A DNA stretch of 64,000 nucleotides from an uncultured Chloroflexia bacterium (GTDB lineage: Bacteria > Chloroflexota > Limnocylindria > QHBO01), in assembly GCA_963837425.1 (NCBI GenBank), contig CAWINH010000002.1, positions 599,129-663,128 on the forward strand, in the 5' to 3' direction. Positions 1 to 64,000 of the stretch are shown here, in pieces; the stretch's first letter is position 1, and each line of letters opens with the position of its first letter. The notes beneath the pieces were generated by a model. The model saw only the letters and a list, made by a program, of their open reading frames with translations, was not told the DNA's origin and did no database searches. The position numbers and the translations under genes were made by a program.

Positions 1-7
1 GTGACCC

Positions 8-940
8 ATGATGCGGACCTCGACCTGGCGGGCCCTGGGAACCGGGGTCGTGCTGGTGACGAACGGGACCGGGCACACGCGGGCGCGCAGCGCTCTTGCG
101 GCGCTGCTCGAGAAAGTGGACGCCACCTACAGCCGCTTTCGGCCCGATAGTGAGCTGAGCCGCCTGAATGCCTGGGGCGGGCAGCGCGTGCCGGTCAGCC
201 CGCTGCTGGCAGATGCGATCGGTGCTTCACTGCGCGGGGCACGGCTGACCGACGGCCTCGTGGATCCGACCGTCGGACGCGCGATGCGCCTGATTGGCTA
301 TGACGTCGACTTCGCGACGGTGGCGTCCCGGAGCGACGGTCGCGGCCTGCGCTTCGAGCCCGTACCCGGATGGCAGGCGGTCCACTTCGACGCTGACGCT
401 CCCTGGGTGCAGCTCGACCCCGGCGTCGAGCTGGACCTCGGATCCACGGGCAAGGCGCTCGCCGCCGAGCTGGGTACCGCCGCGGCGCGCGCGGCGATGG
501 GCGGCGGCGGGGCATTGGTGAGCCTGGGCGGCGATGTCGCGGTGGCCGGTGAGCCTCCGACCGGCGGTTGGCGCATCCTGGCAGCCGAGGACAGCACGAC
601 GCCGCCCGACGCCCCCGGAGAGGTGATCACCCTCACGAGTGGCGGAACCGCCACCTCGAGCACGACCGTTCGCCGCTGGACCCGCGACGGCGTCCGCCTC
701 CATCACCTCGTGGATCCGGCGACGGGTCGACCGGCCAGCGGGCCATGGCGGACGGTCACCGTGGCGGCTGCGAGCTGCGTCGACGCGAACATCGCCGCCA
801 CCGCGGCAGTGCTGCTCGGCGATCGGGCCGTGGGCTGGTTGGAGGAGCGCTGCCTGCCGGCTCGCCTGGTGGGGACCGATGGCGCCGTGCGGTGGACCGC
901 GGGCTGGCCCATCCCCGAGATGCAGGCGGTGCCGGCATGA
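8..940 (+). CDS. apbE: FAD:protein FMN transferase (ApbE family)
   Basis: 310-aa ORF with ApbE-like blocks (WRALGTGVVLV, SRFRPDSELSRLN, HHLVDPATGRP). An in-frame TGA at 2-4 makes the ATG at 8/11 the earliest possible start. The stop overlaps the next start (ATGA at 937-940). Confidence 0.8.
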   Translation: MMRTSTWRALGTGVVLVTNGTGHTRARSALAALLEKVDATYSRFRPDSELSRLNAWGGQRVPVSPLLADAIGASLRGARLTDGLVDPTVGRAMRLIGYDVDFATVASRSDGRGLRFEPVPGWQAVHFDADAPWVQLDPGVELDLGSTGKALAAELGTAAARAAMGGGGALVSLGGDVAVAGEPPTGGWRILAAEDSTTPPDAPGEVITLTSGGTATSSTTVRRWTRDGVRLHHLVDPATGRPASGPWRTVTVAAASCVDANIAATAAVLLGDRAVGWLEERCLPARLVGTDGAVRWTAGWPIPEMQAVPA

Positions 941-1521
941 GCACGAACTTCTTCTGGTTTGCGACCCGGGGCGCTGGCATCGCCTCGTTGATCATGCTGA
1001 CCGGCGTGGTCGCCCTGGGCATCCTCACCGCGGTGCGCTGGCAGCGGCCCGGCTGGCCGCGCTTCCTGAGCGCCCAGCTGCACGAGAGCGTCTCGCTGCT
1101 GACGCTCGTCTTCCTGGCGGTTCACGTCGTGATCGCGGTCTGGGATCCGTACACCTCGCTGGGATGGGCCGCCGCGCTCGTGCCGTTTTCGTCGCCGTAT
1201 CGGCAGTTCTGGCTGGGCCTGGGCGGCGTGGCGCTCTATCTCATCGGCGCCGTCATCGTCACCAGCCTCCTGCGCCCCCGCTTCGGCGCGCGGGCCTGGC
1301 GAGCGGTTCACTGGCTGACCTACGCAGCCTGGCCGCTGGCCCTGGTCCACGGCATCGGGACCGGGACCGACACGGGCGCGAGCTGGATGTGGCTCGTGGA
1401 CGGGGCGTGCCTGGTCATCGTCGCGGCTGCCGTCATGTGGCGATTGCAGACCGCCGACACCGACCTGGCCACCCGCGAAGCGGCGCTCCCGCGCCACGCA
1501 TCGAGGAGGACGGCTCCTTGA
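937..1521 (+). CDS. ferric-reductase-like transmembrane (haem b-binding type) protein
   Basis: Internal ATG at 937 of ORF 568..1521. 194 aa, strongly hydrophobic, with His residues inside predicted helices (QLHESV, FLAVHVVIAV, AVHWLTY, LALVHGIG) as in FRD/MsrQ-type domains. Translationally coupled on both sides. Confidence 0.65.
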   Translation: MSTNFFWFATRGAGIASLIMLTGVVALGILTAVRWQRPGWPRFLSAQLHESVSLLTLVFLAVHVVIAVWDPYTSLGWAAALVPFSSPYRQFWLGLGGVALYLIGAVIVTSLLRPRFGARAWRAVHWLTYAAWPLALVHGIGTGTDTGASWMWLVDGACLVIVAAAVMWRLQTADTDLATREAALPRHASRRTAP

Positions 1522-2768
1522 CCGGACCCGCGGTGTCGTCGTATCGGCTGCTCGCCGGACCGGAGTTCGAGAACGGCCCCGAATCGTATCGGGATCACCT
1601 AGCGCGCCTCGGCGACCTGCCGCTGGGGCTCGCCGGACCGCGGCTCATCGACGAGCTCGATCGCAGCGGCCTCCTCGGCCGCGGGGGTGCCGGATTCGGT
1701 GTCGGGCGCAAGTGGCGCGCGGTCGCGCAGCGAGCCCGGAACGGAGCGGTCGTGGTCGCCAACGGGGCCGAGGGCGAGCCGCGATCCGCGAAGGACCAGG
1801 CGCTGCTCTACCTTCGGCCGCACCTCGTGATCGACGGCGGCATCCTTGCCGCGCGCAGTGTCGGGGCCGATGTCCTGCGCATCTACGTCGGCGCGGACCA
1901 CGGGGCGGCCCTCGAGGCGGTCCGGACAGCTCTCGCCGAGCGGCCGAAACTCAGGCGGCTCTCGATCGAGCTCGTGGAGGCGCCGGTCGGCTATGTCTCC
2001 GGCGAGTCGAGCGCGGTCGTCCGTTACCTGAACGAGCGCGACCCTCGCCCGATGTCCAGTCCGCCGCGGCCGTTCGAGCGCGGCGTTCGTGGGCGGCCGA
2101 CGCTCGTCCAGAACGTCGAGAGTCTCGCCCACGCGGCGCTAATCGCCCGCCACGGCGCAGCGTGGTACCGGGAGCCAGGGCTCGCGGAGTCGCGAGGCAC
2201 CGCGCTCGTGACGCTGAGCGGCCCGGTGGCCAGCCCCGGCGTCCGCGAAATCGCGTATGGCACGACCCTTCGCGAGCTGATCGGCGCGGCCGGCGGCCTG
2301 ACCGAGCCGGTTGGTGCGGCGGTCATCGGGGGCTATTTCGGCGGCTGGGCTCGCGCGGCCGAGCTGATGGATCTGCCACTCGACCCGGAGCACCTGGCGG
2401 GGATCGGGCTCGGGTTCGGGTGTGGCCTCGTCTCCCTCCTCCCCGCTCGGTCCTGCGGCGTGCGAGCCACCGAGCAGATCATGTCGTACATGGCCGGCGA
2501 GAGCGCGCAGCAGTGCGGGCCGTGCATCTTCGGCCTGGGGGCGATGGCGGCGAGCCTCGATCGGCTGGCCGTCGGCCTGCCGGAGCGCGATGACCTCCCG
2601 AACCTCGAGCGCTGGGGGCAGGAGATCGTCGGCCGCGGCGCCTGCCATCATCCCGACGGGGCTGCCGCGCTCCTGCGCAGCGCGCTCCGCGTCTTCTCCG
2701 AGGACTTCGCTCGCCACCACCTCGGGCGGTGCGGCGCACCTGACGCCTTTGCCGGGGAGGCGGCCTGA
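1518..2768 (+). CDS. NuoF-like NADH-binding flavoprotein (complex I 51 kDa subunit family, stand-alone)
   Basis: Starts at TTG 1518 (TTGA overlap with the previous stop) within ORF 639..2768. Motifs: GRGGAGFGVGRKW (FMN/NADH site as in NuoF GRGGAGFPTG.KW), ANGAEGEPRSAKD, and a C-terminal Cys cluster QQCGPCIFG...GRGACHHPDG. Confidence 0.75.
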   Translation: MTGPAVSSYRLLAGPEFENGPESYRDHLARLGDLPLGLAGPRLIDELDRSGLLGRGGAGFGVGRKWRAVAQRARNGAVVVANGAEGEPRSAKDQALLYLRPHLVIDGGILAARSVGADVLRIYVGADHGAALEAVRTALAERPKLRRLSIELVEAPVGYVSGESSAVVRYLNERDPRPMSSPPRPFERGVRGRPTLVQNVESLAHAALIARHGAAWYREPGLAESRGTALVTLSGPVASPGVREIAYGTTLRELIGAAGGLTEPVGAAVIGGYFGGWARAAELMDLPLDPEHLAGIGLGFGCGLVSLLPARSCGVRATEQIMSYMAGESAQQCGPCIFGLGAMAASLDRLAVGLPERDDLPNLERWGQEIVGRGACHHPDGAAALLRSALRVFSEDFARHHLGRCGAPDAFAGEAA

Positions 2769-2971
2769 TGCGAGCCCACCTCGAGTTCGACCGCATCAGG
2801 TGCGACGGATACGGGATGTGCGCCGAGCTGCTGCCGGAGCTGATCGGCCTCGATGAGTGGGGATACCCGATCCTGCGCGCCGCGGCCGTGCCGGAGCGGC
2901 TGCGCGAGCTCGCCGAGCGGGCCGTCGACATCTGTCCGGTGCTCGCCCTGCGGATCGAGGTTGGAGGATGA
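2768..2971 (+). CDS. small ferredoxin
   Basis: 67 aa with the CDGYGMC...DICP pattern of small bacterial [3Fe-4S]/[4Fe-4S] ferredoxins. ATGA overlap with the NuoF-like gene. Confidence 0.7.
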   Translation: MRAHLEFDRIRCDGYGMCAELLPELIGLDEWGYPILRAAAVPERLRELAERAVDICPVLALRIEVGG

Positions 2972-2978
2972 TAGGCCC

Positions 2979-3647
2979 ATGCGGATCCTGGTTGCCGAGG
3001 ATGAGCCGGCGCTGCAGCGGGTGATCGCCCAGGGCCTCCGGGATGCCGGATACCACGTCGACACCGCGGACCGTGGCGACGATGCCATCGATCAGCTGAA
3101 GTGGTACGAGTACGACGTGGCGATCATCGACTGGCGGATGCCGGGCGCCGAGGGGATCGACGTCGTCGCGTGGGCGCGCCGCAACCGACGGCCGACTGCG
3201 CTCCTGATGCTCACCGCGCGGGACGCCCCCGCGGATCGGATCCGCGGCCTCGATACCGGCGCGGACGACTACCTCGTCAAGCCGTTCGACTTCGGTGAGC
3301 TGCTGGCGCGAGTGCGGGCGCTGCAGCGGCGGCCACGGGATGTGAGCGGGCCGCGCGTCCAGCACGGCGCCGTGTCGCTCGATCCGGTCAGTCGCGTGGT
3401 GACCGCCGACGGCCGGAGGCTGCGTCTCACCGCCACCGAATACCTGATCCTCGAGCTTCTCATGCGGCGATCGCCTGCGATCGTCAGCCGTAAGGCGATC
3501 GCGGAGCACGCCTGGGCAGACGAGACCGACCCGCTCGGCTCGAATGCGATTGACGTCCAGATGAGCCGGCTCCGCGCCAAGCTGCCCGGCTCGGGGGTCC
3601 GCATCGTGACCGTTCGGGGTGCCGGCTACCGCCTGGTGGACGCATGA
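2979..3647 (+). CDS. OmpR-family response regulator
   Basis: MRILVAEDE start, receiver Asp in VAIIDWRMPG, LTARD, KPF. C-terminal winged-helix (LTATEYLILELL...VRGAGYRL). Confidence 0.9.
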   Translation: MRILVAEDEPALQRVIAQGLRDAGYHVDTADRGDDAIDQLKWYEYDVAIIDWRMPGAEGIDVVAWARRNRRPTALLMLTARDAPADRIRGLDTGADDYLVKPFDFGELLARVRALQRRPRDVSGPRVQHGAVSLDPVSRVVTADGRRLRLTATEYLILELLMRRSPAIVSRKAIAEHAWADETDPLGSNAIDVQMSRLRAKLPGSGVRIVTVRGAGYRLVDA

Positions 3648-4855
3648 CCGCTCGACCGCCTCATGACGTCCGCCGCGCGTCGATCAGGGTCGCGCTCGGA
3701 ACGACGGCCGCCGTGGCCGTCGTCTACCTGCTGGTGGCCGCCGCCGTGGTGGTGATCGTCACCGCCAACCTGACCGGGCAGGTCGACGAGCGCCTGGCGA
3801 CGGCACTCGCCGCGCCACAGCCCACCGATGCCGCCGATGGCGATCCCCCGGAGGGACCCCATGACCGACCCCTCGGCACGCCGGTTCTCACCTGGCTGGT
3901 GCGGACCGATGGCACGGTGCTGACCAGCGCGGCGTCGACGCTGCCGGCGGGCGCCCGCGAGGTGATCCGGCCCGCGACCGTCACGATCGCCGGGACACCG
4001 ATCCGCGTGGCGGGCACCGACACCGCAACCGGGCATCTCGTGGTCGGCCAGGACATGACCGACGTCCAGCACGCGCAGTCGACGACGATGCTGGCCGAGC
4101 TGATCATTGGCCCGATCCTCCTCGTCATCGTCTTCGGCGGTTCCGTCTTCGTCGGGCGCCGGGTAGCGACCCCGGTTGAGGTCGCCCGCCGCCGGCAGCT
4201 CGACTTCTCGGCCGATGCGTCGCATGAGCTGCGGACCCCGCTCGCCGTGATCGAGGCTCACGCCAGCCTGGCGCTCTCGGAGCCACGCACCCCTGACTGG
4301 TACCGGACCGCCTTCGAGCAGGTCAGCGAGGAGTCGCACCGGATGCGCGGGCTGGTGGACGACCTGCTCTGGCTGGCCCGCTTCGACGCCACGCATGGGA
4401 GGCCGGCGTCCGAGCCCGTCGATCTCGGGACGATCGCAACCCAGGCGGTCGACCGCTTCCGCCCGGTCGCCGAGGCGAAGGGACTCGCGCTCGGCGTTGA
4501 GGGCGCCGACGAGCAGGCCGTCGCGGCGCCGGCGGAGTGGCTGGACCGCCTCCTTGGCGTCCTTCTCGACAACGCCTGCAAGTACGCCTCACCGGGCGGG
4601 GAAGTGCGCGTTCGGGTGAGGGCCGATGGCGGCCGGGTGGAGCTCGTCGTCGACGACTCCGGGCCGGGGATTGCCGAGTCCGAGCGCGACAGGATCTTCG
4701 ATCGGTTCCACCGCGCCGAGGAGCGGGGCAGCGGTGCCGGCCTGGGACTGGCGATTGCCGACGAGATCGTCCGCGCCACGAACGGGCGCTGGCACCTTGA
4801 CACCGCGCCGCAGGGCGGCGCGAGGATGAGCGTCAGCTGGCCGCGGGGCCACTAG
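3644..4855 (+). CDS. sensor histidine kinase
   Basis: ATGA overlap with the regulator. N-terminal TM segments, H-box SHELRTPL, N-box LLDNACKY, G-boxes DDSGPGI and GSGAGLGLAI. Confidence 0.9.
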   Translation: MTARPPHDVRRASIRVALGTTAAVAVVYLLVAAAVVVIVTANLTGQVDERLATALAAPQPTDAADGDPPEGPHDRPLGTPVLTWLVRTDGTVLTSAASTLPAGAREVIRPATVTIAGTPIRVAGTDTATGHLVVGQDMTDVQHAQSTTMLAELIIGPILLVIVFGGSVFVGRRVATPVEVARRRQLDFSADASHELRTPLAVIEAHASLALSEPRTPDWYRTAFEQVSEESHRMRGLVDDLLWLARFDATHGRPASEPVDLGTIATQAVDRFRPVAEAKGLALGVEGADEQAVAAPAEWLDRLLGVLLDNACKYASPGGEVRVRVRADGGRVELVVDDSGPGIAESERDRIFDRFHRAEERGSGAGLGLAIADEIVRATNGRWHLDTAPQGGARMSVSWPRGH

Positions 4856-4906
4856 CGAGAGGGCTGAGCCGGGAGCGGCGCGGGCTGCCGCCGCCCCCGG
4901 TATTGA

Positions 4907-5173
4907 CTAGCCCGAGGCCGAGCTCCCGGAGGAGTCGGTCCCCGAGGCCGCGCGATCGCACACGTGACCGCCGGCGGTTCCAGGGCTTGCCGAGGACGTC
5001 GCCGCGGGGCTCGCACTGGGGTCTGCCGATGGTGACGCGGCAAGGACGCTCGCCACGCCCGCCAGCGTCAGCGTGGCGCCCAGCGCCAGGGCCAGAAGCC
5101 AGGACCTGGCGCCTGAGGATCGGCGCCGCCCGGCCGCGGGATCGCTGTCCGGCGGATCGAAGTTCATCTCCAT
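4907..5173 (-). CDS. small exported low-complexity protein (hypothetical)
   Basis: Internal ATG at 5173 of ORF 4907..5395, preceded by AAGGAGG 7 nt upstream. 88 aa: charged N-terminus (GRRRSS), one hydrophobic helix, then a Ser/Ala/Pro-rich tail with a single GGHVCD motif. Confidence 0.5.
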   Translation of the reverse strand: MEMNFDPPDSDPAAGRRRSSGARSWLLALALGATLTLAGVASVLAASPSADPSASPAATSSASPGTAGGHVCDRAASGTDSSGSSASG

Positions 5174-5222
5174 GTTCGGTACCTCCTTTCCGTCGCCGGC
5201 TCTGGGCGAGCGACATGGGAGA

Positions 5223-5843
5223 TCATGGCCTCGGTTCCTTCGACGATCCTTGGAGCCTGATCGCCTGCCAGATCGTTTCCACGAGGCTGTCGATCCACGC
5301 TTCATCAGCGATGCCGCCGGTGATGTGGTGGACGAGCACCGATCCGAGCATCGCCTCGGGGATCGCCTCGAGGTGGGCGTCGGGCCGCACCTCACCGCGC
5401 TCCACGCCCCTGCGCAGGGTGGTCAGCAGCATCTCGCGCCGCGGTTCGATGAGCCGGGCACGCAGCGTCGCCAGCAGCTCGGGCTCTCGCTCTTCCTCGG
5501 CGAGGACCGTGGCGAGGACGTGGATCGCCCCGGCCCCGATCAGCATCTGGACGCCCTGGCCTGCGATCGCCACGAGCGCTTGGCGGGTCGGAAGGTCCGG
5601 CGGGGGAGCGGGGAACGGGGTCTCGGCCATCACCGATGCGACCACGAGCTCGTGCTTCGATCGATAGCGCCGGTAGATCGTCGTCTTCGCCACGCCGGAG
5701 CGGGCCGCCACTCCCTCGATCGACATGCCGCGGTACCCCTCCTCGCGGAGGAGCCGGAACGTGGCCGCGGTGATCGCTCGATCGGCGGACGGGTCGCGCG
5801 GCCGGCCGGCGCGCGCGCTCACCCCGGAGTCGGGTTCGCTCAC
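5223..5843 (-). CDS. TetR/AcrR-family transcriptional regulator
   Basis: N-terminal HTH MSIEGVAARSGVAKTTIYRRYRSKHEL. 206 aa. Confidence 0.9.
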   Translation of the reverse strand: MSEPDSGVSARAGRPRDPSADRAITAATFRLLREEGYRGMSIEGVAARSGVAKTTIYRRYRSKHELVVASVMAETPFPAPPPDLPTRQALVAIAGQGVQMLIGAGAIHVLATVLAEEEREPELLATLRARLIEPRREMLLTTLRRGVERGEVRPDAHLEAIPEAMLGSVLVHHITGGIADEAWIDSLVETIWQAIRLQGSSKEPRP

Positions 5844-5852
5844 GAGCGGAGG

Positions 5853-7421
5853 TTACTCGTCAACTGGGACTTCGATCGCCACCGGCCCGATCGCTGCCGC
5901 CGGCGCTGCGTCGGCCTGCGGCACGTGGTGCGCCGGCAGGAAGCGCAGCACGAGGATCGCGCTGACGAGGGCGATCCCCGCGGCGACCGGCCCCGCGACC
6001 GACAGCGCGTCGACCCACGCCAGGCGGGCGGCATCACCCAGCCCGGCACCAGCGGCGCCGAGCTGGGACGCGATCGCGGTGGCCGCGCCGACCGAGTCGC
6101 CCGCCGCCTGCGCCGCGGGGACGGGCAGGGGCAGTGCCGCCACGACGTCCGCCATCTGCCCGCGGTACACGGTGTTCATCACCGAGCCGATGATCGCCAC
6201 GCCGAGCGCCCCGCCGAGCTGGCGCACGAGGTCGTTCATCGCCGACCCGATGCCGGCCTTCTCCTCGGGCACGGCACCCATGACCGAATCGGTGGCGGGA
6301 GCCATGACGTTGGCCATCGCGGTGGCCAGCGCGAAGAGGGTGAGCACGATCGCCCAGTCGGGGGTGGCGATGTCCCATCGGCTGATGAGCAGCATGACCG
6401 CGGCCACGAGGACCATGGCCCCGGCCACGACCTGGCTCGTGCCGCGCCGTGCGACCAACCGCATCGAGAGCTGCGCCCCGAACGGGATCCCGAGCGCCAG
6501 TGCGAGCATGAGGGCGCCGGCGGCCAGTGCCGACTTGTCCAGGACGAACTGGAGGTACTGGGTGAGGCCGAAGATCATGGCGAACATCGCGAAGAAGACG
6601 AGCCCGATGGAGGCCGCGCCCCAGGTGAAGCGGGTCCGGCGCAGGAGGCTGAAGTCGAGCATCGGCTGAGAGGTGTGCGTCTCGCGCCAGGCGAAGAGGC
6701 CAAAGAGGACGACTGCCACGCCGAACCAGGCCAGAGTCGAGGCGTCGGTCCAGCCGGCGTCCGGCGCCTGGATGATCCCGTAGACGAGGGCCGTCACAGC
6801 GGCGATCGAGAAGACCGCTCCAGGGAGATCGAGCGCGGGCTGCTCGGGGTCGCGGCTCTCCGGCACCAGGAACCAGCCCGCGACGAGCGCGACCAGCACG
6901 ATCGGCACGTTGAGCCAGAAGACGCTCGACCAGTCGAAACCCTCGAGCAGCGCGCCGCCCACGATCGGCCCCAGGCCGATGCCGAGCCCCGAGACCCCGG
7001 CCCAGATGGCGATCGCCCGCCCACGCTCCTCGCGGGGAAAGACGTTCGCGATGACCGACAGGGTCGACGGCATGATCAGCGCCCCGCCGGCGCCCATCGC
7101 GGCGCGAGCGGCGATGAGCTGGGTCGCGTTCGCGGAGAATGTCGCGGCGGCGCTGGCTGCGCCGAAGAGCAGCAGGCCGGCCTGGAGCGCGCGAGCCCGA
7201 CCGAAGCGGTCGCCGAGCGTTCCCATCACGAGGAGCAGGCCAGCGAAGGCGAGCGTGTAGGCGTCGACCATCCATTGGAGCTCGGCGGCCGTCGCGGTGA
7301 AGTGGCGCTGCAGCGTCGGAATCGCGACGTTGAGCACTGTGTTGTCGAGCCCGATCAGGACCAGGCTCAGGGCGAGGACCCCCAGCGTCCACCATCGCCG
7401 GGCATAGATCCGATCCTCCAC
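5853..7421 (-). CDS. MFS transporter, DHA2 (EmrB/QacA-like) drug:H+ antiporter family
   Basis: 522 aa, multi-TM, with LGDRFGRAR and GAALLEG-type MFS motifs. The size fits 14-TMS DHA2. Sits 10 nt upstream of the TetR gene. Confidence 0.85.
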   Translation of the reverse strand: MEDRIYARRWWTLGVLALSLVLIGLDNTVLNVAIPTLQRHFTATAAELQWMVDAYTLAFAGLLLVMGTLGDRFGRARALQAGLLLFGAASAAATFSANATQLIAARAAMGAGGALIMPSTLSVIANVFPREERGRAIAIWAGVSGLGIGLGPIVGGALLEGFDWSSVFWLNVPIVLVALVAGWFLVPESRDPEQPALDLPGAVFSIAAVTALVYGIIQAPDAGWTDASTLAWFGVAVVLFGLFAWRETHTSQPMLDFSLLRRTRFTWGAASIGLVFFAMFAMIFGLTQYLQFVLDKSALAAGALMLALALGIPFGAQLSMRLVARRGTSQVVAGAMVLVAAVMLLISRWDIATPDWAIVLTLFALATAMANVMAPATDSVMGAVPEEKAGIGSAMNDLVRQLGGALGVAIIGSVMNTVYRGQMADVVAALPLPVPAAQAAGDSVGAATAIASQLGAAGAGLGDAARLAWVDALSVAGPVAAGIALVSAILVLRFLPAHHVPQADAAPAAAIGPVAIEVPVDE

Positions 7422-7489
7422 GTCTGCTCCTCTTATGCTGCTGCGCTATCCACTACGATACGGTAGCGTAGTGTAAGAGCACAGAGTCG

Positions 7490-8365
7490 TCAAGGGGAGG
7501 GCGGATGGGCCATGAAGAAGGCGAGCGCCAGCTCCGTCGCGTCGATCTCGCGGTTCGTGATGCCCCAGAGCAGGAGGAACAGCGTTCGCGGCGGAAGATC
7601 GGACCCGGGCCAGGTGTGTCCGCCACCGCCGACGCGGTGGAAGGTCACGTCCGCATCGGGCGTCGGTCCGCGCCAGCTGCGAACCGTGACCGCGCGCCCG
7701 ATCGTGTCCGGATCCGCTTCCGGGCCGGCGCCGTTGACGTCGACCCAGAAGCGCGCCCAATCGTCGACGCCCAGCGCGTCATGGCGAGGCTCCCGCATGA
7801 AGATCCGTCTACGCCAGCCGCGCGCGACGCCCCCTTCGTATGGCCAGTACGGGTCTTCGGAGCCGTGCACGTGAAGGACGGGCACCGGCCTGACCGGCCG
7901 CGCGCCCTCCGTGGAACGCCACGCGGTGGCGGCGACCTGCACGAGGCTCGCGACCCGCTCGGGACGTTCCCGGGCGAGGAGACCGGCCATCGCTGCCCCG
8001 TTCGACATGCCAACCACGTGGGCGCGCGCGGGATCGAGCTCGAGGCGATCGCACGCGTCCTCGATGACCGCCGCCAGGTAGTCGACGTCCGCCGGCCCCT
8101 CGCGCCCGCCCACCCAGTCTCTGCCGTCGTTCCACCGGTTGTCGAGTGCGTCGGGCAGCGCCACCGCGAAGCCGGCCGCCGCGGCTCGGGCTCGCATGCC
8201 GGTCAGCCGATCGAACGTGCGGGCGTCGATGCCCCGTCCATGGAGCTGGAGCACGAGACCCACGGCCGCCGGGGTCGTTGCGGGCTGGAGCAGGTACGGG
8301 CGGTCGCGCTCATCGTGCCGTAGCGCAATGGCCGTTTCGGTCCGGATCGTGGACGACGCCTGCAT
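7490..8365 (-). CDS. alpha/beta hydrolase, PHB-depolymerase/LpqC-like esterase
   Basis: LQLHGRG oxyanion region, nucleophile elbow GMSNGA, downstream HVHGSEDP. Confidence 0.7.
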   Translation of the reverse strand: MQASSTIRTETAIALRHDERDRPYLLQPATTPAAVGLVLQLHGRGIDARTFDRLTGMRARAAAAGFAVALPDALDNRWNDGRDWVGGREGPADVDYLAAVIEDACDRLELDPARAHVVGMSNGAAMAGLLARERPERVASLVQVAATAWRSTEGARPVRPVPVLHVHGSEDPYWPYEGGVARGWRRRIFMREPRHDALGVDDWARFWVDVNGAGPEADPDTIGRAVTVRSWRGPTPDADVTFHRVGGGGHTWPGSDLPPRTLFLLLWGITNREIDATELALAFFMAHPPSP

Positions 8366-8392
8366 TGCTCGGCAGCGTATCGCGTGTCGAGG

Positions 8393-9325
8393 CTAGGGGA
8401 GTGCGGCGAGCGCCGCCTCGAGCTCGCCGCGGGTCACGACGTTGTCCCAGCTGCCCGCGATCTTCCGATCGGCGCCGATCAGGAAGGTCCACGGCTCGCG
8501 GATGTCGCCGTCCGCCATCGTGAGCCAGGCCTTCGCCGCGGGATTCGGGACGCCGGCGGTGAAATCGGACCAGATCTCGACGTGAATGAACGCCACGTCG
8601 CCGTGGTCCTCGTTCGCGATCTGGGCGACCATGTCGGTCACCGGGCCGCAGAAGCGGCTCGTGCAGTAGACCGGAGTGCTGAAGACGACCAGCGCGGGCC
8701 GGTGCGCGGCCATGGCGTCCGCGATAGAGACCTGGTGGAGCTGCGGGTCGGGGAGCGGGACGCCGCCCTGGGCGCGCGAGTCGAGGACGACGGGGGCGAC
8801 GTCGTCGCCGAGCACGGGATTGTCGACCGAGGGCGCCTCGTCGCCGACGGTCGGCACCTGGGGATCCGCGAATACCTCGAACGTCGCATCGGCCAGTTCG
8901 ACCCTGCCGCCCAAGGTCAACGAGGCGGTCACCTGCCAGTAGCCGGCGCTCGGGAAGATCACTCCCGAGGCGGCGTACACGCCGCGCCCATCGGTGGGGA
9001 GCGTCAGCTGGGGGGGCTGGCCGGCACCGTCGGGCGTGCCGGGGAGCGGGAGGAAGTCCGCCTGCACCGGTGGCATCGCCACGGTCGGGTCGTCCACCCG
9101 GGCGAAGCTGAGCTCGGCGCTGCCGAAGCTCACCCAGCGCTCGTCGCTGCCGAGGAGCCCCACGAGGACTCGGTTCGGGCGCCCGGCAAGCAGCTGGAAG
9201 CTAGCGACCTGGGCGACGAACTCCGGATTGGCGGAGCCGCTCGGCGGGGCCGGCCCGGACCCCGCTCCGCAGGCGGTGAGCAGCATGCCGACGAGGAGCA
9301 GTGGGAGGCCGCGCCTCGCGGTCAC
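8393..9325 (-). CDS. lipoprotein with C-terminal thioredoxin-fold domain
   Basis: Lipobox LLTAC. C-terminal VVFSTPVYCTSRFCGP (Cys-x4-Cys in a Trx/SCO-like context). GTGA overlap with the upstream gene. Confidence 0.6.
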   Translation of the reverse strand: MTARRGLPLLLVGMLLTACGAGSGPAPPSGSANPEFVAQVASFQLLAGRPNRVLVGLLGSDERWVSFGSAELSFARVDDPTVAMPPVQADFLPLPGTPDGAGQPPQLTLPTDGRGVYAASGVIFPSAGYWQVTASLTLGGRVELADATFEVFADPQVPTVGDEAPSVDNPVLGDDVAPVVLDSRAQGGVPLPDPQLHQVSIADAMAAHRPALVVFSTPVYCTSRFCGPVTDMVAQIANEDHGDVAFIHVEIWSDFTAGVPNPAAKAWLTMADGDIREPWTFLIGADRKIAGSWDNVVTRGELEAALAALP

Positions 9326-9738
9326 TGACCCGTGCAGGCGGGCGGGTCGATGTGCAGGCTGCTCAGTGCGGTATCAGCCGCGGTGAGGAGGGCGCCAAGG
9401 TCCGGTGCCAGCCTCTCGGCCGGTGCTCCGCTGTTGATGTCGTATTCGACGCGCCCCATCGATTCGAGGACCGATCCTTCGGTGGTGCGGTCCAGGCCGT
9501 CGGCTGCCGCCAGGGAATGGAGTGCGGCGTGGGCCTCGTTCCAGAAGGCCAGGACCGCGGCTGCTCGATCAGTGGGCAGCGTCCTCAACGCATCGCAGAC
9601 CCCGCGAGATGCGCGAAGCAGCTCCTGGTTGCCGGCAGCCGGCGAGGTCGATGGCTGGCCGGTTGGCGCGCACGCGGCCAAGCCGAGCACCGCGAGGCCC
9701 AGGGCCAGCGCCGGCGCGATCGTGGCGCCATGGGTCAC
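9322..9738 (-). CDS. lipoprotein, function unknown
   Basis: Lipobox GLAAC, 138 aa, three Cys. GTGA overlaps at both ends. Confidence 0.5.
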   Translation of the reverse strand: MTHGATIAPALALGLAVLGLAACAPTGQPSTSPAAGNQELLRASRGVCDALRTLPTDRAAAVLAFWNEAHAALHSLAAADGLDRTTEGSVLESMGRVEYDINSGAPAERLAPDLGALLTAADTALSSLHIDPPACTGQ

Positions 9739-10415
9739 CGAAGCTTGGCCATCAGCCCGGGATAGACGCTCGTGCCCTCTTCACCGGTGAGTCGCTCGAT
9801 GACCGTCCCATCGGAGGCAACGAGGACCCATCCAGGGAAGCTGTTGAGACCGAGCGCCGCGAGCGCGGTCGAGTTCGCGTCGTCCACGAGGTTCTGGCCG
9901 GGCCAGTTCTCGCGGACGAACCAGGCCGATGGCGGATAATTCGGCCGGGAGGGGTCGATCGCCGTCGCGATGCCGATGAGCTCGACGTTCGCCGGCAGCG
10001 GGTTGCTCCGCAGCCACGACACGAGTTTGGGCATCTCGGCCTGGCAATGCGGGCACCAATGGGCGAGCGCCATGACGAGCTTCGGGTGACCGTCCGCGGG
10101 GTCGATGACCGATGAGTTGCCGCTGAAGTCAGTGCCTGAGATCTTCGGGAACGCCAGCCCCACCGCGGGGTCGGGTCCGCTTGTGGGCAATGCCGGAAGC
10201 GCGGAGCCGGCGATCTGGACCGGCTGCGCCGCGGGCTGCTGGACGACGGCAGTGCCACCGGAACCGGGCCCGCTGAGCAGCAGTGCGACCGCGGCCACGA
10301 TGGCGGCAGCGGCGACGATGCCTCCCAGCAGCCAGGGCAATGGAATGCCCGTGCGCCGCGAAACGCCGGGCGTGCGCCGGCGTTGGATGCGTCCCTCGCG
10401 AGATCTAGTCGACAT
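9735..10415 (-). CDS. TlpA/ResA-type membrane-anchored thiol:disulfide oxidoreductase
   Basis: Internal ATG at 10415 with AAGAGGAG upstream. One TM helix, then a thioredoxin fold with the WCPHC active site. Confidence 0.85.
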   Translation of the reverse strand: MSTRSREGRIQRRRTPGVSRRTGIPLPWLLGGIVAAAAIVAAVALLLSGPGSGGTAVVQQPAAQPVQIAGSALPALPTSGPDPAVGLAFPKISGTDFSGNSSVIDPADGHPKLVMALAHWCPHCQAEMPKLVSWLRSNPLPANVELIGIATAIDPSRPNYPPSAWFVRENWPGQNLVDDANSTALAALGLNSFPGWVLVASDGTVIERLTGEEGTSVYPGLMAKLR

Positions 10416-10971
10416 GAACAGGCTCCTCTTCCCCGGGTCGCGCGAGCAGCAGCGCGACGATGATCGTGCAGAAGGCCACACCGGCCATGACCGGGATGCT
10501 GATGAATCCGAAGGTGTTGACCCAGATGACAGTGCATGGCTCCTCCACCGTACATGCCAGGGAGGTGACCTCCGGGATGCGCTGCACCGCGACGTGATAC
10601 GTGCTGATCACGGCACCGATGCCGGCGAGGGTCAGCACGTACGGCCGCACACCGAGGTCGGCGCGAATCGTTGCCACGACGAGGATTACGGCCGATGCGT
10701 ACATGCCGATTCGCTGGAACCAGCACAGCTCGCATGGCACGTAGCCTGCGACCTGGGAGTAGTAGAGGCTCCCGCTCATCGCGGTGATGGCGACGATCGC
10801 GGCGAGCAGGACTGCGTGGGGCCCGATCAGCTCGCCGAGGTCCTGCAACGTGCGCCGGGCCCACCCGTCGCGTCGTCGCAGGGCCGCGAGGGCCAGGGCC
10901 GCGAGGACCGCGTCGGCGGCGGCGACGACCAGCGTCAGGATCCCCAGGAAGAGGTTCACGGTCTCGGTCAC
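10405..10971 (-). CDS. DsbB/BdbC-family disulfide bond formation protein
   Basis: GTG start at 10971 (GTGA overlap with the ctaG stop). Four hydrophobic segments, CELCWFQR CxxC pair and a second pair LACTVEEPC. Confidence 0.8.
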   Translation of the reverse strand: MTETVNLFLGILTLVVAAADAVLAALALAALRRRDGWARRTLQDLGELIGPHAVLLAAIVAITAMSGSLYYSQVAGYVPCELCWFQRIGMYASAVILVVATIRADLGVRPYVLTLAGIGAVISTYHVAVQRIPEVTSLACTVEEPCTVIWVNTFGFISIPVMAGVAFCTIIVALLLARPGEEEPVHVD

Positions 10972-11966
10972 GGCGTCCAGCCCGCCTCCCCACCCGGACG
11001 CGCCGCGGCCTCGCGGTCGAGCCGGGCGTCCTCTCGTTCCATCTCGCGATCCGCCCGCTGCATCCAGAGGCCAAGCACCACGAGGATCGCGATGACCATC
11101 ATCATCGTGCCGCTGATCCACATGATCGCCGCGCCGGCCCGCTGGTCGGTGAGCGGGTCGACCCCGAGGGCTGCCGCCCGCTCGATGTAGGCCGGGTACA
11201 GCACGGTCGGGGCGCTCATCAAGATGACGGAGAGGAAGGCGATCGACGGGATCTGGAACGTCATGCCCAGCGCCCTGACCGCGGGGTGCAGGCGCCAGCG
11301 GATCGGATCTGGGCTGAAGATCGGCCACCACAGGAGGCAGGCAGCGGCCAGGTAGATCCCGTGCTCGAGCGCGTGGACCGCGTCGTTCGCCAGCGCGATG
11401 TTGTAGAGGTCGGTCAGGTGGGACGCCCACAGGGCGACGGTGAACGCCAGCCACCCGGTCACCGGGAAGGTCAGGAAGCCGACGACGCGTCCGTGCACGA
11501 TCGGCAGCAGGACGCGACGCCGAATCCGTTGGCGTGCCGCGCGCAACGCCAGGGTGCCCGGCGCCGACGCCGCGAGAAGTGGAGCGGCGACCATCATGAG
11601 CAGCATGTGCTGCACCATGTGGACGCTCAGCAGGTCGTCCGAAAAGGTGTCGACCGGGGAGAGCAGGGCAAGTGCCAACGTGACGATCGCGCCGAGAAAG
11701 AGCCCGGTCCGCAGCCGGGGCCAGGGGTTGCCCGGGTGGCGCGCGCTCACCCGCCTGGCGAGCGCGAGGTAGACGAGCGTGAAGACGGCGAGCGGCAGCG
11801 CGATCAGCGGGTCGAACTGCCAGCGCAGGAGCCAGTCGAACCCGTGAACGGGCGTCACCGCTCCGCCGGCATGTGCCGCCACGGCGGCGGTGCCCAGCGC
11901 GAGGAACAGCCCGCTGAGCGTCGCGGCGGTCGCCACGCGGCGTCCCAGCCGGGCAAGGACTCTCAT
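10968..11966 (-). CDS. ctaG: cytochrome c oxidase assembly factor CtaG (Bacillus/caa3 type)
   Basis: 332-aa polytopic protein with HMVQHMLLMMVAAPLL and ALEHGIYL blocks typical of the caa3_CtaG family. Confidence 0.8.
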   Translation of the reverse strand: MRVLARLGRRVATAATLSGLFLALGTAAVAAHAGGAVTPVHGFDWLLRWQFDPLIALPLAVFTLVYLALARRVSARHPGNPWPRLRTGLFLGAIVTLALALLSPVDTFSDDLLSVHMVQHMLLMMVAAPLLAASAPGTLALRAARQRIRRRVLLPIVHGRVVGFLTFPVTGWLAFTVALWASHLTDLYNIALANDAVHALEHGIYLAAACLLWWPIFSPDPIRWRLHPAVRALGMTFQIPSIAFLSVILMSAPTVLYPAYIERAAALGVDPLTDQRAGAAIMWISGTMMMVIAILVVLGLWMQRADREMEREDARLDREAAARPGGEAGWTP

Positions 11967-12205
11967 CTCAGGTTCGATTCTCTCCCATTCGACCGGTCTC
12001 GGCGGGCAGCGCCGAGGGGGCGCGGGCCCTGGGCGGCCACGCGGCGATGGCGGACGCTCCCTGGTCCGCCACAGGTGGGGCTGTTCGAGCGCGGCTCGGC
12101 AAGCATATCAGCCAATCCGCAGCGGCACCTTGACACGCCTTCGCCTCGCCTGCGAGGGTAGGCATCGGGCGCGAGGCCGGAAATGCAGCCTGCTACTGAA
12201 TCGGG

Positions 12206-12499
12206 GTGCTGAGTGTCGCCGACCGGCCGGAGGCGCTCGAGGCTGCCCGGGAGTCGCTGCGGACCTGGAACGAGATCGGAAACCTGGGCCGGATGGCGGT
12301 CTTCAAGTTCCTCGCCTCGCTCGAGCTCAAGCGCGGGCACCCCGCGCGGGCAGTCCGCCTGGCGGCCGCCGCACGACAGATCGAGCAGGTTGGCGGGGAG
12401 CTCTCAGAGACGCTGCAACGTGCCGGCAACCCGCTCGAAGAGGCGCGTCCCCTGCTGGAACCCGAGGTCTACGATCGGGTCGGCGATCGGGACCGGTGA
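12206..12499 (+). other. possible remnant of the C-terminal TPR region of a large regulator (orphan ORF)
   Basis: 97-aa ORF with helical-repeat-like sequence (ALEAARESLRTWNEIGNLGRMA...ARAVRLAAAARQIEQ). No N-terminal domain and no convincing RBS. Confidence 0.2.
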
Positions 12500-12605
12500 C
12501 ACGGTGCGGGTCACGTTCGCTTTCACCGGCGGGGCCTTCCAGGGCAACCGGGTTGACGCCAGCTCGGTCACCGTGGTCCCGACGCCCTCCTCCTAGCCGC
12601 GACCG

Positions 12606-13109
12606 TTAGCCGGGCTCGCCGGCCGCGACGGGGGATTGCCTCCCGCTGACCCGACCGGGGAGCGTCGTGGCCCACGCGCGCGCACGCTCAAGCTCGCCGG
12701 GCTCCAGCTCCGGTTCGCGTCCGTGGACGAAGAAGCTCTCCGGCTCCGCGATGAGGGTAGCGCCGCTGCGGCGCAGCCGCTGACCGATCCGAGTCGCGGC
12801 GGACCCGGAGAGCAGCCGCGGGATCCGAAGCCGCGTGTCGAACGCCGCCGCCGCCATGCCTTCCAGCGCGGACGGACCGATGCGCTCGAAGAGGTCGAGC
12901 AGCTGCGGTGTCGCCCCGTGTCCCTCGGTCGGCCCGCCCACGACCACGAGCTCCGTTTCGTGGGGAACGACGGCCGGGACGTCCTCGGCCGCCAGCAGTT
13001 CGACGGTCCCATGCGCCCGCAGCGCCTCGGCGATGGCATCCGCCACCCGCCGGGTGTTGCCGCTGCGCGTCCCGTAGATCACCAGGCTTCGCACGTGATG
13101 TACCTCCAT
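12606..13109 (-). CDS. flavodoxin-family protein
   Basis: VIYGTRSGNTRRVA FMN phosphate-binding loop. ATG at 13109, or more likely GTG at 13094, which lies 7 nt after GGAGGT. Confidence 0.75.
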   Translation of the reverse strand: MEVHHVRSLVIYGTRSGNTRRVADAIAEALRAHGTVELLAAEDVPAVVPHETELVVVGGPTEGHGATPQLLDLFERIGPSALEGMAAAAFDTRLRIPRLLSGSAATRIGQRLRRSGATLIAEPESFFVHGREPELEPGELERARAWATTLPGRVSGRQSPVAAGEPG

Positions 13110-13222
13110 CCGAATGTCCCCGGGGTCGATCCGGGTGCATGGCATGGGTATGGCGCCTACGTCCGGGACGCGCCAGAGCCGAATGTCGTCTGCTTCGGAC
13201 GGCGCGCCGGTCCCGGGTCGAC

Positions 13223-13522
13223 TCAGGTCGGGTCGGCTGCGTACTCCGGGTGACGCTCGATGAACGCCCGCACGAACGGACAGCGCGGCGTGACCGGCAT
13301 CCGCGCGGCACGCGTGTCGTCGAGTGCCGACCGGATCAGCGTGGTCGCGAGGCCGCGCCCCTCGTGGCCGGCGGCGATCTCGGTGTGCACGAAGATGCGC
13401 CGCCCGGCCCGGTCGCGGTACTCGGTGAAGCCGAGCAGCTCGTCGCCGCTCCTGATCTCGTAGCGTCCGAGCTCCGGCTCGTGCACGACCCTGGTGCGCC
13501 GGGTCATCGGCGTCGTCGGCAA
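13223..13522 (-). CDS. GNAT-family acetyltransferase (small YjdJ-like)
   Basis: 99 aa with HTEIAAGHEGRGLATTL and PRCPFVRAFI, characteristic of the single-domain GNAT_YjdJ type. Confidence 0.7.
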   Translation of the reverse strand: MPTTPMTRRTRVVHEPELGRYEIRSGDELLGFTEYRDRAGRRIFVHTEIAAGHEGRGLATTLIRSALDDTRAARMPVTPRCPFVRAFIERHPEYAADPT

Positions 13523-13659
13523 TCGGCCACGAGGTAACTACTACACTGAATCGGCCTCCGCCGTGCGGTGATTTCACCGGAACCGCGAGGTCATGGGACC
13601 CGGGCAGGACCTCAGCGCTACAGACGCGTGCGGTCCGCGCCGATACGGTTCCTGCAGCC

Positions 13660-14625
13660 ATGCGACGCCATCCTGCTGCGAAGACGAACGCCATGCCCCG
13701 CACCGCATCGGGCCGGGGCGTCCTGCTGCGCGCGGTCGCCCTGGCCGGGACCGCGCTGCTGTCCGCAGCACTCCTGGCCTGGACCCCGTCGCCGGTCAGC
13801 GGCTGGAACCAGAGCAGCGCCGAGTCGACGCTCTGGCAGCTCTTGAACGGCGCTCGTGTGAACAACGGGCGGAACCCGCTGCAGAAGAACACGACGCTGG
13901 TGAGCCTCGCCCGATGGCGCAGCAAGGACATGATCACCCGCGACTACTTCGACCACACCGTGCTGGGCACCTCGTACCAGGTCTTCCACTGGTACGACAC
14001 GAACGGCCTCCACTACCAGTGGGGCGGCGAGAACATCGGGTGGAACAACGGCTACGCGGATGCCGACTCGCCGGTCGCGATCCACGAGGGATTCATGAAC
14101 TCGCCGGGCCACCGTGCGAACATCCTCGAGCCCGCGTACACCGATGGCGGTGTGGGCGCGTGGGGGGCCGACAACGTCAGCTTCCTGGGCCAGAACCGCA
14201 GCCCGCGGATGTACACCGAGCTGTTCATGGTCGCGGCCGCGACCAACCCGCCGCCGCCTCCTCCACCGACTCCCGCCCCGGCACCCAGCTCGCCGAAGCC
14301 CACGAGCCAGCCGTCGGGCGGCGGTTCGACGACCCCGGCCCCGCCCGCCGCGCCGAGCGAGACGGCCGCCATCCTCCACGTGGACGACCCGGCGCCGCCG
14401 TCGCCGGATCCAGGGGCCGCCGGCGCGAGCCTGGTCGTGGCGCCCTCGTCGCTTGCCGCGGCCCCCGCGCCGAGCGCTCGACAGCTCGAGGATCCGGCGT
14501 CGGACCGATCCACGTCGTCGCCGACGGTCACCGCGGCGTCGTACCGGATCCAGGCCGCCGACGCCTCGAATCGCGGCCTCTTCGAGACCGTCTTCGGGTC
14601 GCTGCTCGGCTTCTTCCTGGGCTGA
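13660..14625 (+). CDS. secreted CAP/SCP-domain protein with Pro-rich linker and C-terminal hydrophobic tail
   Basis: Signal-like N-terminus. CAP motifs (RWRSKDM, GENIGWN, SPGHRANIL), then NPPPPPPPTPAPAPSSPKP low complexity. The start could instead be the ATG at 13693. Confidence 0.75.
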   Translation: MRRHPAAKTNAMPRTASGRGVLLRAVALAGTALLSAALLAWTPSPVSGWNQSSAESTLWQLLNGARVNNGRNPLQKNTTLVSLARWRSKDMITRDYFDHTVLGTSYQVFHWYDTNGLHYQWGGENIGWNNGYADADSPVAIHEGFMNSPGHRANILEPAYTDGGVGAWGADNVSFLGQNRSPRMYTELFMVAAATNPPPPPPPTPAPAPSSPKPTSQPSGGGSTTPAPPAAPSETAAILHVDDPAPPSPDPGAAGASLVVAPSSLAAAPAPSARQLEDPASDRSTSSPTVTAASYRIQAADASNRGLFETVFGSLLGFFLG

Positions 14626-14647
14626 GGCAGACGTCTAGACTGCGCTC

Positions 14648-15394
14648 GTGAACGTCATCCTCGAAGCGCGGGAGCTCGTCAAGCGCTACCCGCTCGGCTC
14701 GCGCAGCGTGGAGGCGTTGCGCGGCGTCTCATTGTCGGTGCCGCAGGGCGAGTTCCTGGCGATCATGGGCAGCTCTGGCTCCGGGAAGTCCACGATGCTG
14801 CACCTGCTCGGTGGACTGGACCAACCAACGAGTGGGGAGGTCGTCATCGACGGAGTCAACATCAGCCGCCTCGACGACGACGGGGCGACACTCACCCGCC
14901 GCGCGAAGACCGGCTTCGTCTTCCAGTTCTTCAACCTCATCCCGCTGCTCAACGTGGCGGAGAACGTCGCGCTGCCCTTCCTGATTGCCGGTGAGAGCCT
15001 CGCGGATCACAAGGCGCGGGTGGACGATCTGCTCGAGCTCGTTGGCCTCGAGGACAAGGGCGGGCACCAGCCCGACCAGCTGTCGGCGGGCGAGCAGCAG
15101 CGGGTGGCGCTGGCACGCGCGCTGGCCACCGGGCCCGCCATCCTGCTCGCCGACGAACCGACGGGCAACCTCGACTTCACGACCGGAACCGAGATCCTGG
15201 ACCTGCTGTGGGATTCCTGCGATCGGCTGGGCCAGACGATCGTGCTCGTCACGCACGATGCCCGGGCGGCCGCCTATGCCGACCGGGTGCTCGTCGTGCG
15301 CGACGGGCGCCTCCTCGATGAGATCGAACTCGGTCGTCGCCACGATCATGGGGCCCGCCAGCTGATCGACCGCCTCGCGGCGCTGGGCCTGTAG
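14648..15394 (+). CDS. ABC transporter ATP-binding protein (MacB/LolD-like)
   Basis: Walker A GSSGSGKST, signature LSAGEQQRV, Walker B ILLADEPT. Confidence 0.9.
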   Translation: MNVILEARELVKRYPLGSRSVEALRGVSLSVPQGEFLAIMGSSGSGKSTMLHLLGGLDQPTSGEVVIDGVNISRLDDDGATLTRRAKTGFVFQFFNLIPLLNVAENVALPFLIAGESLADHKARVDDLLELVGLEDKGGHQPDQLSAGEQQRVALARALATGPAILLADEPTGNLDFTTGTEILDLLWDSCDRLGQTIVLVTHDARAAAYADRVLVVRDGRLLDEIELGRRHDHGARQLIDRLAALGL

Positions 15395-15398
15395 GCCC

Positions 15399-17933
15399 AT
15401 GGGCCTGGGCGCCATTGCCTGGCGGAGCCTGGCGGCCCGGCCACTGCGCACCGGGCTGACGATCGCCGGGATCGCACTGGGGGTGGCGATCGTGGCCGCC
15501 ACCCTGCTCGCCAACCAGGCGTCGGCGAGCGCGCTGGAGCGTGCCGCGCAGGAGCTGTTCGGACGGGCGCAGCTGCGGGTGCGCGCGTTCAACGACGTGG
15601 GCTTTGATCCGGCAAACGTGAAGCTCATGCGCCAGCTGCCCGGCGTCCTGAACGCGGCGGCCGTGATCGAGAAGCCGGGCACGGCGATGAGCACCGCCCC
15701 GGGTCCCGACGAGCAGGTCTTCACGATGCTGGCCATCGGGGTCGACCCTGCCGATGAGATGCACATCCGCGACTGGGATCTCGCCGATGGCAGCTTCCTC
15801 GACGCGGGGGCCACCGACGAGGTCCTGGTAACCGCCACCTGGGCCCGCGATCACCACCTCGGGTTGGGCGACGAGCTGCTCCTGAACACGACGGGCCTCC
15901 CGCACTGCACGATCGTGGGGCTCCTGAACCCGACCGGGTTCGGTGCGCTGGCGTCCGGCAATGTCGCGGTCTTCGACCGCGAGTTCCTCGCCGGCGCCTT
16001 CGACGTGACGCCGCCTATCCGCTACGTGGACCTTCAGATCGGGCCGGGACAGGAGGCCGCGGTCCAGGCGGGCCTCGACGCCACCCTCACCGATCCCTTC
16101 GTCGTCGAGACCGCGGCCGACGCGGCCGTCCAGCTGGGACGCGCGCAGGCCGGTTTTGCGGGTCTCGCCTTCCTGTTCGGCGCGGTCTCGCTGGCGGTCG
16201 GCGCCTTCCTCGTGGCGAACACCCTGTCGATGACGGTTGCCGAACGCACCCGGGAGCTGGGCCTCCTGCGGGCCGCGGGTACGACCAGCCGCCAGATCAT
16301 GGGCTTCGTCCTGCGCCAGGCGGCGGCCCTGGCGGTGATCGGCAGCGTCGCCGGGATCCTGCTGGGAATCGCTGCCGCCACGCTGATGATCGCCTTCCTG
16401 CGCACGACGCGGGCGCTCCTCATCGAGGGGGTGCCCTGGAATCTCGGGTCGCTCGCCCTGGCGAGCGCCATCGGCGTGCTGGTAACGCTCGCCGCTGCCG
16501 TCATCCCGTCGATCGCCGCGTCACGGGTCTCGCCACTCGACGCCCTGCGGCCCTCGCGGCTGCCCGGCCGCTCCCTTGGCGGCCGGCTGCGCTGGATCGT
16601 CGCCTTCGTGGCCCTCGCCACGCTCGTCGGCGGATTCCTTTACCCGCTGGACCGCGGTGATGCGTCACCCATCGGGGCGCTCGTCGCCGTCGCCATCCTC
16701 GTTGCCGCCACGGTCCTGGTGGCCGCGATCCTGCAGCCCGCAGCGCGGCTCGTCGGTCGTCCGTTCGAGGCGTTCTTCGGCGCAGAGGGGATGCTCGGTC
16801 GTGCGAACCTCGGGCGCCATCGGGTGCGAACCGGCCTCACCGTCGGCGCGCTCGTCATCGGCCTCGCGACGGTCGTGGCGCTCGGGGCAGTCTCGGCCAG
16901 CGCGCGTGCCACGGCGCAACGGTGGGTGGACTCGATCCTCCCGAGCGGGCAGGTGTTCCGGATCTCCGTGGCTCCCGACGCCGGCCAGGCGCCAGGCTAT
17001 CTCATGCAAATCGGGGGGATCGCCGCCGCCAGCCCGATCATCGAGTTCCCGGCGGTGATCGCCGGCGACCAGGCTCCGACCGAGGTCTCGATGGCCGGGA
17101 TCGACCCCACCGTCTACCAGGATGCCGGCGCGCTGATCTTCATCCAGGGCGACCGGGCGGCGGCCTTCCAGGCGCTCCGCGCTGGCGGCGCGGTGCTCGT
17201 GCCGGATGGGATGGCGCAGCGCGATGGCCTGGCGCCGGGCTCCACGCTGCCGCTCGCCACGCCGGGCGGGGAGATCCACCAGTTCCGCGTCGTCGGTGTC
17301 ATTGCCTACACCCTGCCCGCGCGCTCGCCGGACGGCGCCATGCTCGTCAGCCTCTCCGACGCCCGCGACCGGTTCGGCGCCACCACGGCCCACCTGTGGG
17401 CCCTCATTCCGCGTGACGGGACCCCGCTCGCCGGCTTCCGCTCCGCGGCGAGCGGAGTGGCATCCGAGCAGGGAGGCGAGCTGCTGACGACCGAGCAGCT
17501 CGGCGAGGAGCTCGGGCTCGGGCTGGATCGGCTCATTGGCCTGTTCGACGTCCTCGCCCTGTTGGCGGTGCTCATCGGCGGGCTGGGGATCGTGAACACA
17601 CTGACGGTCGGGGTTGCCGAGCGCAGTCGCGAGATCGCGATCCTGCGCTCGCACGGGATGACCGTGGGTCAGGTCCAGGCCATGGTCGTCTCCGAGGCCT
17701 CGATCATGGGCGCGGTTGGCGGACTGGCGGCGGCCGCGGCGGGGATGCTCGTGGCGTGGGTGGCGGTGACGTTCGCCACGCCTGGCGACTTCGGTGCCGG
17801 GCTCGCCGTCCCGTGGCCGCTGCTGGCGGTCGTCGTGCTGCTCGGGATCGGAGTTGCCTCGCTCGCAGGAATCTACCCGGCTCGGCGAGCCGCGCGTTCG
17901 CCGATCACCAACGACCTGCGCCACTTCGAGTAG
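15399..17933 (+). CDS. ABC transporter permease with two FtsX domains (YbbP/MacB-like)
   Basis: 844 aa with duplicated TM bundles and large extracytoplasmic loops. Lies 4 nt after the ATPase gene. Confidence 0.85.
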   Translation: MGLGAIAWRSLAARPLRTGLTIAGIALGVAIVAATLLANQASASALERAAQELFGRAQLRVRAFNDVGFDPANVKLMRQLPGVLNAAAVIEKPGTAMSTAPGPDEQVFTMLAIGVDPADEMHIRDWDLADGSFLDAGATDEVLVTATWARDHHLGLGDELLLNTTGLPHCTIVGLLNPTGFGALASGNVAVFDREFLAGAFDVTPPIRYVDLQIGPGQEAAVQAGLDATLTDPFVVETAADAAVQLGRAQAGFAGLAFLFGAVSLAVGAFLVANTLSMTVAERTRELGLLRAAGTTSRQIMGFVLRQAAALAVIGSVAGILLGIAAATLMIAFLRTTRALLIEGVPWNLGSLALASAIGVLVTLAAAVIPSIAASRVSPLDALRPSRLPGRSLGGRLRWIVAFVALATLVGGFLYPLDRGDASPIGALVAVAILVAATVLVAAILQPAARLVGRPFEAFFGAEGMLGRANLGRHRVRTGLTVGALVIGLATVVALGAVSASARATAQRWVDSILPSGQVFRISVAPDAGQAPGYLMQIGGIAAASPIIEFPAVIAGDQAPTEVSMAGIDPTVYQDAGALIFIQGDRAAAFQALRAGGAVLVPDGMAQRDGLAPGSTLPLATPGGEIHQFRVVGVIAYTLPARSPDGAMLVSLSDARDRFGATTAHLWALIPRDGTPLAGFRSAASGVASEQGGELLTTEQLGEELGLGLDRLIGLFDVLALLAVLIGGLGIVNTLTVGVAERSREIAILRSHGMTVGQVQAMVVSEASIMGAVGGLAAAAAGMLVAWVAVTFATPGDFGAGLAVPWPLLAVVVLLGIGVASLAGIYPARRAARSPITNDLRHFE

Positions 17934-17957
17934 AACCCAACGCCAGGAGGAGGAGCC

Positions 17958-18386
17958 ATGGAGACCCGGTTCAGGGAGGCGGGCGCCGGCCGGCGTCTCG
18001 TCGGCAGGCTGGAGACGGACAGCGACCTCGTGGAGGGAATCACCGCATTGGCCGCCGACCATGGCGTTCGCGCCGCGTGGGTGAGCTGCGTTGGCGCGGT
18101 GCAGCACGCGTCGTTCGCCTTCTACGACCAGGAGGCACTCCGCTACGTCCCGCTCGAGAGCAGCGAGCATCACGAGATCGCCGGATTCCAGGGCAACATC
18201 TCGATGAGGGAGGGAGCGCCATTCCTCCACGCACATGCCACCTTCGCGGACAGCCGCGGCGCGACGGTCGGTGGTCACCTCCGTCCAGGCTGCGTGGTGT
18301 GGGTGGCCGAACTGCTCATTCAGGAGCTCGCCGGCGTTGAGCTCGTCCGTGAGCACGACGCGAGGACAAACCTCGATCTCTGGTAG
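17958..18386 (+). CDS. PPC (DUF296) domain protein
   Basis: 142 aa with FEILSLTGTI-type pattern (HEIAGFQGNIS...PFLHAHATFAD...GGHL) typical of PPC/DUF296. Confidence 0.65.
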   Translation: METRFREAGAGRRLVGRLETDSDLVEGITALAADHGVRAAWVSCVGAVQHASFAFYDQEALRYVPLESSEHHEIAGFQGNISMREGAPFLHAHATFADSRGATVGGHLRPGCVVWVAELLIQELAGVELVREHDARTNLDLW

Positions 18387-18542
18387 TCCCGGGGTCCAGG
18401 CCCGGGACCCGGCGTTCGCCATCGGTCCCATGGCTGGGAGGTCCATCGGACCATTGGGTTCGCGGCGAGGAGTGGTGAGGATGATCGCAGGCCGCCGGCG
18501 CTGCCCCGCCGGCGGCTACCACGCACGAGGAGAGCCCGCGCG

Positions 18543-18707
18543 GTGCGACCCGTCCTTTCCCTGCTCGGTGGCCTCGCGATCTCGATCGCGGGCGTCATCG
18601 TCGTCGTCCGCTCGACCGCCGATGTCGCGGGCGTGCTGCTGATCACCGCCGGCGTCGTGATCGCCGTCCTCGGCCCGATGACCACGGTCGAGGATCCGGG
18701 CCGCTAG
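18543..18707 (+). CDS. possible small two-helix membrane protein (not in the ORF track)
   Basis: GTG at 18543, 8 nt after AGGAGAG. Translation is VRPVLSLLGGLAISIAGVIVVVRSTADVAGVLLITAGVVIAVLGPMTTVEDPGR, i.e. two hydrophobic helices. Confidence 0.3.
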   Translation: MRPVLSLLGGLAISIAGVIVVVRSTADVAGVLLITAGVVIAVLGPMTTVEDPGR

Positions 18708-20080
18708 CGCAGCGTCGAAAGGAAGTCCAGGAGGTCCTGCATGTCGGCGGAGGAGATGTCGGTGAAGGCGGGCATCTTGTCGCGCGGCTGGAGGATCTGC
18801 TGCTGCATCTCTTCCGCGGTCTGCCCGCTCGCGATATGCGTCAGATCCGGCCCGGCCGTGCCGCCGCTGCCGCTGATCGTGTGGCAGGCGGCACAACCCT
18901 CGATCTGGTAGGTGTGCAGCCCGGCTTTCTGCGCATCGGTCAGCGTCACTCCGGTCTGTCCTCCCCCTGCGCTCGTCGCAGGGGCCGGGGCGGTCGCGCC
19001 CTGGTAGGTCAGCAAGACCACGGCAACCACGACGGCGCCGCCAACCGCCATGGCGAACGGCCGGTGTCGCGGGTGCCGCTGGCGTCGGCGATCGTAGAAC
19101 GGCAGGAAGAGAAAGACGAAGAAGCCGACTGTTGCGATCGCGAAGATCAGTAGCGGTTCGGCCGGACCGGATACGTACCACAAGAGCTGAAAGAGGTCGA
19201 GGAAGTACCACTCGGGCCGCGGAATGTAGCCCACAGCGTTCGGATCGGCCTGGGCCTCGAGCGGCGCCCCGACCACGAGCGCAAGGGTCGAGACCAGGAC
19301 GAAAACCACCGCGGCGAGAATCGCGTCCTTCGCCAACGCTCGGTAGAAGGGATACCCAACGCCCTTCTCGGCGGCGTACTCACGTTCGTAGCGATCCCTC
19401 TGCGACTCGCCGGGGACCTCCTCGATCAGCGGTTCGGCACGCGGCGGGGCGGCGATCCCCTGGCGAATGACCATGAATAGATGCGCGACCACAAGGAGCA
19501 GCAGCACGGCGGGTAGCACCCAGACGTGGAGACCATAGAAGCGCGTCAGCGTGGCGGTCGTCATCGCCGCCCCTCCCCGCAAGAGCTCGAGCGCGACATG
19601 CCCGATGAACGGAGCGGCGCCGGCCACGTTGGTGCCCACCACCGTCGCCCAGTACGCCTTGAGATCCCACGGCAGCAGGTAGCCGGTGAACGCGAACCCA
19701 AGCACGACCACGAAGAGGAGCGCGCCCGCAACCCAGGTGAGCTCACGGGGATACTTGTAGGCGGCGTGGAAGAAGACGCGCAGGGTATGCAGGCCAATGA
19801 GGATGACCAGGACGGACGCCGCCCAGTGGTGCACGCCCCGCACGAAGAGGCCGAACGGCAGCGTGTCGATGTACTGGACGCTCTGGTAGGCATGGTCGGC
19901 CGCCGGGACGTAGTACAGGCTCAGTACGATGCCGGTCACGATCTGCACGGCGAGCAGGAACAACGTAGCCGAGCCGAGGGTGTGCAGCCACCCGACGTTG
20001 CCGGGAATCGAGCGGTCGAGGAAGGCGCGGACGAGGGTCCTGACCCTCAGGCGTTCGTCGATCCAGTCGTAGACACGCAT
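18704..20080 (-). CDS. cytochrome b (b6 plus subunit IV-like) fused to a C-terminal mono-haem cytochrome c domain
   Basis: ATG at 20080, 5 nt after the Rieske stop. Haem-ligand His pairs in helices, Qo-site PEWYFL, and a C-terminal CAACH haem c motif followed by DKMPAF. Confidence 0.85.
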   Translation of the reverse strand: MRVYDWIDERLRVRTLVRAFLDRSIPGNVGWLHTLGSATLFLLAVQIVTGIVLSLYYVPAADHAYQSVQYIDTLPFGLFVRGVHHWAASVLVILIGLHTLRVFFHAAYKYPRELTWVAGALLFVVVLGFAFTGYLLPWDLKAYWATVVGTNVAGAAPFIGHVALELLRGGAAMTTATLTRFYGLHVWVLPAVLLLLVVAHLFMVIRQGIAAPPRAEPLIEEVPGESQRDRYEREYAAEKGVGYPFYRALAKDAILAAVVFVLVSTLALVVGAPLEAQADPNAVGYIPRPEWYFLDLFQLLWYVSGPAEPLLIFAIATVGFFVFLFLPFYDRRRQRHPRHRPFAMAVGGAVVVAVVLLTYQGATAPAPATSAGGGQTGVTLTDAQKAGLHTYQIEGCAACHTISGSGGTAGPDLTHIASGQTAEEMQQQILQPRDKMPAFTDISSADMQDLLDFLSTLR

Positions 20081-20084
20081 CGGC

Positions 20085-20648
20085 TCACTCGGGCTCGACC
20101 AGCGGACCCATCCACACCTCCTGGTTCGCGACGAGTGCCTGGTAGCGGTCCAGGCTTCGAGGCGGAGGCCCCTCGGCGCGAGCGCCCTCTGCGGTGAAGG
20201 CGCCTCCATGGCATGGGCACAGATAGCGCTTGGCGCCCTGGCTCCAGCTCACCGGGCAGCCCATGTGGGTGCAGTGGATGTCGAGGATCTCGATGCGATC
20301 CGGGGCAGGGCGAACGACATAGATTGCCACCTGGGTCGCTTCGGTGACCCCGGCGACGCCCACCGGCAGGGTCACCGTCATGAGCTTCGGGACGCCGGGC
20401 TCGAAGGTGCTGAGGGGACCGATCATTCGCCAGCCGCTGGCACGCGGTGTAGGCGGGATCGCGCCGCCGAGGAACGGCCAGCGGAGTCGATCCTTCAGCG
20501 CAGGGCCGGCCGCAAGACCGACGACCGGCGCCGCCAGGGCCACGCCGATCGCCGCACCGACACCGCCCAGCAGTCGGCCCACGAACGCACGACGCGTGAG
20601 CCGGCCGCCGTTGTCGGCCGAGCCCGACTCCCTGGACGGATTCGCCAC
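20085..20648 (-). CDS. Rieske [2Fe-2S] subunit
   Basis: Tat-like TRRAFVGRLLG. Cluster boxes CTHMGC and CPCHGG. Confidence 0.9.
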   Translation of the reverse strand: MANPSRESGSADNGGRLTRRAFVGRLLGGVGAAIGVALAAPVVGLAAGPALKDRLRWPFLGGAIPPTPRASGWRMIGPLSTFEPGVPKLMTVTLPVGVAGVTEATQVAIYVVRPAPDRIEILDIHCTHMGCPVSWSQGAKRYLCPCHGGAFTAEGARAEGPPPRSLDRYQALVANQEVWMGPLVEPE

Positions 20649-20651
20649 GGG

Positions 20652-21062
20652 CTATTGCAGCGTCTTCAGGTACGCAGTCAGGTCGGCCAGCTCCTGATCA
20701 CTGAAGATCGTCCAGCGCGGCATCATCTTGTTGAGAGGCTGGCCCTCCTCGTCGAGACCCTCGGTGATCGCGGTCTTGGCCATGCTGTCGAATTGGTCGC
20801 CGTACATGTCCGACAGGTCGGCGAACGTGATCGCGGGCACCTCGATCGTGTTGTTGTCCATGTCGAACTTCGAGCCCACGCCGCCGACTCCGTGGCAGGA
20901 GGAGCATGAGCGTTCGTAGATGACCTGCCCCGCCGCGGCGCCGGTGAGCTTCGGCTCGCTTGATGCACCGGTGGGCGAACCCTGGCTCGAGCAGGCAGTC
21001 ACAAGGGCTGCAAGGACAACGCTCAGAGCGGCGAGCGTCGCGCGGGACGGAGCATGCACCAT
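20652..21062 (-). CDS. lipoprotein c-type cytochrome (class I)
   Basis: Lipobox LVTAC, CSSCH haem-binding motif, distal Met in NKMMPRW. Confidence 0.85.
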   Translation of the reverse strand: MVHAPSRATLAALSVVLAALVTACSSQGSPTGASSEPKLTGAAAGQVIYERSCSSCHGVGGVGSKFDMDNNTIEVPAITFADLSDMYGDQFDSMAKTAITEGLDEEGQPLNKMMPRWTIFSDQELADLTAYLKTLQ

Positions 21063-21216
21063 GGGTCCTTCCTCCTACGCCAGCAGGGCCGGCATTGCTG
21101 CACGACCGCGCTCGCAGGCGCTCGCCCTGACGCGCACACAGACGCGGCTCCGAACGCAGGGATCGTACACCTGCCCTGGACGCCCCTGATCACCAAATTC
21201 GCACGCCTGGCGGTGC

Positions 21217-21669
21217 TCAGCTCCCAGGCTTCGTCACCATCAGGGCCATGATCACCGCGAAGCTGACGAGCTCGAGTCGGGAGACCACGAACAGCCGCCC
21301 GATGAGGCGTCGGGCCTCGCTCGAGGCCGGCCCCTCCCGATCGAAGAGGTCTGCGGCGCGCCGGATCCGCGGCGCGAGGTAGATGGCACCAGCCGCCGCG
21401 GACAGGACCCAGAGGGCGACCGAAACGACGATCCACGGCTGACCGAAGCTCCACGCCTGCGCGGTCATCACCGCGCCGGAGATGAAGAGCAGCGCCGCCA
21501 CCGGGACGAAGACCCGGCTCCCCACGATCTCGGTCCGCCGCGCGAACGTGGACAGCTCGGTCGGGTCGGCCGCGCGCTCGACCCAGATCCCGAGCAGCTG
21601 GGCGTAGAAGGCGCCACCCACCCAGATCACGGCACACAGGATGTGGACGTATTTCAGCAGCTCGTACAC
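21217..21669 (-). CDS. DUF2269-like integral membrane protein
   Basis: 150 aa, four helices, N-terminal LKYVHILCAVIWVGG pattern. Confidence 0.55.
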   Translation of the reverse strand: MYELLKYVHILCAVIWVGGAFYAQLLGIWVERAADPTELSTFARRTEIVGSRVFVPVAALLFISGAVMTAQAWSFGQPWIVVSVALWVLSAAAGAIYLAPRIRRAADLFDREGPASSEARRLIGRLFVVSRLELVSFAVIMALMVTKPGS

Positions 21670-21792
21670 GCGGATCTCCTCTCCTCGTCATCCGCACGGT
21701 AGCCCGGTCCGGTTCCCGGCTGACAGGGACGCCGAGCCCGTGACGGCAGGACCAGCACCCGGGCACCCTGCGCGGAACCGAGGAGTGGAGCG

Positions 21793-22278
21793 ATGTGGAG
21801 ACGAATCGACGTTGACGCCCGGCTCGACCATCCGGTCGGGCGCGTGTTCGACTACCTGGCCGACCCGATGAAGTGGCACGAGTTCGCCCCCGCGGTCGCG
21901 ATGCGGCGGCCGATCAGCGATGGCCCGGTCCGCATCGGCTCGCGCTGGGCGTCAACCGACCGGATCGGACCGTTTCGGATCCACTTCACCGATGAGCTCG
22001 TCGAGCTCGAGCCGAACCGGCGCGTCGCCTGGCGTTCGTCGGCGCCCTGGAACGCGGTCACCACATATGACTGCGAGCCGGTCGAGGGGGGCACGCGGGT
22101 CCACGCCCGGTACGAAGGCGACGTGGGCGGTCTGCTGCGGCTGCTGGGCTGGGTCCCGGACGCGGTGATGGCCTGGATCCTGGCAGGTGACTTCCGGAGG
22201 TTGCAGCGGGTGCTGGCCGTCGATGCGCACGCCAGGGAGCGAAGGCCCGCCGCGGACGCCGAGGCAGCGCTGCAGTAG
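21793..22278 (+). CDS. SRPBCC (START/polyketide cyclase-like) family protein
   Basis: 161 aa with VFDYLADPMKWHEF and the beta-rich pattern of SRPBCC ligand-binding proteins. Confidence 0.65.
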   Translation: MWRRIDVDARLDHPVGRVFDYLADPMKWHEFAPAVAMRRPISDGPVRIGSRWASTDRIGPFRIHFTDELVELEPNRRVAWRSSAPWNAVTTYDCEPVEGGTRVHARYEGDVGGLLRLLGWVPDAVMAWILAGDFRRLQRVLAVDAHARERRPAADAEAALQ

Positions 22279-22308
22279 CATCGCCCTTCCTGCACGAGGA
22301 GTCAGGGG

Positions 22309-22992
22309 GTGGCCACCGCTCTCAACTCGCGCTCCAGCGCCCTTGAGCTGCTGGACGGCGCTCGCCTCGACCCGCGCGAGCTGCGTATCAACCTCCGCGA
22401 GATGGCGATGCTGAACCGGCTCCCCGGCGGGACGGGTGACAGCGTGCGCGCGACTCTGCGCCTGCTCGATGGTCGGGCCGATCCGTCGGTGCTCGACGTG
22501 GGGACCGGCTCCGGAGACTTTCCACGGCGCCTGCTGCGGGAGCGCACGGTGCGCATCTTCGCCGCCGACCTGCGCCCCGAGGTCCTCGCGGTGGCGACGC
22601 GTAACCTGCGCGATACGAGCACCGTGACCCTCCTCCTGGCGGACGCGCGCGCGCTCCCGTTCGACGACCGCGCGGTGGACGTCGTGCACGCCTCCCTCCT
22701 CATCCACCATCTCGACCCGGCCGATGCGGTCAGCGCCCTGCGCGAGATGCGGCGCGTGGCGCGCAGCGGGGTCGTCGTGAATGACCTGCGCCGCGGGAGC
22801 CTGGCGTTCGCCGCGACCGCTGCCAGCGTGCTCGCGTTCAGCCGGGGCCGATACACGCGCCACGACGGAGTGCTGTCGGCGCGCCGCGCGTACACGCTGC
22901 CCGAACTCGACGAGCTGGCGATCAGGGCGGGACTGACCGTGACCTGGCGCACATCGCGGGTCTGGCCGCGGGTGACAACGGTGTTCAGGTGA
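22309..22992 (+). CDS. class I SAM-dependent methyltransferase
   Basis: Motif I VLDVGTGSGDF, motif II-like VDVVHASLLIHHL. GTG start. Confidence 0.8.
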   Translation: MATALNSRSSALELLDGARLDPRELRINLREMAMLNRLPGGTGDSVRATLRLLDGRADPSVLDVGTGSGDFPRRLLRERTVRIFAADLRPEVLAVATRNLRDTSTVTLLLADARALPFDDRAVDVVHASLLIHHLDPADAVSALREMRRVARSGVVVNDLRRGSLAFAATAASVLAFSRGRYTRHDGVLSARRAYTLPELDELAIRAGLTVTWRTSRVWPRVTTVFR

Positions 22993-24112
22993 TCTCGGCA
23001 CCGATCGCGTGCGACGTTCTCGTGGTGGGCGCCGGCCCGGCCGGCTCGGCCCTCGCCGCGGCGCTCGCCGGGCAGGGCCGTGACGTGCTGCTCATCGAGG
23101 CGATGCACCACCCACGAGCCAAGGCGTGTGCCGAGTACGCGAGCCCTCGCATCCTCGACGAGCTGCGGCGCCTGGAGGTCCCGGACGCGGACTGGCGGGC
23201 CGACGCCCTGCCCCTGGCCGGGATGCGGGTCATCCGTGGCGCGGACGCGGTGGATGTCCGCTACCGTGACGCGTTCGGGCGCCGCACCGCGTGGGGCCTC
23301 GATCGCGTGCGGTTCGATGCGATGCTCGCGGCGCACGCCGTGGCGCGCGGCGCGCGGCTCCTCGAGCGGACCGCGTTCGACGGCATCCTCCCCGATGCAG
23401 GCGGGCCGACATCGGTCGTGCTGCGCACCCCGATGGCCCCATGGAGGTGCGCTGCCGTTGGCTCATCGGCGCCGATGGAGCCCGGTCCCGGGTCGCCGAG
23501 CGGCTCGGCGTGAATCGGCCCGTTCGCCGGCCGCGGCGCCTTGGCCTCGTCGCGCACTACGAGGCGGTTGCCGGCCTCGACGATCATGGGGAGATGCACG
23601 TCGGGGCGGGCTGCTACATCGGGCTCGCGCCGCTGGCCGGGGACCGGTTGAACGTCGGCATGGCGCTGCCCCTCGACGGTGATCGGCGGAGTGCGGACGA
23701 ACGCTTCGGGGCGGCGATCGCCGGCATTCCGGCGGTCGCCCGTCGCCTGGCTGGCCGGCGGCGGCTGACGCCGATTCGCGGCGCCTCGCCGATCGGGCAT
23801 CGCGTGTCGAGGGCTGCCGGCCCCGGCTGGATGCTCATCGGGGACGCGGCCGGGTTCATCGACCCGTTCACCGGCGAGGGGATCTATCGCGCCCTGAGAT
23901 CGGCGCGGGCGGCCGCGGCGTCGCTGGCGACGGGGGACGAGGGCGCCGAGCGCCGGTATCTCGCCGCCCGCCAGGCGGCATTCGCCGCGAAGGACGCCCT
24001 GACCTGGACGATCCAGGGCATGCTCGCCGCGCCGCCGGTCCTCGGGTACGCGCTCCGTCGCCTCGCTGCGCGCCCCGAGCTCGCCGAACGGCTCGGGCTC
24101 GGCGCTCGGTGA
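22989..24112 (+). pseudogene. FAD-dependent oxidoreductase (geranylgeranyl-reductase/aromatic hydroxylase-like), one frameshift
   Basis: DVLVVGAGPAGSALA dinucleotide fold in frame 0. The protein continues in another frame from about 23428 (PDGPMEVRCRWLIGADGARS...GDAAGFIDPFTGEGI). The break is at the C-run cacccc, where one base appears to be missing. Confidence 0.75.
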
Positions 24113-24169
24113 CTGTCGACCCGCGAGCGACGCGCTCTCGCCACGGTACCTGGCCGGAGTCCTGCGGCC

Positions 24170-24613
24170 TTGAGAAGCCGGGTCGGGGTCGAGATCCGCG
24201 CACCGCTCGACCGCGTCTTCTCGCTGGCGGCCGAGGTCGAGCGCTGGCCGGAGCTGCTGCCGCACTACCGCTACGTCCGGCGCCTCGTCGACGACGGCGG
24301 AGCACGACGCTTCGCGATGGGCGCCCGCCGGGGCCCGGTCCCGGTGCGCTGGGAGGCGGTGCAGCGCCCGCTCCCCGCCGAGCGACGGATCGAGTTCACG
24401 CACACCGGCGGCGTGACCCGCGGGATGGAGGTCGCGTGGCGCTTCGAGGAGCGCAACGGGGGCGTCGAGGTCAGCATCGAGCACGAGCTGCAGCTGGGCT
24501 GGCCGCTGCTCGGTGGATTCGCCGCGGCCCGGGTCATTGGACCGGGGTTCATCGAGCCGATTGCGCGGCGAACGCTGCGCGCGGTGAAAGCGCTTGCGGA
24601 GGCAGGCCGGTGA
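24170..24613 (+). CDS. SRPBCC family protein (cyclase/dehydrase-like)
   Basis: 147 aa with RVFSLAAEVERWPELLPHY. GTGA overlap with the downstream KAS gene. Confidence 0.65.
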   Translation: MRSRVGVEIRAPLDRVFSLAAEVERWPELLPHYRYVRRLVDDGGARRFAMGARRGPVPVRWEAVQRPLPAERRIEFTHTGGVTRGMEVAWRFEERNGGVEVSIEHELQLGWPLLGGFAAARVIGPGFIEPIARRTLRAVKALAEAGR

Positions 24614-25839
24614 GGCGCGTGGCGGTGACCGGCATCGGCGCGGTGACGCCCATCGGCCTCGGAGCCGACGGGCTGTGGGCCGGGGTTCTCGCCAACCGCT
24701 CGGCCGTGCGGGAGATCGACCGCTTCGACGCCTCGCCGTTCCCCTCGCGAATCGCCGCCCACGTCGATGACTTCGTGGCGGCCGACCATCTCGACGTCCG
24801 GAGGGCGCGGCGCCTCGATCGCTTCAGCCAGCTCAGCGTGGCGGCGGCCCGGATGGCCGTCTCGCAGGCGGGGCTCATGGGCGCGGCGCGGCCGGCCGCG
24901 CGGACCGGTGTCTGGATCGGCTCCGCGCTTGGTGGCGTTGCCTTCGGGGAGGAGCAGCACGCCGCGTACGTCGCGCGCGGGGTGCGGGCGGTGGCGCCCA
25001 CGCTGGCCACCGCGGTGTTCGGTGGCGCCGGGGCCAGCAACGTCGCGATCGACCTCGGGATCCGCGGGCCGGCGATCGGGAACGCGAATTCGTGCGCCTC
25101 CGGCAGCGTGGCGATCGGCCAGGCGTTCCACGCCATCCGCGCCGGCGAGGTGGACGTTGCTCTTGCCGGCGGCGCCGAGGCGCCGCTCGCGCCGCTGACG
25201 TTCGGCGCGTTCGCGATGATCCGCGTCCTGTCGCAGCGCAACGACGATCCGGCGACCGCGTCACGCCCGTTCGACGTGGACCGTGACGGGTTCGTGATGG
25301 GCGAGGGAGCGGCGATCCTGGCCCTGGAGGCCTGGGACCTCGCCGAGACGCGCGGCGCAGCGATCCTGGGTGAAGTCGCCGGCTTCGGTGCATCGACGGA
25401 CGCGTATCACCTCACCGCCCCGCTGCCCTCGGGTGAGGCGGCCGCGGCGGCCGTCGCCACCGCGCTCGCCGATGCGCGGCTGCCCGCGAGCGAGATCGGC
25501 TACGTGAACGCCCACGCCTCGTCGACGCAGCTGAACGAGGTCGCGGAGGCCCGCGCCCTGCACCTCGCCCTGGGCCCGACCGCGGCCACGGTGCCCGTCT
25601 CGGGGACGAAGGGGCTGTACGGGCACGCGCTCGGTGCCTCGGGCGCCATCGAGGCGGCGATCACCGTCATGGCGCTGTGCCACGGCCTGCTGCCGGGCAC
25701 CTGCAACCTGAAGTCGCTCGACCCGGCGATCGACCTGCATGTTCTCGCGGAGCCGATGCAGGCGTCACCCGCCACCGCGCTCTCCACGTCGTTCGGCTTT
25801 GGCGGGATGAACGCGGCGCTCATCCTGCGGCGCGCCTGA
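24610..25839 (+). CDS. beta-ketoacyl synthase (KAS II/FabF-like)
   Basis: GTG at 24610. RRVAVTGIGAVTPIG, active-site Cys in NSCASG, His residues in VNAHASST and GHALGASG. Confidence 0.85.
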   Translation: MRRVAVTGIGAVTPIGLGADGLWAGVLANRSAVREIDRFDASPFPSRIAAHVDDFVAADHLDVRRARRLDRFSQLSVAAARMAVSQAGLMGAARPAARTGVWIGSALGGVAFGEEQHAAYVARGVRAVAPTLATAVFGGAGASNVAIDLGIRGPAIGNANSCASGSVAIGQAFHAIRAGEVDVALAGGAEAPLAPLTFGAFAMIRVLSQRNDDPATASRPFDVDRDGFVMGEGAAILALEAWDLAETRGAAILGEVAGFGASTDAYHLTAPLPSGEAAAAAVATALADARLPASEIGYVNAHASSTQLNEVAEARALHLALGPTAATVPVSGTKGLYGHALGASGAIEAAITVMALCHGLLPGTCNLKSLDPAIDLHVLAEPMQASPATALSTSFGFGGMNAALILRRA

Positions 25840-25857
25840 TCCCGTTCAGAGACGACG

Positions 25858-26403
25858 CTAGGCGCCGAGCCTGTCGAGGAGCCATCGATGCACCTCGCCG
25901 ATCCGGTTGCGGATGAGGGTGAGGTGGCCGTCGTTCTCGGTCAGGTGCGGCTCAGAGCCGGGAACGTGGGCCGCCAGCCACTCGCCGTGCCCGTACGGGA
26001 CGAACCTGTCCTGGCGTCCCTGCCAGACCTGGACCGGCATCCGGATCTCGTCGAACTCGAAGCCCCACGGGGCCAGGTCTGCCACCCCGTCGTCCCACCA
26101 ACCTTCTTCGCCGGTGGCCAGGCCGTCATGAGCGCTGCGCACGAGCCACTCGGCGATGCTCCGGTCCAGCGCCTCGGCGTCGACCGGCGAAAGCAGCGTC
26201 TTGAGCCCCTCGCCGATCTCGTCGGCCGATCCGCTCAGCATGTCGAGTCTGTCCTCGCGCGATTTCTGCCGCGCGGCGGCCGGATCGGCGAAGTGGAGCT
26301 GAATGTCCTCGACGTTTCCGGAGCCCATCCCCGCGAAGTAGTCGAGGCCATCCCTGCTCAGCACGCTTCGACGAGTGTAGGGCGGGAGCCGGACGAACGC
26401 CAT
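25858..26403 (-). pseudogene. N-terminally truncated alpha/beta hydrolase remnant
   Basis: Only the C-terminal ~180 aa are present (cap plus Asp/His region, QDRFVPYGHG...NDGHLTL). No GxSxG nucleophile segment. The rest of ORF 25858..26886 is antisense to the next gene. Confidence 0.5.
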
Positions 26404-26563
26404 CGGCCTCCTGAGCGCCGAGGGAGAACGCCTCGTGGCGAGGCGAGCGTGCACGGGCCCAACCGCCATGGGTCGCAAGCCCAACAGCCCCTCTGCGCAT
26501 GCCGCGATCGTTCGTTGACATCTGGACGTACGCTCTGAACCCGAAGCGACGTGGAGAGAGGCG

Positions 26564-28009
26564 ATGCCCCAGCGATTGATTACCGGTCTGGACGGCGGTA
26601 CTCGTGACGTTGCCGCGGAGACCCTCGACGCCCTCGCGGCGAGCCTGGACGGCTCGCTGCTGTACCCCGGGGACGAGGGATTTGCCGAGGCGACCAGCCT
26701 CTGGAACGGGATGATCACGAAGCAGCCGGCCATCGTGGTTCGGGCCGGGTCAACGCAGGACGTGGTGCGAACCGTCGACTTCGTCCGTGACAGCCAGCTC
26801 GAGCTGTCGATCAGGGGAGGTGGGCACAACATCGCGGGGTTAGCGCTGACCGATGGTGGCGTGACGCTCGACATGTCGGGGCTCACCGATGTTCACGTGG
26901 ACGTGGATGCCAGCGTGGCGCGGGTCGGCCCGGGCTGCACGCTCGGCGATGTCGACCGAGCCACCCAGGAACATGGGCTGGCTGCGACCTTCGGCTTCGT
27001 CTCGGCGACCGGCGTAGCAGGGCTGACCCTTGGCGGAGGGTTCGGCTACCTGAGCCGTCGCTTCGGTTGGACGATCGACGACCTGCAGGAGGTGGAACTC
27101 GTGACCGCCGATGGGGCCGTGCGTCGCAGCTCGCGCCTCGAGAACCCCGACCTCTTCTGGGCCCTCCAGGGCGGGGGTGGCAACTTCGGCGTCGTGACGG
27201 AATTCGTCTTCAATCTGCATCCGGTCGGCCCCAATGTGATGGCCGGCCTGATCGCGTGGCCGGCCAGCGAGGCCGATGGTGTTCTCGATCTCTTCAAGCG
27301 GGTAACTGCATCGGCGCCCCGCGAGTTGACGCTCGCCGTCCTGATGCGCAATGCGCCTCCCGCGCCGTGGCTTCCCCAGGAAGCCCATGGCACGCCGATC
27401 ATCGCCATGGTCGCGTGTCACTCAGGCAGTCTCGACCAGGCGCAGGCGGACCTGGCCCCGATCAAGTCTCACGCGCGTCCACTGGCCGATCTGGTACAGG
27501 TGAAGCCGTATGTCGCCCAGCAGTCCATGCTCGACGCGACGCAGCCCAAGGGGATGCACTACTACTGGAAATCCGAGTTCCTGCCGAGCCTGAGCGACGA
27601 GGTCCTGGAAACATACAAGGCGCAATTCATCGACAACAAGGCACCCGCAAACCAGATCGTCTTGTTTCACGTTGCGGGGGCGCCGAACGATCATCCGGAG
27701 GACGACGGAGCGATGGGTAACCGCGATGCCGCCTTCGCCTGCGTCATCCAGGCGATGTGGGCCAAGGGAGACCCCGCTGGTGATGCGCATCGGGCGTGGG
27801 TGCGCACGGCATGGGAGGCGCTGAAGCCGTACTCCACCGGCGGCAACTACGTGAACTTCCAGACCGAGGACGAGCCGGACGCTCGGACGGCCGAGTCCTA
27901 CCGATCGAACCTCGAACGCCTCGCAGCGGCGAAGACGACGTACGACCCGTCGAATCTATTCCGCGTCAACCGGAACATTCGCCCTAGCTCAACCGCTGCA
28001 AGTAGGTAG
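26564..28009 (+). CDS. FAD-linked oxidase (FAD_binding_4 plus BBE-like C-terminus)
   Basis: 481 aa with RGGGHNIAG, GGGFGYLSR, and the C-terminal YDPSNLFRVNRNI BBE-type motif. Confidence 0.85.
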   Translation: MPQRLITGLDGGTRDVAAETLDALAASLDGSLLYPGDEGFAEATSLWNGMITKQPAIVVRAGSTQDVVRTVDFVRDSQLELSIRGGGHNIAGLALTDGGVTLDMSGLTDVHVDVDASVARVGPGCTLGDVDRATQEHGLAATFGFVSATGVAGLTLGGGFGYLSRRFGWTIDDLQEVELVTADGAVRRSSRLENPDLFWALQGGGGNFGVVTEFVFNLHPVGPNVMAGLIAWPASEADGVLDLFKRVTASAPRELTLAVLMRNAPPAPWLPQEAHGTPIIAMVACHSGSLDQAQADLAPIKSHARPLADLVQVKPYVAQQSMLDATQPKGMHYYWKSEFLPSLSDEVLETYKAQFIDNKAPANQIVLFHVAGAPNDHPEDDGAMGNRDAAFACVIQAMWAKGDPAGDAHRAWVRTAWEALKPYSTGGNYVNFQTEDEPDARTAESYRSNLERLAAAKTTYDPSNLFRVNRNIRPSSTAASR

Positions 28010-28023
28010 ATCTCGTCTTCGCG

Positions 28024-28118
28024 GCGCTGTGCGACAATGCGGCGTCCATTTTTCTGCTCTGTTTGAGCGTGAAGCGCGCGCCCGTAGCTCAGTGGACAGA
28101 GCGGGTGGCTTCGGACCA
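28024..28118 (+). repeat. direct repeat copy 1: tRNA-Arg upstream region plus tRNA 5' half (28078-28118), truncated after the anticodon loop
   Basis: GCGCCCGTAGCTCAGTGGACAGAGCGGGTGGCTTCGGACCA matches 40 of the first 41 nt of the intact tRNA at 32312 (T instead of C at 28093). About 55 nt upstream is also conserved. No T-arm or 3' acceptor strand follows. Confidence 0.85.
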
Positions 28119-28183
28119 AATCGGCTGATGCGCTGTGGTTCGAGCGTGAGCTTCCGAACGAAACGGGTCGAGTTATCCGCTGT
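28119..28183 (+). repeat. conserved 65-nt extension X1 following truncated tRNA copy 1
   Basis: 48/65 ungapped identities with 29533-29597 by my count. This includes the blocks GATGCGCTGTG and CGAAA(C/T)GGGTCGAGTTATCCGCTGT. Absent after the intact tRNA. Confidence 0.7.
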
Positions 28184-28247
28184 GTCGTAGCGCCGATGGG
28201 ATGCATACCGCCGTGATGTCCAGCACCTGCCGCTGGCCTGCGACGGC

Positions 28248-29258
28248 CTATGTGCTGCGCCGCCCGCGACGCCGGCTTCGCTTGTAGGCCGTGACATCGC
28301 GCTTCGTTGAGTACCAGAGCCCGTCCTGGTGAGTCGCCCGCAGTCGACCGGCTTGTGCGGCCCTCCGAAGCGCCAGCAGGCTAAGGTCGCGATCCGCGAG
28401 CGCCGACAACGGCAGCAGCCGATGTGGGCCTGCGAGGGCCGGCAAGAGGAAGCGGTCCAGTCCGTCCTTGACCGCTCGCGCAAGAAGTTCAGCGAGAGAC
28501 CCTGCGTTCCCTGCATCGGCCCGGCGGAGCGCTGCCAAGTACCGGGGCCGGTCCCGTTTGTAGATGACGGCGGGCGCATATCCTCGCCGGACGAGCAGCA
28601 GGTTCAGGGCCAGGCGACCCGCACGGCCGTTTCCATCACGGAACGGGTGGATCTGCTCGAATCGAGCATGGAGTCCAGCGAGGTGCTTCATGAGGTGCTG
28701 CCCGTCGCGCGGCGCCGCATTGGAGTCCCGGATCCAGTCGGTGATGAGCGCGTGGACGTCGGTGAACGGGGGAGGCTGCATGCCACTGGGGAACGCGGCG
28801 ATGTCGTGCAGGCGGAAGGACCCCGGACCTTCGCCGGGGGCCAGTTGCTCCGGTGGCTGCACCTTCCACACCCCCTCGATCAGGGTCCGGTGGATCTGTC
28901 GCAATTCAGTGATCGTGATGTGGTTGCTCGGCGCCCAGGCCACTGCCTTCGTTGCCTGTTCATACACCCATTCAGCGGCTTCCGCGTACCCTTGGACCTC
29001 GAGGTACTGGGCGAGTTCTTCGTTGCCCACCGCACGTCCCTCATCGAGCAGGAGCCGCACCTGCTTCAGCACCAGCGTGTTTCCCTCGATCGCGGTCGAG
29101 TTATGCGCCTCCTCGTACCAGATGCCCTTCCAGATGTCGCGTGCCTCGAACGGCGCTGGCAGGCCGCCGATACGGCGGAGCTCGTCGATCTCCCGATCGA
29201 CTGCTTCGAAGATGGCTGTGCGCGTCGGTCGGCCACGGTGTGGCATTTCGATCGCCAT
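28248..29258 (-). CDS. Fic-family protein (AMPylase-type), with intramolecular inhibitory motif
   Basis: Active-site HPFRDGNGRAGR. N-terminal STAIEG matches the (S/T)xxxE(G/N) inhibitory helix. 336 aa. Confidence 0.9.
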   Translation of the reverse strand: MAIEMPHRGRPTRTAIFEAVDREIDELRRIGGLPAPFEARDIWKGIWYEEAHNSTAIEGNTLVLKQVRLLLDEGRAVGNEELAQYLEVQGYAEAAEWVYEQATKAVAWAPSNHITITELRQIHRTLIEGVWKVQPPEQLAPGEGPGSFRLHDIAAFPSGMQPPPFTDVHALITDWIRDSNAAPRDGQHLMKHLAGLHARFEQIHPFRDGNGRAGRLALNLLLVRRGYAPAVIYKRDRPRYLAALRRADAGNAGSLAELLARAVKDGLDRFLLPALAGPHRLLPLSALADRDLSLLALRRAAQAGRLRATHQDGLWYSTKRDVTAYKRSRRRGRRST

Positions 29259-29259
29259 T

Positions 29260-29357
29260 GGAATTCAGTACGCCTAACGGGAAATATTGGGATCGTACTG
29301 AAGTCTAGTACCAGTTCGGTACGAGCGCGTCAAGAGAAATCGACCGTACCGAATTCC
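29260..29357. promoter_or_regulatory. GTAC-rich symmetric array bounded by a 12-bp inverted repeat, immediately upstream of fic
   Basis: GGAATTCAGTAC (29260-29271) versus GTACCGAATTCC (29346-29357), 11/12 complementary. Five GTAC tetramers at 29268, 29295, 29308, 29319 and 29346 give spacings of 27/13/11/27. Locally AT-rich. Confidence 0.4.
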
Positions 29358-29437
29358 CCTCGACTGGTCGATTGGCTGGGCAGCGGTCGAGCGTGACATG
29401 TCAGCGGAAGGCGTACACCGACAATACCGCTCGTCGA

Positions 29438-29532
29438 GCGCTGTGCAACAATGCGCCGTCTGGTTTCCCGCTCTGTTTGAGCGTGAAACGCGCGCCCGTA
29501 GCTCAGCGGACAGAGCGGGTGGCTTCGGACCA
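29438..29532 (+). repeat. direct repeat copy 2: tRNA-Arg upstream region plus tRNA 5' half (29492-29532), truncated
   Basis: The 41-nt tRNA part is identical to 32312-32352. The upstream ~55 nt differs at only 3 positions from copy 3 over the last 73 nt. Confidence 0.85.
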
Positions 29533-29597
29533 AGAACCTCGATGCGCTGTGCTTCCACCGTAGGCACGCGACCGAAATGGGTCGAGTTATCCGCTGT
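29533..29597 (+). repeat. conserved 65-nt extension X2 following truncated tRNA copy 2
   Basis: See X1; same length and same conserved blocks. Confidence 0.7.
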
Positions 29598-29951
29598 CGC
29601 GCCGGATTCCTCCGTACAGGGTGTTGCAGGGACTGTCGTAGCGTTCGTGGCAGCCGACGGACCGTACCGCCGCCGCGAGCCAGTCAAGCCAATCGGAGGA
29701 CCCAGGTTCCATCGCTACCTCGGTCGCCCCGTGCAATTCCGTCAACAGTTCAGGCTCTTCGGCACTTCCTATTTGACAGTAGGTGCCAGATGCTACGAGT
29801 CCGCGACGGCCCGCGGGTGGCCGAACCGCGGCGTTGGTGTCCTTCAACTCCGGCTTTGGTCGGTGGACGTCACCGCAGTGCTCTCGCGTCTAATGGGAGG
29901 TATGATGAGACGCCCAGCATCTTTACACAGTCCCCGCCAATCAGGCCTCGA

Positions 29952-30830
29952 ATGCTGGCGACTGCCCTGACAATAGCCCTGGTATCAAGCCTAACAATCG
30001 GGGCTGTCTATGCCCTAGCAAGCGACCCCAGTGTTGCCACCACCACAGGCGGCGGGTCGGACTCGGACAGGGGGAAGATCCTGCCGCTAACACCCGAACA
30101 ACAAGTCATCCTTGACCAGAAGATGGCGGAGTTGCGCGCCATGGAGGACGCCTTGGCCTGGGGGGATGCGCCCGGCCCGATCGATGGCCCGGAACCGCTA
30201 CCCTCCCCACACCCCAGTAGGGTTCTTCCAACGTACCCTCGCCACCAGTACCGGTACTTCTATTGTGGCCCTGCTACCGTCCAAGTGGCGTCCAACCTGA
30301 GTTGGGATTACTACTACTCCTCGACGAGCGGTGAAACGGGCGCGACGAACAAGCACAAGCAGACCACCATCAGCGCCACCTGGACGCACACGAACAGTAG
30401 TGGCACAACCGACGTCAACATGGTCGCCGGCATGAACGGCGCGAGCCACCTTCCATACACGCCGTTCTACTTCAAGTGGTCCAACCCGGTGTTCCAGGAT
30501 TTCCACAACGCGATCATCATGGACACCGATGGATACGGCATGGCGCTAGCCGTCCACGTCAACCCGCGCGACACGGTGAACGGGAACTACTACCTTCCCA
30601 ACTGGGCGGGGGTGGACCCGAGCTCCGGCTACGGGCACTACATCGCGATCAACGGCTATTCAGGGCTCTACAGCGACCCCGTCCGGTGGGCCTACTACGA
30701 CGATTCATCGGGCGGGGTTGACGAGTACGACGGCCACACCGTCATCCTCGGCTCGACTGGGGCCTACCGCTATGGCAGCTATGGCCTCTGGGAGACGATG
30801 AGAAATGGGAACAACTACCTGATCTGGTAG
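29952..30830 (+). CDS. secreted papain-fold cysteine peptidase-like protein (C39-like)
   Basis: Hydrophobic N-terminus. Gln-x5-Cys in HQYRYFYCGPATV (papain-like Gln/Cys spacing) and His in GHYIAINGY. The ATG at 29952 has no SD. A strong GGGAGG-N1-ATGATG at 29895-29907 lies in another frame, so the true start may be 29902 with a 1-nt frameshift near the CCCC run at 29932-29935. Confidence 0.65.
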   Translation: MLATALTIALVSSLTIGAVYALASDPSVATTTGGGSDSDRGKILPLTPEQQVILDQKMAELRAMEDALAWGDAPGPIDGPEPLPSPHPSRVLPTYPRHQYRYFYCGPATVQVASNLSWDYYYSSTSGETGATNKHKQTTISATWTHTNSSGTTDVNMVAGMNGASHLPYTPFYFKWSNPVFQDFHNAIIMDTDGYGMALAVHVNPRDTVNGNYYLPNWAGVDPSSGYGHYIAINGYSGLYSDPVRWAYYDDSSGGVDEYDGHTVILGSTGAYRYGSYGLWETMRNGNNYLIW

Positions 30831-30838
30831 GGCTCACA

Positions 30839-32026
30839 TTGAAGTCTGTCGGCCCCGCTCTGGGCGCGATCCTGCTCCTCGCCGGGTGCGTAACCCCCAG
30901 TCCGCCCCCGACGGGGATCCCATCTGACACCCCGCGCGCTTCGCAAAGGTCGATCGGTCCGTCGGGTGCGCCATCAGAGGCACCGTCGTGGCTGACCACG
31001 GGGGCCATTGACCAGAAAGACACCACCCCTGCCCTGGCCTATACGAGTACCGGGAAGTACTTGGTGTGGTCGTCTGGTGTCCGGCTCGGGCCGTCGGCCC
31101 AACTGGCGCCCGATCTGTTTGGCTCCACCCCCGGCGGTCCTGTCCAGTTGCTCTACGACAACCCAAACCGGGGCTCCGAGCTCCGTCGGATCGTGGGCGA
31201 CGGTAATCAGCTCGCCTTTGTCGAACAGAACATCGGGGTCTTGGGCCTCGGAGGCTGGACGTTGTGGTACGTCCCCAGTCCAGGCACCGATGCCATCGAG
31301 ATCGACCACGGGGTTATGACTGCACTGCCCGACATCGCCCTCGGCGGCAAGTGGCTGGTCTGGATGTCGGCCCCGGGTGAGGACAGCCAGCTGCTGGCCA
31401 TGGACCTGACGACCATGACGCGCCGCGAGCTGCTTGCGAGTCCGGCCCTCGAGACCCAGTACTGGCATCCCGCCGTCGATGGCGACCGGCTCGTATACGG
31501 CACCGTCGAGATGAGTCCCGACGGCCGCAGCGACGAGCGCCACATCTACCTGTTGGATCTGGCCGACTCCGGCGAGCCAGAGCGCCTCGATCACAGCACC
31601 TCCGCCTCCGAGCCCGCCATCCACGGCGATGACGTGATCTGGAAGGAGTCAGACCCGCGGCTCAACTTCGTGGTGAGCGGCGGCATCGTGCACTACGACC
31701 TGCGGACCGGCGCGAGCGAACCATTGCGAATGATGCCCGGCCCTCAGCCCGAGATCGACGGGTACCCGGCGGGGTGGATGCTGCCGAGCATCGGGAACCG
31801 CTACGTGGCGGCTTGGTCGGATTCCTCCAACGGCGACCGGACGATGTACCTCGCCGATTTCCGCACCGGCGACCTCCTCCAGATTCTTGACTTGGGCCCC
31901 ACTGACGAAGCCCCGCATAACGTCGCCGTGCGACCGGAGCTGTCGGGCGACCTGCTGGCCTATGTCTTCGCTCCCGCCGATGGCGACCTGGAGCTGCGCT
32001 GGATTCGCATTGGCGCTGGCCCCTGA
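30839..32026 (+). CDS. lipoprotein with repeated beta-strand (TolB/beta-propeller-like) architecture
   Basis: TTG start, lipobox LLLAGC. Recurrent motifs of the type G..LV(W/Y)...D....IY..DL across 395 aa. Confidence 0.55.
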   Translation: MKSVGPALGAILLLAGCVTPSPPPTGIPSDTPRASQRSIGPSGAPSEAPSWLTTGAIDQKDTTPALAYTSTGKYLVWSSGVRLGPSAQLAPDLFGSTPGGPVQLLYDNPNRGSELRRIVGDGNQLAFVEQNIGVLGLGGWTLWYVPSPGTDAIEIDHGVMTALPDIALGGKWLVWMSAPGEDSQLLAMDLTTMTRRELLASPALETQYWHPAVDGDRLVYGTVEMSPDGRSDERHIYLLDLADSGEPERLDHSTSASEPAIHGDDVIWKESDPRLNFVVSGGIVHYDLRTGASEPLRMMPGPQPEIDGYPAGWMLPSIGNRYVAAWSDSSNGDRTMYLADFRTGDLLQILDLGPTDEAPHNVAVRPELSGDLLAYVFAPADGDLELRWIRIGAGP

Positions 32027-32258
32027 AGGGCGGCTGGAGCCGACGAGGGAAACTCCGCCGGGCAGGTGAGGGAGGCGAGATCGGCGTGTTGCGTGGCTAC
32101 CGAAAGGTTCGCCGCGGCGCACATTCCCAGGTGAAACTGGTTGACGTTGGCGGCGAGGTCGCCGCGGGTTACGATAGCCGAGGCGGGGGAGGCTGACGAC
32201 AGCGCCGCGGGACTCCGTCCGACGGTTCAGAAGACGCGTCGGTCGTTCCGCTCTCATA

Positions 32259-32311
32259 ACGCTGTAGTCAATGCTGAATCTGGTTTTCCGCTCTCATTGA
32301 GCGTGAAACGC
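32259..32311 (+). repeat. direct repeat copy 3, upstream (promoter-containing) part preceding the intact tRNA
   Basis: Aligns with the equivalent parts of copies 1 and 2. TTCCGCTCTCAT occurs twice here (32247-32258 and 32287-32298). Confidence 0.7.
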
Positions 32312-32387
32312 GCGCCCGTAGCTCAGCGGACAGAGCGGGTGGCTTCGGACCATCAGGTCGCGGGTTCAAATCCTGCCGGGCGCGCCA
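32312..32387 (+). tRNA. tRNA-Arg (anticodon TCG), CCA encoded
   Basis: Manual fold: acceptor GCGCCCG/CGGGCGC, D-arm GCTC/GAGC, anticodon stem GGTGG/CCATC with loop CTTCGGA, variable loop AGGTC, T-arm GCGGG-TTCAAAT-CCTGC, discriminator G, CCA. Confidence 0.9.
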
Positions 32388-32422
32388 TAGCAAACGATCC
32401 GGTCAGCGATACAGCACGTGGT

Positions 32423-33436
32423 CTAGGCGCGAACCTCTTGGCGCAGGAAGCCGACGTAGGCTCCGGCGAACGAGGCCACCATGAGCGCCACGAGGGCGAC
32501 GAGGTAGGGCCACGCGATGAGCAGGCTCTGGTCCAGTGAGAGGATCGTGGGCACCTGCTGCGAGAGCTGGATGAGCTGCCCAGGCCCGGAGACCGAGAGC
32601 GCGGTGATGCCCGGGTCGAGGGTCACCGCCGTCACCTGCTGGAAGAGCGAATCCGGGCTCAGCGCGGACAGGAGCTGGAGCGTCTGCGCGTGCGCGATCG
32701 TCTGGTCGATCGTCGCGTTGTCTGGCAGCGGCGACAGTGCCCCGGCGACGAGGTTCGCGAGAAGGCTGCCGAACAGCGTGAGCGACAGCCAGACCCCAAT
32801 GGCGATCAGCGCGGACGTCGCGGCGCGCCCGGTCAGCACCGAGCACAGGGTGGCGAAGGCCAGCCAGACGCCGATGTAGACGATCGTCACCACCAGCCAC
32901 ACGACGAGCCGTTCGACCTCGCCGAATGCCGGGACGATCCCGAGCCGCAGCAGGCCCATCCCGGCCACGAGGGCCGTCATCGCGATGACGACCAGGCTGA
33001 TGACCGTCAGCCCCGCCACGAACTTGCCGTTGATGACGTCGTCGCGGTGGATCGGCTGCGCGAGGAGGCGGGGGAGCGTGCCCTGCGACCGCTCGCCGTT
33101 CACCGCGTCGAAACCAAACGCGATTCCGAGCAGGGGCGCCAGGAAGCCGATGAGGCCCACGAAGGACGGGACCGGATCGTGACCGATCGTGAAGAGCGCC
33201 AGGAAGACCGCGTGCGCCCCGCTCGCCTGCTCCGCGACGCTGCGGATGTCGCCCGACGAGAAGTACACCGGGGTCGCGGCGGCGAGCCCCAGGATGAGGA
33301 GCAGAACGAGGAAGCGGGAGCTGGTGACCGCATCGGCCAGCTCCTTGCCGGCCACGGCGCGCCATCCCCCGGCAGCGCTGCGGACGGCGGGGGGTGGCGT
33401 GGTGGTGGGTGCGGCCGTCGCCGCCGGCGTCGTCAC
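32423..33436 (-). CDS. ABC-2-type transporter permease
   Basis: 337 aa, six or more hydrophobic segments with a large loop. ATGA-type overlap with the ATPase gene. Confidence 0.75.
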
Positions 33437-34200
33437 GACGCCTTCTTCGCCGATGCCTCGGCGCGAGCCACCAGGCGACGGTACGTGTCATCGAGGCTGA
33501 GCGAGGCGTCGCCGGCCCGCTTCGCGAGCTCGGGAACGGTTCCCTCGGCGATCATCCGGCCGGCCAGGAAGATGCCGACCCGGTTGCAGATGCCCTGCGC
33601 CTGGGCCAGGAGATGGCTCGAGAGCAGGACGCCGAGCTCGCGCTCGTGCACCAGCCGTTCGATGAGCTCGAGGATCTCGGCCACGCCGGTCGGGTCGATC
33701 GCCATCGTCGGCTCGTCGAGGATGAGCACCGCCGGGTCCTTCACGAGCGCATCGGCGATGCCGAGCCGCTGGCGCATGCCGCGCGAATAGGTGCCGACCC
33801 GTTGGTCGGCGGCATCGGCCAGGCCCACCTGCTCGATAAGCCCGTCGATGAGCGGCATGGCGTCGTTCGGATTCATCCCGTTCAGCCGGGCCGTGTAGCG
33901 GAGGTTTGCGCGCGCCGAGAGCCGGTCGTAGAAGCCGACCGCATCGGGCAGGTAGCCGACCCGGCGCTTCACCTCGAGTGGGTGGCGGGCCGGGTCCATC
34001 CCAAGCACACGTGCGGTGCCGGCGCTCGGCTCGGTGAGCCCGAGCAGCATGAGGATCGTCGTCGTCTTGCCGGCGCCGTTCGGGCCGAGCAGACCGAAGA
34101 CTTCCCCACGCTTGACCCGCAGGCTCAACCGGTTGACGGCCGTGAACGATCCGTAGCGCTTTGTGAGGTTGCTGGTCTCGATGAGCGGGGCGTCGGCCAT
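33433..34200 (-). CDS. ABC transporter ATP-binding protein
   Basis: ATG at 34200. Walker [10 protein letters not shown], signature YSRGMRQRL, Walker B LILDEPT. Confidence 0.9.
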
Positions 34201-34204
34201 GGCG

Positions 34205-35398
34205 CTATCGCCGTCCGTAGCGCTGGAAGACCCAGTACAGGCCACCGACCGCGGCGAGGATCAGCGCGACCCCGAGCACGCCCCACAACGGCGAGGTGTC
34301 CACCGTGACGCGGATCTGCATGCTCTCGCTCGCCTGGTCGTTCGCCGCGGTGATCGTCACCTGGTAATCGCCGGCAATCGCGTCACCCGACGGTTTGATG
34401 TGGGCCACCGCCGTCCCCTGGTTGCCGGCCGTCACGGTGTCGAGCGTCGAAGGGTCGAAGGTGACGTCCCAGCCGCTCGGTGCCGATGAGGTCAGGTTCA
34501 CGCCGGTCAGATCGCTCGTCCCGTCGTTGCTGACGACGACGGTGAGATCGCCGGCCGCTCCGGCGGTCGTGTTCGCGTTGAGGCGACCGTCGACGGTCGT
34601 CACCGACATCTTCACCTGCCCGGTGATCTCGACCGTCAGCGCTGCAGTCGCGTCGTGGCCGCCGGTCCCGGACGCCTGCACCGCGATCTGGAACGAGCCG
34701 GACTTCACCGTGGAGGGCGGCGTCGTGGACACCGAGATCGCCTGGGTTGACCCGGCCTCAACCGTGAAGCTGGCCGCCTGCTGCTGGCCCGATACGGTGG
34801 CGCTCACCGTCCAGCCGCTGGGGCCCGTGGCCTGAACGCTGAACGTGAGCTGCTGGGGGGTGTCGTTGTGGAGGGTGAGGCTGAACGGGAAGGTCGCGTC
34901 AGAAGCACCCTGCAGCGATGGGAAGTCGGTCGTCAGGCTCACCGTTCCGCCAGCCGCCTGTGCCACGACGACCGTCAGCGGGAGCGTCACGGTGCTGCCG
35001 CCGCCGGTGGCGGTGACTTTCATGTTCGTGGTGCCGTCGGTCGCGTCGGCGGGGATCGCCACGTCGAGCTGAACCGTCGCCGGCGTGTCAGTCGCGACGT
35101 ACACGCTCTGGACCTCGAGGTTTCCACCGTGGAGGTTCGCCGTCCACCCGTCGGGCACGCCGGAGAGCTTCAGATCGGCGGTCACCGCGCTGGTGGCGGC
35201 GACGGTCAGGACGAACGTCGCGTTCGAGCCGGGCTGGACGGCGATCGAGGGATACGGCGTGGTGAGCTCAAGCCCGCTGGCTGCACGGACCGGCGGAAGC
35301 CATCCGACGGTCATCAACAGGGCCATCACGATGGCGCCTGCGGCAACCATCAGCCGATGCGGCACGGTGTGCCGGCGTGGCACGGCGGCGACGAGCAT
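34205..35398 (-). CDS. exported NEW3/CARDB-like repeat protein with C-terminal TM anchor
   Basis: ATG at 35398 after GGAGGTG. Signal peptide, then four similar Ig-like modules (repeated PSGW(T/D)V...AG...V pattern), then a C-terminal helix plus RYGRR. Confidence 0.7.
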
Positions 35399-35504
35399 GA
35401 ACACCTCCAAGGCGATTCGACACAGCAGGACCGGGGCAGGGAGCCCGGCTCCTCGGCCCGACGCACAACCTACGTGCGGTTCGTTCATCTCAGGACGCAT
35501 TCGC

Positions 35505-36768
35505 ATGAAGACTGCTTTACCGAATCGCGTTCTCGCGTTCGCGCCGAGGGGTCTGGCTGCGATGATTGCACGCATGCTGCGCTCCCTGCTCGCCGAACGC
35601 GACTGGGCGGTGCCGACCAGCCTGACGCTGGTTGCCCTGGCCGTCTATCTGCTCACCGGTCCGACGAGCCCGGGCGGGGACTCGTTCGTTCCGTTGGCGG
35701 ACGCGTTCCTGCACGGCCATCTGTGGATCGCGCCGGACCGGCCGTGGCTCGAGCTCGTGCCGCGTCCCGACGGGAGTCAGTACTCACCCTTCCCACCCGT
35801 CCCGGCGTTCGTGCTGATGCCGATCGTGGCGATCACGGGATCGCAGCCGTGGTACTCGGAGGTGCCGTCGAACCTGACCTGCGCGGTGCTCGGCGCCGTG
35901 AACGTGGCGCTCGCCTACGGGCTCCTGCGTCGGATCGGGACCGCACCCGCGCCGCGCGTCGTGCTGACGATCGGCTTCGCGTTCACGACCCACTGGTGGG
36001 TGGCCGGGATGGCCGGGACCCACCTCTGGGCGCAGGTGGTCGCCACCTTCTTCCTGCTCCTGGCGTTGCACGCCGGGATCCGGCGCCGATGGCCGCTCGC
36101 CGCCGGGCTGGCGCTCGGCCTCGCCGCGGGCAGCCGGCTGCCGACCGGGTTCGCACTCCCGCTGTTCGCGGCCCTCTACGCGATTCCCGGCCGCTGGCGC
36201 CCGACGCGGGCGCACCTGTCACTGGCAATCGGGCTCGCCGTGCCGGCGCTGATCATCGTCTGGTACAACCTCGCCCGATTCGGGTCGCCGTTGGACTTCG
36301 GCTACGCGCACATCCCGTCGGGGGAGACCGGGCTCGTCACGGACGAGCCGTGGTTCCGCTACGGCCTCATCTCCCCGCTCTACATCCCGCGCGAGCTGTA
36401 CGCGATCCTGCTGCAGAGCTTCGAGTGGAGGGACACGGCCCCCTTCCTGATCCCGGCGTCGACCGGCCTGGCCCTGACGCTCTCCGCCCCGTTCCTCTTC
36501 TGGGCGGTGCGCGCGCGCGGGGGCGCTCGTGCCGGTCACCTGGCTGGCGGTCGGGCTGGTCATGCTCCCGGACCTCATGCACGGATCGTGGGGATTCGCC
36601 CAGTTCGGCTATCGATTCGCCCTCGATGCGATCCCGCTGCTCCTTCTCCTTCTCGGCTGGGCATACCGCGAGCGGGCCAGCCGCTCGCTGATCATCGCGG
36701 TCGGCGTCGGAGTGGCCATCCACGCCTACGCGATCGTGGCCATCAACCTCCTTGGCGCCTGGAGCTAG
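35505..36768 (+). pseudogene. ArnT/PMT-like (GT39/GT83-type) membrane glycosyltransferase, one frameshift
   Basis: Polytopic protein. The reading frame switches near 36515-36525 at the G-run cgggggcg, from ...FLFWAVRARG to ...LVPVTWLAVGLVMLPDLMHGSWGFAQFGYRF. Confidence 0.55.
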
Positions 36769-36777
36769 GGGAGCGAG

Positions 36778-38832
36778 TCAGCTGCGGTCGAGGTGGTACG
36801 GAACGTCGGCCACGATCGTGTTGCGGCGGACGAAGAGGCGCAGCTTGAGCCGCAGGGCGGTCTGGTTGTGGAGGATGTACTCCCACCAGTGGCGCGGCAC
36901 GACCTCGGAGAGCACGACGAGGATCGGGCGGTCCGGATCCTGCGCCTGCAGCGCCCCCATGTAGCGCAGCAGGGGACCGACCAGGGCCCGATACGGGGAC
37001 TCGACCACAACGAGCTCAGTCTTGCCGGCCCACTCCGGCCAGTGCTCGCGCAGCGCGGCAGCCTTCTCGGGCTCGTTCGTGATGTGGACGGCAGTGGGGC
37101 TGCCGGAGATCGAGTTCGCGAAGGCGATGGCCTGCAGAGCCGGCCTGTCCATGCGCGCCACGGGCACGATCACAATCGGCTCCTTGGCAGTCTCCTTGCC
37201 CTCGGGAATGCGGTCGAGTGCGACCTCTCCCTCCACTGTCCGGTAGTGGTGCCGAATCCCGGAGAGGAGCAGCATCATGAGCGGGACGAGGACGATGACG
37301 AGCCAGGCGCCGTGGAGGAAGTTGCTCGTGCCGACCACGAGCATCACGACGAAGGTCGTGGCCGCGCCGAGGCCGTTGATGATCGCCCCGCGACGCCAGC
37401 CGTCTTCGTGGCGGCGGACCCAGCGGGTCAGCATCCCGGCCTGCGAGAGCGTGAAGGCCACGAACACTCCCAGCGTGTAGAGCGGGATCAGGCCGGTGAC
37501 GCTGGCCCGGAAGACGATCAGCAGCAGGCTGGCCAGCGTTGCGAGGAAGACGATGCCGGTGGTGAAGGCGAGGCGTTCGCCACGAAAGGCGAACTGCCGT
37601 GGCAGGAATCCGTCGCGAGCCAGGAAGCTCGAGAGCCGCGGAAAGTCCGCGAAGCTCGTGTTCGCGGCCAGCACCAGCAGGAGCGCGGTCGAGACCTGGG
37701 CCAGCACCAGGAGCCAGCCGTTGCCAACGAGGTGGCGCACGAGCAGCGAGAGCACGGTTTGCTCCTGGTTCGGGTCCGGGATGATGCCGATCACCACCAC
37801 GAGATACGCGATCCCCACGAAGAGGAGCCCAAAGATCGTGGCGGCCCAGGTCAGCGTGATCCGCGCATTCCGCCATTCGGGCGGCTTGAACGCCGGCACA
37901 CCGTCGGAGATGGCCTCAACACCGGTCAGTGCCACGGCGCCCTGGCTGAAGGCGCGGAGGACGAGGAACAGGCCGAGCGCCTGGCCTCCGCTGGCCAGCG
38001 CATCCTTCCAGGCCTGCGGCGGCGAATACGGTGCCAGGTTGCCGGTCAGGGACTCGAACACCCCGAAGCCGATGATCCCCAACATGAGGATCACGTAGAG
38101 GTAGGTCGGAGCCATGAAGATCGTCCCCGACTCGCGGATCCCGCGCAGGTTGCCCAGCATGAGGAGGATGACCATGACGACGCCAATGACGACACGCAGG
38201 TCAAACAGGCCGGGAATGATCGAGGTCATGGCGGCCACGCCGGCCGAGACCGAGACCGCCACGGTGACGACGTAGCCGATGAGCAGCGCAGAGGCGGCCA
38301 GGATCCCCGCACTGTCACCGAGGTTGTCGCTGGCCACGATGTAGCTGCTGGCGCCCTGAGGATAGGCCTTGATCGTCTGGCGATAGCTGACCGTGACGAT
38401 GGCCAGCATGACGATGATCGACGTCGCAAGTGGGAGCGTCAGGCTGAGGACCCCGGCTCCCGCCGCGGTGAGGGCCACCATGATCTCCTCGGGCCCGTAC
38501 GCGCTCGAGCTGATGTTGTCGCTCGAGAAGACGGCAAGCGCCTTGAGCTTCGTGAGCCGCTCGTGCTCCTCGCGCTCGGACGAGATGGGTCTCCCGATCA
38601 GGACCGTGCGCAGGTTCCGGATCCAGGCCGTCCAGCCGGTGCGGGCCAGGATCGTCTTCTCGGACGCGATGAGGCTCCCCTCATCGCCGCGCTCGAACTC
38701 GTCCTCGAAGGGCCGCACGATCCGGACGTACGCGTCGCCCGGCCGGGCGCCCCGCTTCTTCTCCCGAACCTCGAGCAGGGGATCGACGCGGCGCGGTTCA
38801 ACGTCCGGCCGGTCGGATGGGCGGTTGGTCAT
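36778..38832 (-). CDS. APC-superfamily permease with C-terminal cytoplasmic domain
   Basis: 684 aa. Has FSSDNISSSAYGPEE near TM1, about 12 TM segments, and a soluble tail of about 200 aa. Confidence 0.7.
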   Translation of the reverse strand: MTNRPSDRPDVEPRRVDPLLEVREKKRGARPGDAYVRIVRPFEDEFERGDEGSLIASEKTILARTGWTAWIRNLRTVLIGRPISSEREEHERLTKLKALAVFSSDNISSSAYGPEEIMVALTAAGAGVLSLTLPLATSIIVMLAIVTVSYRQTIKAYPQGASSYIVASDNLGDSAGILAASALLIGYVVTVAVSVSAGVAAMTSIIPGLFDLRVVIGVVMVILLMLGNLRGIRESGTIFMAPTYLYVILMLGIIGFGVFESLTGNLAPYSPPQAWKDALASGGQALGLFLVLRAFSQGAVALTGVEAISDGVPAFKPPEWRNARITLTWAATIFGLLFVGIAYLVVVIGIIPDPNQEQTVLSLLVRHLVGNGWLLVLAQVSTALLLVLAANTSFADFPRLSSFLARDGFLPRQFAFRGERLAFTTGIVFLATLASLLLIVFRASVTGLIPLYTLGVFVAFTLSQAGMLTRWVRRHEDGWRRGAIINGLGAATTFVVMLVVGTSNFLHGAWLVIVLVPLMMLLLSGIRHHYRTVEGEVALDRIPEGKETAKEPIVIVPVARMDRPALQAIAFANSISGSPTAVHITNEPEKAAALREHWPEWAGKTELVVVESPYRALVGPLLRYMGALQAQDPDRPILVVLSEVVPRHWWEYILHNQTALRLKLRLFVRRNTIVADVPYHLDRS

Positions 38833-38898
38833 GCGGCGGGTATTGAAACACTCCGCGGCGCTGCACGTCCGGCCTGCAGCGGCCTCGGCCGTGCCGGC

Positions 38899-40164
38899 TC
38901 AGCCGGCCGTGTCGGTCATCCGGGCCGGAAGCCCCATGGCGAAACCCGCGATGCCGGCCGCGATCACGACCCCGCCGGCGAGGATGAAGAGGAGTGACGC
39001 GGCTCCCACGTCGATGACGAATCCGGACACGGCCAGGGAGAGCGGGGCCAACCCCACCGACGCGAACATCACCAGGCTCATGACCCGACCGAGCAGCTGC
39101 TCGGGGGTGCGCGCCTGGAGCCAGGCGATGATCCGGACGTTCACGAACCCGGCCCCCAAGCCGATCACGGCCGCGATCGCGACGGCGGTGATCACATTCG
39201 GCGCAATCGCGAGCGCCGCCAGCCCCACCCCCATCCCGATGACCGTGAGCAGGCTCACCGTTCCGAGCCGGGGGACGTGGCGCAGCGATCCGGCGAGGAT
39301 CGCGCCGGCCAGCGCGCCGGCCCCGAACGCCGAGGCGATGATGCCGAAGGCGGCGGAGCCACCGGCGAAGCGGGTGTCCGCGAGGTAGGGGACGCCGACG
39401 TCGATCGGACCGGTGAATCCGACGTTGACGGCGGCGGTGATGAGTACGAGCGAGCGGATCGCCGGGTCACCCCAGGCGTAGCGGATGCCCGAGCCGATCG
39501 TCGACAGCAGGCGCTCCGACCCGGCGACGTCGCCGGCTGCGTCGTGGGGCGGCAGCCGGCGGCCGCCCACCACGAAGACGAGCGCGGCGGCGGCCACGCC
39601 GAAGCTCACCGCGTCGATGGCGAACGCCGGCCCGGTGTCGACCGCGGCGACCAGCAAGCCGGCGAGCGCGGGACCGATGAGCCCGGCCAGCTGGGTGATC
39701 CCCTGCATCAGCGCGTTCGCCGGGGGGAGAAGCCGCTCGGTGACGAGCATGGGCACGATCGTCCCGATGGCGGGGTAGAAGAGCGCGTCCACGGTGCCGA
39801 AGACGAGCGCCAGTCCGAAGAGGTGCCACAGCGCCGCGCGACCGCTCAGGACGAGCATCGCAACGATGGCCACCACGAGGCCGCGGACGACGTTCGACCA
39901 GAGCATGAGGCTGCGAGGGGACCAGCGGTCCGAGAGGGCGCCGCCCACCAGCATGAAGACGGCACGCGGCACGGCTGCCACGGTCAGGACGGTCCCCAGG
40001 GCCAGGCCCGAACCGGTGAGCTGGAGGGTGAGCCAGGCGAGCGCGATGAAGTAGAACTGGTCACCGATCAGGGAGACCGTCTCGCCGCTGAAGACGAGCC
40101 GGAAGTCTCGATGACGCAGCGGCCGCAGCAGACCTGCAGATTCGGGAATCGCAATCTCGTTCAT
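38899..40164 (-). CDS. MFS transporter (EntS/MFS_3-like)
   Basis: 421 aa, 12 hydrophobic segments, FRLVFSGETVSLIGDQ N-terminal motif. Confidence 0.8.
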   Translation of the reverse strand: MNEIAIPESAGLLRPLRHRDFRLVFSGETVSLIGDQFYFIALAWLTLQLTGSGLALGTVLTVAAVPRAVFMLVGGALSDRWSPRSLMLWSNVVRGLVVAIVAMLVLSGRAALWHLFGLALVFGTVDALFYPAIGTIVPMLVTERLLPPANALMQGITQLAGLIGPALAGLLVAAVDTGPAFAIDAVSFGVAAAALVFVVGGRRLPPHDAAGDVAGSERLLSTIGSGIRYAWGDPAIRSLVLITAAVNVGFTGPIDVGVPYLADTRFAGGSAAFGIIASAFGAGALAGAILAGSLRHVPRLGTVSLLTVIGMGVGLAALAIAPNVITAVAIAAVIGLGAGFVNVRIIAWLQARTPEQLLGRVMSLVMFASVGLAPLSLAVSGFVIDVGAASLLFILAGGVVIAAGIAGFAMGLPARMTDTAG

Positions 40165-40170
40165 TTCGCG

Positions 40171-40530
40171 CTACTCCACGCTGATGAGGACGCCGTCGCC
40201 GGTCTCGTCCTCGGCATCGACGATGGTTCCCAGGGTGTCGCTCTCGACCGCCCGCTCGATGAGCTCGGCATAGCGGTCCGGGATCCCCGGCACCATGCGG
40301 GCCGCCATGGCCGCGAACGCGAGCGGGACGCGGACGTCGATCACGCGGCGGCCGCGCTCGTTGACCTGGATGCGCACCCGTCGCCCGCGCCCGGACGCGG
40401 GGCTTGCCGTCTGCGGCGAGGCGGCCGGCTGGCCGGCCCGGGTCAGCGCATCGATGATGGGCACCGCCTCCTCGGCAGAGAGCTTGCCCTCGGCCACGAG
40501 GCGCAGGACGGTGGCCAGCTCGTCACGCAT
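40171..40530 (-). CDS. SHOCT-like/LiaX-N-terminal-like motif protein, function unknown
   Basis: ATG at 40530 (8-nt overlap with the upstream stop). N-terminal LATVLRLVAEGKLSAEEAVPIIDAL, then a small beta-rich domain. Confidence 0.55.
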   Translation of the reverse strand: MRDELATVLRLVAEGKLSAEEAVPIIDALTRAGQPAASPQTASPASGRGRRVRIQVNERGRRVIDVRVPLAFAAMAARMVPGIPDRYAELIERAVESDTLGTIVDAEDETGDGVLISVE

Positions 40531-41509
40531 CGGCGGAGCTCTCCCCGGCGAGCCTGCGGGTCGCCTCTTCCACGTCGATCTCGCCCTGCTCCAGGGCGCG
40601 CAGGATCGCCATGCGGCCGGCCTCGGTCGGTCGTGGGGTCGGCCGAGGGGCCTCCAGCGTGCTCGCGGATGCCGCGAGGCGCGCGGAGCGCCGGATGCTG
40701 AGGTCACCGGACATCGAGCTGAAGACGAATTCCGGACCCCCGCTGCCGATCAGAACTCGCCGGCGGTCGAGGCGTCCCTCGATGCGGTGGTCAATGGGGC
40801 TGCTGATCTCGGTCGAGATGCCGCGCACCTCGAAGATCGCGCTTCCGAGGAGAGCAACCGCGAGGTCGCCGCTGACCGTCTCGACCCGAAATTTCCCCGA
40901 TGGGCTGAGCTCGCCCTCGATAGTGATGTCGCCGGAGACCGACGAGCTGCTCAGGCCCTTGAGCAGCGGCGCGGATACGATGAGGTCGCCCGAGACGGCC
41001 TCGGCCTGGCCGGTGATCGGCCCGATGCCTCGGATCGTCGCGTCGCCGGACACGGAATTCACCCGGATATCTCCCGCCGTGTCGACGAGAAACAGGTCTC
41101 CCGACACGGTGGTGTAGCGCTGCAGCCCGTGCAGCCCGGTTGCCTGTACGTCCCCGCTCACCGTCGCGAGCTGCAGCTCGGCGCTGGCCGGGATCTCGAC
41201 CTCGAGGTCGAGATCCACGCGATCACCCCCGAAGAGTCTCTTGAGTGTGCGGCCGAGGCCCGACTCCTCGTCGCGGTCAGTGACCCGCAGCGCGTGTGAC
41301 GAGGCGTAGTCGACGCGCAGCTGGACCTGCTCGTAGATCCTGTCAGCCTCGGGTTCGCCGTAGGCGCGGATCTGGAACGTCGCGCGAATGTGGGCCACGT
41401 CGCCATCGACCGGCTGGATCCGGACTTCGGCCGCGGTCACCCGCAAGTCGAGGAGCCCGTCGGGGCCGATGGTGTGATCGATCTGCTGGGTCCGTACGAA
41501 GCGCGGCAT
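40523..41509 (-). CDS. DUF4097-type beta-strand repeat protein
   Basis: At least seven V(S/T)GD(x) repeats (TVSGDVQA, TVSGDLFL, SVSGDATI, AVSGDLIV, SVSGDITI, TVSGDLAV, MSGDLSI). C-terminal AILRALEQGEIDVEEATRRL motif. Confidence 0.75.
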   Translation of the reverse strand: MPRFVRTQQIDHTIGPDGLLDLRVTAAEVRIQPVDGDVAHIRATFQIRAYGEPEADRIYEQVQLRVDYASSHALRVTDRDEESGLGRTLKRLFGGDRVDLDLEVEIPASAELQLATVSGDVQATGLHGLQRYTTVSGDLFLVDTAGDIRVNSVSGDATIRGIGPITGQAEAVSGDLIVSAPLLKGLSSSSVSGDITIEGELSPSGKFRVETVSGDLAVALLGSAIFEVRGISTEISSPIDHRIEGRLDRRRVLIGSGGPEFVFSSMSGDLSIRRSARLAASASTLEAPRPTPRPTEAGRMAILRALEQGEIDVEEATRRLAGESSADA

Positions 41510-41512
41510 GGC

Positions 41513-41962
41513 TCACTCTCCCCCGAGCGCTCTTAGCGCAGCGGCGGCGTCCTCTGCGCTGATCTCGCGGCGGGCGAGGCGCTCGAGGATCGCGCGCCGC
41601 TCGTTGGCGTCCCCAGGCTCTTCTGCGGAAGGCAGCGCACCGTCCGCGGCAGCGTCGGTGTCAGCGTCACCTTCCGCCGCCTCGTCCGACTCGGCGTCGC
41701 CCAGACCGAGCGCGCGCACCAGCGCATCCACCCGGCCGCGTACGGTGGGGTACGAGATCCCGAGCTCGCGCTCCATCTCCTTGAGGTTGCCACGAGCGCG
41801 CAGGAAGCTCTCGAGCAGACTGAGCTGCTCGCGGGTGAGGCGGCCGAAGCGACCGACGCTGAACTCACCCTCGAGCGCAGTCCCGCAGCTCCTGCAGTGG
41901 AGGCGGCTGACGAGCAGCTCGCCCTCGCAGACGGGGCAGGTCGAGATGACGTCGCGCGCCAT
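41513..41962 (-). CDS. DUF2089-type zinc-ribbon plus HTH protein
   Basis: CPVC...CRSC zinc ribbon, HTH-like LKEMERELGISYPTVRGRV, acidic linker, C-terminal AILERLARREISAEDAAAALRAL. Confidence 0.75.
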   Translation of the reverse strand: MARDVISTCPVCEGELLVSRLHCRSCGTALEGEFSVGRFGRLTREQLSLLESFLRARGNLKEMERELGISYPTVRGRVDALVRALGLGDAESDEAAEGDADTDAAADGALPSAEEPGDANERRAILERLARREISAEDAAAALRALGGE

Positions 41963-42168
41963 CGTCAGCCCCGCCGGCCGCGCACCGCCACCCGGCGCGC
42001 CGTGGCGCGGAACGGGCGCCTCGTGCTGCGGGATGGCGATTCTGACCGCTTCGTGCGGAGCCGATCCTCCGCAGCGAGGAGATCGTAGTGGACAAGTGAC
42101 TCAAACATTTCGCTCTCGCCTTTCCCAATACGGAGTAAGTATTGCCTATTTGTGTTGTCCCATGACGC

Positions 42169-42197
42169 ATCATAGGTATCAGCGCACGATCTGTCAA
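42169..42197 (-). promoter_or_regulatory. consensus sigma-70-type promoter TTGACA-N17-TATGAT facing the DUF2089 operon
   Basis: Minus-strand reading is TTGACAgatcgtgcgctgataccTATGAT, with the spacer counted as 17 nt. It sits in the only markedly AT-rich stretch of this intergenic region, about 200 nt upstream of the ATG at 41962. Confidence 0.6.
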
Positions 42198-42313
42198 CTG
42201 CCATTTCCAAATACTGCTCTTGAGGTTCATAATGTGAAGGCGGCGCCGTCAAAGCGGGGTGTGCAGGAAGGCGGCGCATCGGCTCATCCGGAGCGGCTAC
42301 CATCCGCGCGGGA

Positions 42314-42748
42314 ATGAATCTGGAGCTGTTTCCCTACGCGCCGGAGCGGGATCTCTATCGGCTCCTCCAGGTCGAGCCCGGCGCCGACACCGATGCGGTG
42401 ATCGTCGCCTGCCGCAGGCTGGCCCGGACTTGCCATCCCGACCGCAACGCGTCGCCCCGCGCCCACGAGGAGATGCTCGTCGTGAACGCTGCGCGCGGGC
42501 TCCTGACCGATCCGGAGCGCCGCGCGTCCTACGACCGCGAGCGGATCGGGTACCTTGCCGCGCGCGACTGGGATGCAGGCTGGCCACCGGCTCCGCGCCG
42601 TCTCGGGGTGCGGCTGGCCTGGGGGCGGCCGATGCCCTGGGTCTCGCCCGGCCGCTGCCCGGCCTGCGGTGCGCGCGTGGAGCCGGACTATCGCTACTGT
42701 GGCGAGTGCGGCAACCGGCTGCTGACCACGTCGCGTCGAGCCGGCTAG
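42314..42748 (+). CDS. J-domain protein with C-terminal zinc ribbon
   Basis: DLYRLLQV...CHPDRN (HPD motif) plus CPACG...CGECG. 144 aa. Confidence 0.8.
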   Translation: MNLELFPYAPERDLYRLLQVEPGADTDAVIVACRRLARTCHPDRNASPRAHEEMLVVNAARGLLTDPERRASYDRERIGYLAARDWDAGWPPAPRRLGVRLAWGRPMPWVSPGRCPACGARVEPDYRYCGECGNRLLTTSRRAG

Positions 42749-45452
<2,704 letters not shown>

Positions 45453-45529
45453 GGCGCGCCTATGGTACAGACCGACGGCGCCGCCGTTGCCGGACGGACG
45501 CGATTGCCGCCGCGCACCATGTGGCTCGC

Positions 45530-46899
45530 ATGAATGCGCACGAGCCGCCGTGACCGCACCGGGTTCTGATCCTCGGCGGCGGCTTCGCCGGGGTCCGGAC
45601 CGCGGTCGAGCTCGAGAAGCTCGACTCGGGCGGCGCACCGATGTCGAGGTCTGGCTCGTCAGCCGCGAGAACTTCATGCTCTTCACGCCGCTGCTGCCCG
45701 AGGTCTGCTCCGGGGTGCTCGAGCCCCGGCACGTCGTGACCGCGCTGCGCGCGCATGCTCCACCGGCCCAGCACCTGGGCGGTCACCGCCGACGCTCGAG
45801 TCCATCGACCTCGACGCGCGCAGTCGTCACGGTGCTCGGCGGGCGACGGCGAGATCCATCGGCTCGGCTACGACACGCTGGTCCTCGCGCTCGGCGGCGA
45901 TGACGCACACCTTCGGGATCCCGGGCATCGAGGAGCACGCGGTCGGGATGAAGACCCTGGCCGACGCCTTCAGCCTCCGCAACCGGATCATCGAGATGCT
46001 CGAGCGCGCCGACCTCGAGGAGGACCCCGATGCGCGGCGGGCGCAGCTGACCTTCGTCGTCGGCGGCGGCGGCTTCTCCGGGGTCGAGACCGCCGGGGAG
46101 GTCGAGGAGTTCCTGCGCCGCGTCCGCCGGCGGTACTACCCGAAGATCGATCCGGCACAGATCGCACCGTGCTCGTCGAGCTGAACGACCGCTCCTGCCC
46201 GAGCTGCCGCCGGAGATGGGGCGAGTAGCCCGCCGACGGCTTGCGGGGCGCGGGTACCAGATTCGTCTCGGGACCGGCATCCGGGAGGTGGTCCGGACGA
46301 GGACGGTGGTCGCGCATGGCGACGGCGACGGAGCGGATTCCCTCCCGGACCGTGCGTCTGGACCGGCGGCGTCCGGCCGTCGCCGATCGTGGCCGAGTCG
46401 GGAGTCGAGACCGACGCGGCCGGTCGAGCGGTGACGCGCCGACGATGGCGACGAGCCGCGAGGGGGTGTTCGCCATCGGCGACTGCGCCGGGATCCCGAG
46501 GGTCGACGCGCCGGAGGGCGACGCTCCACGCGCCGACCGCCCAGAACGCCGTGCGCGAGGCGAAGCGGCTGGCCGCCAACATCGTCGCGGCGCATCGACG
46601 GCAACGAGTCCGATCGAGCCATTCCGCTATGGCGTGATCGGGCAGCTGGCCACCATCGGCCACCACACCGGGGTGGGGAAGGTCTTCGGGATCCGGTGCG
46701 GGGATGGCTGGCCTGGTTCATGTGGCGCGGCTACTACTGGCTCCAGATCCCGGGCTTCAACCGCAAGATCCGGGTGGCGATCGACTGGTTCCTGACCGCG
46801 CTGTTCGGCGCCGATCCGGTGCAGCTCAAGGTGGAGGACGAGCGAAGCGCCCTGGGCTCGTCCGGGCGGCGGCGTGCGGCGCTGCGAGATGACGGGTGA
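45530..46899 (+). pseudogene. ndh: type II NADH dehydrogenase (NDH-2)-like FAD oxidoreductase, multiple frameshifts
   Basis: Blocks RVLILGGGFAG, VWLVSRENFMLFTPLLPEV, GIPGIEEHAVGMKTL, FVVGGGGFSGVETAGE, VFAIGDCAGIP and WLAWFMWRGYYW lie in different frames. The exact start is uncertain. Confidence 0.7.
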
Positions 46900-46920
46900 G
46901 CGCATTACACTCGGGGCCAG

Positions 46921-47253
46921 ATGTCGCGCGCTGAGCGCCGCGCCTACAAGCGGCTGATGAAGAACTCGGACCCGTACGCGCTGCCGGCCGGCAGCTCGGC
47001 CGCGCGTGCGCGCGCGCAGCGAGCGCGGTCGCGGCGCCCGGACCGGCGCCCGCCGAGCCGGCCGGATTCTGAGTGGCGCTTCCTGCTGTGGGCCGTGGGG
47101 GGCGCCGTGCTCATCGGCCTCGCCGCCTTCTCGTTCGCCTGGCCGCGCGGGATGCCGCTGGCACTCTACGTCGGTATCGCCGCCGCGGCCGTGTGGGCAG
47201 CCCTCGTCGTCGGGTTCCGTTACGCCCAGCGACGGATGAGCGCCCGGCCCTGA
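46921..47253 (+). CDS. small membrane protein, function unknown
   Basis: 110 aa with a basic N-terminal half and two hydrophobic helices. Intact. Confidence 0.5.
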   Translation: MSRAERRAYKRLMKNSDPYALPAGSSAARARAQRARSRRPDRRPPSRPDSEWRFLLWAVGGAVLIGLAAFSFAWPRGMPLALYVGIAAAAVWAALVVGFRYAQRRMSARP

Positions 47254-47272
47254 TCCGGGCTCGGGGCAGGCC

Positions 47273-47882
47273 TTGACGCTCCCCGCGGTCGCCGCAGTCG
47301 TGGCCGGCTATCTGCTCGGCGCCATTCCGTTCGGGGTCATTGCCGCCCGCCTGGCGGGAGGGATGGACCCGCGCGAGCTCGGCTCACGACGAACCGGCTC
47401 GACGAACGTCATGCGCGCGCTCGGGCTGCGCTGGGCGATGCCGGTGCTCGTCGCCGACGTCGCGAAGGGTGTCGCCGCCGTCGTGCTCGCGCGCTGGCTG
47501 ATGGGCGACGCCGCTGCCGGGGAGTGGGTGGCCGCCGGCAGCGGCCTGGCGGCGGTCGTCGGCCACACGTGGTCGGTCTTCATCGGGCTGCGCGGGGGGC
47601 GCGGGGTGGCGACGGCGGGCGGCGGATGCTGGCCATGGCCCCGCTGGCAGTGGCTATCTGATGCCGGTGATGCTCGTGGTCGTCTGGCGCACGCGGTACG
47701 TCTCGGTGGCCTCGCTCTCGGCGGCGTTGCTGGCGCCCGTGGTCACCGGCGCCCTCGCGGTGCTGGGGCTGACGAGCGCGGCATCGCTCGGCTGGCCTCG
47801 CGACGGGATCATGGTCACGGCCACGCATCGGGACAACATCCGCCGGCTGCGTGCCGGCACCGAGCGAAGGATCGGCAAGTGA
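47273..47882 (+). pseudogene. plsY: glycerol-3-phosphate acyltransferase PlsY, frameshifted
   Basis: N-terminal GYLLGAIPFGVI, RRTGSTNVMRALG, HTWSVFIGLRGGRGVAT, then a frame change near 47620-47660 into ...VWRTRYVSVASL...HRDNIRRL. Confidence 0.75.
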
Positions 47883-48514
47883 CGAGAAGAGCGCGGAGCG
47901 AGGCCCGATCGGAGCGACGAGGGCCGGCGGCCGGCGCGCCTCACGAGCCTGCCGAACCTGCTCGGCCTCGGCCGGATCGTGGCGACCCCGATCCTGGTGG
48001 CGCTCCTGCTGCTGCCCTTCCCCGGCGCGGGGCTCTGGCGTTCGTGGGCTTCGCGGCGGCGGCGATCACCGACACCCTCGACGGCCGGATCGCCCGCTCC
48101 CGTGGCGAGGTGTCGTCCCTCGGCGTGTTCATGGACCTCACCGCCGACAAGGTGCTCGTCGCCGGCGTCCTGGTGGCGATGGTCGAGGTGCGGCTGCTCC
48201 CGACCTGGATCGTGGCGCTGATCCTGATCCGCGAGCTCGTGATCGCCGGTGTCCGGCAGCTGGCCGCAAGCGTCGACGTCGTCATGGCCGCCGGCATGCT
48301 CGGCAAGTCGAAGACGACGGTGACGCACATCGGTATGGTGCTCCTCCTCCTCGCCTTCGATGCCCAGACTCTGGACCGATGGCGCGCCGGCTGGGGGGAC
48401 GCGCTCGGGCGGTCGGATTCTGGACGATGGTGCGGCGATTGTGCTGACGGTCGTCTCCGGCTGGGCTACCTTCGCGCGGCATGGCCGATCCTGAGCGGTG
48501 ACGCCGGCGCCTGA
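47879..48514 (+). pseudogene. CDP-alcohol phosphatidyltransferase (PgsA-like), frameshifted
   Basis: GTGA overlap with the plsY stop. LTSLPNLLGLGRIVATPILV in one frame and the DTLDGRIARSRGEVSSLGVFMDLTADK CDP-OH-P motif in another. The 3' end is uncertain (48494 or 48514). Confidence 0.65.
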
Positions 48515-48519
48515 ACGGC

Positions 48520-49333
48520 CTACTGGACCAGGCGATCCTCCATCCGGCGCAGGGCGATCGCGATCGCCACCCCGAAGAAGACGAGCAGGAAGCTGATGTC
48601 GAGGCGAGACGAGGTCGACCGGGCCGGTCGTCAGCCCGCGCAGCAGGTGGACGCCGCGGAACAGCGGGATGACCTGCATGAACCACTGGAGCGGCTCGGG
48701 GTAGATCGAGATCGGGAAGAAGATGCCGCTGAACAGGAACATCGGCATGACGACCAGGCCCATCGGCAGGTCGAAATCGTGGACCGTGCGCAGGAACGAC
48801 GTCCCGGCCAGGCCGGCCGCGGCGAACGCCGCGCCGAGGAGCAGGAGGCGGGAAGCATGAGGAGCCCCCACCGGCAGAGATCAGCCCGGTGCGAACATGA
48901 TCACGAACGCGATCGCGTACAGCCCGCCCCGCATCAGCGACCACAGGAGCTCGCCGATCGCGATCTCGCGGATGCCCATCGGCGTGGCGAGCATGCCCTC
49001 GTATATCTTCTCGTAGTTCAGCTTGAAGAAGACGTTGAAGATCGTCTCGGACATCGCGCCGTTCATGGCCGAGATCGCGAGCAGGGCCGGCGCGACGTAG
49101 CCGCGAAGGTGATCGTCGGCCCCGGCACGAACTCGATGATCCGACGATGGTGCCGATCCCGAGCCGATGCCGAGGAGGTAGAAGAGCGGCTCGAAGAAGC
49201 CCGAGACGAGAACGATCCAGGGGTGGCTGTAGATCATCAGGTTGCGCTGGACGAGGCGCCGTGCCCGGAGGAGCGAGGCGACGGCGGCCGGGACCGGCGG
49301 CGGGGGGGGGGTTCGGCGGACGATGGCGGTCAT
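48520..49333 (-). pseudogene. ABC-2-type permease, frameshifted
   Basis: N-terminal half in ORF 48881..49333, the middle in 47654..48871 (FLRTVHDFDLPMGLVVMPMFLFSGIFFP), and the last ~28 aa (LDISFLLVFFGVAIAIALRRMEDRLVQ) in a third frame ending at 48520. Confidence 0.65.
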
Positions 49334-49340
49334 GGCTCGC

Positions 49341-50122
49341 CTATGCCTTCAGCCTGCGTGCAGAAGCCGATGCGCGAGCCACGAGAAGCCGAGGGCGAAG
49401 ATCGCGCAGGTAGGCGACGTGGAGCGGCCACCCGGAGATGAGGTGGCGTCCGACAGGACGAAGCCGCGGACCAGCTCCACGCCGTGGTACAGCGGCGTCG
49501 CGGCAGCGATCCATTGGACCCCTTCGGGCAGCTGGGTGAGCGGGAAGAACGTGCCGCTGAACAGGAAGAGCGGGTTGATCACGAAGCGGAAGATCCAGCT
49601 GAATCCGTCTCCTGTGCGCTGGGTGGCCGTGAAGCTCATGACCGCAGGAGCGAACGCGAGCCCGATGAGGATCGTGGACGGGATCGCCAGCAGCGCCAGC
49701 GGCGAGCGGGGGATCGCCGAACGCGGTCAGGACCACCAGGAAGACGGTGCTGATCAGCGCGATGCGGAAGCTGATCCAGAGCAGCTCGCCGGCCACGATG
49801 TGACGCACACCGAGCGGGGTGGCCAGGATCGCGTCGTAGTTCCGGCGCCACTGGATCTTGCCGAGGATCGGGAAGCTCGACTCGAACGACGCCGTCTGCA
49901 TGCAGCTCGCCGCCAGGATGCCGGGCCCCAGGAAGTCGAGGTACGGGTAGCCGCCCATCACGGCTCGGCCCGGAGCTCGATGAGCTTGCCGAGGCCAATG
50001 CCCATCGCGGTCAGGTACAGCAGCGGGGTCATGAACGAGCCGAAGATGCTGCCGTGCCAGGTGCGTCGGTAGACCCACAGGTTGCGCTGGAGGACGCGGC
50101 CGCGGGGCGCGAGCGAGGTCAT
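49341..50122 (-). pseudogene. ABC-2-type permease, frameshifted
   Basis: MTSLAPRGRVLQRNLWVYRR start at 50122. Pieces continue in ORFs 49341..50531 and 49349..49639 (FVINPLFLFSGTFFPLTQLPEGVQW). Confidence 0.65.
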
Positions 50123-50128
50123 CGGCGG

Positions 50129-51064
50129 CTACTCGATCAGGGTGCGGCCGGTGAGCCGCAGGAAGACGTCCTCGAGCGAGGAGCGGCGGACGAGCGTGCT
50201 CTCGAGCGGCGCCTCGCGGGCCCGCAGCGTGTCGAGGGCCGCATCCCCGTCCTCGACGTAGAGCAGGGTCCGGTCGGGCAGCTCCTCGATCCGCTCGGCG
50301 ATCCCGTCCAGCTTTCCGTCCAGCTGGCCGCGGGCATCGCTGTGGACCCGTATCTCGAGGACTTCGCGGGTGCTGTAGCGGTCGATCAACTCGCGTGGCG
50401 AGCCCTCGGCAACGATCTCGGCCTTGTCCATCACCACGAGCCGGTCGCAGAGCTGCTCCGCTTCGTCCATGTAGTGCGTCGTGATGAGCAGGGTGGCGCC
50501 CCGCTGCTTGAGCCGATACAGGCGCTCCCACACGAGGTGGCGCGCCTGGGGGTCGAGCCCGGTCGTCGGCTCGTCGAATATGATCAGCTCGGGGTCGTTG
50601 ATGAGCGACCGCGCGATCGTCAGGCGTCGCTTCATGCCGCCCGACAACGGCTCGACCTGGTCGTTTGCGCGCTCGGCGAGCTGGACGAAATCGAGCAGCT
50701 CATCGGCTCGCTCGCGAGCGAGCCGGTCCGAGATGTCGAAGTAGCGCGCGTACATCTCGAGGTTCTCGCGCACCGTGAGCTCCGCATCGAGGTTGTCGAT
50801 CTGCGGAACCACACCGAGGCGTGCCTTGATCTGAGCGGCCTGGGTCCGCGGGTCCATCCCGATCACCGTCAGGTCGCCCTCGGTCACCGGCGAGGAGCAG
50901 GCGATCATCCGCATCGTCGAGGTCTTGCCGGCCCCGTTCGGGCCAAGGAATCCGAACGCCTCCCCAGTGCGCACGTCGAAGTCGATGGCCTTCACCGCCG
51001 TGAAGCCACCGAAGCGCTTCGTCAGCGAGCGGGCATGGACGAGGATCTCCGTGGTCGGGGGCAT
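50129..51064 (-). CDS. ABC transporter ATP-binding protein (DrrA/NodI-like)
   Basis: ATG at 51064. Walker [10 protein letters not shown], signature LSGGMKRRL, Walker B IIFDEPT. Intact despite broken neighbours. Confidence 0.9.
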   Translation of the reverse strand: MPPTTEILVHARSLTKRFGGFTAVKAIDFDVRTGEAFGFLGPNGAGKTSTMRMIACSSPVTEGDLTVIGMDPRTQAAQIKARLGVVPQIDNLDAELTVRENLEMYARYFDISDRLARERADELLDFVQLAERANDQVEPLSGGMKRRLTIARSLINDPELIIFDEPTTGLDPQARHLVWERLYRLKQRGATLLITTHYMDEAEQLCDRLVVMDKAEIVAEGSPRELIDRYSTREVLEIRVHSDARGQLDGKLDGIAERIEELPDRTLLYVEDGDAALDTLRAREAPLESTLVRRSSLEDVFLRLTGRTLIE

Positions 51065-51131
51065 CCGGCGAATTCTACAGGTCATAAACGTGCGACTTGA
51101 CCGTAGCAGGTTTATGGTCGCAGGATGGGCG

Positions 51132-52029
51132 ATGCAGCCGCTCGACATCGCCGTGATGGGCGCCACCGGGTTCGTGGGCAGCCACCTCGTCCCGCACCTC
51201 GTCTCGACTGGACACCGGGTGCGCGCCGTGTCGCGGACCGGGCGCCGGCAGCGCCGAATGGGGCCATGGGGTCGAGACGCTCGAGGCCGACGTGGTAACC
51301 GGCAGCGGACTCGATGCGGCACTGCTCGGCGCCGACGCGCTCGTCCACCTCGTGGCCGATCCCGCGCGAGGGCCGCGGCCGTTCGTTCGAGGCCGTGAAC
51401 GTCGGCGGGGTGCGCAACGTGCGTCGAGGCCGCGCGGCGGGCCGAGGTTCCGCGCATCGTGCACCTGTCGGTCCTCGGGGTGACCGGCGACGCGCGCTAT
51501 CGCTACCTGGCCAGCAAGTGGCGAGGGGAGGAGCTCGTTCGCGGCAGCGGGCTGGAGTGGGTGATCCTGCGCCCCTCGTTGCTGTTCGGTCCCGGAGACG
51601 GGTTCTTCAACCTCATCAGGGAGACGTTGACCTGGTGGTCACCGGGGGTGGTCGCCATCCCCGGTGACGGGAGTGCCGAGTTCCAGCCGCTCTCCGTTGA
51701 CGATCTGGCGATCGCGATCGAGCGCTGCGTGGTCGAGCCTGCTCGGGCCGGCTCGATCTACGAGCTCGGCGGCCCGGAGCGCCTCGCCTACCGCGAGATC
51801 GTGGACCGCGTGATGGCGGCGACCGGCAAACATCGGCTGAAGCTGAACTTGCCGATCGGATTGATCAGCGGCCTGACGTCGGATCACCGACCGCATCCTG
51901 CCGATCTTCCCCGTGAGCCACGACCAGATCGCCAGCCTCGGCCGTCCGAACACGACCGATCTCGACGCGTTCGTCCGCGCCTTCGGCGTCGAGGCGCGCC
52001 CGCTGGCGCTCGAGTACCTGCGCGGGTAG
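51132..52029 (+). pseudogene. NAD(P)-binding epimerase/NmrA/NDUFA9-like protein, multiple frameshifts
   Basis: VMGATGFVGSHLV Rossmann start. Later blocks (DALVHLVA, FEAVNVGGVRNV, YLASKWRGEELVR...VILRPSLLFGPGD) are spread over three frames. Confidence 0.65.
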
Positions 52030-52044
52030 CGTCCGCGCCCGGGC

Positions 52045-52410
52045 TCAGGCCTCGACGGCCTCGGCGTCATCCTCCATTCCTCCGGAGCGCACCCGGGCCG
52101 CGGCCTGGGTCGCGCGTGCCATGAGCGCATTCGGATCGAGGCCGAATCGGGAGAGGAGCATCGCGTCGAAGCGATCGGCGCCGGCCGCACCGAGCAGCGC
52201 ACCGAGCCAGAACGCGCGTCGGGGGCCGCCGAGGATGCTCCCCACGAAGCCGCCGACGACGCCCGCGGTCAGCGAGGCGGTGACGTTGACGTGGTCGATC
52301 GCAGTCTCCTCGCCATGCAGAGTCCCGTGCGCGGTGTCTGCCGCGGCTCGGACCGCCCCGCCCAGCATGCTGCCGAGCGCGGCGGAGAAGATCGAGATGA
52401 AGAGTCGCAT
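52045..52410 (-). CDS. Gly-rich hypothetical (membrane-associated) protein
   Basis: 121 aa with glycine-zipper-like segments (GSMLGGAV, GVVGGFVGSILGG, GALLGAAG). Confidence 0.4.
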   Translation of the reverse strand: MRLFISIFSAALGSMLGGAVRAAADTAHGTLHGEETAIDHVNVTASLTAGVVGGFVGSILGGPRRAFWLGALLGAAGADRFDAMLLSRFGLDPNALMARATQAAARVRSGGMEDDAEAVEA

Positions 52411-52413
52411 TGC

Positions 52414-53124
52414 TCAGGCCTCCCAGGTTTCGCCCGGCTGGAGCTCGACAACGGTCGCTTTGGTGGCCGCCTGCAGCTCGGCCGGCGTCCCGGCCAGGAT
52501 GGGGAACGTTCCGTAGTGGACCGGGATCACCGTTCGCGCCCCGACGAGCGCCGCCGCCCGGGCGGCGTCGGCTGGACCCATCGTGTAGTGGCCGCCGATC
52601 GGCAGGATCGCGATCCCCGGTGCCCAGCGCTCCTTGATGAGCGCCATGTCGCCGAAGAGGTCGGTGTCGCCCGAGTGGTAGACGCGCGTCCCGTCCTCGA
52701 ACTCGATGACCCAGCCCCAGCAGCCGAGGTCGCGGGTCACCGCCGGGTCGACGTCGGTGATCGTGGCGCCGCCCGAGTGATCCGCATGGACCATCGTGAA
52801 GCCGATGCCGGCCGCCTCGAACGTGCCACCGGTGTTCATCCCGACCGCCCCGGAGATGCCCTTGCCAATGAAGTAGATCGACATCTCGTGGCTGGCGATC
52901 AGCTGTCCGCCAACCGCGGCCAGCGCCAGCACGTCTGCGCCATCGTCGCCGATGTGGTCGAAATGGCCATGGGTCGGGGCGATGACGTCCACCTTCATCG
53001 GCTCGCGATAGGCGTCCGGGTAGGTCGGTGCGGTGATCCATCGGTCGACCCAGACCCATTTGTCGGCCGGGGATCGATAGAGAATCCCGCCGTGTCCGAG
53101 TCGGGTGATGCGCAGCTTGGCCAT
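52414..53124 (-). CDS. metal-dependent hydrolase, MBL fold (UPF0173-like)
   Basis: THGHFDHIGD motif, HSGDTDLF, IGGHYTMG. 236 aa. Confidence 0.8.
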   Translation of the reverse strand: MAKLRITRLGHGGILYRSPADKWVWVDRWITAPTYPDAYREPMKVDVIAPTHGHFDHIGDDGADVLALAAVGGQLIASHEMSIYFIGKGISGAVGMNTGGTFEAAGIGFTMVHADHSGGATITDVDPAVTRDLGCWGWVIEFEDGTRVYHSGDTDLFGDMALIKERWAPGIAILPIGGHYTMGPADAARAAALVGARTVIPVHYGTFPILAGTPAELQAATKATVVELQPGETWEA

Positions 53125-53154
53125 CGGGGCCTCCTCAATGTCGTTCTCCCCATC

Positions 53155-54327
53155 CTAGACCGGCGGCGGGACCTTGGTCTGGATCCGGGTGGCAGCCTCG
53201 GTGAGACGCGTCTCTCGGGGGTGGCGAAGGATGTAGCCATAGTCGCCGATCGCCCTGGCGAACGTGCCCGACATCGGGGCGTGCGCCACCACCAGGTCAG
53301 CGTAGTCACGGAGGACCTCGTCGTGGCCGAGCGCATACCGGAACCGATGCTTGCGGCCGACGTAGGCGCAGGCATACGCCCGCGAAACGGTCGCATCGAA
53401 TGATCCGTGCACGACCATCCGGGCCCACGCCCGGTAGAAGTCGAAGTCGTTCGCGTAGTTGAACATGTCGACGGTCAGGCCGCCGGGCGGGCGGCTGTTG
53501 ATCTCGAGCGGCACGTACGAGCCGTCCGCCATCCGGAAGAACTCGAAGTGGAACGGGCGCTCCCGGATCCGGAAGGCGCGGACGATCGCCCGGCCGGCGG
53601 CGTCGAGCTCGCGTGGGATCCGGCGAGTGATGCAGTACCAGATGTCGTCATCCGCGTTCACGGCCTCCATGACGCCCCGGCTGTAGTAGAACGACGAGCC
53701 GAACACCACCTCACCGCGCCGATCTGCGAGGCCGTCGTAGGTGAGCAGCGTTCCCGACAGGTACGCCTCGAGGATGTAGTCGACCGCTGGCTTGTCGGCC
53801 AGGTAGTGTTCGAGATCGTCGGGTGACTCGAGCTTGTACGTGGCGGCCGCTCCGACGCCGGCGTCCGGCTTGGCGACGACCGGGTAGCCGACCTCCGCCA
53901 CGAAGGCTCGTGCGGCGCGCGGCGTCCGGCACACGCGCCCCGGTCCCGGGGTCAGGCCGGCGCGCTCGAAGAGCCGCTTCATGCGCGACTTGCGCTTCAT
54001 GCGCGCGATGTCCGCGGTGTGGAGGCCGGCAATGTTGAAGTCGGTCCGGAGGCGAGCCTCGGACTCGAGCCACCACTCGTTGAGCGAGTCGAGGCGATCG
54101 AGCTTGCCGTGCCGATGGGTGAGGTGGCCAAGCGCTCGGACCAGCTGCGGATAGTCGTTCATGTCCCCGACGCGGTAGTACTCGGCCATCGCGTCGCGGA
54201 GCTCGGGGCGGAGTGCCTCCCAGGGCTCCTCCGCGACGCCCAGTGTCGTCGCGCCCTCGTCGCGCAGGGCGGTCACGAACCGATACCACGTCGGCGGGAA
54301 ATGCGGTGACAGAAAGACGACGTTCAT
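53155..54327 (-). CDS. ATP-grasp domain protein, substrate unknown
   Basis: 390 aa. Central GYPVVAKPDAGVGA, and EINSRPPGG near the C-terminus, typical of ATP-grasp ligases. Confidence 0.7.
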   Translation of the reverse strand: MNVVFLSPHFPPTWYRFVTALRDEGATTLGVAEEPWEALRPELRDAMAEYYRVGDMNDYPQLVRALGHLTHRHGKLDRLDSLNEWWLESEARLRTDFNIAGLHTADIARMKRKSRMKRLFERAGLTPGPGRVCRTPRAARAFVAEVGYPVVAKPDAGVGAAATYKLESPDDLEHYLADKPAVDYILEAYLSGTLLTYDGLADRRGEVVFGSSFYYSRGVMEAVNADDDIWYCITRRIPRELDAAGRAIVRAFRIRERPFHFEFFRMADGSYVPLEINSRPPGGLTVDMFNYANDFDFYRAWARMVVHGSFDATVSRAYACAYVGRKHRFRYALGHDEVLRDYADLVVAHAPMSGTFARAIGDYGYILRHPRETRLTEAATRIQTKVPPPV

Positions 54328-54343
54328 GGGCAGGGCGGCGCCG

Positions 54344-55000
54344 TCAACCGGGGATCAGCAGGCGGCCCGCGGAGGCGATGCGCTCCATCCACGGCCGTTC
54401 GCGGGCGATCGTCGTTTCCGCCCCGTGGCCGGGGAGGACGCGGACCGCGTCCGGCATCTCGTGCGCGAGGCGCGCCAGGCTGGCGACCATCAGCTCGTCG
54501 CTGCCCCCGGGCAGGTCGGTGCGCCCATAGCTTCCGGCGAACAGGACGTCGCCGGAGAGGAGGAGCGCACGACCCTCCTCGTACAGGCAGACCGAGCCCT
54601 CCGTGTGCCCCGGGGTGTGGAGGATGTCGAAGACGAGATCGCCGATCCGCAGCTGCTCACCGTCCCGAAGCTCCCGTTCCGCGGACGAGGGCTCGATCAC
54701 GAAGCCGTAGACGTTCTCGCCCGCCAGGCGGTATCCGTCGTCGGGGTGGATCGCCAGTGGCGCCCCGGTTGCCGCCTTCAGCGCGGCGTTGTCGAAGATG
54801 TGATCCACGTGGCCGTGCGAGTTCGCGATGACGTGGACGCGGAGCCCGTTCGCGATGGCCCGCTGCGTGAGGGTCTCGGCGGCGCCCATGCCCGGGTCGA
54901 CGACGAGGGCATCCTCGGTCAGGCCGTCCCACACCAGGTACGCGTTCGTCTGCCACGGCCCGAATGCGCCGACCTCGATCCGCAGCTTCCGCTCGCTCAC
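54344..55000 (-). CDS. MBL-fold hydrolase (hydroxyacylglutathione hydrolase-like)
   Basis: NSHGHVDH, HTPGHTEGS, GDVLFAGSYGRTD. Confidence 0.8.
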   Translation of the reverse strand: MSERKLRIEVGAFGPWQTNAYLVWDGLTEDALVVDPGMGAAETLTQRAIANGLRVHVIANSHGHVDHIFDNAALKAATGAPLAIHPDDGYRLAGENVYGFVIEPSSAERELRDGEQLRIGDLVFDILHTPGHTEGSVCLYEEGRALLLSGDVLFAGSYGRTDLPGGSDELMVASLARLAHEMPDAVRVLPGHGAETTIARERPWMERIASAGRLLIPG

Positions 55001-55803
55001 TGCTCCCGGGCTCCGGCCGGGCCAACCGGTCCGATCGGCAGTTCGTCGATGACGAGGCCGAAGGTCCGCGCCAGCGCATCGGCGAGGGCATCCTCCACGA
55101 GCCCCATGTCCACCGCGTGGCCGAGCTCGCGGGCCAGGCTCGTGACCTCCCTGTCGGGAATGCCGCAGGGGATCATCTCCGCGAACCAGCGGAGGTCGGT
55201 GTTGACGTTGAGCGCCAGGCCGTGGGTCGTCACGCCCCGCCTGACGCGGACGCCGATGGCGGCCAGCTTTCGCCGCTCGTCGACCCAGACCCCGGTGAGG
55301 CCCTCGACTCGGCCGGCGCCCACGCCAAGGCCGGCGGCGACCTCGATCACGCTGGCCTCCAGTGCCCGTACGTACCGGCGCAGGTCAAGCGGGTCGTGGA
55401 GCTCGACGATCGGGTAGGCGACGAGCTGGCCGGGGCCGTGGAAGGTGACGTCCCCGCCGCGGTCGATGCGGATGAACTCGGCGCCGATCTCGCGCAGCCG
55501 ATCGCGGCTGGCGAGCAGGTTCCGTTCGTCGCCGCCGCGGCCGATCGTGTAGACCGGGTAGTGCTCGAGCAGGAGCAGCCGATCGCCGATGCGCCGTCCA
55601 CGGCGCAGATCGGCGAGTTCGTCCTGCAGCTCCCAGGTGGGCTGGTAGGGGACGGTTCCGAGTCGATCGACGGCAAGTCGTCCGCCGTGCGCGGCGAGGA
55701 GCGGGTGGTCGTCGGTCGCGGGACGGTACTCGAGGTCCTTTCGCGGCCGCTGGGCGCGTACCTGCGACGCGACCCCGGGGGGCGGTGCGCTGATGTCGCG
55801 CAT
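54997..55803 (-). CDS. lipB: lipoyl(octanoyl) transferase
   Basis: ATG at 55803. RGGDVTFHGPGQLVAYP, RKLAAIGVR (catalytic Lys), MIPCGI (catalytic Cys). Confidence 0.9.
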   Translation of the reverse strand: MRDISAPPPGVASQVRAQRPRKDLEYRPATDDHPLLAAHGGRLAVDRLGTVPYQPTWELQDELADLRRGRRIGDRLLLLEHYPVYTIGRGGDERNLLASRDRLREIGAEFIRIDRGGDVTFHGPGQLVAYPIVELHDPLDLRRYVRALEASVIEVAAGLGVGAGRVEGLTGVWVDERRKLAAIGVRVRRGVTTHGLALNVNTDLRWFAEMIPCGIPDREVTSLARELGHAVDMGLVEDALADALARTFGLVIDELPIGPVGPAGAREQ

Positions 55804-55814
55804 CGGCCCGCTCT

Positions 55815-56864
55815 TCACCCTGCCGCCGCGGCCCGTCCCGGGAGCTGCTCCGCGGCGTGGTACGAGGAGCGCACCAGGGGCCCCGACTGGACGTGGCGGA
55901 AGCCCATCTCGAGGCCGATCCGCCGCAGGCTCATGAACTCGGCGGGCGTGTAATAGCGGTGCAGCGGCAGGTGCTGGCGGCTCGGGCGGAGGTATTGCCC
56001 GATGGTGACGACCTCGATCTCCGCTGCTCGCAGGAGGCCGAGGGCCTCGACGATCTCGTCCCACGTCTCCCCCAGGCCGACCATCAGCCCGGTCTTCGTC
56101 ACCATCGCGTCGAAGCCGATCTCGCGCGCCACCGCTCGCCCGGTGGTCAGCACCGAGATGGACCGGTCCCAGCGCGCCCTGCGCCGCACGGGACGCTGGA
56201 GGCGGGGAACCGTCTCGACGTTGTGGTTCAGGATGTCGGGGCGCGCCTCGACGACCGTCCGGATGTCCGGCTCACGACCGTTCAGGTCGCTGATCAGGAC
56301 CTCGACCCCGGTTCCGGGTGAGGCCAGCCGGATCTCGCGGATCGTGTCGGCGACGACGGCGGCGCCGCCATCGGGCAGGTCGTCGCGGGCCACCATCGTG
56401 ACCACCACGTGCTTCAGCTGCATGGCGCGTGCCGCCTCCGCCACCCGTCGCGGCTCGTCGAGGTCGGTGACCGGAGGCCGTCCGGTGTCGATGGCGCAGA
56501 AGCCGCAGTTCCGGGTGCAGATGCTGCCGAGCACCATGAAGGTCGCGGTGCCGAGCGTCCAGCACTCTCCCTGGTTCGGGCAGCGCGCCTCCTCGCAGAC
56601 GGTGTGCAGCGCCTCGGCTCGCATGAGGCGGTTCACGGCGGCGTACGTCTCGCCGACGCCGACGCGGACCTTCAGCCACTCCGGGCGCCGCCCGCCGGGT
56701 CCGGCGTTTTCGGGGATCGGGTCGCCCGGCGCACGGAGGCCGCCGTCCAGCGATGGCCCGCCCGGATACATGATCTCGGAGGGCGCGGCGTGCCCTTCGT
56801 GCGGCCCGCTCACGACGGACAGCTCGCCGAGCGCGGCGAAGTTGGGCGGCTGCAGGGACGCCAT
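55815..56864 (-). CDS. lipA: lipoyl synthase
   Basis: ATG at 56864. CEEARCPNQGEC auxiliary cluster and CTRNCGFC radical-SAM motif. Confidence 0.9.
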   Translation of the reverse strand: MASLQPPNFAALGELSVVSGPHEGHAAPSEIMYPGGPSLDGGLRAPGDPIPENAGPGGRRPEWLKVRVGVGETYAAVNRLMRAEALHTVCEEARCPNQGECWTLGTATFMVLGSICTRNCGFCAIDTGRPPVTDLDEPRRVAEAARAMQLKHVVVTMVARDDLPDGGAAVVADTIREIRLASPGTGVEVLISDLNGREPDIRTVVEARPDILNHNVETVPRLQRPVRRRARWDRSISVLTTGRAVAREIGFDAMVTKTGLMVGLGETWDEIVEALGLLRAAEIEVVTIGQYLRPSRQHLPLHRYYTPAEFMSLRRIGLEMGFRHVQSGPLVRSSYHAAEQLPGRAAAAG

Positions 56865-57052
56865 GAACACGAGTCTAGCGAAGGGAGGCGCTCGACGCCG
56901 CCCGCGCGGCTGCGTGGGAGCGAAGTACCAGCGTCCGCCGCGCACGACCGGTACCCATCCCGCTCGCGGGCGGTCTTGAGCGTCGCCGACCGGTACCCGG
57001 CGCCCGATTCTCCTATCGCGCTCCCGGACGATCTTCGGTTCCATAAGGCTCG

Positions 57053-58897
57053 ATGAGCGTCGCCAGCCCGATGCCCGCGTCCGCCGACCAACGCACCGCG
57101 CGCCGGCCGCAGCTGCTGGTGCTCGTCTTCGGCGTCTTCCTCCTGCTCGTGGGGATCACCGCCAGCGCACTCGTGAGCATCACGACGAACAACGTCCGGA
57201 CGTCGCTACTGCAGGACATCGCGCAGCAGGATCTGGCGCTCGTCAAGCTTGTAGTAAACGATCTGAACACGAACGATCTGCCCGCCGACGCGATCTCGAC
57301 GGACCGGGCCGCCCGCCTCCACCGCCAGCTCTCGGCGCTCTTCGACTCCGACGGGATCCTTCGGATCGCGCTCATCGATCGGGACGGACGATTCGTCGCC
57401 AGCAACGTGCCGGGACTGCGTGGGTTGTCGGCTCGCAGGTCGCCGGCCCTGATGGCCGCCCTGGCCGGTGATCCGGGCCGTGCGGTGCTGGCGGCCGGTT
57501 CGACCGCGCAGGTCCCCGGACCCGACCTGTGGGTGTCGCAGGTTCTCGAGGAGGATCTGCCACTGCGCGCCGGGAAGGATACACTCGGCGCAATCGCACT
57601 CTGGCGCAACGCGACGCCGGCCCTCGCTGAGGTCGAACGGACGCGGAATGACGTCCTGCTGGTGACGATGGTGGCCGCGCTGCTGCTGGCAGTCATCCTC
57701 TTCCTCATCTTCCGCGCGGCCCAGGGCCGTCTCGGCCGCCAGCACGACCAGCTCGTGGAGGCGACCCAGCTCGACGCGCTGACCGGGCTGCTGAATCATG
57801 GCGCGGTCGTCTCGCTCCTCGCCGCCGCGGTGGAGCGGTCCGCTCGGCGCGATGACCGGATCGGCGTTGCGCTCATCGACATCGACAACTTCCGCCTGCT
57901 GAATGACACGCACTCCCACGAGGCCGGCGACGATGTGCTCCTCCGTGTTGCGGAGCTGCTGCCGGCCGGTGGCCGCGCGCACGACTACGCGGCACGCTAT
58001 GGTCCCGACGAGCTCCTGCTCGTCCGCGACGGGGCGACGGCGGATGAGATGGAAGCGCTCGTCACCGACTTCCGCCAGCGCCTCGCCCAGGTCCATGTAC
58101 AGTTCGGCGATTCCGAGCTCCTGCCGGTGACCGTCAGCGTTGGCATCGGGATCCTGCCCGAGCACGCAAGCTCGGTCACCGAGCTGCTGGCCGTTTCCGC
58201 CGCAGCGCTCGCGGAGGCCAAGGGTGGCGGGGGCAACAGCGTGCGGATTGCACAGCGGAGCAACCCGAACGGGCCGCCGGCATCGTTCAACGTCTTCGAG
58301 GGCCTGGTCATCGCGGTCGACCGCAAGGACCGCTACACCCGGCGCCACTCGGAGGACGTGTCACGTTACGCGGTATTCCTCGGGCGGCAGCTGGGGCTCG
58401 ACGAGCAGGCCCTTCGCAGCCTGCACCTCTCCGGCCTGCTCCACGATGTCGGCAAGATCGCCATCCCGGACACGATCCTGCGCAAGCCCGGCCGGCTGAC
58501 GTCGGCCGAGTACGAGATCTTCAAGCAGCACGTCGCGCTCGGCGATTCGATCGTCCGGGATGTCCCGGATATCGACGCCGTCCGCTCGGGAATCCGCACG
58601 CATCACGAGCGCTGGGATGGCCGCGGCTATCTCGGCGGTCTGGAGGGCGAGGAGATCCCGCTGATCGGCAGGATCATGGCGGTGGCCGACGCGTTTTCGG
58701 CAATGACGACCTCGCGCCCATACCGCAAGGCCCTCGACGTCGACGAGGCGCTGAAACGGCTTGGAGATGCTGCGGGCACGCAGCTCGAGGAATCGCTGGT
58801 GGAGGCGTTCATCGCTGGAATCGAGAACGCCCCGGACGCGCCGCTGCCGAACGACGACGCAACGGTCATCTGGCTGCCGGAGATGAGGGTCGCCTGA
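57053..58897 (+). CDS. membrane sensor protein with degenerate GGDEF domain and HD-GYP-type phosphodiesterase domain
   Basis: TM helix, periplasmic-type segment, second TM helix. GGDEF domain with RYGPDELL in place of RxGGDEF. HD-GYP domain HSEDV...LHDVGK...HHERWDGRGYLGG (GYL variant). Confidence 0.85.
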   Translation: MSVASPMPASADQRTARRPQLLVLVFGVFLLLVGITASALVSITTNNVRTSLLQDIAQQDLALVKLVVNDLNTNDLPADAISTDRAARLHRQLSALFDSDGILRIALIDRDGRFVASNVPGLRGLSARRSPALMAALAGDPGRAVLAAGSTAQVPGPDLWVSQVLEEDLPLRAGKDTLGAIALWRNATPALAEVERTRNDVLLVTMVAALLLAVILFLIFRAAQGRLGRQHDQLVEATQLDALTGLLNHGAVVSLLAAAVERSARRDDRIGVALIDIDNFRLLNDTHSHEAGDDVLLRVAELLPAGGRAHDYAARYGPDELLLVRDGATADEMEALVTDFRQRLAQVHVQFGDSELLPVTVSVGIGILPEHASSVTELLAVSAAALAEAKGGGGNSVRIAQRSNPNGPPASFNVFEGLVIAVDRKDRYTRRHSEDVSRYAVFLGRQLGLDEQALRSLHLSGLLHDVGKIAIPDTILRKPGRLTSAEYEIFKQHVALGDSIVRDVPDIDAVRSGIRTHHERWDGRGYLGGLEGEEIPLIGRIMAVADAFSAMTTSRPYRKALDVDEALKRLGDAAGTQLEESLVEAFIAGIENAPDAPLPNDDATVIWLPEMRVA

Positions 58898-59914
58898 TGC
58901 TCCGGCTGCGTCAGGCAATCCCGATCGCAGCTGCGCTCCTCCTGCTCCTCGCGGCGCCGGTCTCTGCGGCGGCGACCAACCTGTGGTCGCTGACTCCGTC
59001 CGCGGTCACGGCAGTGGCCGGGGTTGAGACGACCGTGCAAGTTCACGGCCACGAATCTCCAGGTTCCCGCTCTCGGAGGGCAGGTCATCGGGTGCGTGCG
59101 GATGACGATCCCGAACGCCTATACGGCGAAGGCAGTCACGGTCGACGGCGTGTCGAACGGGAAGGCATGGAGCGCCAGCCTCAAGTCGGCGACGGTGTCC
59201 GTTCAGGCCGACGGCGACCCGAACCGGATCGAGTTCGCGGAGTCGGTGAAGTTCTCTGTCACGCTGGTGCCCAAGCTCGCGGGCGCGCAGACCCTGAACG
59301 CGCAGAGCTTCTCGGACACGTCGTGCAGCGGCGGCCAGTTCGGGCTCGCCGCCAAGGTCGTGGTCACGATCCTCCCGAGCCCGACACCGACGCCGACTCC
59401 GACGGCAACGCCGACGCCGACGCCCACGCCGAAGCCCACGCCGAAGCCCACGCCGAAGCCCACGCCGAAGCCCACGCCAAGGTCCACGCAGAGCCCACCC
59501 AGCCCAACGCCAAATCCGAGGGTCACTCCCGGTACGGCAACTACGCCTCTGCCGGCGGCCACCGCGCGCCCCACGCCCTCTCCCACCGGGGTCCCAACGG
59601 CGGCGGCCAGCCCGCGCCTCACACCCTCGCCCACCCGGACGCCGGCGGCCACGCCCGCACAGGACCCGGCAGCGGCTCTCAGCGTCGGCGAGGACGACGG
59701 GACCGGGACCACCGGCGGTGGCTCGCTGACCAACGCGGTCTCGACCGGGTTCGATCCGGGCGGGCTCGCGTTGTCCGTGCCCGCCGCCACCTTTGGATTG
59801 CCCGGCGTCGCGGTGATCGGGTGGGTCGCGCTGCAGGCCGGCGGCGGCCTGATCTGGCTCCCCATCGTACGGCGCTTCCGGCGGGGCAATGCCCCGCGGC
59901 GCAGGGTCGGTTAG
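58897..59914 (+). pseudogene. exported Pro/Thr-rich cell-surface protein with C-terminal TM anchor, one frameshift
   Basis: Signal peptide MLRLRQAIPIAAALLLLLAAPVSA in frame 1. From about 59035 the protein continues in ORF 59024..59914 (FTATNLQVPALGG...). TGATG overlap with the preceding gene. Confidence 0.6.
59423..59482 (+). repeat. 12-bp tandem repeat (CCCACGCCGAAG x4 plus one variant) encoding (PTPK)n
   Basis: Read directly: units at 59423, 59435, 59447 and 59459, with a variant at 59471. Embedded in a longer CCGACN/PT-coding low-complexity tract, about 59381-59660. Confidence 0.9.
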
Positions 59915-60006
59915 CGGTTCACCCGCTCACGCTTCAGCCGACGGATCAAGCCGCTCCGGCCATACCGCGGCGCCTGAGCATCGGGCTCCGCGCGTACCAT
60001 GCTCGC

Positions 60007-60732
60007 GTGCGGGGTGCCGACGAGCTCGAGGAGATCATGGCCGCTCAGGGCGATCCCGATCGCGCGGCAGCTGAGCAACGCTACCTCAAGAGCGATTTGC
60101 ACTTCCACGGCCTCACCCTGCCGCTGATCCAGCGGGTCGTGCGTGAGGAGATTCCGCCCGGAGCCATCGCGAATCGGGCGTCGCTGCGCGCGTTGGTGCA
60201 GGCGCTGTGGGCGGAGCCGGTGCACGAGCGACGCATGGCCGCAGTGATCCTGCTTGAGCGACATGCCGCGTTGCTCACTGCCGAGGACCTTGGTTTGCTC
60301 GAGCTCCTGCTGCGCGAGGCGCGAACATGGGCATACGTGGATGCCCTCGCCGCCAACGTGGTGGGACCCATCTGCGACAGGGATCCGTCCACCGGCCCAA
60401 CGCTCGATCGCTGGGCCGTTGATCCCGACTTCTGGATCCGTCGGGCGGCGCTCCTCTCGCATCTGCTCCGCATCCGCGCAGGTGGCTCGCTGGAGCGATT
60501 CCTGCACTACGCTGACGCGATGCTCGACGAGCGCGAATTCTTCATCCGCAAGGCCATCGGCTGGGTCCTGCGTGACGCCGGACGCAGGCGACCGGCCGAG
60601 GTAGTGGCCTGGCTCGCGCCCCGAACACATCGGGCCAGCGGCGTCACCATCCGCGAGGCCATCAAGCACCTTCCCGGTGCCGATGCCGAGCGCCTGATGG
60701 CCGCATACCGGGACCGCCGGCCTGCGGTCTGA
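60007..60732 (+). CDS. DNA alkylation repair protein (AlkD-like HEAT-repeat family)
   Basis: GTG at 60007 or ATG at 60037 within the long ORF ending at 60732. YLKSDLHFHG, HERRMAAVILLE, FFIRKAIGWVLRD. Confidence 0.75.
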   Translation: MRGADELEEIMAAQGDPDRAAAEQRYLKSDLHFHGLTLPLIQRVVREEIPPGAIANRASLRALVQALWAEPVHERRMAAVILLERHAALLTAEDLGLLELLLREARTWAYVDALAANVVGPICDRDPSTGPTLDRWAVDPDFWIRRAALLSHLLRIRAGGSLERFLHYADAMLDEREFFIRKAIGWVLRDAGRRRPAEVVAWLAPRTHRASGVTIREAIKHLPGADAERLMAAYRDRRPAV

Positions 60733-60917
60733 GCCGCTTCCACGGCGCGATTTCTCAGTCGCTGCGCTGCGTGTATTCCACGAACTCGCGCACCGCCGAG
60801 GTCGCCGATCCGATCGACCCAGCCGTTGGGCGCATTGCGGGCCAGCACGTGCATGGCCGCAATCCAGTTGGCGTCATGTGCGACCCCCTGCTCGGCGGGC
60901 GTCAACGGTGCGGACCG

Positions 60918-62342
60918 CTAGCCGATGGGGGTCGCGGGATCCCAACCCTCGAGGCGCTTGCGCACATCGGCCATGAAGTAGCCGACCTGCGCGCCGTCGA
61001 GCACGCGGTGGTCGAAGCTGCAGGTCATGTTCATCATCGGGCGAATGGCGATGATGTCCTCGCCGTCGACCTCGATCACGACCGGCCGCTTGACGATCGC
61101 CTCCATCGAGAGGATCGCGACCTCCGGGGCGTTGATGATCGGCATCGACGACACCGAGCCGAACCAGCCGGTGTTGTTCACCGTGAACGTGCCGCCCTGG
61201 ATCTCGTCGAGCTTGAGCTTGTTGGTGCGGGCCCGTGCCGCGAGGTCCTGGACGGCGTGGTTCACGCCGCTGATCGAGAGCTTGTCCGCGTCGTGGATCA
61301 CCGGCACCAGCAGCCCGTTGTCGACGGCGACCGCGATCCCGATGTTCATCTCCTGCTTGAGGATGACATGGTCATCGGCGAACTGGCTGTTCAGGGTCGG
61401 ATGCTGGCGGAGCGTTTCGGTGACGGCCTTGATGACCGCAGAAACGTAGCTCATGCCGATCCCCTCGCGCGCCTTGTAGGCGGCCTGGTTCGCCTCGCGC
61501 CAGCGGACGACGTTGTGCATGTCGACCTCGATGACGGTGTACGCGTGCGGCACCGTCTGCTTGACGCGCGTCATCTTGGCCGCGATGCCCTTCCGCATCT
61601 GGGAGAGCGGCAGCTCGGTGTCGCCCGCGGTGGGAGCGGGCGGCGGCGCGGGCGGCGCGAACGCGGGCGGTGAGGGAGCGGGCGCGAGCGGGGGCGATGG
61701 CGTGGGGGCCACCGGCTCCACGAGGGTCGGTGCGGCGGCCTGAGCCGGACTCGCGGCCACGGCTGGCTGAGCCCCGCGCTCGAGATAGGCGAGGACGTCG
61801 TCGCGGGTGACACGACCGCCGGCGCCGGTCCCGGCCAGCTGCGCGACGTCGATCCCATTCTCGCGGACGAGGCGCCGCACGGCGGGCGTCATGCGGAGGC
61901 TGCCATCGGTCGGCGTCGCCGCCGGCGGGGCCGCGACCTCGGCGGCCGCGGCCGGGGATGCTGTCGCCACCGCAGGCGGTGGTGGTTCGGCGGCCGCGGG
62001 CGGCGGTGTCGGCTCGACGTCGGGCTGTTGCGCGGCGATCGGCGCGGGCGGAGCTTCGCTCTCCCCGGCGAGGGCAGGCTCCGGCGCAGGGGCTTCGGTT
62101 CCGGCGCCATCCTCGATCTCGGCGAGGGGCGTGCCGACCTTCACGGTCTCGCCGTCACCCACGATGATCTTCGTGATCGTGCCGGCGACCTCCGACGGCA
62201 CCTCGGCGTTGACCTTGTCGGTTACGACCTCGAAGAGGGGGTCGTACTGCTCAACGGTGTCGCCCTCTGAGACCAGCCAGCGCTCGATCGTCCCCTCGGT
62301 GACCGATTCGCCGAGCTGCGGCATCTTGATGGTGGTTGGCAT
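60918..62342 (-). CDS. dihydrolipoamide acyltransferase (E2) of a 2-oxoacid dehydrogenase complex
   Basis: Lipoyl domain with EVVTDKVNAEV, Ala/Pro linkers, E1/E3-binding segment (MTPAVRRLVRENGID), catalytic DHRVLDG. Confidence 0.9.
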   Translation of the reverse strand: MPTTIKMPQLGESVTEGTIERWLVSEGDTVEQYDPLFEVVTDKVNAEVPSEVAGTITKIIVGDGETVKVGTPLAEIEDGAGTEAPAPEPALAGESEAPPAPIAAQQPDVEPTPPPAAAEPPPPAVATASPAAAAEVAAPPAATPTDGSLRMTPAVRRLVRENGIDVAQLAGTGAGGRVTRDDVLAYLERGAQPAVAASPAQAAAPTLVEPVAPTPSPPLAPAPSPPAFAPPAPPPAPTAGDTELPLSQMRKGIAAKMTRVKQTVPHAYTVIEVDMHNVVRWREANQAAYKAREGIGMSYVSAVIKAVTETLRQHPTLNSQFADDHVILKQEMNIGIAVAVDNGLLVPVIHDADKLSISGVNHAVQDLAARARTNKLKLDEIQGGTFTVNNTGWFGSVSSMPIINAPEVAILSMEAIVKRPVVIEVDGEDIIAIRPMMNMTCSFDHRVLDGAQVGYFMADVRKRLEGWDPATPIG

Positions 62343-62405
62343 TCGCTCGTCGTTCCTGCTCGCTGTCCTGTGCGTTCCATGCTACCCGTCCCGGCGCAAC
62401 CGGGG

Positions 62406-63393
62406 TCAATAGGCAGCCAGCCTGCGCGCCGCATCCACGATCTTCGGCGGGTCGATCATGTACCAGTCCTCGAGGACGTGGTGGTAGGGAACGCCCGGCA
62501 CCTCCGGCGCACCGAGGCGCATGACCGGCCCGTCGAGCAGCTCGAACCCCTCCTCGGCGATCGTCGCTGCGACCTCAGCGCCGAAGCCGCCGAATCGGTT
62601 TGCCTCGTGCACCACCAGCGCCTTGCCCGTGCGTCCCACCGACGCCAGCACCGTCTCGACGTCGAGGGGTCGCAGGGTGCGCAGGTCGACGACCTCGGCC
62701 TCCACGCCGTCCTCGCGCGCCAGCGTCTCCGCGGCCTCGAGGGCGCAGAAGCGCATGTAGCCGTAGCAGAAGATCGAGAGGTGCTTCCCGGGGCGGGCGA
62801 TCTGCGCCTGGCCCGATCGGTACCGCGCCGTCGTCCTCGGGCACCTCGGCCTTGAAGAGCCGGTACGTCTTCTTGTGCTCGAAGAACATGACCGGATCCG
62901 GGTCGCGAATTGCGGCCTTCAGCAGGCCGCGTGCGTCGGCCGGGGTTCCCGGCGCCACGACCTTGAGTCCAACGGTGGACGTGAAATAGGCCTCGTTCGA
63001 CTGGCTGTGGTACAGCGCTCCGTGCACGCCGCCGCCGTACGGCATGCGGATCACCATCGGCAGTCCGAAGGCGTTGTTGGAGCGGTACCGCATCCGGCTG
63101 ATCTCGGACACGATCTGGTTGAAGGCGGGGTAGACGAAGTCGGCGAACTGCATCTCGGCGACCGGCCGCAGGCCGTAGATCGCGGCACCCGCGGCGCAGC
63201 CCGCGATCATCCCCTCGGTGAGCGGCGTGTCGAGGACGCGCTTCTCGCCGTACTTCGCGAAGAGCCCCTCGGTGGCGCCAAAGACGCCGCCCTTCTTCCC
63301 GACGTCCTCACCCATGACCATCACCGTCGGATCGCGCTCCATCTCCTCGTCGAGGGCCAGGCGAATCGACTCGAGGACATTCAGCTCGGCCAT
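62406..63393 (-). pseudogene. 2-oxoacid dehydrogenase E1 beta subunit, one frameshift
   Basis: The N-terminal 2/3 is in ORF 62575..63393 and the C-terminal part in 62406..62756. The frames join at about 62815, where atcGGGcc would restore ...VPIGQAQIARPGKHLSIFCYGYM... if it read atcGGcc. Confidence 0.8.
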
Positions 63394-63395
63394 CG

Positions 63396-64000
63396 TCAGC
63401 GCCCCTCCTGCGCGTAGACGTGGAGCTCCGCGGTGGCGAGATCGGGCTCCGGCCGCGCCTCGGCTCGCTTGCTCGCCTCGTTGACCTCGGCCTTCACCTC
63501 GGCCCGCAGCTCGTCGTCGCGGGCGTCGTCGAGGAGGCCCATCGTCCGCAGCTCGCGCCCGAAAATGAGCAACGGGTCCTGGTCCTTCAGTGACTCGACC
63601 TCCGCGGGGTCGCGATAGCGCCGCTGATCGTCGTCCGACGAGTGGCTCGTCAGCCTCACGACGCGGGCCTCGATGAGCGTCGGTCCCTCGCCGCGCCGCG
63701 CGCGCTCGTGCGCCTCCCGGGCCGCAGCGTAGCAGCCGAGGACGTCGCCCCCATCAACGGTGATACCCGGGAAGCCGTAGCCCTGGGCGCGGACTGCGAC
63801 CGACTTGCCGCCCACCTGCTTCTCGAGCGGCACGCTGATCGCGTAGCCGTTGTTCTCGCACACGAAGATGACCGGCAGCTTGTGGACGCCGGCGAAGTTC
63901 ATCGCCTCGTGGACCTCGCCCTGGTTCGACGAGCCCTCGCCGAAGCTCGTCATGGCGACGACGTCGTCGCCGCGGATCCATGCCGCCATCGCGATCCCCA
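63396..64000 (-). CDS. 2-oxoacid dehydrogenase E1 alpha subunit (TPP-dependent), 5' end beyond the window
   Basis: GEGSSNQGEVHEAMNFA...PVIFVCENNGYAIS TPP-binding region. Stop at 63396, 2 nt before the E1 beta start. Confidence 0.85.
   Translation of the reverse strand, partial: GIAMAAWIRGDDVVAMTSFGEGSSNQGEVHEAMNFAGVHKLPVIFVCENNGYAISVPLEKQVGGKSVAVRAQGYGFPGITVDGGDVLGCYAAAREAHERARRGEGPTLIEARVVRLTSHSSDDDQRRYRDPAEVESLKDQDPLLIFGRELRTMGLLDDARDDELRAEVKAEVNEASKRAEARPEPDLATAELHVYAQEGR

Follow-up and report, generated by a model that had tools for sequence, protein, structure and literature searches.

Two probable decayed integrative elements in tandem at a tRNA-Arg(TCG) gene of an uncultured Chloroflexota bacterium

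The tRNA-Arg(TCG) locus of our window, a 64,000-nucleotide stretch of DNA from an uncultured Chloroflexia bacterium, very probably holds two decayed integrative elements in tandem, inserted into the tRNA gene successively (Table 1). This insertion model is supported by the repeat anatomy, the element arms, the fixed break within the tRNA, the variable and shared cassettes of relatives, integrase-bearing relatives, and an integrase stub in the window itself. Insertion that replaces the 5' half of a tRNA gene is rare, yet already catalogued.

Table 1. Features of the tRNA-Arg(TCG) locus (window coordinates)
Feature	Position	Strand	Evidence
Upstream region of the outermost displaced half, presumed promoter	28010..28077	+	Three-copy alignment, 20-cassette right-arm consensus
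Displaced, apparently older tRNA-Arg(TCG) 5' half, positions 1-41, T16	28078..28118	+	attL-type junction of element 1
Element 1, integrase-less Fic cassette, 1,414 bp, 64.3% GC	28119..29532	+	Repeats, arm alignment
Left arm of element 1, conserved	28119..28185	+	Left ends of 25 distinct cassettes, aligned; motif counts
Fic-domain protein, 336 aa	28248..29258	-	Pfam PF02661, E = 6.5e-17
Element 2, 2,820 bp, 64.0% GC	29533..32352	+	Repeats, arm alignment
Predicted C39-like papain-fold cysteine peptidase, secreted/membrane-anchored, 292 aa	29952..30830	+	Homologs, predicted structure
Lipoprotein, 395 aa, lipobox LLAGC	30839..32026	+	Translation; Pfam without match
Tyrosine integrase pseudogene stub, ~45 N-terminal codons, frameshifted	32050..32257	-	tblastn, blastn
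Intact, apparently chimeric tRNA-Arg(TCG)	32312..32387	+	ARAGORN, Rfam, C16

ARAGORN detected a single, intact tRNA in the locus, and copy 3 alone rose above the threshold of the Rfam tRNA model (64.9 bits), the 3' half being present after this copy only. The 41-nt 5' half, GCGCCCGTAGCTCAG[C/T]GGACAGAGCGGGTGGCTTCGGACCA, occurs at 28078-28118 (one mismatch, T at 28093), 29492-29532 and 32312-32352, three matches against none expected from 100 shuffles. The repeat search placed it within a 96-nt family (28024-28119, 29438-29533 and 32258-32353, at spacings of 1414 and 2820); the repeated sequence comprises the first 41 nt of tRNA-Arg with about 55-100 nt upstream and encloses one segment of 1,414 bp and another of 2,820 bp. 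These results bear out an earlier note on this DNA, which had described a triplicated 5' half with its upstream region, two segments of these lengths, and a 3' part after the third copy alone. Additionally, copies 1 and 2 share about 67 nt 3' of the half (28119-28185 and 29533-29599; core GGGTCGAGTTATCCGCTGT). The note's impression that copy 1 deviates while copies 2 and 3 are nearly identical holds for the T at 28093 but not over the 96-nt alignment, in which copy 2 resembles copy 1 (90.6%) more than copy 3 (85.6%), and the identity of copies 2 and 3 is confined to the tRNA half and the preceding 15 nt. The segments are also lower in GC, as had been supposed (64.3% and 64.0%, against 69.9% for the window), and GC3 is lowered in the Fic and peptidase genes; this difference of 64% versus 70% points to a foreign composition of the segments and is counted for insertion.

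Element 1 runs from its left arm through the Fic gene to a right arm at about 29417-29491 and a tRNA 5' half of its own (29492-29532), and over its full length it is 99.0% identical to cassette 1 of L018, another MAG. Element 2 consists of a left arm (29533-29599), the peptidase gene, the lipoprotein gene, the integrase stub, a right arm (about 32222-32311) and a tRNA 5' half that is now part of the working tRNA. Neither segment contains an integrase or transposase ORF, as had been stated, but the wider claim that no recombinase is present fails for segment 2, which keeps the frameshifted stub. The start codon of the stub (CAT at 32255-32257) lies within the right arm. With tblastn, the L020 and P0125 integrases matched 32050-32175 at 57-60% identity over 42-44 aa (E = 4e-5 and 1e-5), and with blastn the stub also matched the integrase genes of L020, L027, L028 and L024 (translation IVTRGDLAANV..AANLS.ATQ..LASL).

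The element halves and the present working tRNA-Arg carry C16, while T16 is found in displaced copy 1 and in the intact tRNAs of L001, L002 and L003, the nearest relatives; it seems that copy 1 is therefore the older chromosomal half. Correspondingly, the working tRNA appears to be a chimera, in which element 2 supplied the promoter and about the first 38 positions, and the chromosome the 3' part. The proposal that copy 1 was the original chromosomal half thus stands with regard to T16, but the sequence upstream of it already shows the right-arm type of the elements (GCGCTGTG ... TTCTGCTCTG ... GAGCGTGAAGCGC). Because these motifs follow immediately on the stop of the FAD/BBE oxidase gene at 28009, copy 1 may be the scar of a yet older insertion.

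For comparison we used relatives among uncultured Chloroflexota of the class Limnocylindria, all represented by metagenome assemblies. At this tRNA-Arg they carry from 0 to at least 5 units, and the break always follows tRNA position 41. L003 has the site without a 5' cassette, L002 carries Fic-B followed by an ECF sigma plus Kelch cassette, L018 carries Fic-A, Fic-B, VapBC and Fic-C, and L009/L008/L020 carry at least five cassettes, so the empty and alternative alleles that the note had proposed to look for do exist, with different cargo at the other sites. Cargo varies between relatives, and some cassettes are 99-100% identical across genomes: the Fic-B cassette is 99.4% identical across L002, L009 and L018, against 89.6% for the flanks of L002 and L018, and L018 and L009 share a three-cassette block at 99.3%, with similarity ending exactly at GGACCA. 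The truncated halves number 40-odd over the window, L002 and 20 stretches from 17 Limnocylindria/Chloroflexota MAGs; every one of them ends in GGACCA and is followed by the conserved left arm. The 25 distinct cassettes have in common a 67-nt left end, aligned over all 25 (consensus GA-AACCCCG.TGCGCTGTGC.T.CGAGCGTGG...GCCGA.C.AA...GG..CGAGTTATCCGCTGTC), and a right end of roughly 100 nt, whose consensus was built from 20 cassettes. These cassettes and arms support the view that an upstream region and a 5' half arrive with the inserted DNA, and that related elements were inserted successively with the newest beside the intact tRNA.

In the intact relatives L044 and L027-L030, a Xer-like tyrosine integrase of 315-341 aa lies beside the right end and is divergent from the tRNA. 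The 7.8-kb element of L044 is complete and encodes MazF, a Replic_Relax protein and an intact integrase of 341 aa, and its distal 5' fragment breaks at the same tRNA position as the halves in the window; the same layout is seen in L024 (8.7 kb, Arg), which carries capsid and tail-tube genes, and in L026 at tRNA-Pro. L027-L030 have intact integrases (315-334 aa) about 100 nt from the same tRNA-Arg, and cassette 3 of L020 holds a truncated copy. Among metagenome loci the integrase family faces the tRNA 5' end in 50 of the 59 that could be assessed, with a median integrase-to-tRNA distance of 130 nt and 13 tRNA species represented. No intact integrase of this family is present in the 64-kb window. 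The integrase of the intact family members, together with the stub in the window, dissolves the puzzle of the missing recombinase, and we may therefore conclude that the window units very probably are two decayed tRNA-targeting integrative elements in tandem.

According to the above-described analysis, a small Xer-like tyrosine integrase would drive the elements, its gene lying at the end nearest the tRNA and being transcribed away from it. The attachment site would span about 210 bp, comprising the ~100-nt right arm, tRNA positions 1-41 and the 67-nt left arm, and recombination with the chromosomal tRNA would occur within the shared 41 nt, with a crossover that we would place, as the likeliest position, in the anticodon loop, since sequence identity invariably runs 2-3 nt into the 3' strand of that loop's stem and stops there. 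The element promoter and 5' half would thereby be joined to the chromosomal 3' half, so that the tRNA would stay functional, and the old promoter and 5' half would be displaced to the far side of the insert. The right arm would have to hold the tRNA promoter; no sigma-70-type promoter was predicted in it, and we therefore infer the replacement promoter from necessity and conservation. A second insertion into the regenerated tRNA would give the three copies. Eventually, later deletions would have removed the element 1 integrase wholly and left about 45 codons in element 2, while the cargo and both arms survived.

An extension of this explanation, not a replacement, is that the small integrase-less units are stable non-autonomous cassettes moved by a family integrase that acts in trans and whose gene lies at another place in the cell or on an incoming element, with the locus resembling an integron-style platform. 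We hold this tentatively, as a possible reading, and the window units themselves are possibly trans-mobilisable. Both arms are kept in the 25 distinct cassettes regardless of cargo, and the arm motifs are nearly missing from the cassette bodies (motif counts, arms versus bodies); meanwhile, units of 0.86-1.4 kb are 99-100% identical although their arrays, positions and species-level MAGs differ, and their similarity ends exactly at the half. An integrase trace occurs in 2 of about 26 distinct cassettes and is absent from the other 24, an absence cleaner than random decay might predict and counted against the decay explanation, and in cargo, with its toxin-antitoxin pairs, Fic and ECF sigma factors, the units are like chromosomal integron arrays. 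However, several integrase-less right arms keep 40-50 nt of integrase 5'-end homology, which fits decay, the three-cassette sharing is explicable by homologous recombination of a larger piece, and no excision product, within-population empty-site polymorphism or resident intact integrase was demonstrated in any array-bearing genome.

Such recombination leads to a rather unlikely alternative, in which present gain, loss and shuffling are mainly of the RecA type, the ~100-200-nt repeats act as portable homology, and site-specific recombination matters for the founding insertions only. The SNPs in the half (C16T, G28A) and the SNP at -5 track the host array and not the cassette, the signature of gene conversion, which suggests that the repeats are actively undergoing homologous recombination or gene conversion with one another, and this could explain part of the shuffling; the block that L018 and L009 share as a unit agrees with this. 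However, left and right arms are linked to their own cargo in every context seen, more than 40 junctions all fall at one nucleotide position, which points to a site-specific origin, and the first capture of new cargo is left unexplained by homologous recombination. It is very improbable that the tRNA promoter and 5' half were duplicated locally in tandem long ago and then diverged, with no mobile element: the copies do lie in direct orientation, and some 160 nt are common to copies 1 and 2, but relatives carry 0 to at least 5 units with unrelated cargo instead of the same three copies everywhere, which the earlier note had held would point to such a duplication, identical cassettes lie in other genomes, and integrase-bearing versions and the stub exist. 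Repeats of ~100-200 nt can break short-read assemblies and many related contigs end at the repeat, but the chance that assembly collapsed or misjoined a repeated tRNA is next to negligible, as the same architecture and identical junctions recur in independent assemblies from different projects, on contigs of 74-807 kb, and the window itself is part of a 682-kb contig.

The proposed tandem elements do not stand outside described classes, as had been suspected, since both the Islander 5'-fragment islands and the tycheposon model offer a place for them. Islander lists 3,919 islands, of which 159 have a displaced 5' tRNA fragment, along with 125 tandem arrays, just 4 of them with three or more islands (Hudson, Lau & Williams 2015, PMC4383910). 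As in those tDNA islands with an anticodon-centred attP, a tyrosine-integrase element sits in a tRNA gene regenerated by element-borne sequence, the displaced fragment lies at the far end in direct orientation, with the 5' fragment upstream of the intact gene, and tandems form. In contrast, the window units lack an integrase and one is merely 1.4 kb, so the Islander filters (integrase required, at least 2 kb; PMC4383910) would reject them; family arrays reach at least 5 units, and here the integrase is short and Xer-like and the host class is one of uncultured Chloroflexota. In the part of the tycheposon account drawn on here, which is silent on which tRNA half is replaced, tRNA-adjacent islands of Prochlorococcus grow by stacking and decay of integrase elements (Hackl et al., 10.1101/2020.12.28.424599). 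Within that part, insertion likewise occurs at the island-proximal tRNA, newcomers push older elements outward, partial tRNAs alone separate adjacent elements, fragmented integrases and stray partial tRNAs mark decay, and cargo-carrying and capsid-bearing forms (here L024) coexist. The phylum differs, as presumably does the integrase lineage, and the window units yielded no hallmark genes of replication or packaging.

The units also resemble CIMEs, reviewed with the accretion-mobilisation of ICE/IME arrays in streptococci (PMC5704250), in having functional-looking att sites while lacking recombination and transfer genes, in lying in tandem with, or deriving from, integrase-bearing relatives, and in their proposed movement by an integrase in trans. 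However, trans-mobilisation is here a proposal, the target is the 5' part of a tRNA gene, where theirs is a protein or tRNA gene at its 3' end, and no conjugation or mobilisation partner was identified, a Replic_Relax protein occurring in L044 only. With chromosomal integrons they share a tyrosine recombinase, a one-sided, toxin-antitoxin-rich array of small cassettes, each ending in a conserved recombination site and the newest next to the primary site, and an upstream promoter into the cassettes, here presumably the displaced tRNA promoter. Unlike integrons, there is no intI beside the primary site, genes lie in either orientation, family members bring their own integrase (42 bits with the NCBIfam integron-integrase model, cutoff 265), and the sites are not imperfect palindromes of the attC type, the arm motifs being direct repeats in which no conserved hairpin with covariation was found. 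The ssrA islands of Dehalococcoides, as far as the excerpted account goes (McMurdie et al. 2011, PMC3146451), likewise occur in Chloroflexota, in tandem at a single-copy small-RNA gene, with direct repeats of part of the target between islands, but their target is the tmRNA gene and not a tRNA.

The cargo is as the note had described it: the Fic domain is borne out by its Pfam match, the papain fold by homologs and AlphaFold2/Foldseek, and the lipoprotein by its lipobox. The translation of the Fic protein shows the core HPFRDGNGRAGR and, upstream, an S-T-A-I-E-G motif like an inhibitory helix. The peptidase has no direct Pfam match, and 19 of its 48 homologs match Peptidase_C39_2; Q99, C105 and H229 are invariant in the alignment, and its AlphaFold2 model (pLDDT 86), whose top Foldseek matches in the PDB are all papain-fold proteins (cathepsins, Der f 1), predicts a papain fold. 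The lipoprotein is probably a beta-propeller, its NCBIfam beta-propeller and TolB matches being weak and sub-threshold, and its homologs elsewhere lie in ordinary chromosomal surroundings.

The only tRNA that ARAGORN recognizes in the window is tRNA-Arg(TCG). Its first 41 nt, ending in GGACCA and called the half below, occur three times where none would be expected by chance, and both ARAGORN and Rfam find a whole tRNA only at the third copy; the two fragments begin at tRNA position 1 and are found on the same strand as the intact gene, to its 5' side. Together with its upstream sequence, the half forms a 96-nt repeat family whose copies are spaced 1414 and 2820 nt apart, which delimits elements 1 and 2. 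The earlier note had described these three direct copies, the third one complete, as we found them, but overlooked that copies 1 and 2 share about 67 nt more after the half, the left arm of each unit. It had also reported no recombinase; neither unit indeed holds an integrase ORF, but a frameshifted integrase stub in element 2 had escaped notice.

Features of the tRNA-Arg(TCG) repeats and cassettes in the window and in related loci
Feature	Locus	Position	Strand	Remark
tRNA-Arg(TCG), intact	window	32312-32387	+	
tRNA 5' half, three copies	window	28078-28118, 29492-29532, 32312-32352	+	
Element 1	window	28119-29532		1,414 bp
Element 2	window	29533-32352		2,820 bp
Shared ~67 nt after copies 1 and 2	window	28119-28185, 29533-29599		left arm
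(T)CCGCT(C/G)T(G) motif, right arms	window	28055-28062, 29469-29476, 32289-32296		
(T)CCGCT(C/G)T(G) motif, left arms	window	28175-28182, 29589-29596		
Fic protein	window	28248-29258	-	element 1
292-aa protein	window	29952-30830		element 2
395-aa lipoprotein	window	30839-32026		element 2
Integrase stub, frameshifted	window	32050-32257	-	element 2; ~45 codons
Left-arm-like motif upstream of tRNA	L003, L002	L003 12150-12168, L002 14944-14962 (minus strand)		
Capsid-family and tail-tube-like genes	L024	15601-16746		
Mutator-family transposase fragment	L008	33-629		
3'-side tRNA repeat	L003	10997-12009		
3'-side tRNA repeats	L023	3482-7322		tRNA orientation

The gene content agreed with the earlier description of Fic in one segment and a papain-fold peptidase plus a lipoprotein in the other, and so did the lower GC, which is about 64% in either segment vs 70% in the window. 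The Fic protein carries the canonical active-site motif HPFRDGNGRAGR and, upstream of it, S-T-A-I-E-G, of the type that auto-inhibits class II Fic enzymes; an exact-sequence look-up of this protein gave no recorded match. The 292-aa protein has no direct Pfam match. Peptidase_C39_2 is matched by 19 of its 48 homologs, Q99, C105 and H229 are invariant among them, and the AlphaFold2 model built from the 48-sequence alignment (pLDDT 86), which replaced an unusable single-sequence model (pLDDT 37), has structural matches that are all papain-fold. These results show that the protein is a C39-like papain-fold peptidase. Homologs of the lipoprotein lie in ordinary chromosomal contexts (e.g., inside a nuo cluster) without an integrase, and an integrase-bearing ancestor of element 2, sought through them, was not found.

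Homologs of the adjacent ABC-2 permease placed the window in uncultured Chloroflexota, class Limnocylindria, and led to three orthologous loci (L001 to L003) with transporter and oxidase genes as neighbours. The empty and alternative alleles that the earlier note had proposed to look for do exist: L003 has the tRNA and no 5' cassette, L002 has three halves around an ECF-sigma/Kelch cassette and a Fic cassette unlike that of the window, and L001 has one copy of the half with other neighbours. Species-representative genomes were scanned for halves that do not run on into the rest of the tRNA, which revealed 20 stretches in 17 MAGs, including an array of four truncated halves plus an intact tRNA (L018) and arrays of at least five cassettes (L009, L008 and L020). 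Every truncated half ends at the same GGACCA, and viral contigs scanned for it gave no match. The cargo of these cassettes comprises three Fic types, a VapC/RHH toxin-antitoxin pair, a HicA-like/Phd pair, an ECF sigma factor with a Kelch anti-sigma-like protein, VIT1, an adenylate cyclase, a subtilase, an amidase and a second C39-like peptidase. One long cassette of the L008/L020 array includes a fragment of a Mutator-family (IS256-like) transposase.

By comparing the arrays, we found that element 1 matches cassette 1 of L018 at 99.0% identity along its full 1,414 bp; the upstream flank of L018 is 97% identical to the window, and its remaining array is different. The cassette of a second Fic type, Fic-B, is 99.4% identical in L002, L009 and L018, with L002 and L018 flanks at 89.6%, and its place varies between arrays, from first to second. 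L018 and L009 also share a three-cassette block at 99.3% identity; the similarity ends exactly where the half ends, and beyond it L018 continues with the tRNA 3' half and L009 with another cassette. Such a pattern is what one would predict if incoming units insert at the intact tRNA and displace earlier ones outward. SNPs of the half (C16T and G28A) and a G/A difference 5 nt upstream are common to neighbouring halves of each array (L002, L009, L018 and L020), whatever the cassette. As the half SNPs follow the array and not the cassette, gene conversion takes place between the repeats, a sign of concerted evolution. SNP linkage between halves and cassettes showed homogenisation within arrays and yielded no crossover position; homologous recombination may contribute to the shuffling. 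The three Fic cassette types have diverged to about 79% identity or less, and all three are present in L018.

The 67-nt left end and a right end of roughly 100 nt are common to 25 distinct cassettes irrespective of cargo, and their short motifs are essentially missing from the cassette bodies. The motifs GCGCTGTG, GAGCGTG and TCCGCT(G/C)T are direct repeats present in both arms, and both arms of the window units are conserved relative to integrase-bearing elements in relatives (L020 cassette 3, L024 and L044). Two D-arm segments of the tRNA, CAGAGCGG (positions 20-27) and CAGCGGA (positions 13-19), have the conserved arm motif (T)CCGCT(C/G)T(G) as their reverse complement, so the attachment site holds inverted partial copies of the D arm. 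RNAalifold paired the motif with these segments but without covariation, and the copies may act as protein binding sites or in RNA pairing; for the left arm it gave a weak fold and no covariation-supported hairpin, whether structured RNA or attC-like, and Rfam matched the tRNA alone. A sigma-70 promoter scan returned no site in any of the three window upstream regions, so that promoter activity of the right arm is something we infer. The "native" tRNA upstream region in L002 and L003 has a -10-like TACAAT nine nt before the tRNA. About 95 nt upstream of the same tRNA lies the left-arm-like motif GGGTCGGGTTTTCCGCTGT, which makes this apparently empty site look like the scar of an older insertion. 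In the window, copy 1 is also preceded by sequence of the element right-arm type.

The search for recombinases near the repeats, also suggested earlier, found nothing but the stub in the window, and intact integrases of the family beside the same tRNA in five metagenome loci (L027 to L030 and L044). Cassette 3 of L020 (3.4 kb) encodes a tyrosine recombinase that is truncated and has its start codon immediately next to the right end; homologs of this protein include complete catalytic domains. L044 is a complete 7.8-kb element at tRNA-Arg(TCG) with an intact tRNA, a divergent 341-aa integrase, a Replic_Relax protein, MazF and VanZ, and its distal 5' fragment is broken at the same tRNA position as the window halves. 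At the same tRNA, L027 to L030 carry intact integrases of 315 to 334 aa about 100 nt away, and the window's tRNA sequence also occurs in L027 and L028. The layout recurs at tRNA-Pro(TGG) in L026, where identity ends 3 nt into the 3' anticodon stem. In 50 of the 59 assessable metagenome loci, which cover 13 tRNA species, the integrase faces the tRNA 5' end at a median distance of 130 nt.

The L027 and L044 integrases match Pfam PF02899 or PF13495, plus PF00589, with a SAM-like N-terminal domain, a catalytic domain carrying R..K..HxxR..(H/W)..Y and no extra arm-binding domain. Their translations contain ARLSE, GKGxRER, HLFRHxYAH, GWRS and SRYA, and the best PDB match is XerD (1a0p). By these criteria the family integrase is an Xer-like tyrosine recombinase. 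It is not XerC or XerD itself, since its scores of 147 and 135 bits lie below the respective equivalog cutoffs of 335 and 330. Relatives on viral contigs are distant (at most 47% identity). L024, an 8.7-kb version at tRNA-Arg(TCG) with a frameshifted integrase, holds a phage capsid-family gene and a tail-tube-like gene where L044 instead has Replic_Relax; because of these genes, some family members may be phage-derived or satellite-like.

The best-supported reading is that the family integrase would recombine attP with attB in the classical manner, with the crossover within the tRNA segment common to both. It probably falls in the anticodon loop, since both at tRNA-Arg and at tRNA-Pro the identity stops 2 to 3 nt into the 3' strand of the stem. 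The element would bring a promoter and the 5' part of the tRNA, an unusual orientation, and the integrase would have been deleted later from both window units. T16 is found in the displaced half and in the intact tRNAs of L001 to L003 vs the element-type C16 in the working tRNA, from which the present tRNA is, judged by sequence, a chimera.

As for the missing integrases, trans-mobilisable non-autonomous cassettes of the CIME type fit at least as well as simple decay: both arms are kept in all of about 26 cassettes and an integrase trace in only 2. Like CIMEs, the window units have att flanks of a cognate integrative element and no recombination or transfer genes. A wider proposal, which we consider possible but rather unlikely, is that tRNA-Arg(TCG) in Limnocylindria serves as an integron-like platform, where a clade of arm-less Xer-like integrases, specialised in entry from the 5' side, acts in trans on integrase-less cassettes of 0.9 to 3.4 kb, each bounded by a composite site of about 210 bp (promoter, 5' half and left arm), to capture and stack them and pass them from one species to another, and the displaced promoter-bearing halves transcribe into the cassette behind. 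An integron proper is rejected. Integrons have intI beside the primary site attI with a Pc promoter, and attC sites that are imperfect inverted repeats folding single-stranded, whereas the 64-kb window has no tyrosine recombinase catalytic domain, and its arm motifs are direct repeats. Local duplication, which the earlier note had kept as an alternative, is ruled out by the comparative evidence, as relatives differ in content and range from zero to at least five units. An assembly collapse or misjoin falls on the same comparative grounds.

With integrase-mediated insertion as the preferred reading, the repeat feature is real and is explained without a new element class. In the Islander catalogue a 5' tDNA fragment marks 159 of 3,919 islands, and tandem arrays number 125 (PMC4383910), so the architecture belongs to a known minority class, contrary to the initial view that it could not be assigned to a described one. 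Of the Islander features, the window has an intact tRNA with a same-orientation cognate fragment at the other end, and this is a 5' end fragment placed upstream, as required. The tyrosine integrase ORF expected within an island is reduced to the stub in the window and present in L044 and L027 to L030; within the 2- to 200-kb range, element 2 falls inside and element 1 below. The island-growth model of the tycheposon study describes stacked elements separated by partial tRNAs, with fragmented integrases (10.1101/2020.12.28.424599), and the window follows the same growth logic; a tycheposon itself is marked by a tyrosine recombinase of the tycheposon clade together with replication hallmark genes, and the likeness noted here concerns the growth model. 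What appears to be new is the lineage, the consistent 5'-side habit of the integrase clade over many tRNAs, the array length and the small cassettes.

These results account for a puzzling repeat and imply that the promoter and 5' half of a working tRNA can be swapped repeatedly by mobile DNA. They also single out small Xer-like integrases that form one coherent clade and occupy the 5' side in no fewer than 13 tRNA species, a rare orientation among tRNA-targeting elements. They further document mini-cassette arrays, up to five or more units long, in a class of soil bacteria that is widespread yet uncultured. Fic proteins, toxin-antitoxin pairs, ECF sigma factors and secreted peptidases are among the cargo, and some cassettes are 99 to 100% identical between genomes of different species level. 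Should the integrase-less units be trans-mobilisable, they would form a second, independent cassette-array system beside integrons and offer a compact recombinase/site pair.

Some relatives also have 3'-side insertions of the classical kind at the same tRNA-Arg(TCG). Such 3' tRNA repeats are absent from the window, and no integrase is evident at the insertions in L003 and L023. L003 repeats the final 16 nt of the tRNA 982 bp downstream, so that the two copies enclose the gene of a 245-aa lipoprotein. In L023, the segment from T arm to CCA occurs twice more, 2.8 and 3.8 kb downstream, and each of these repeats is preceded by a conserved motif of about 28 nt.
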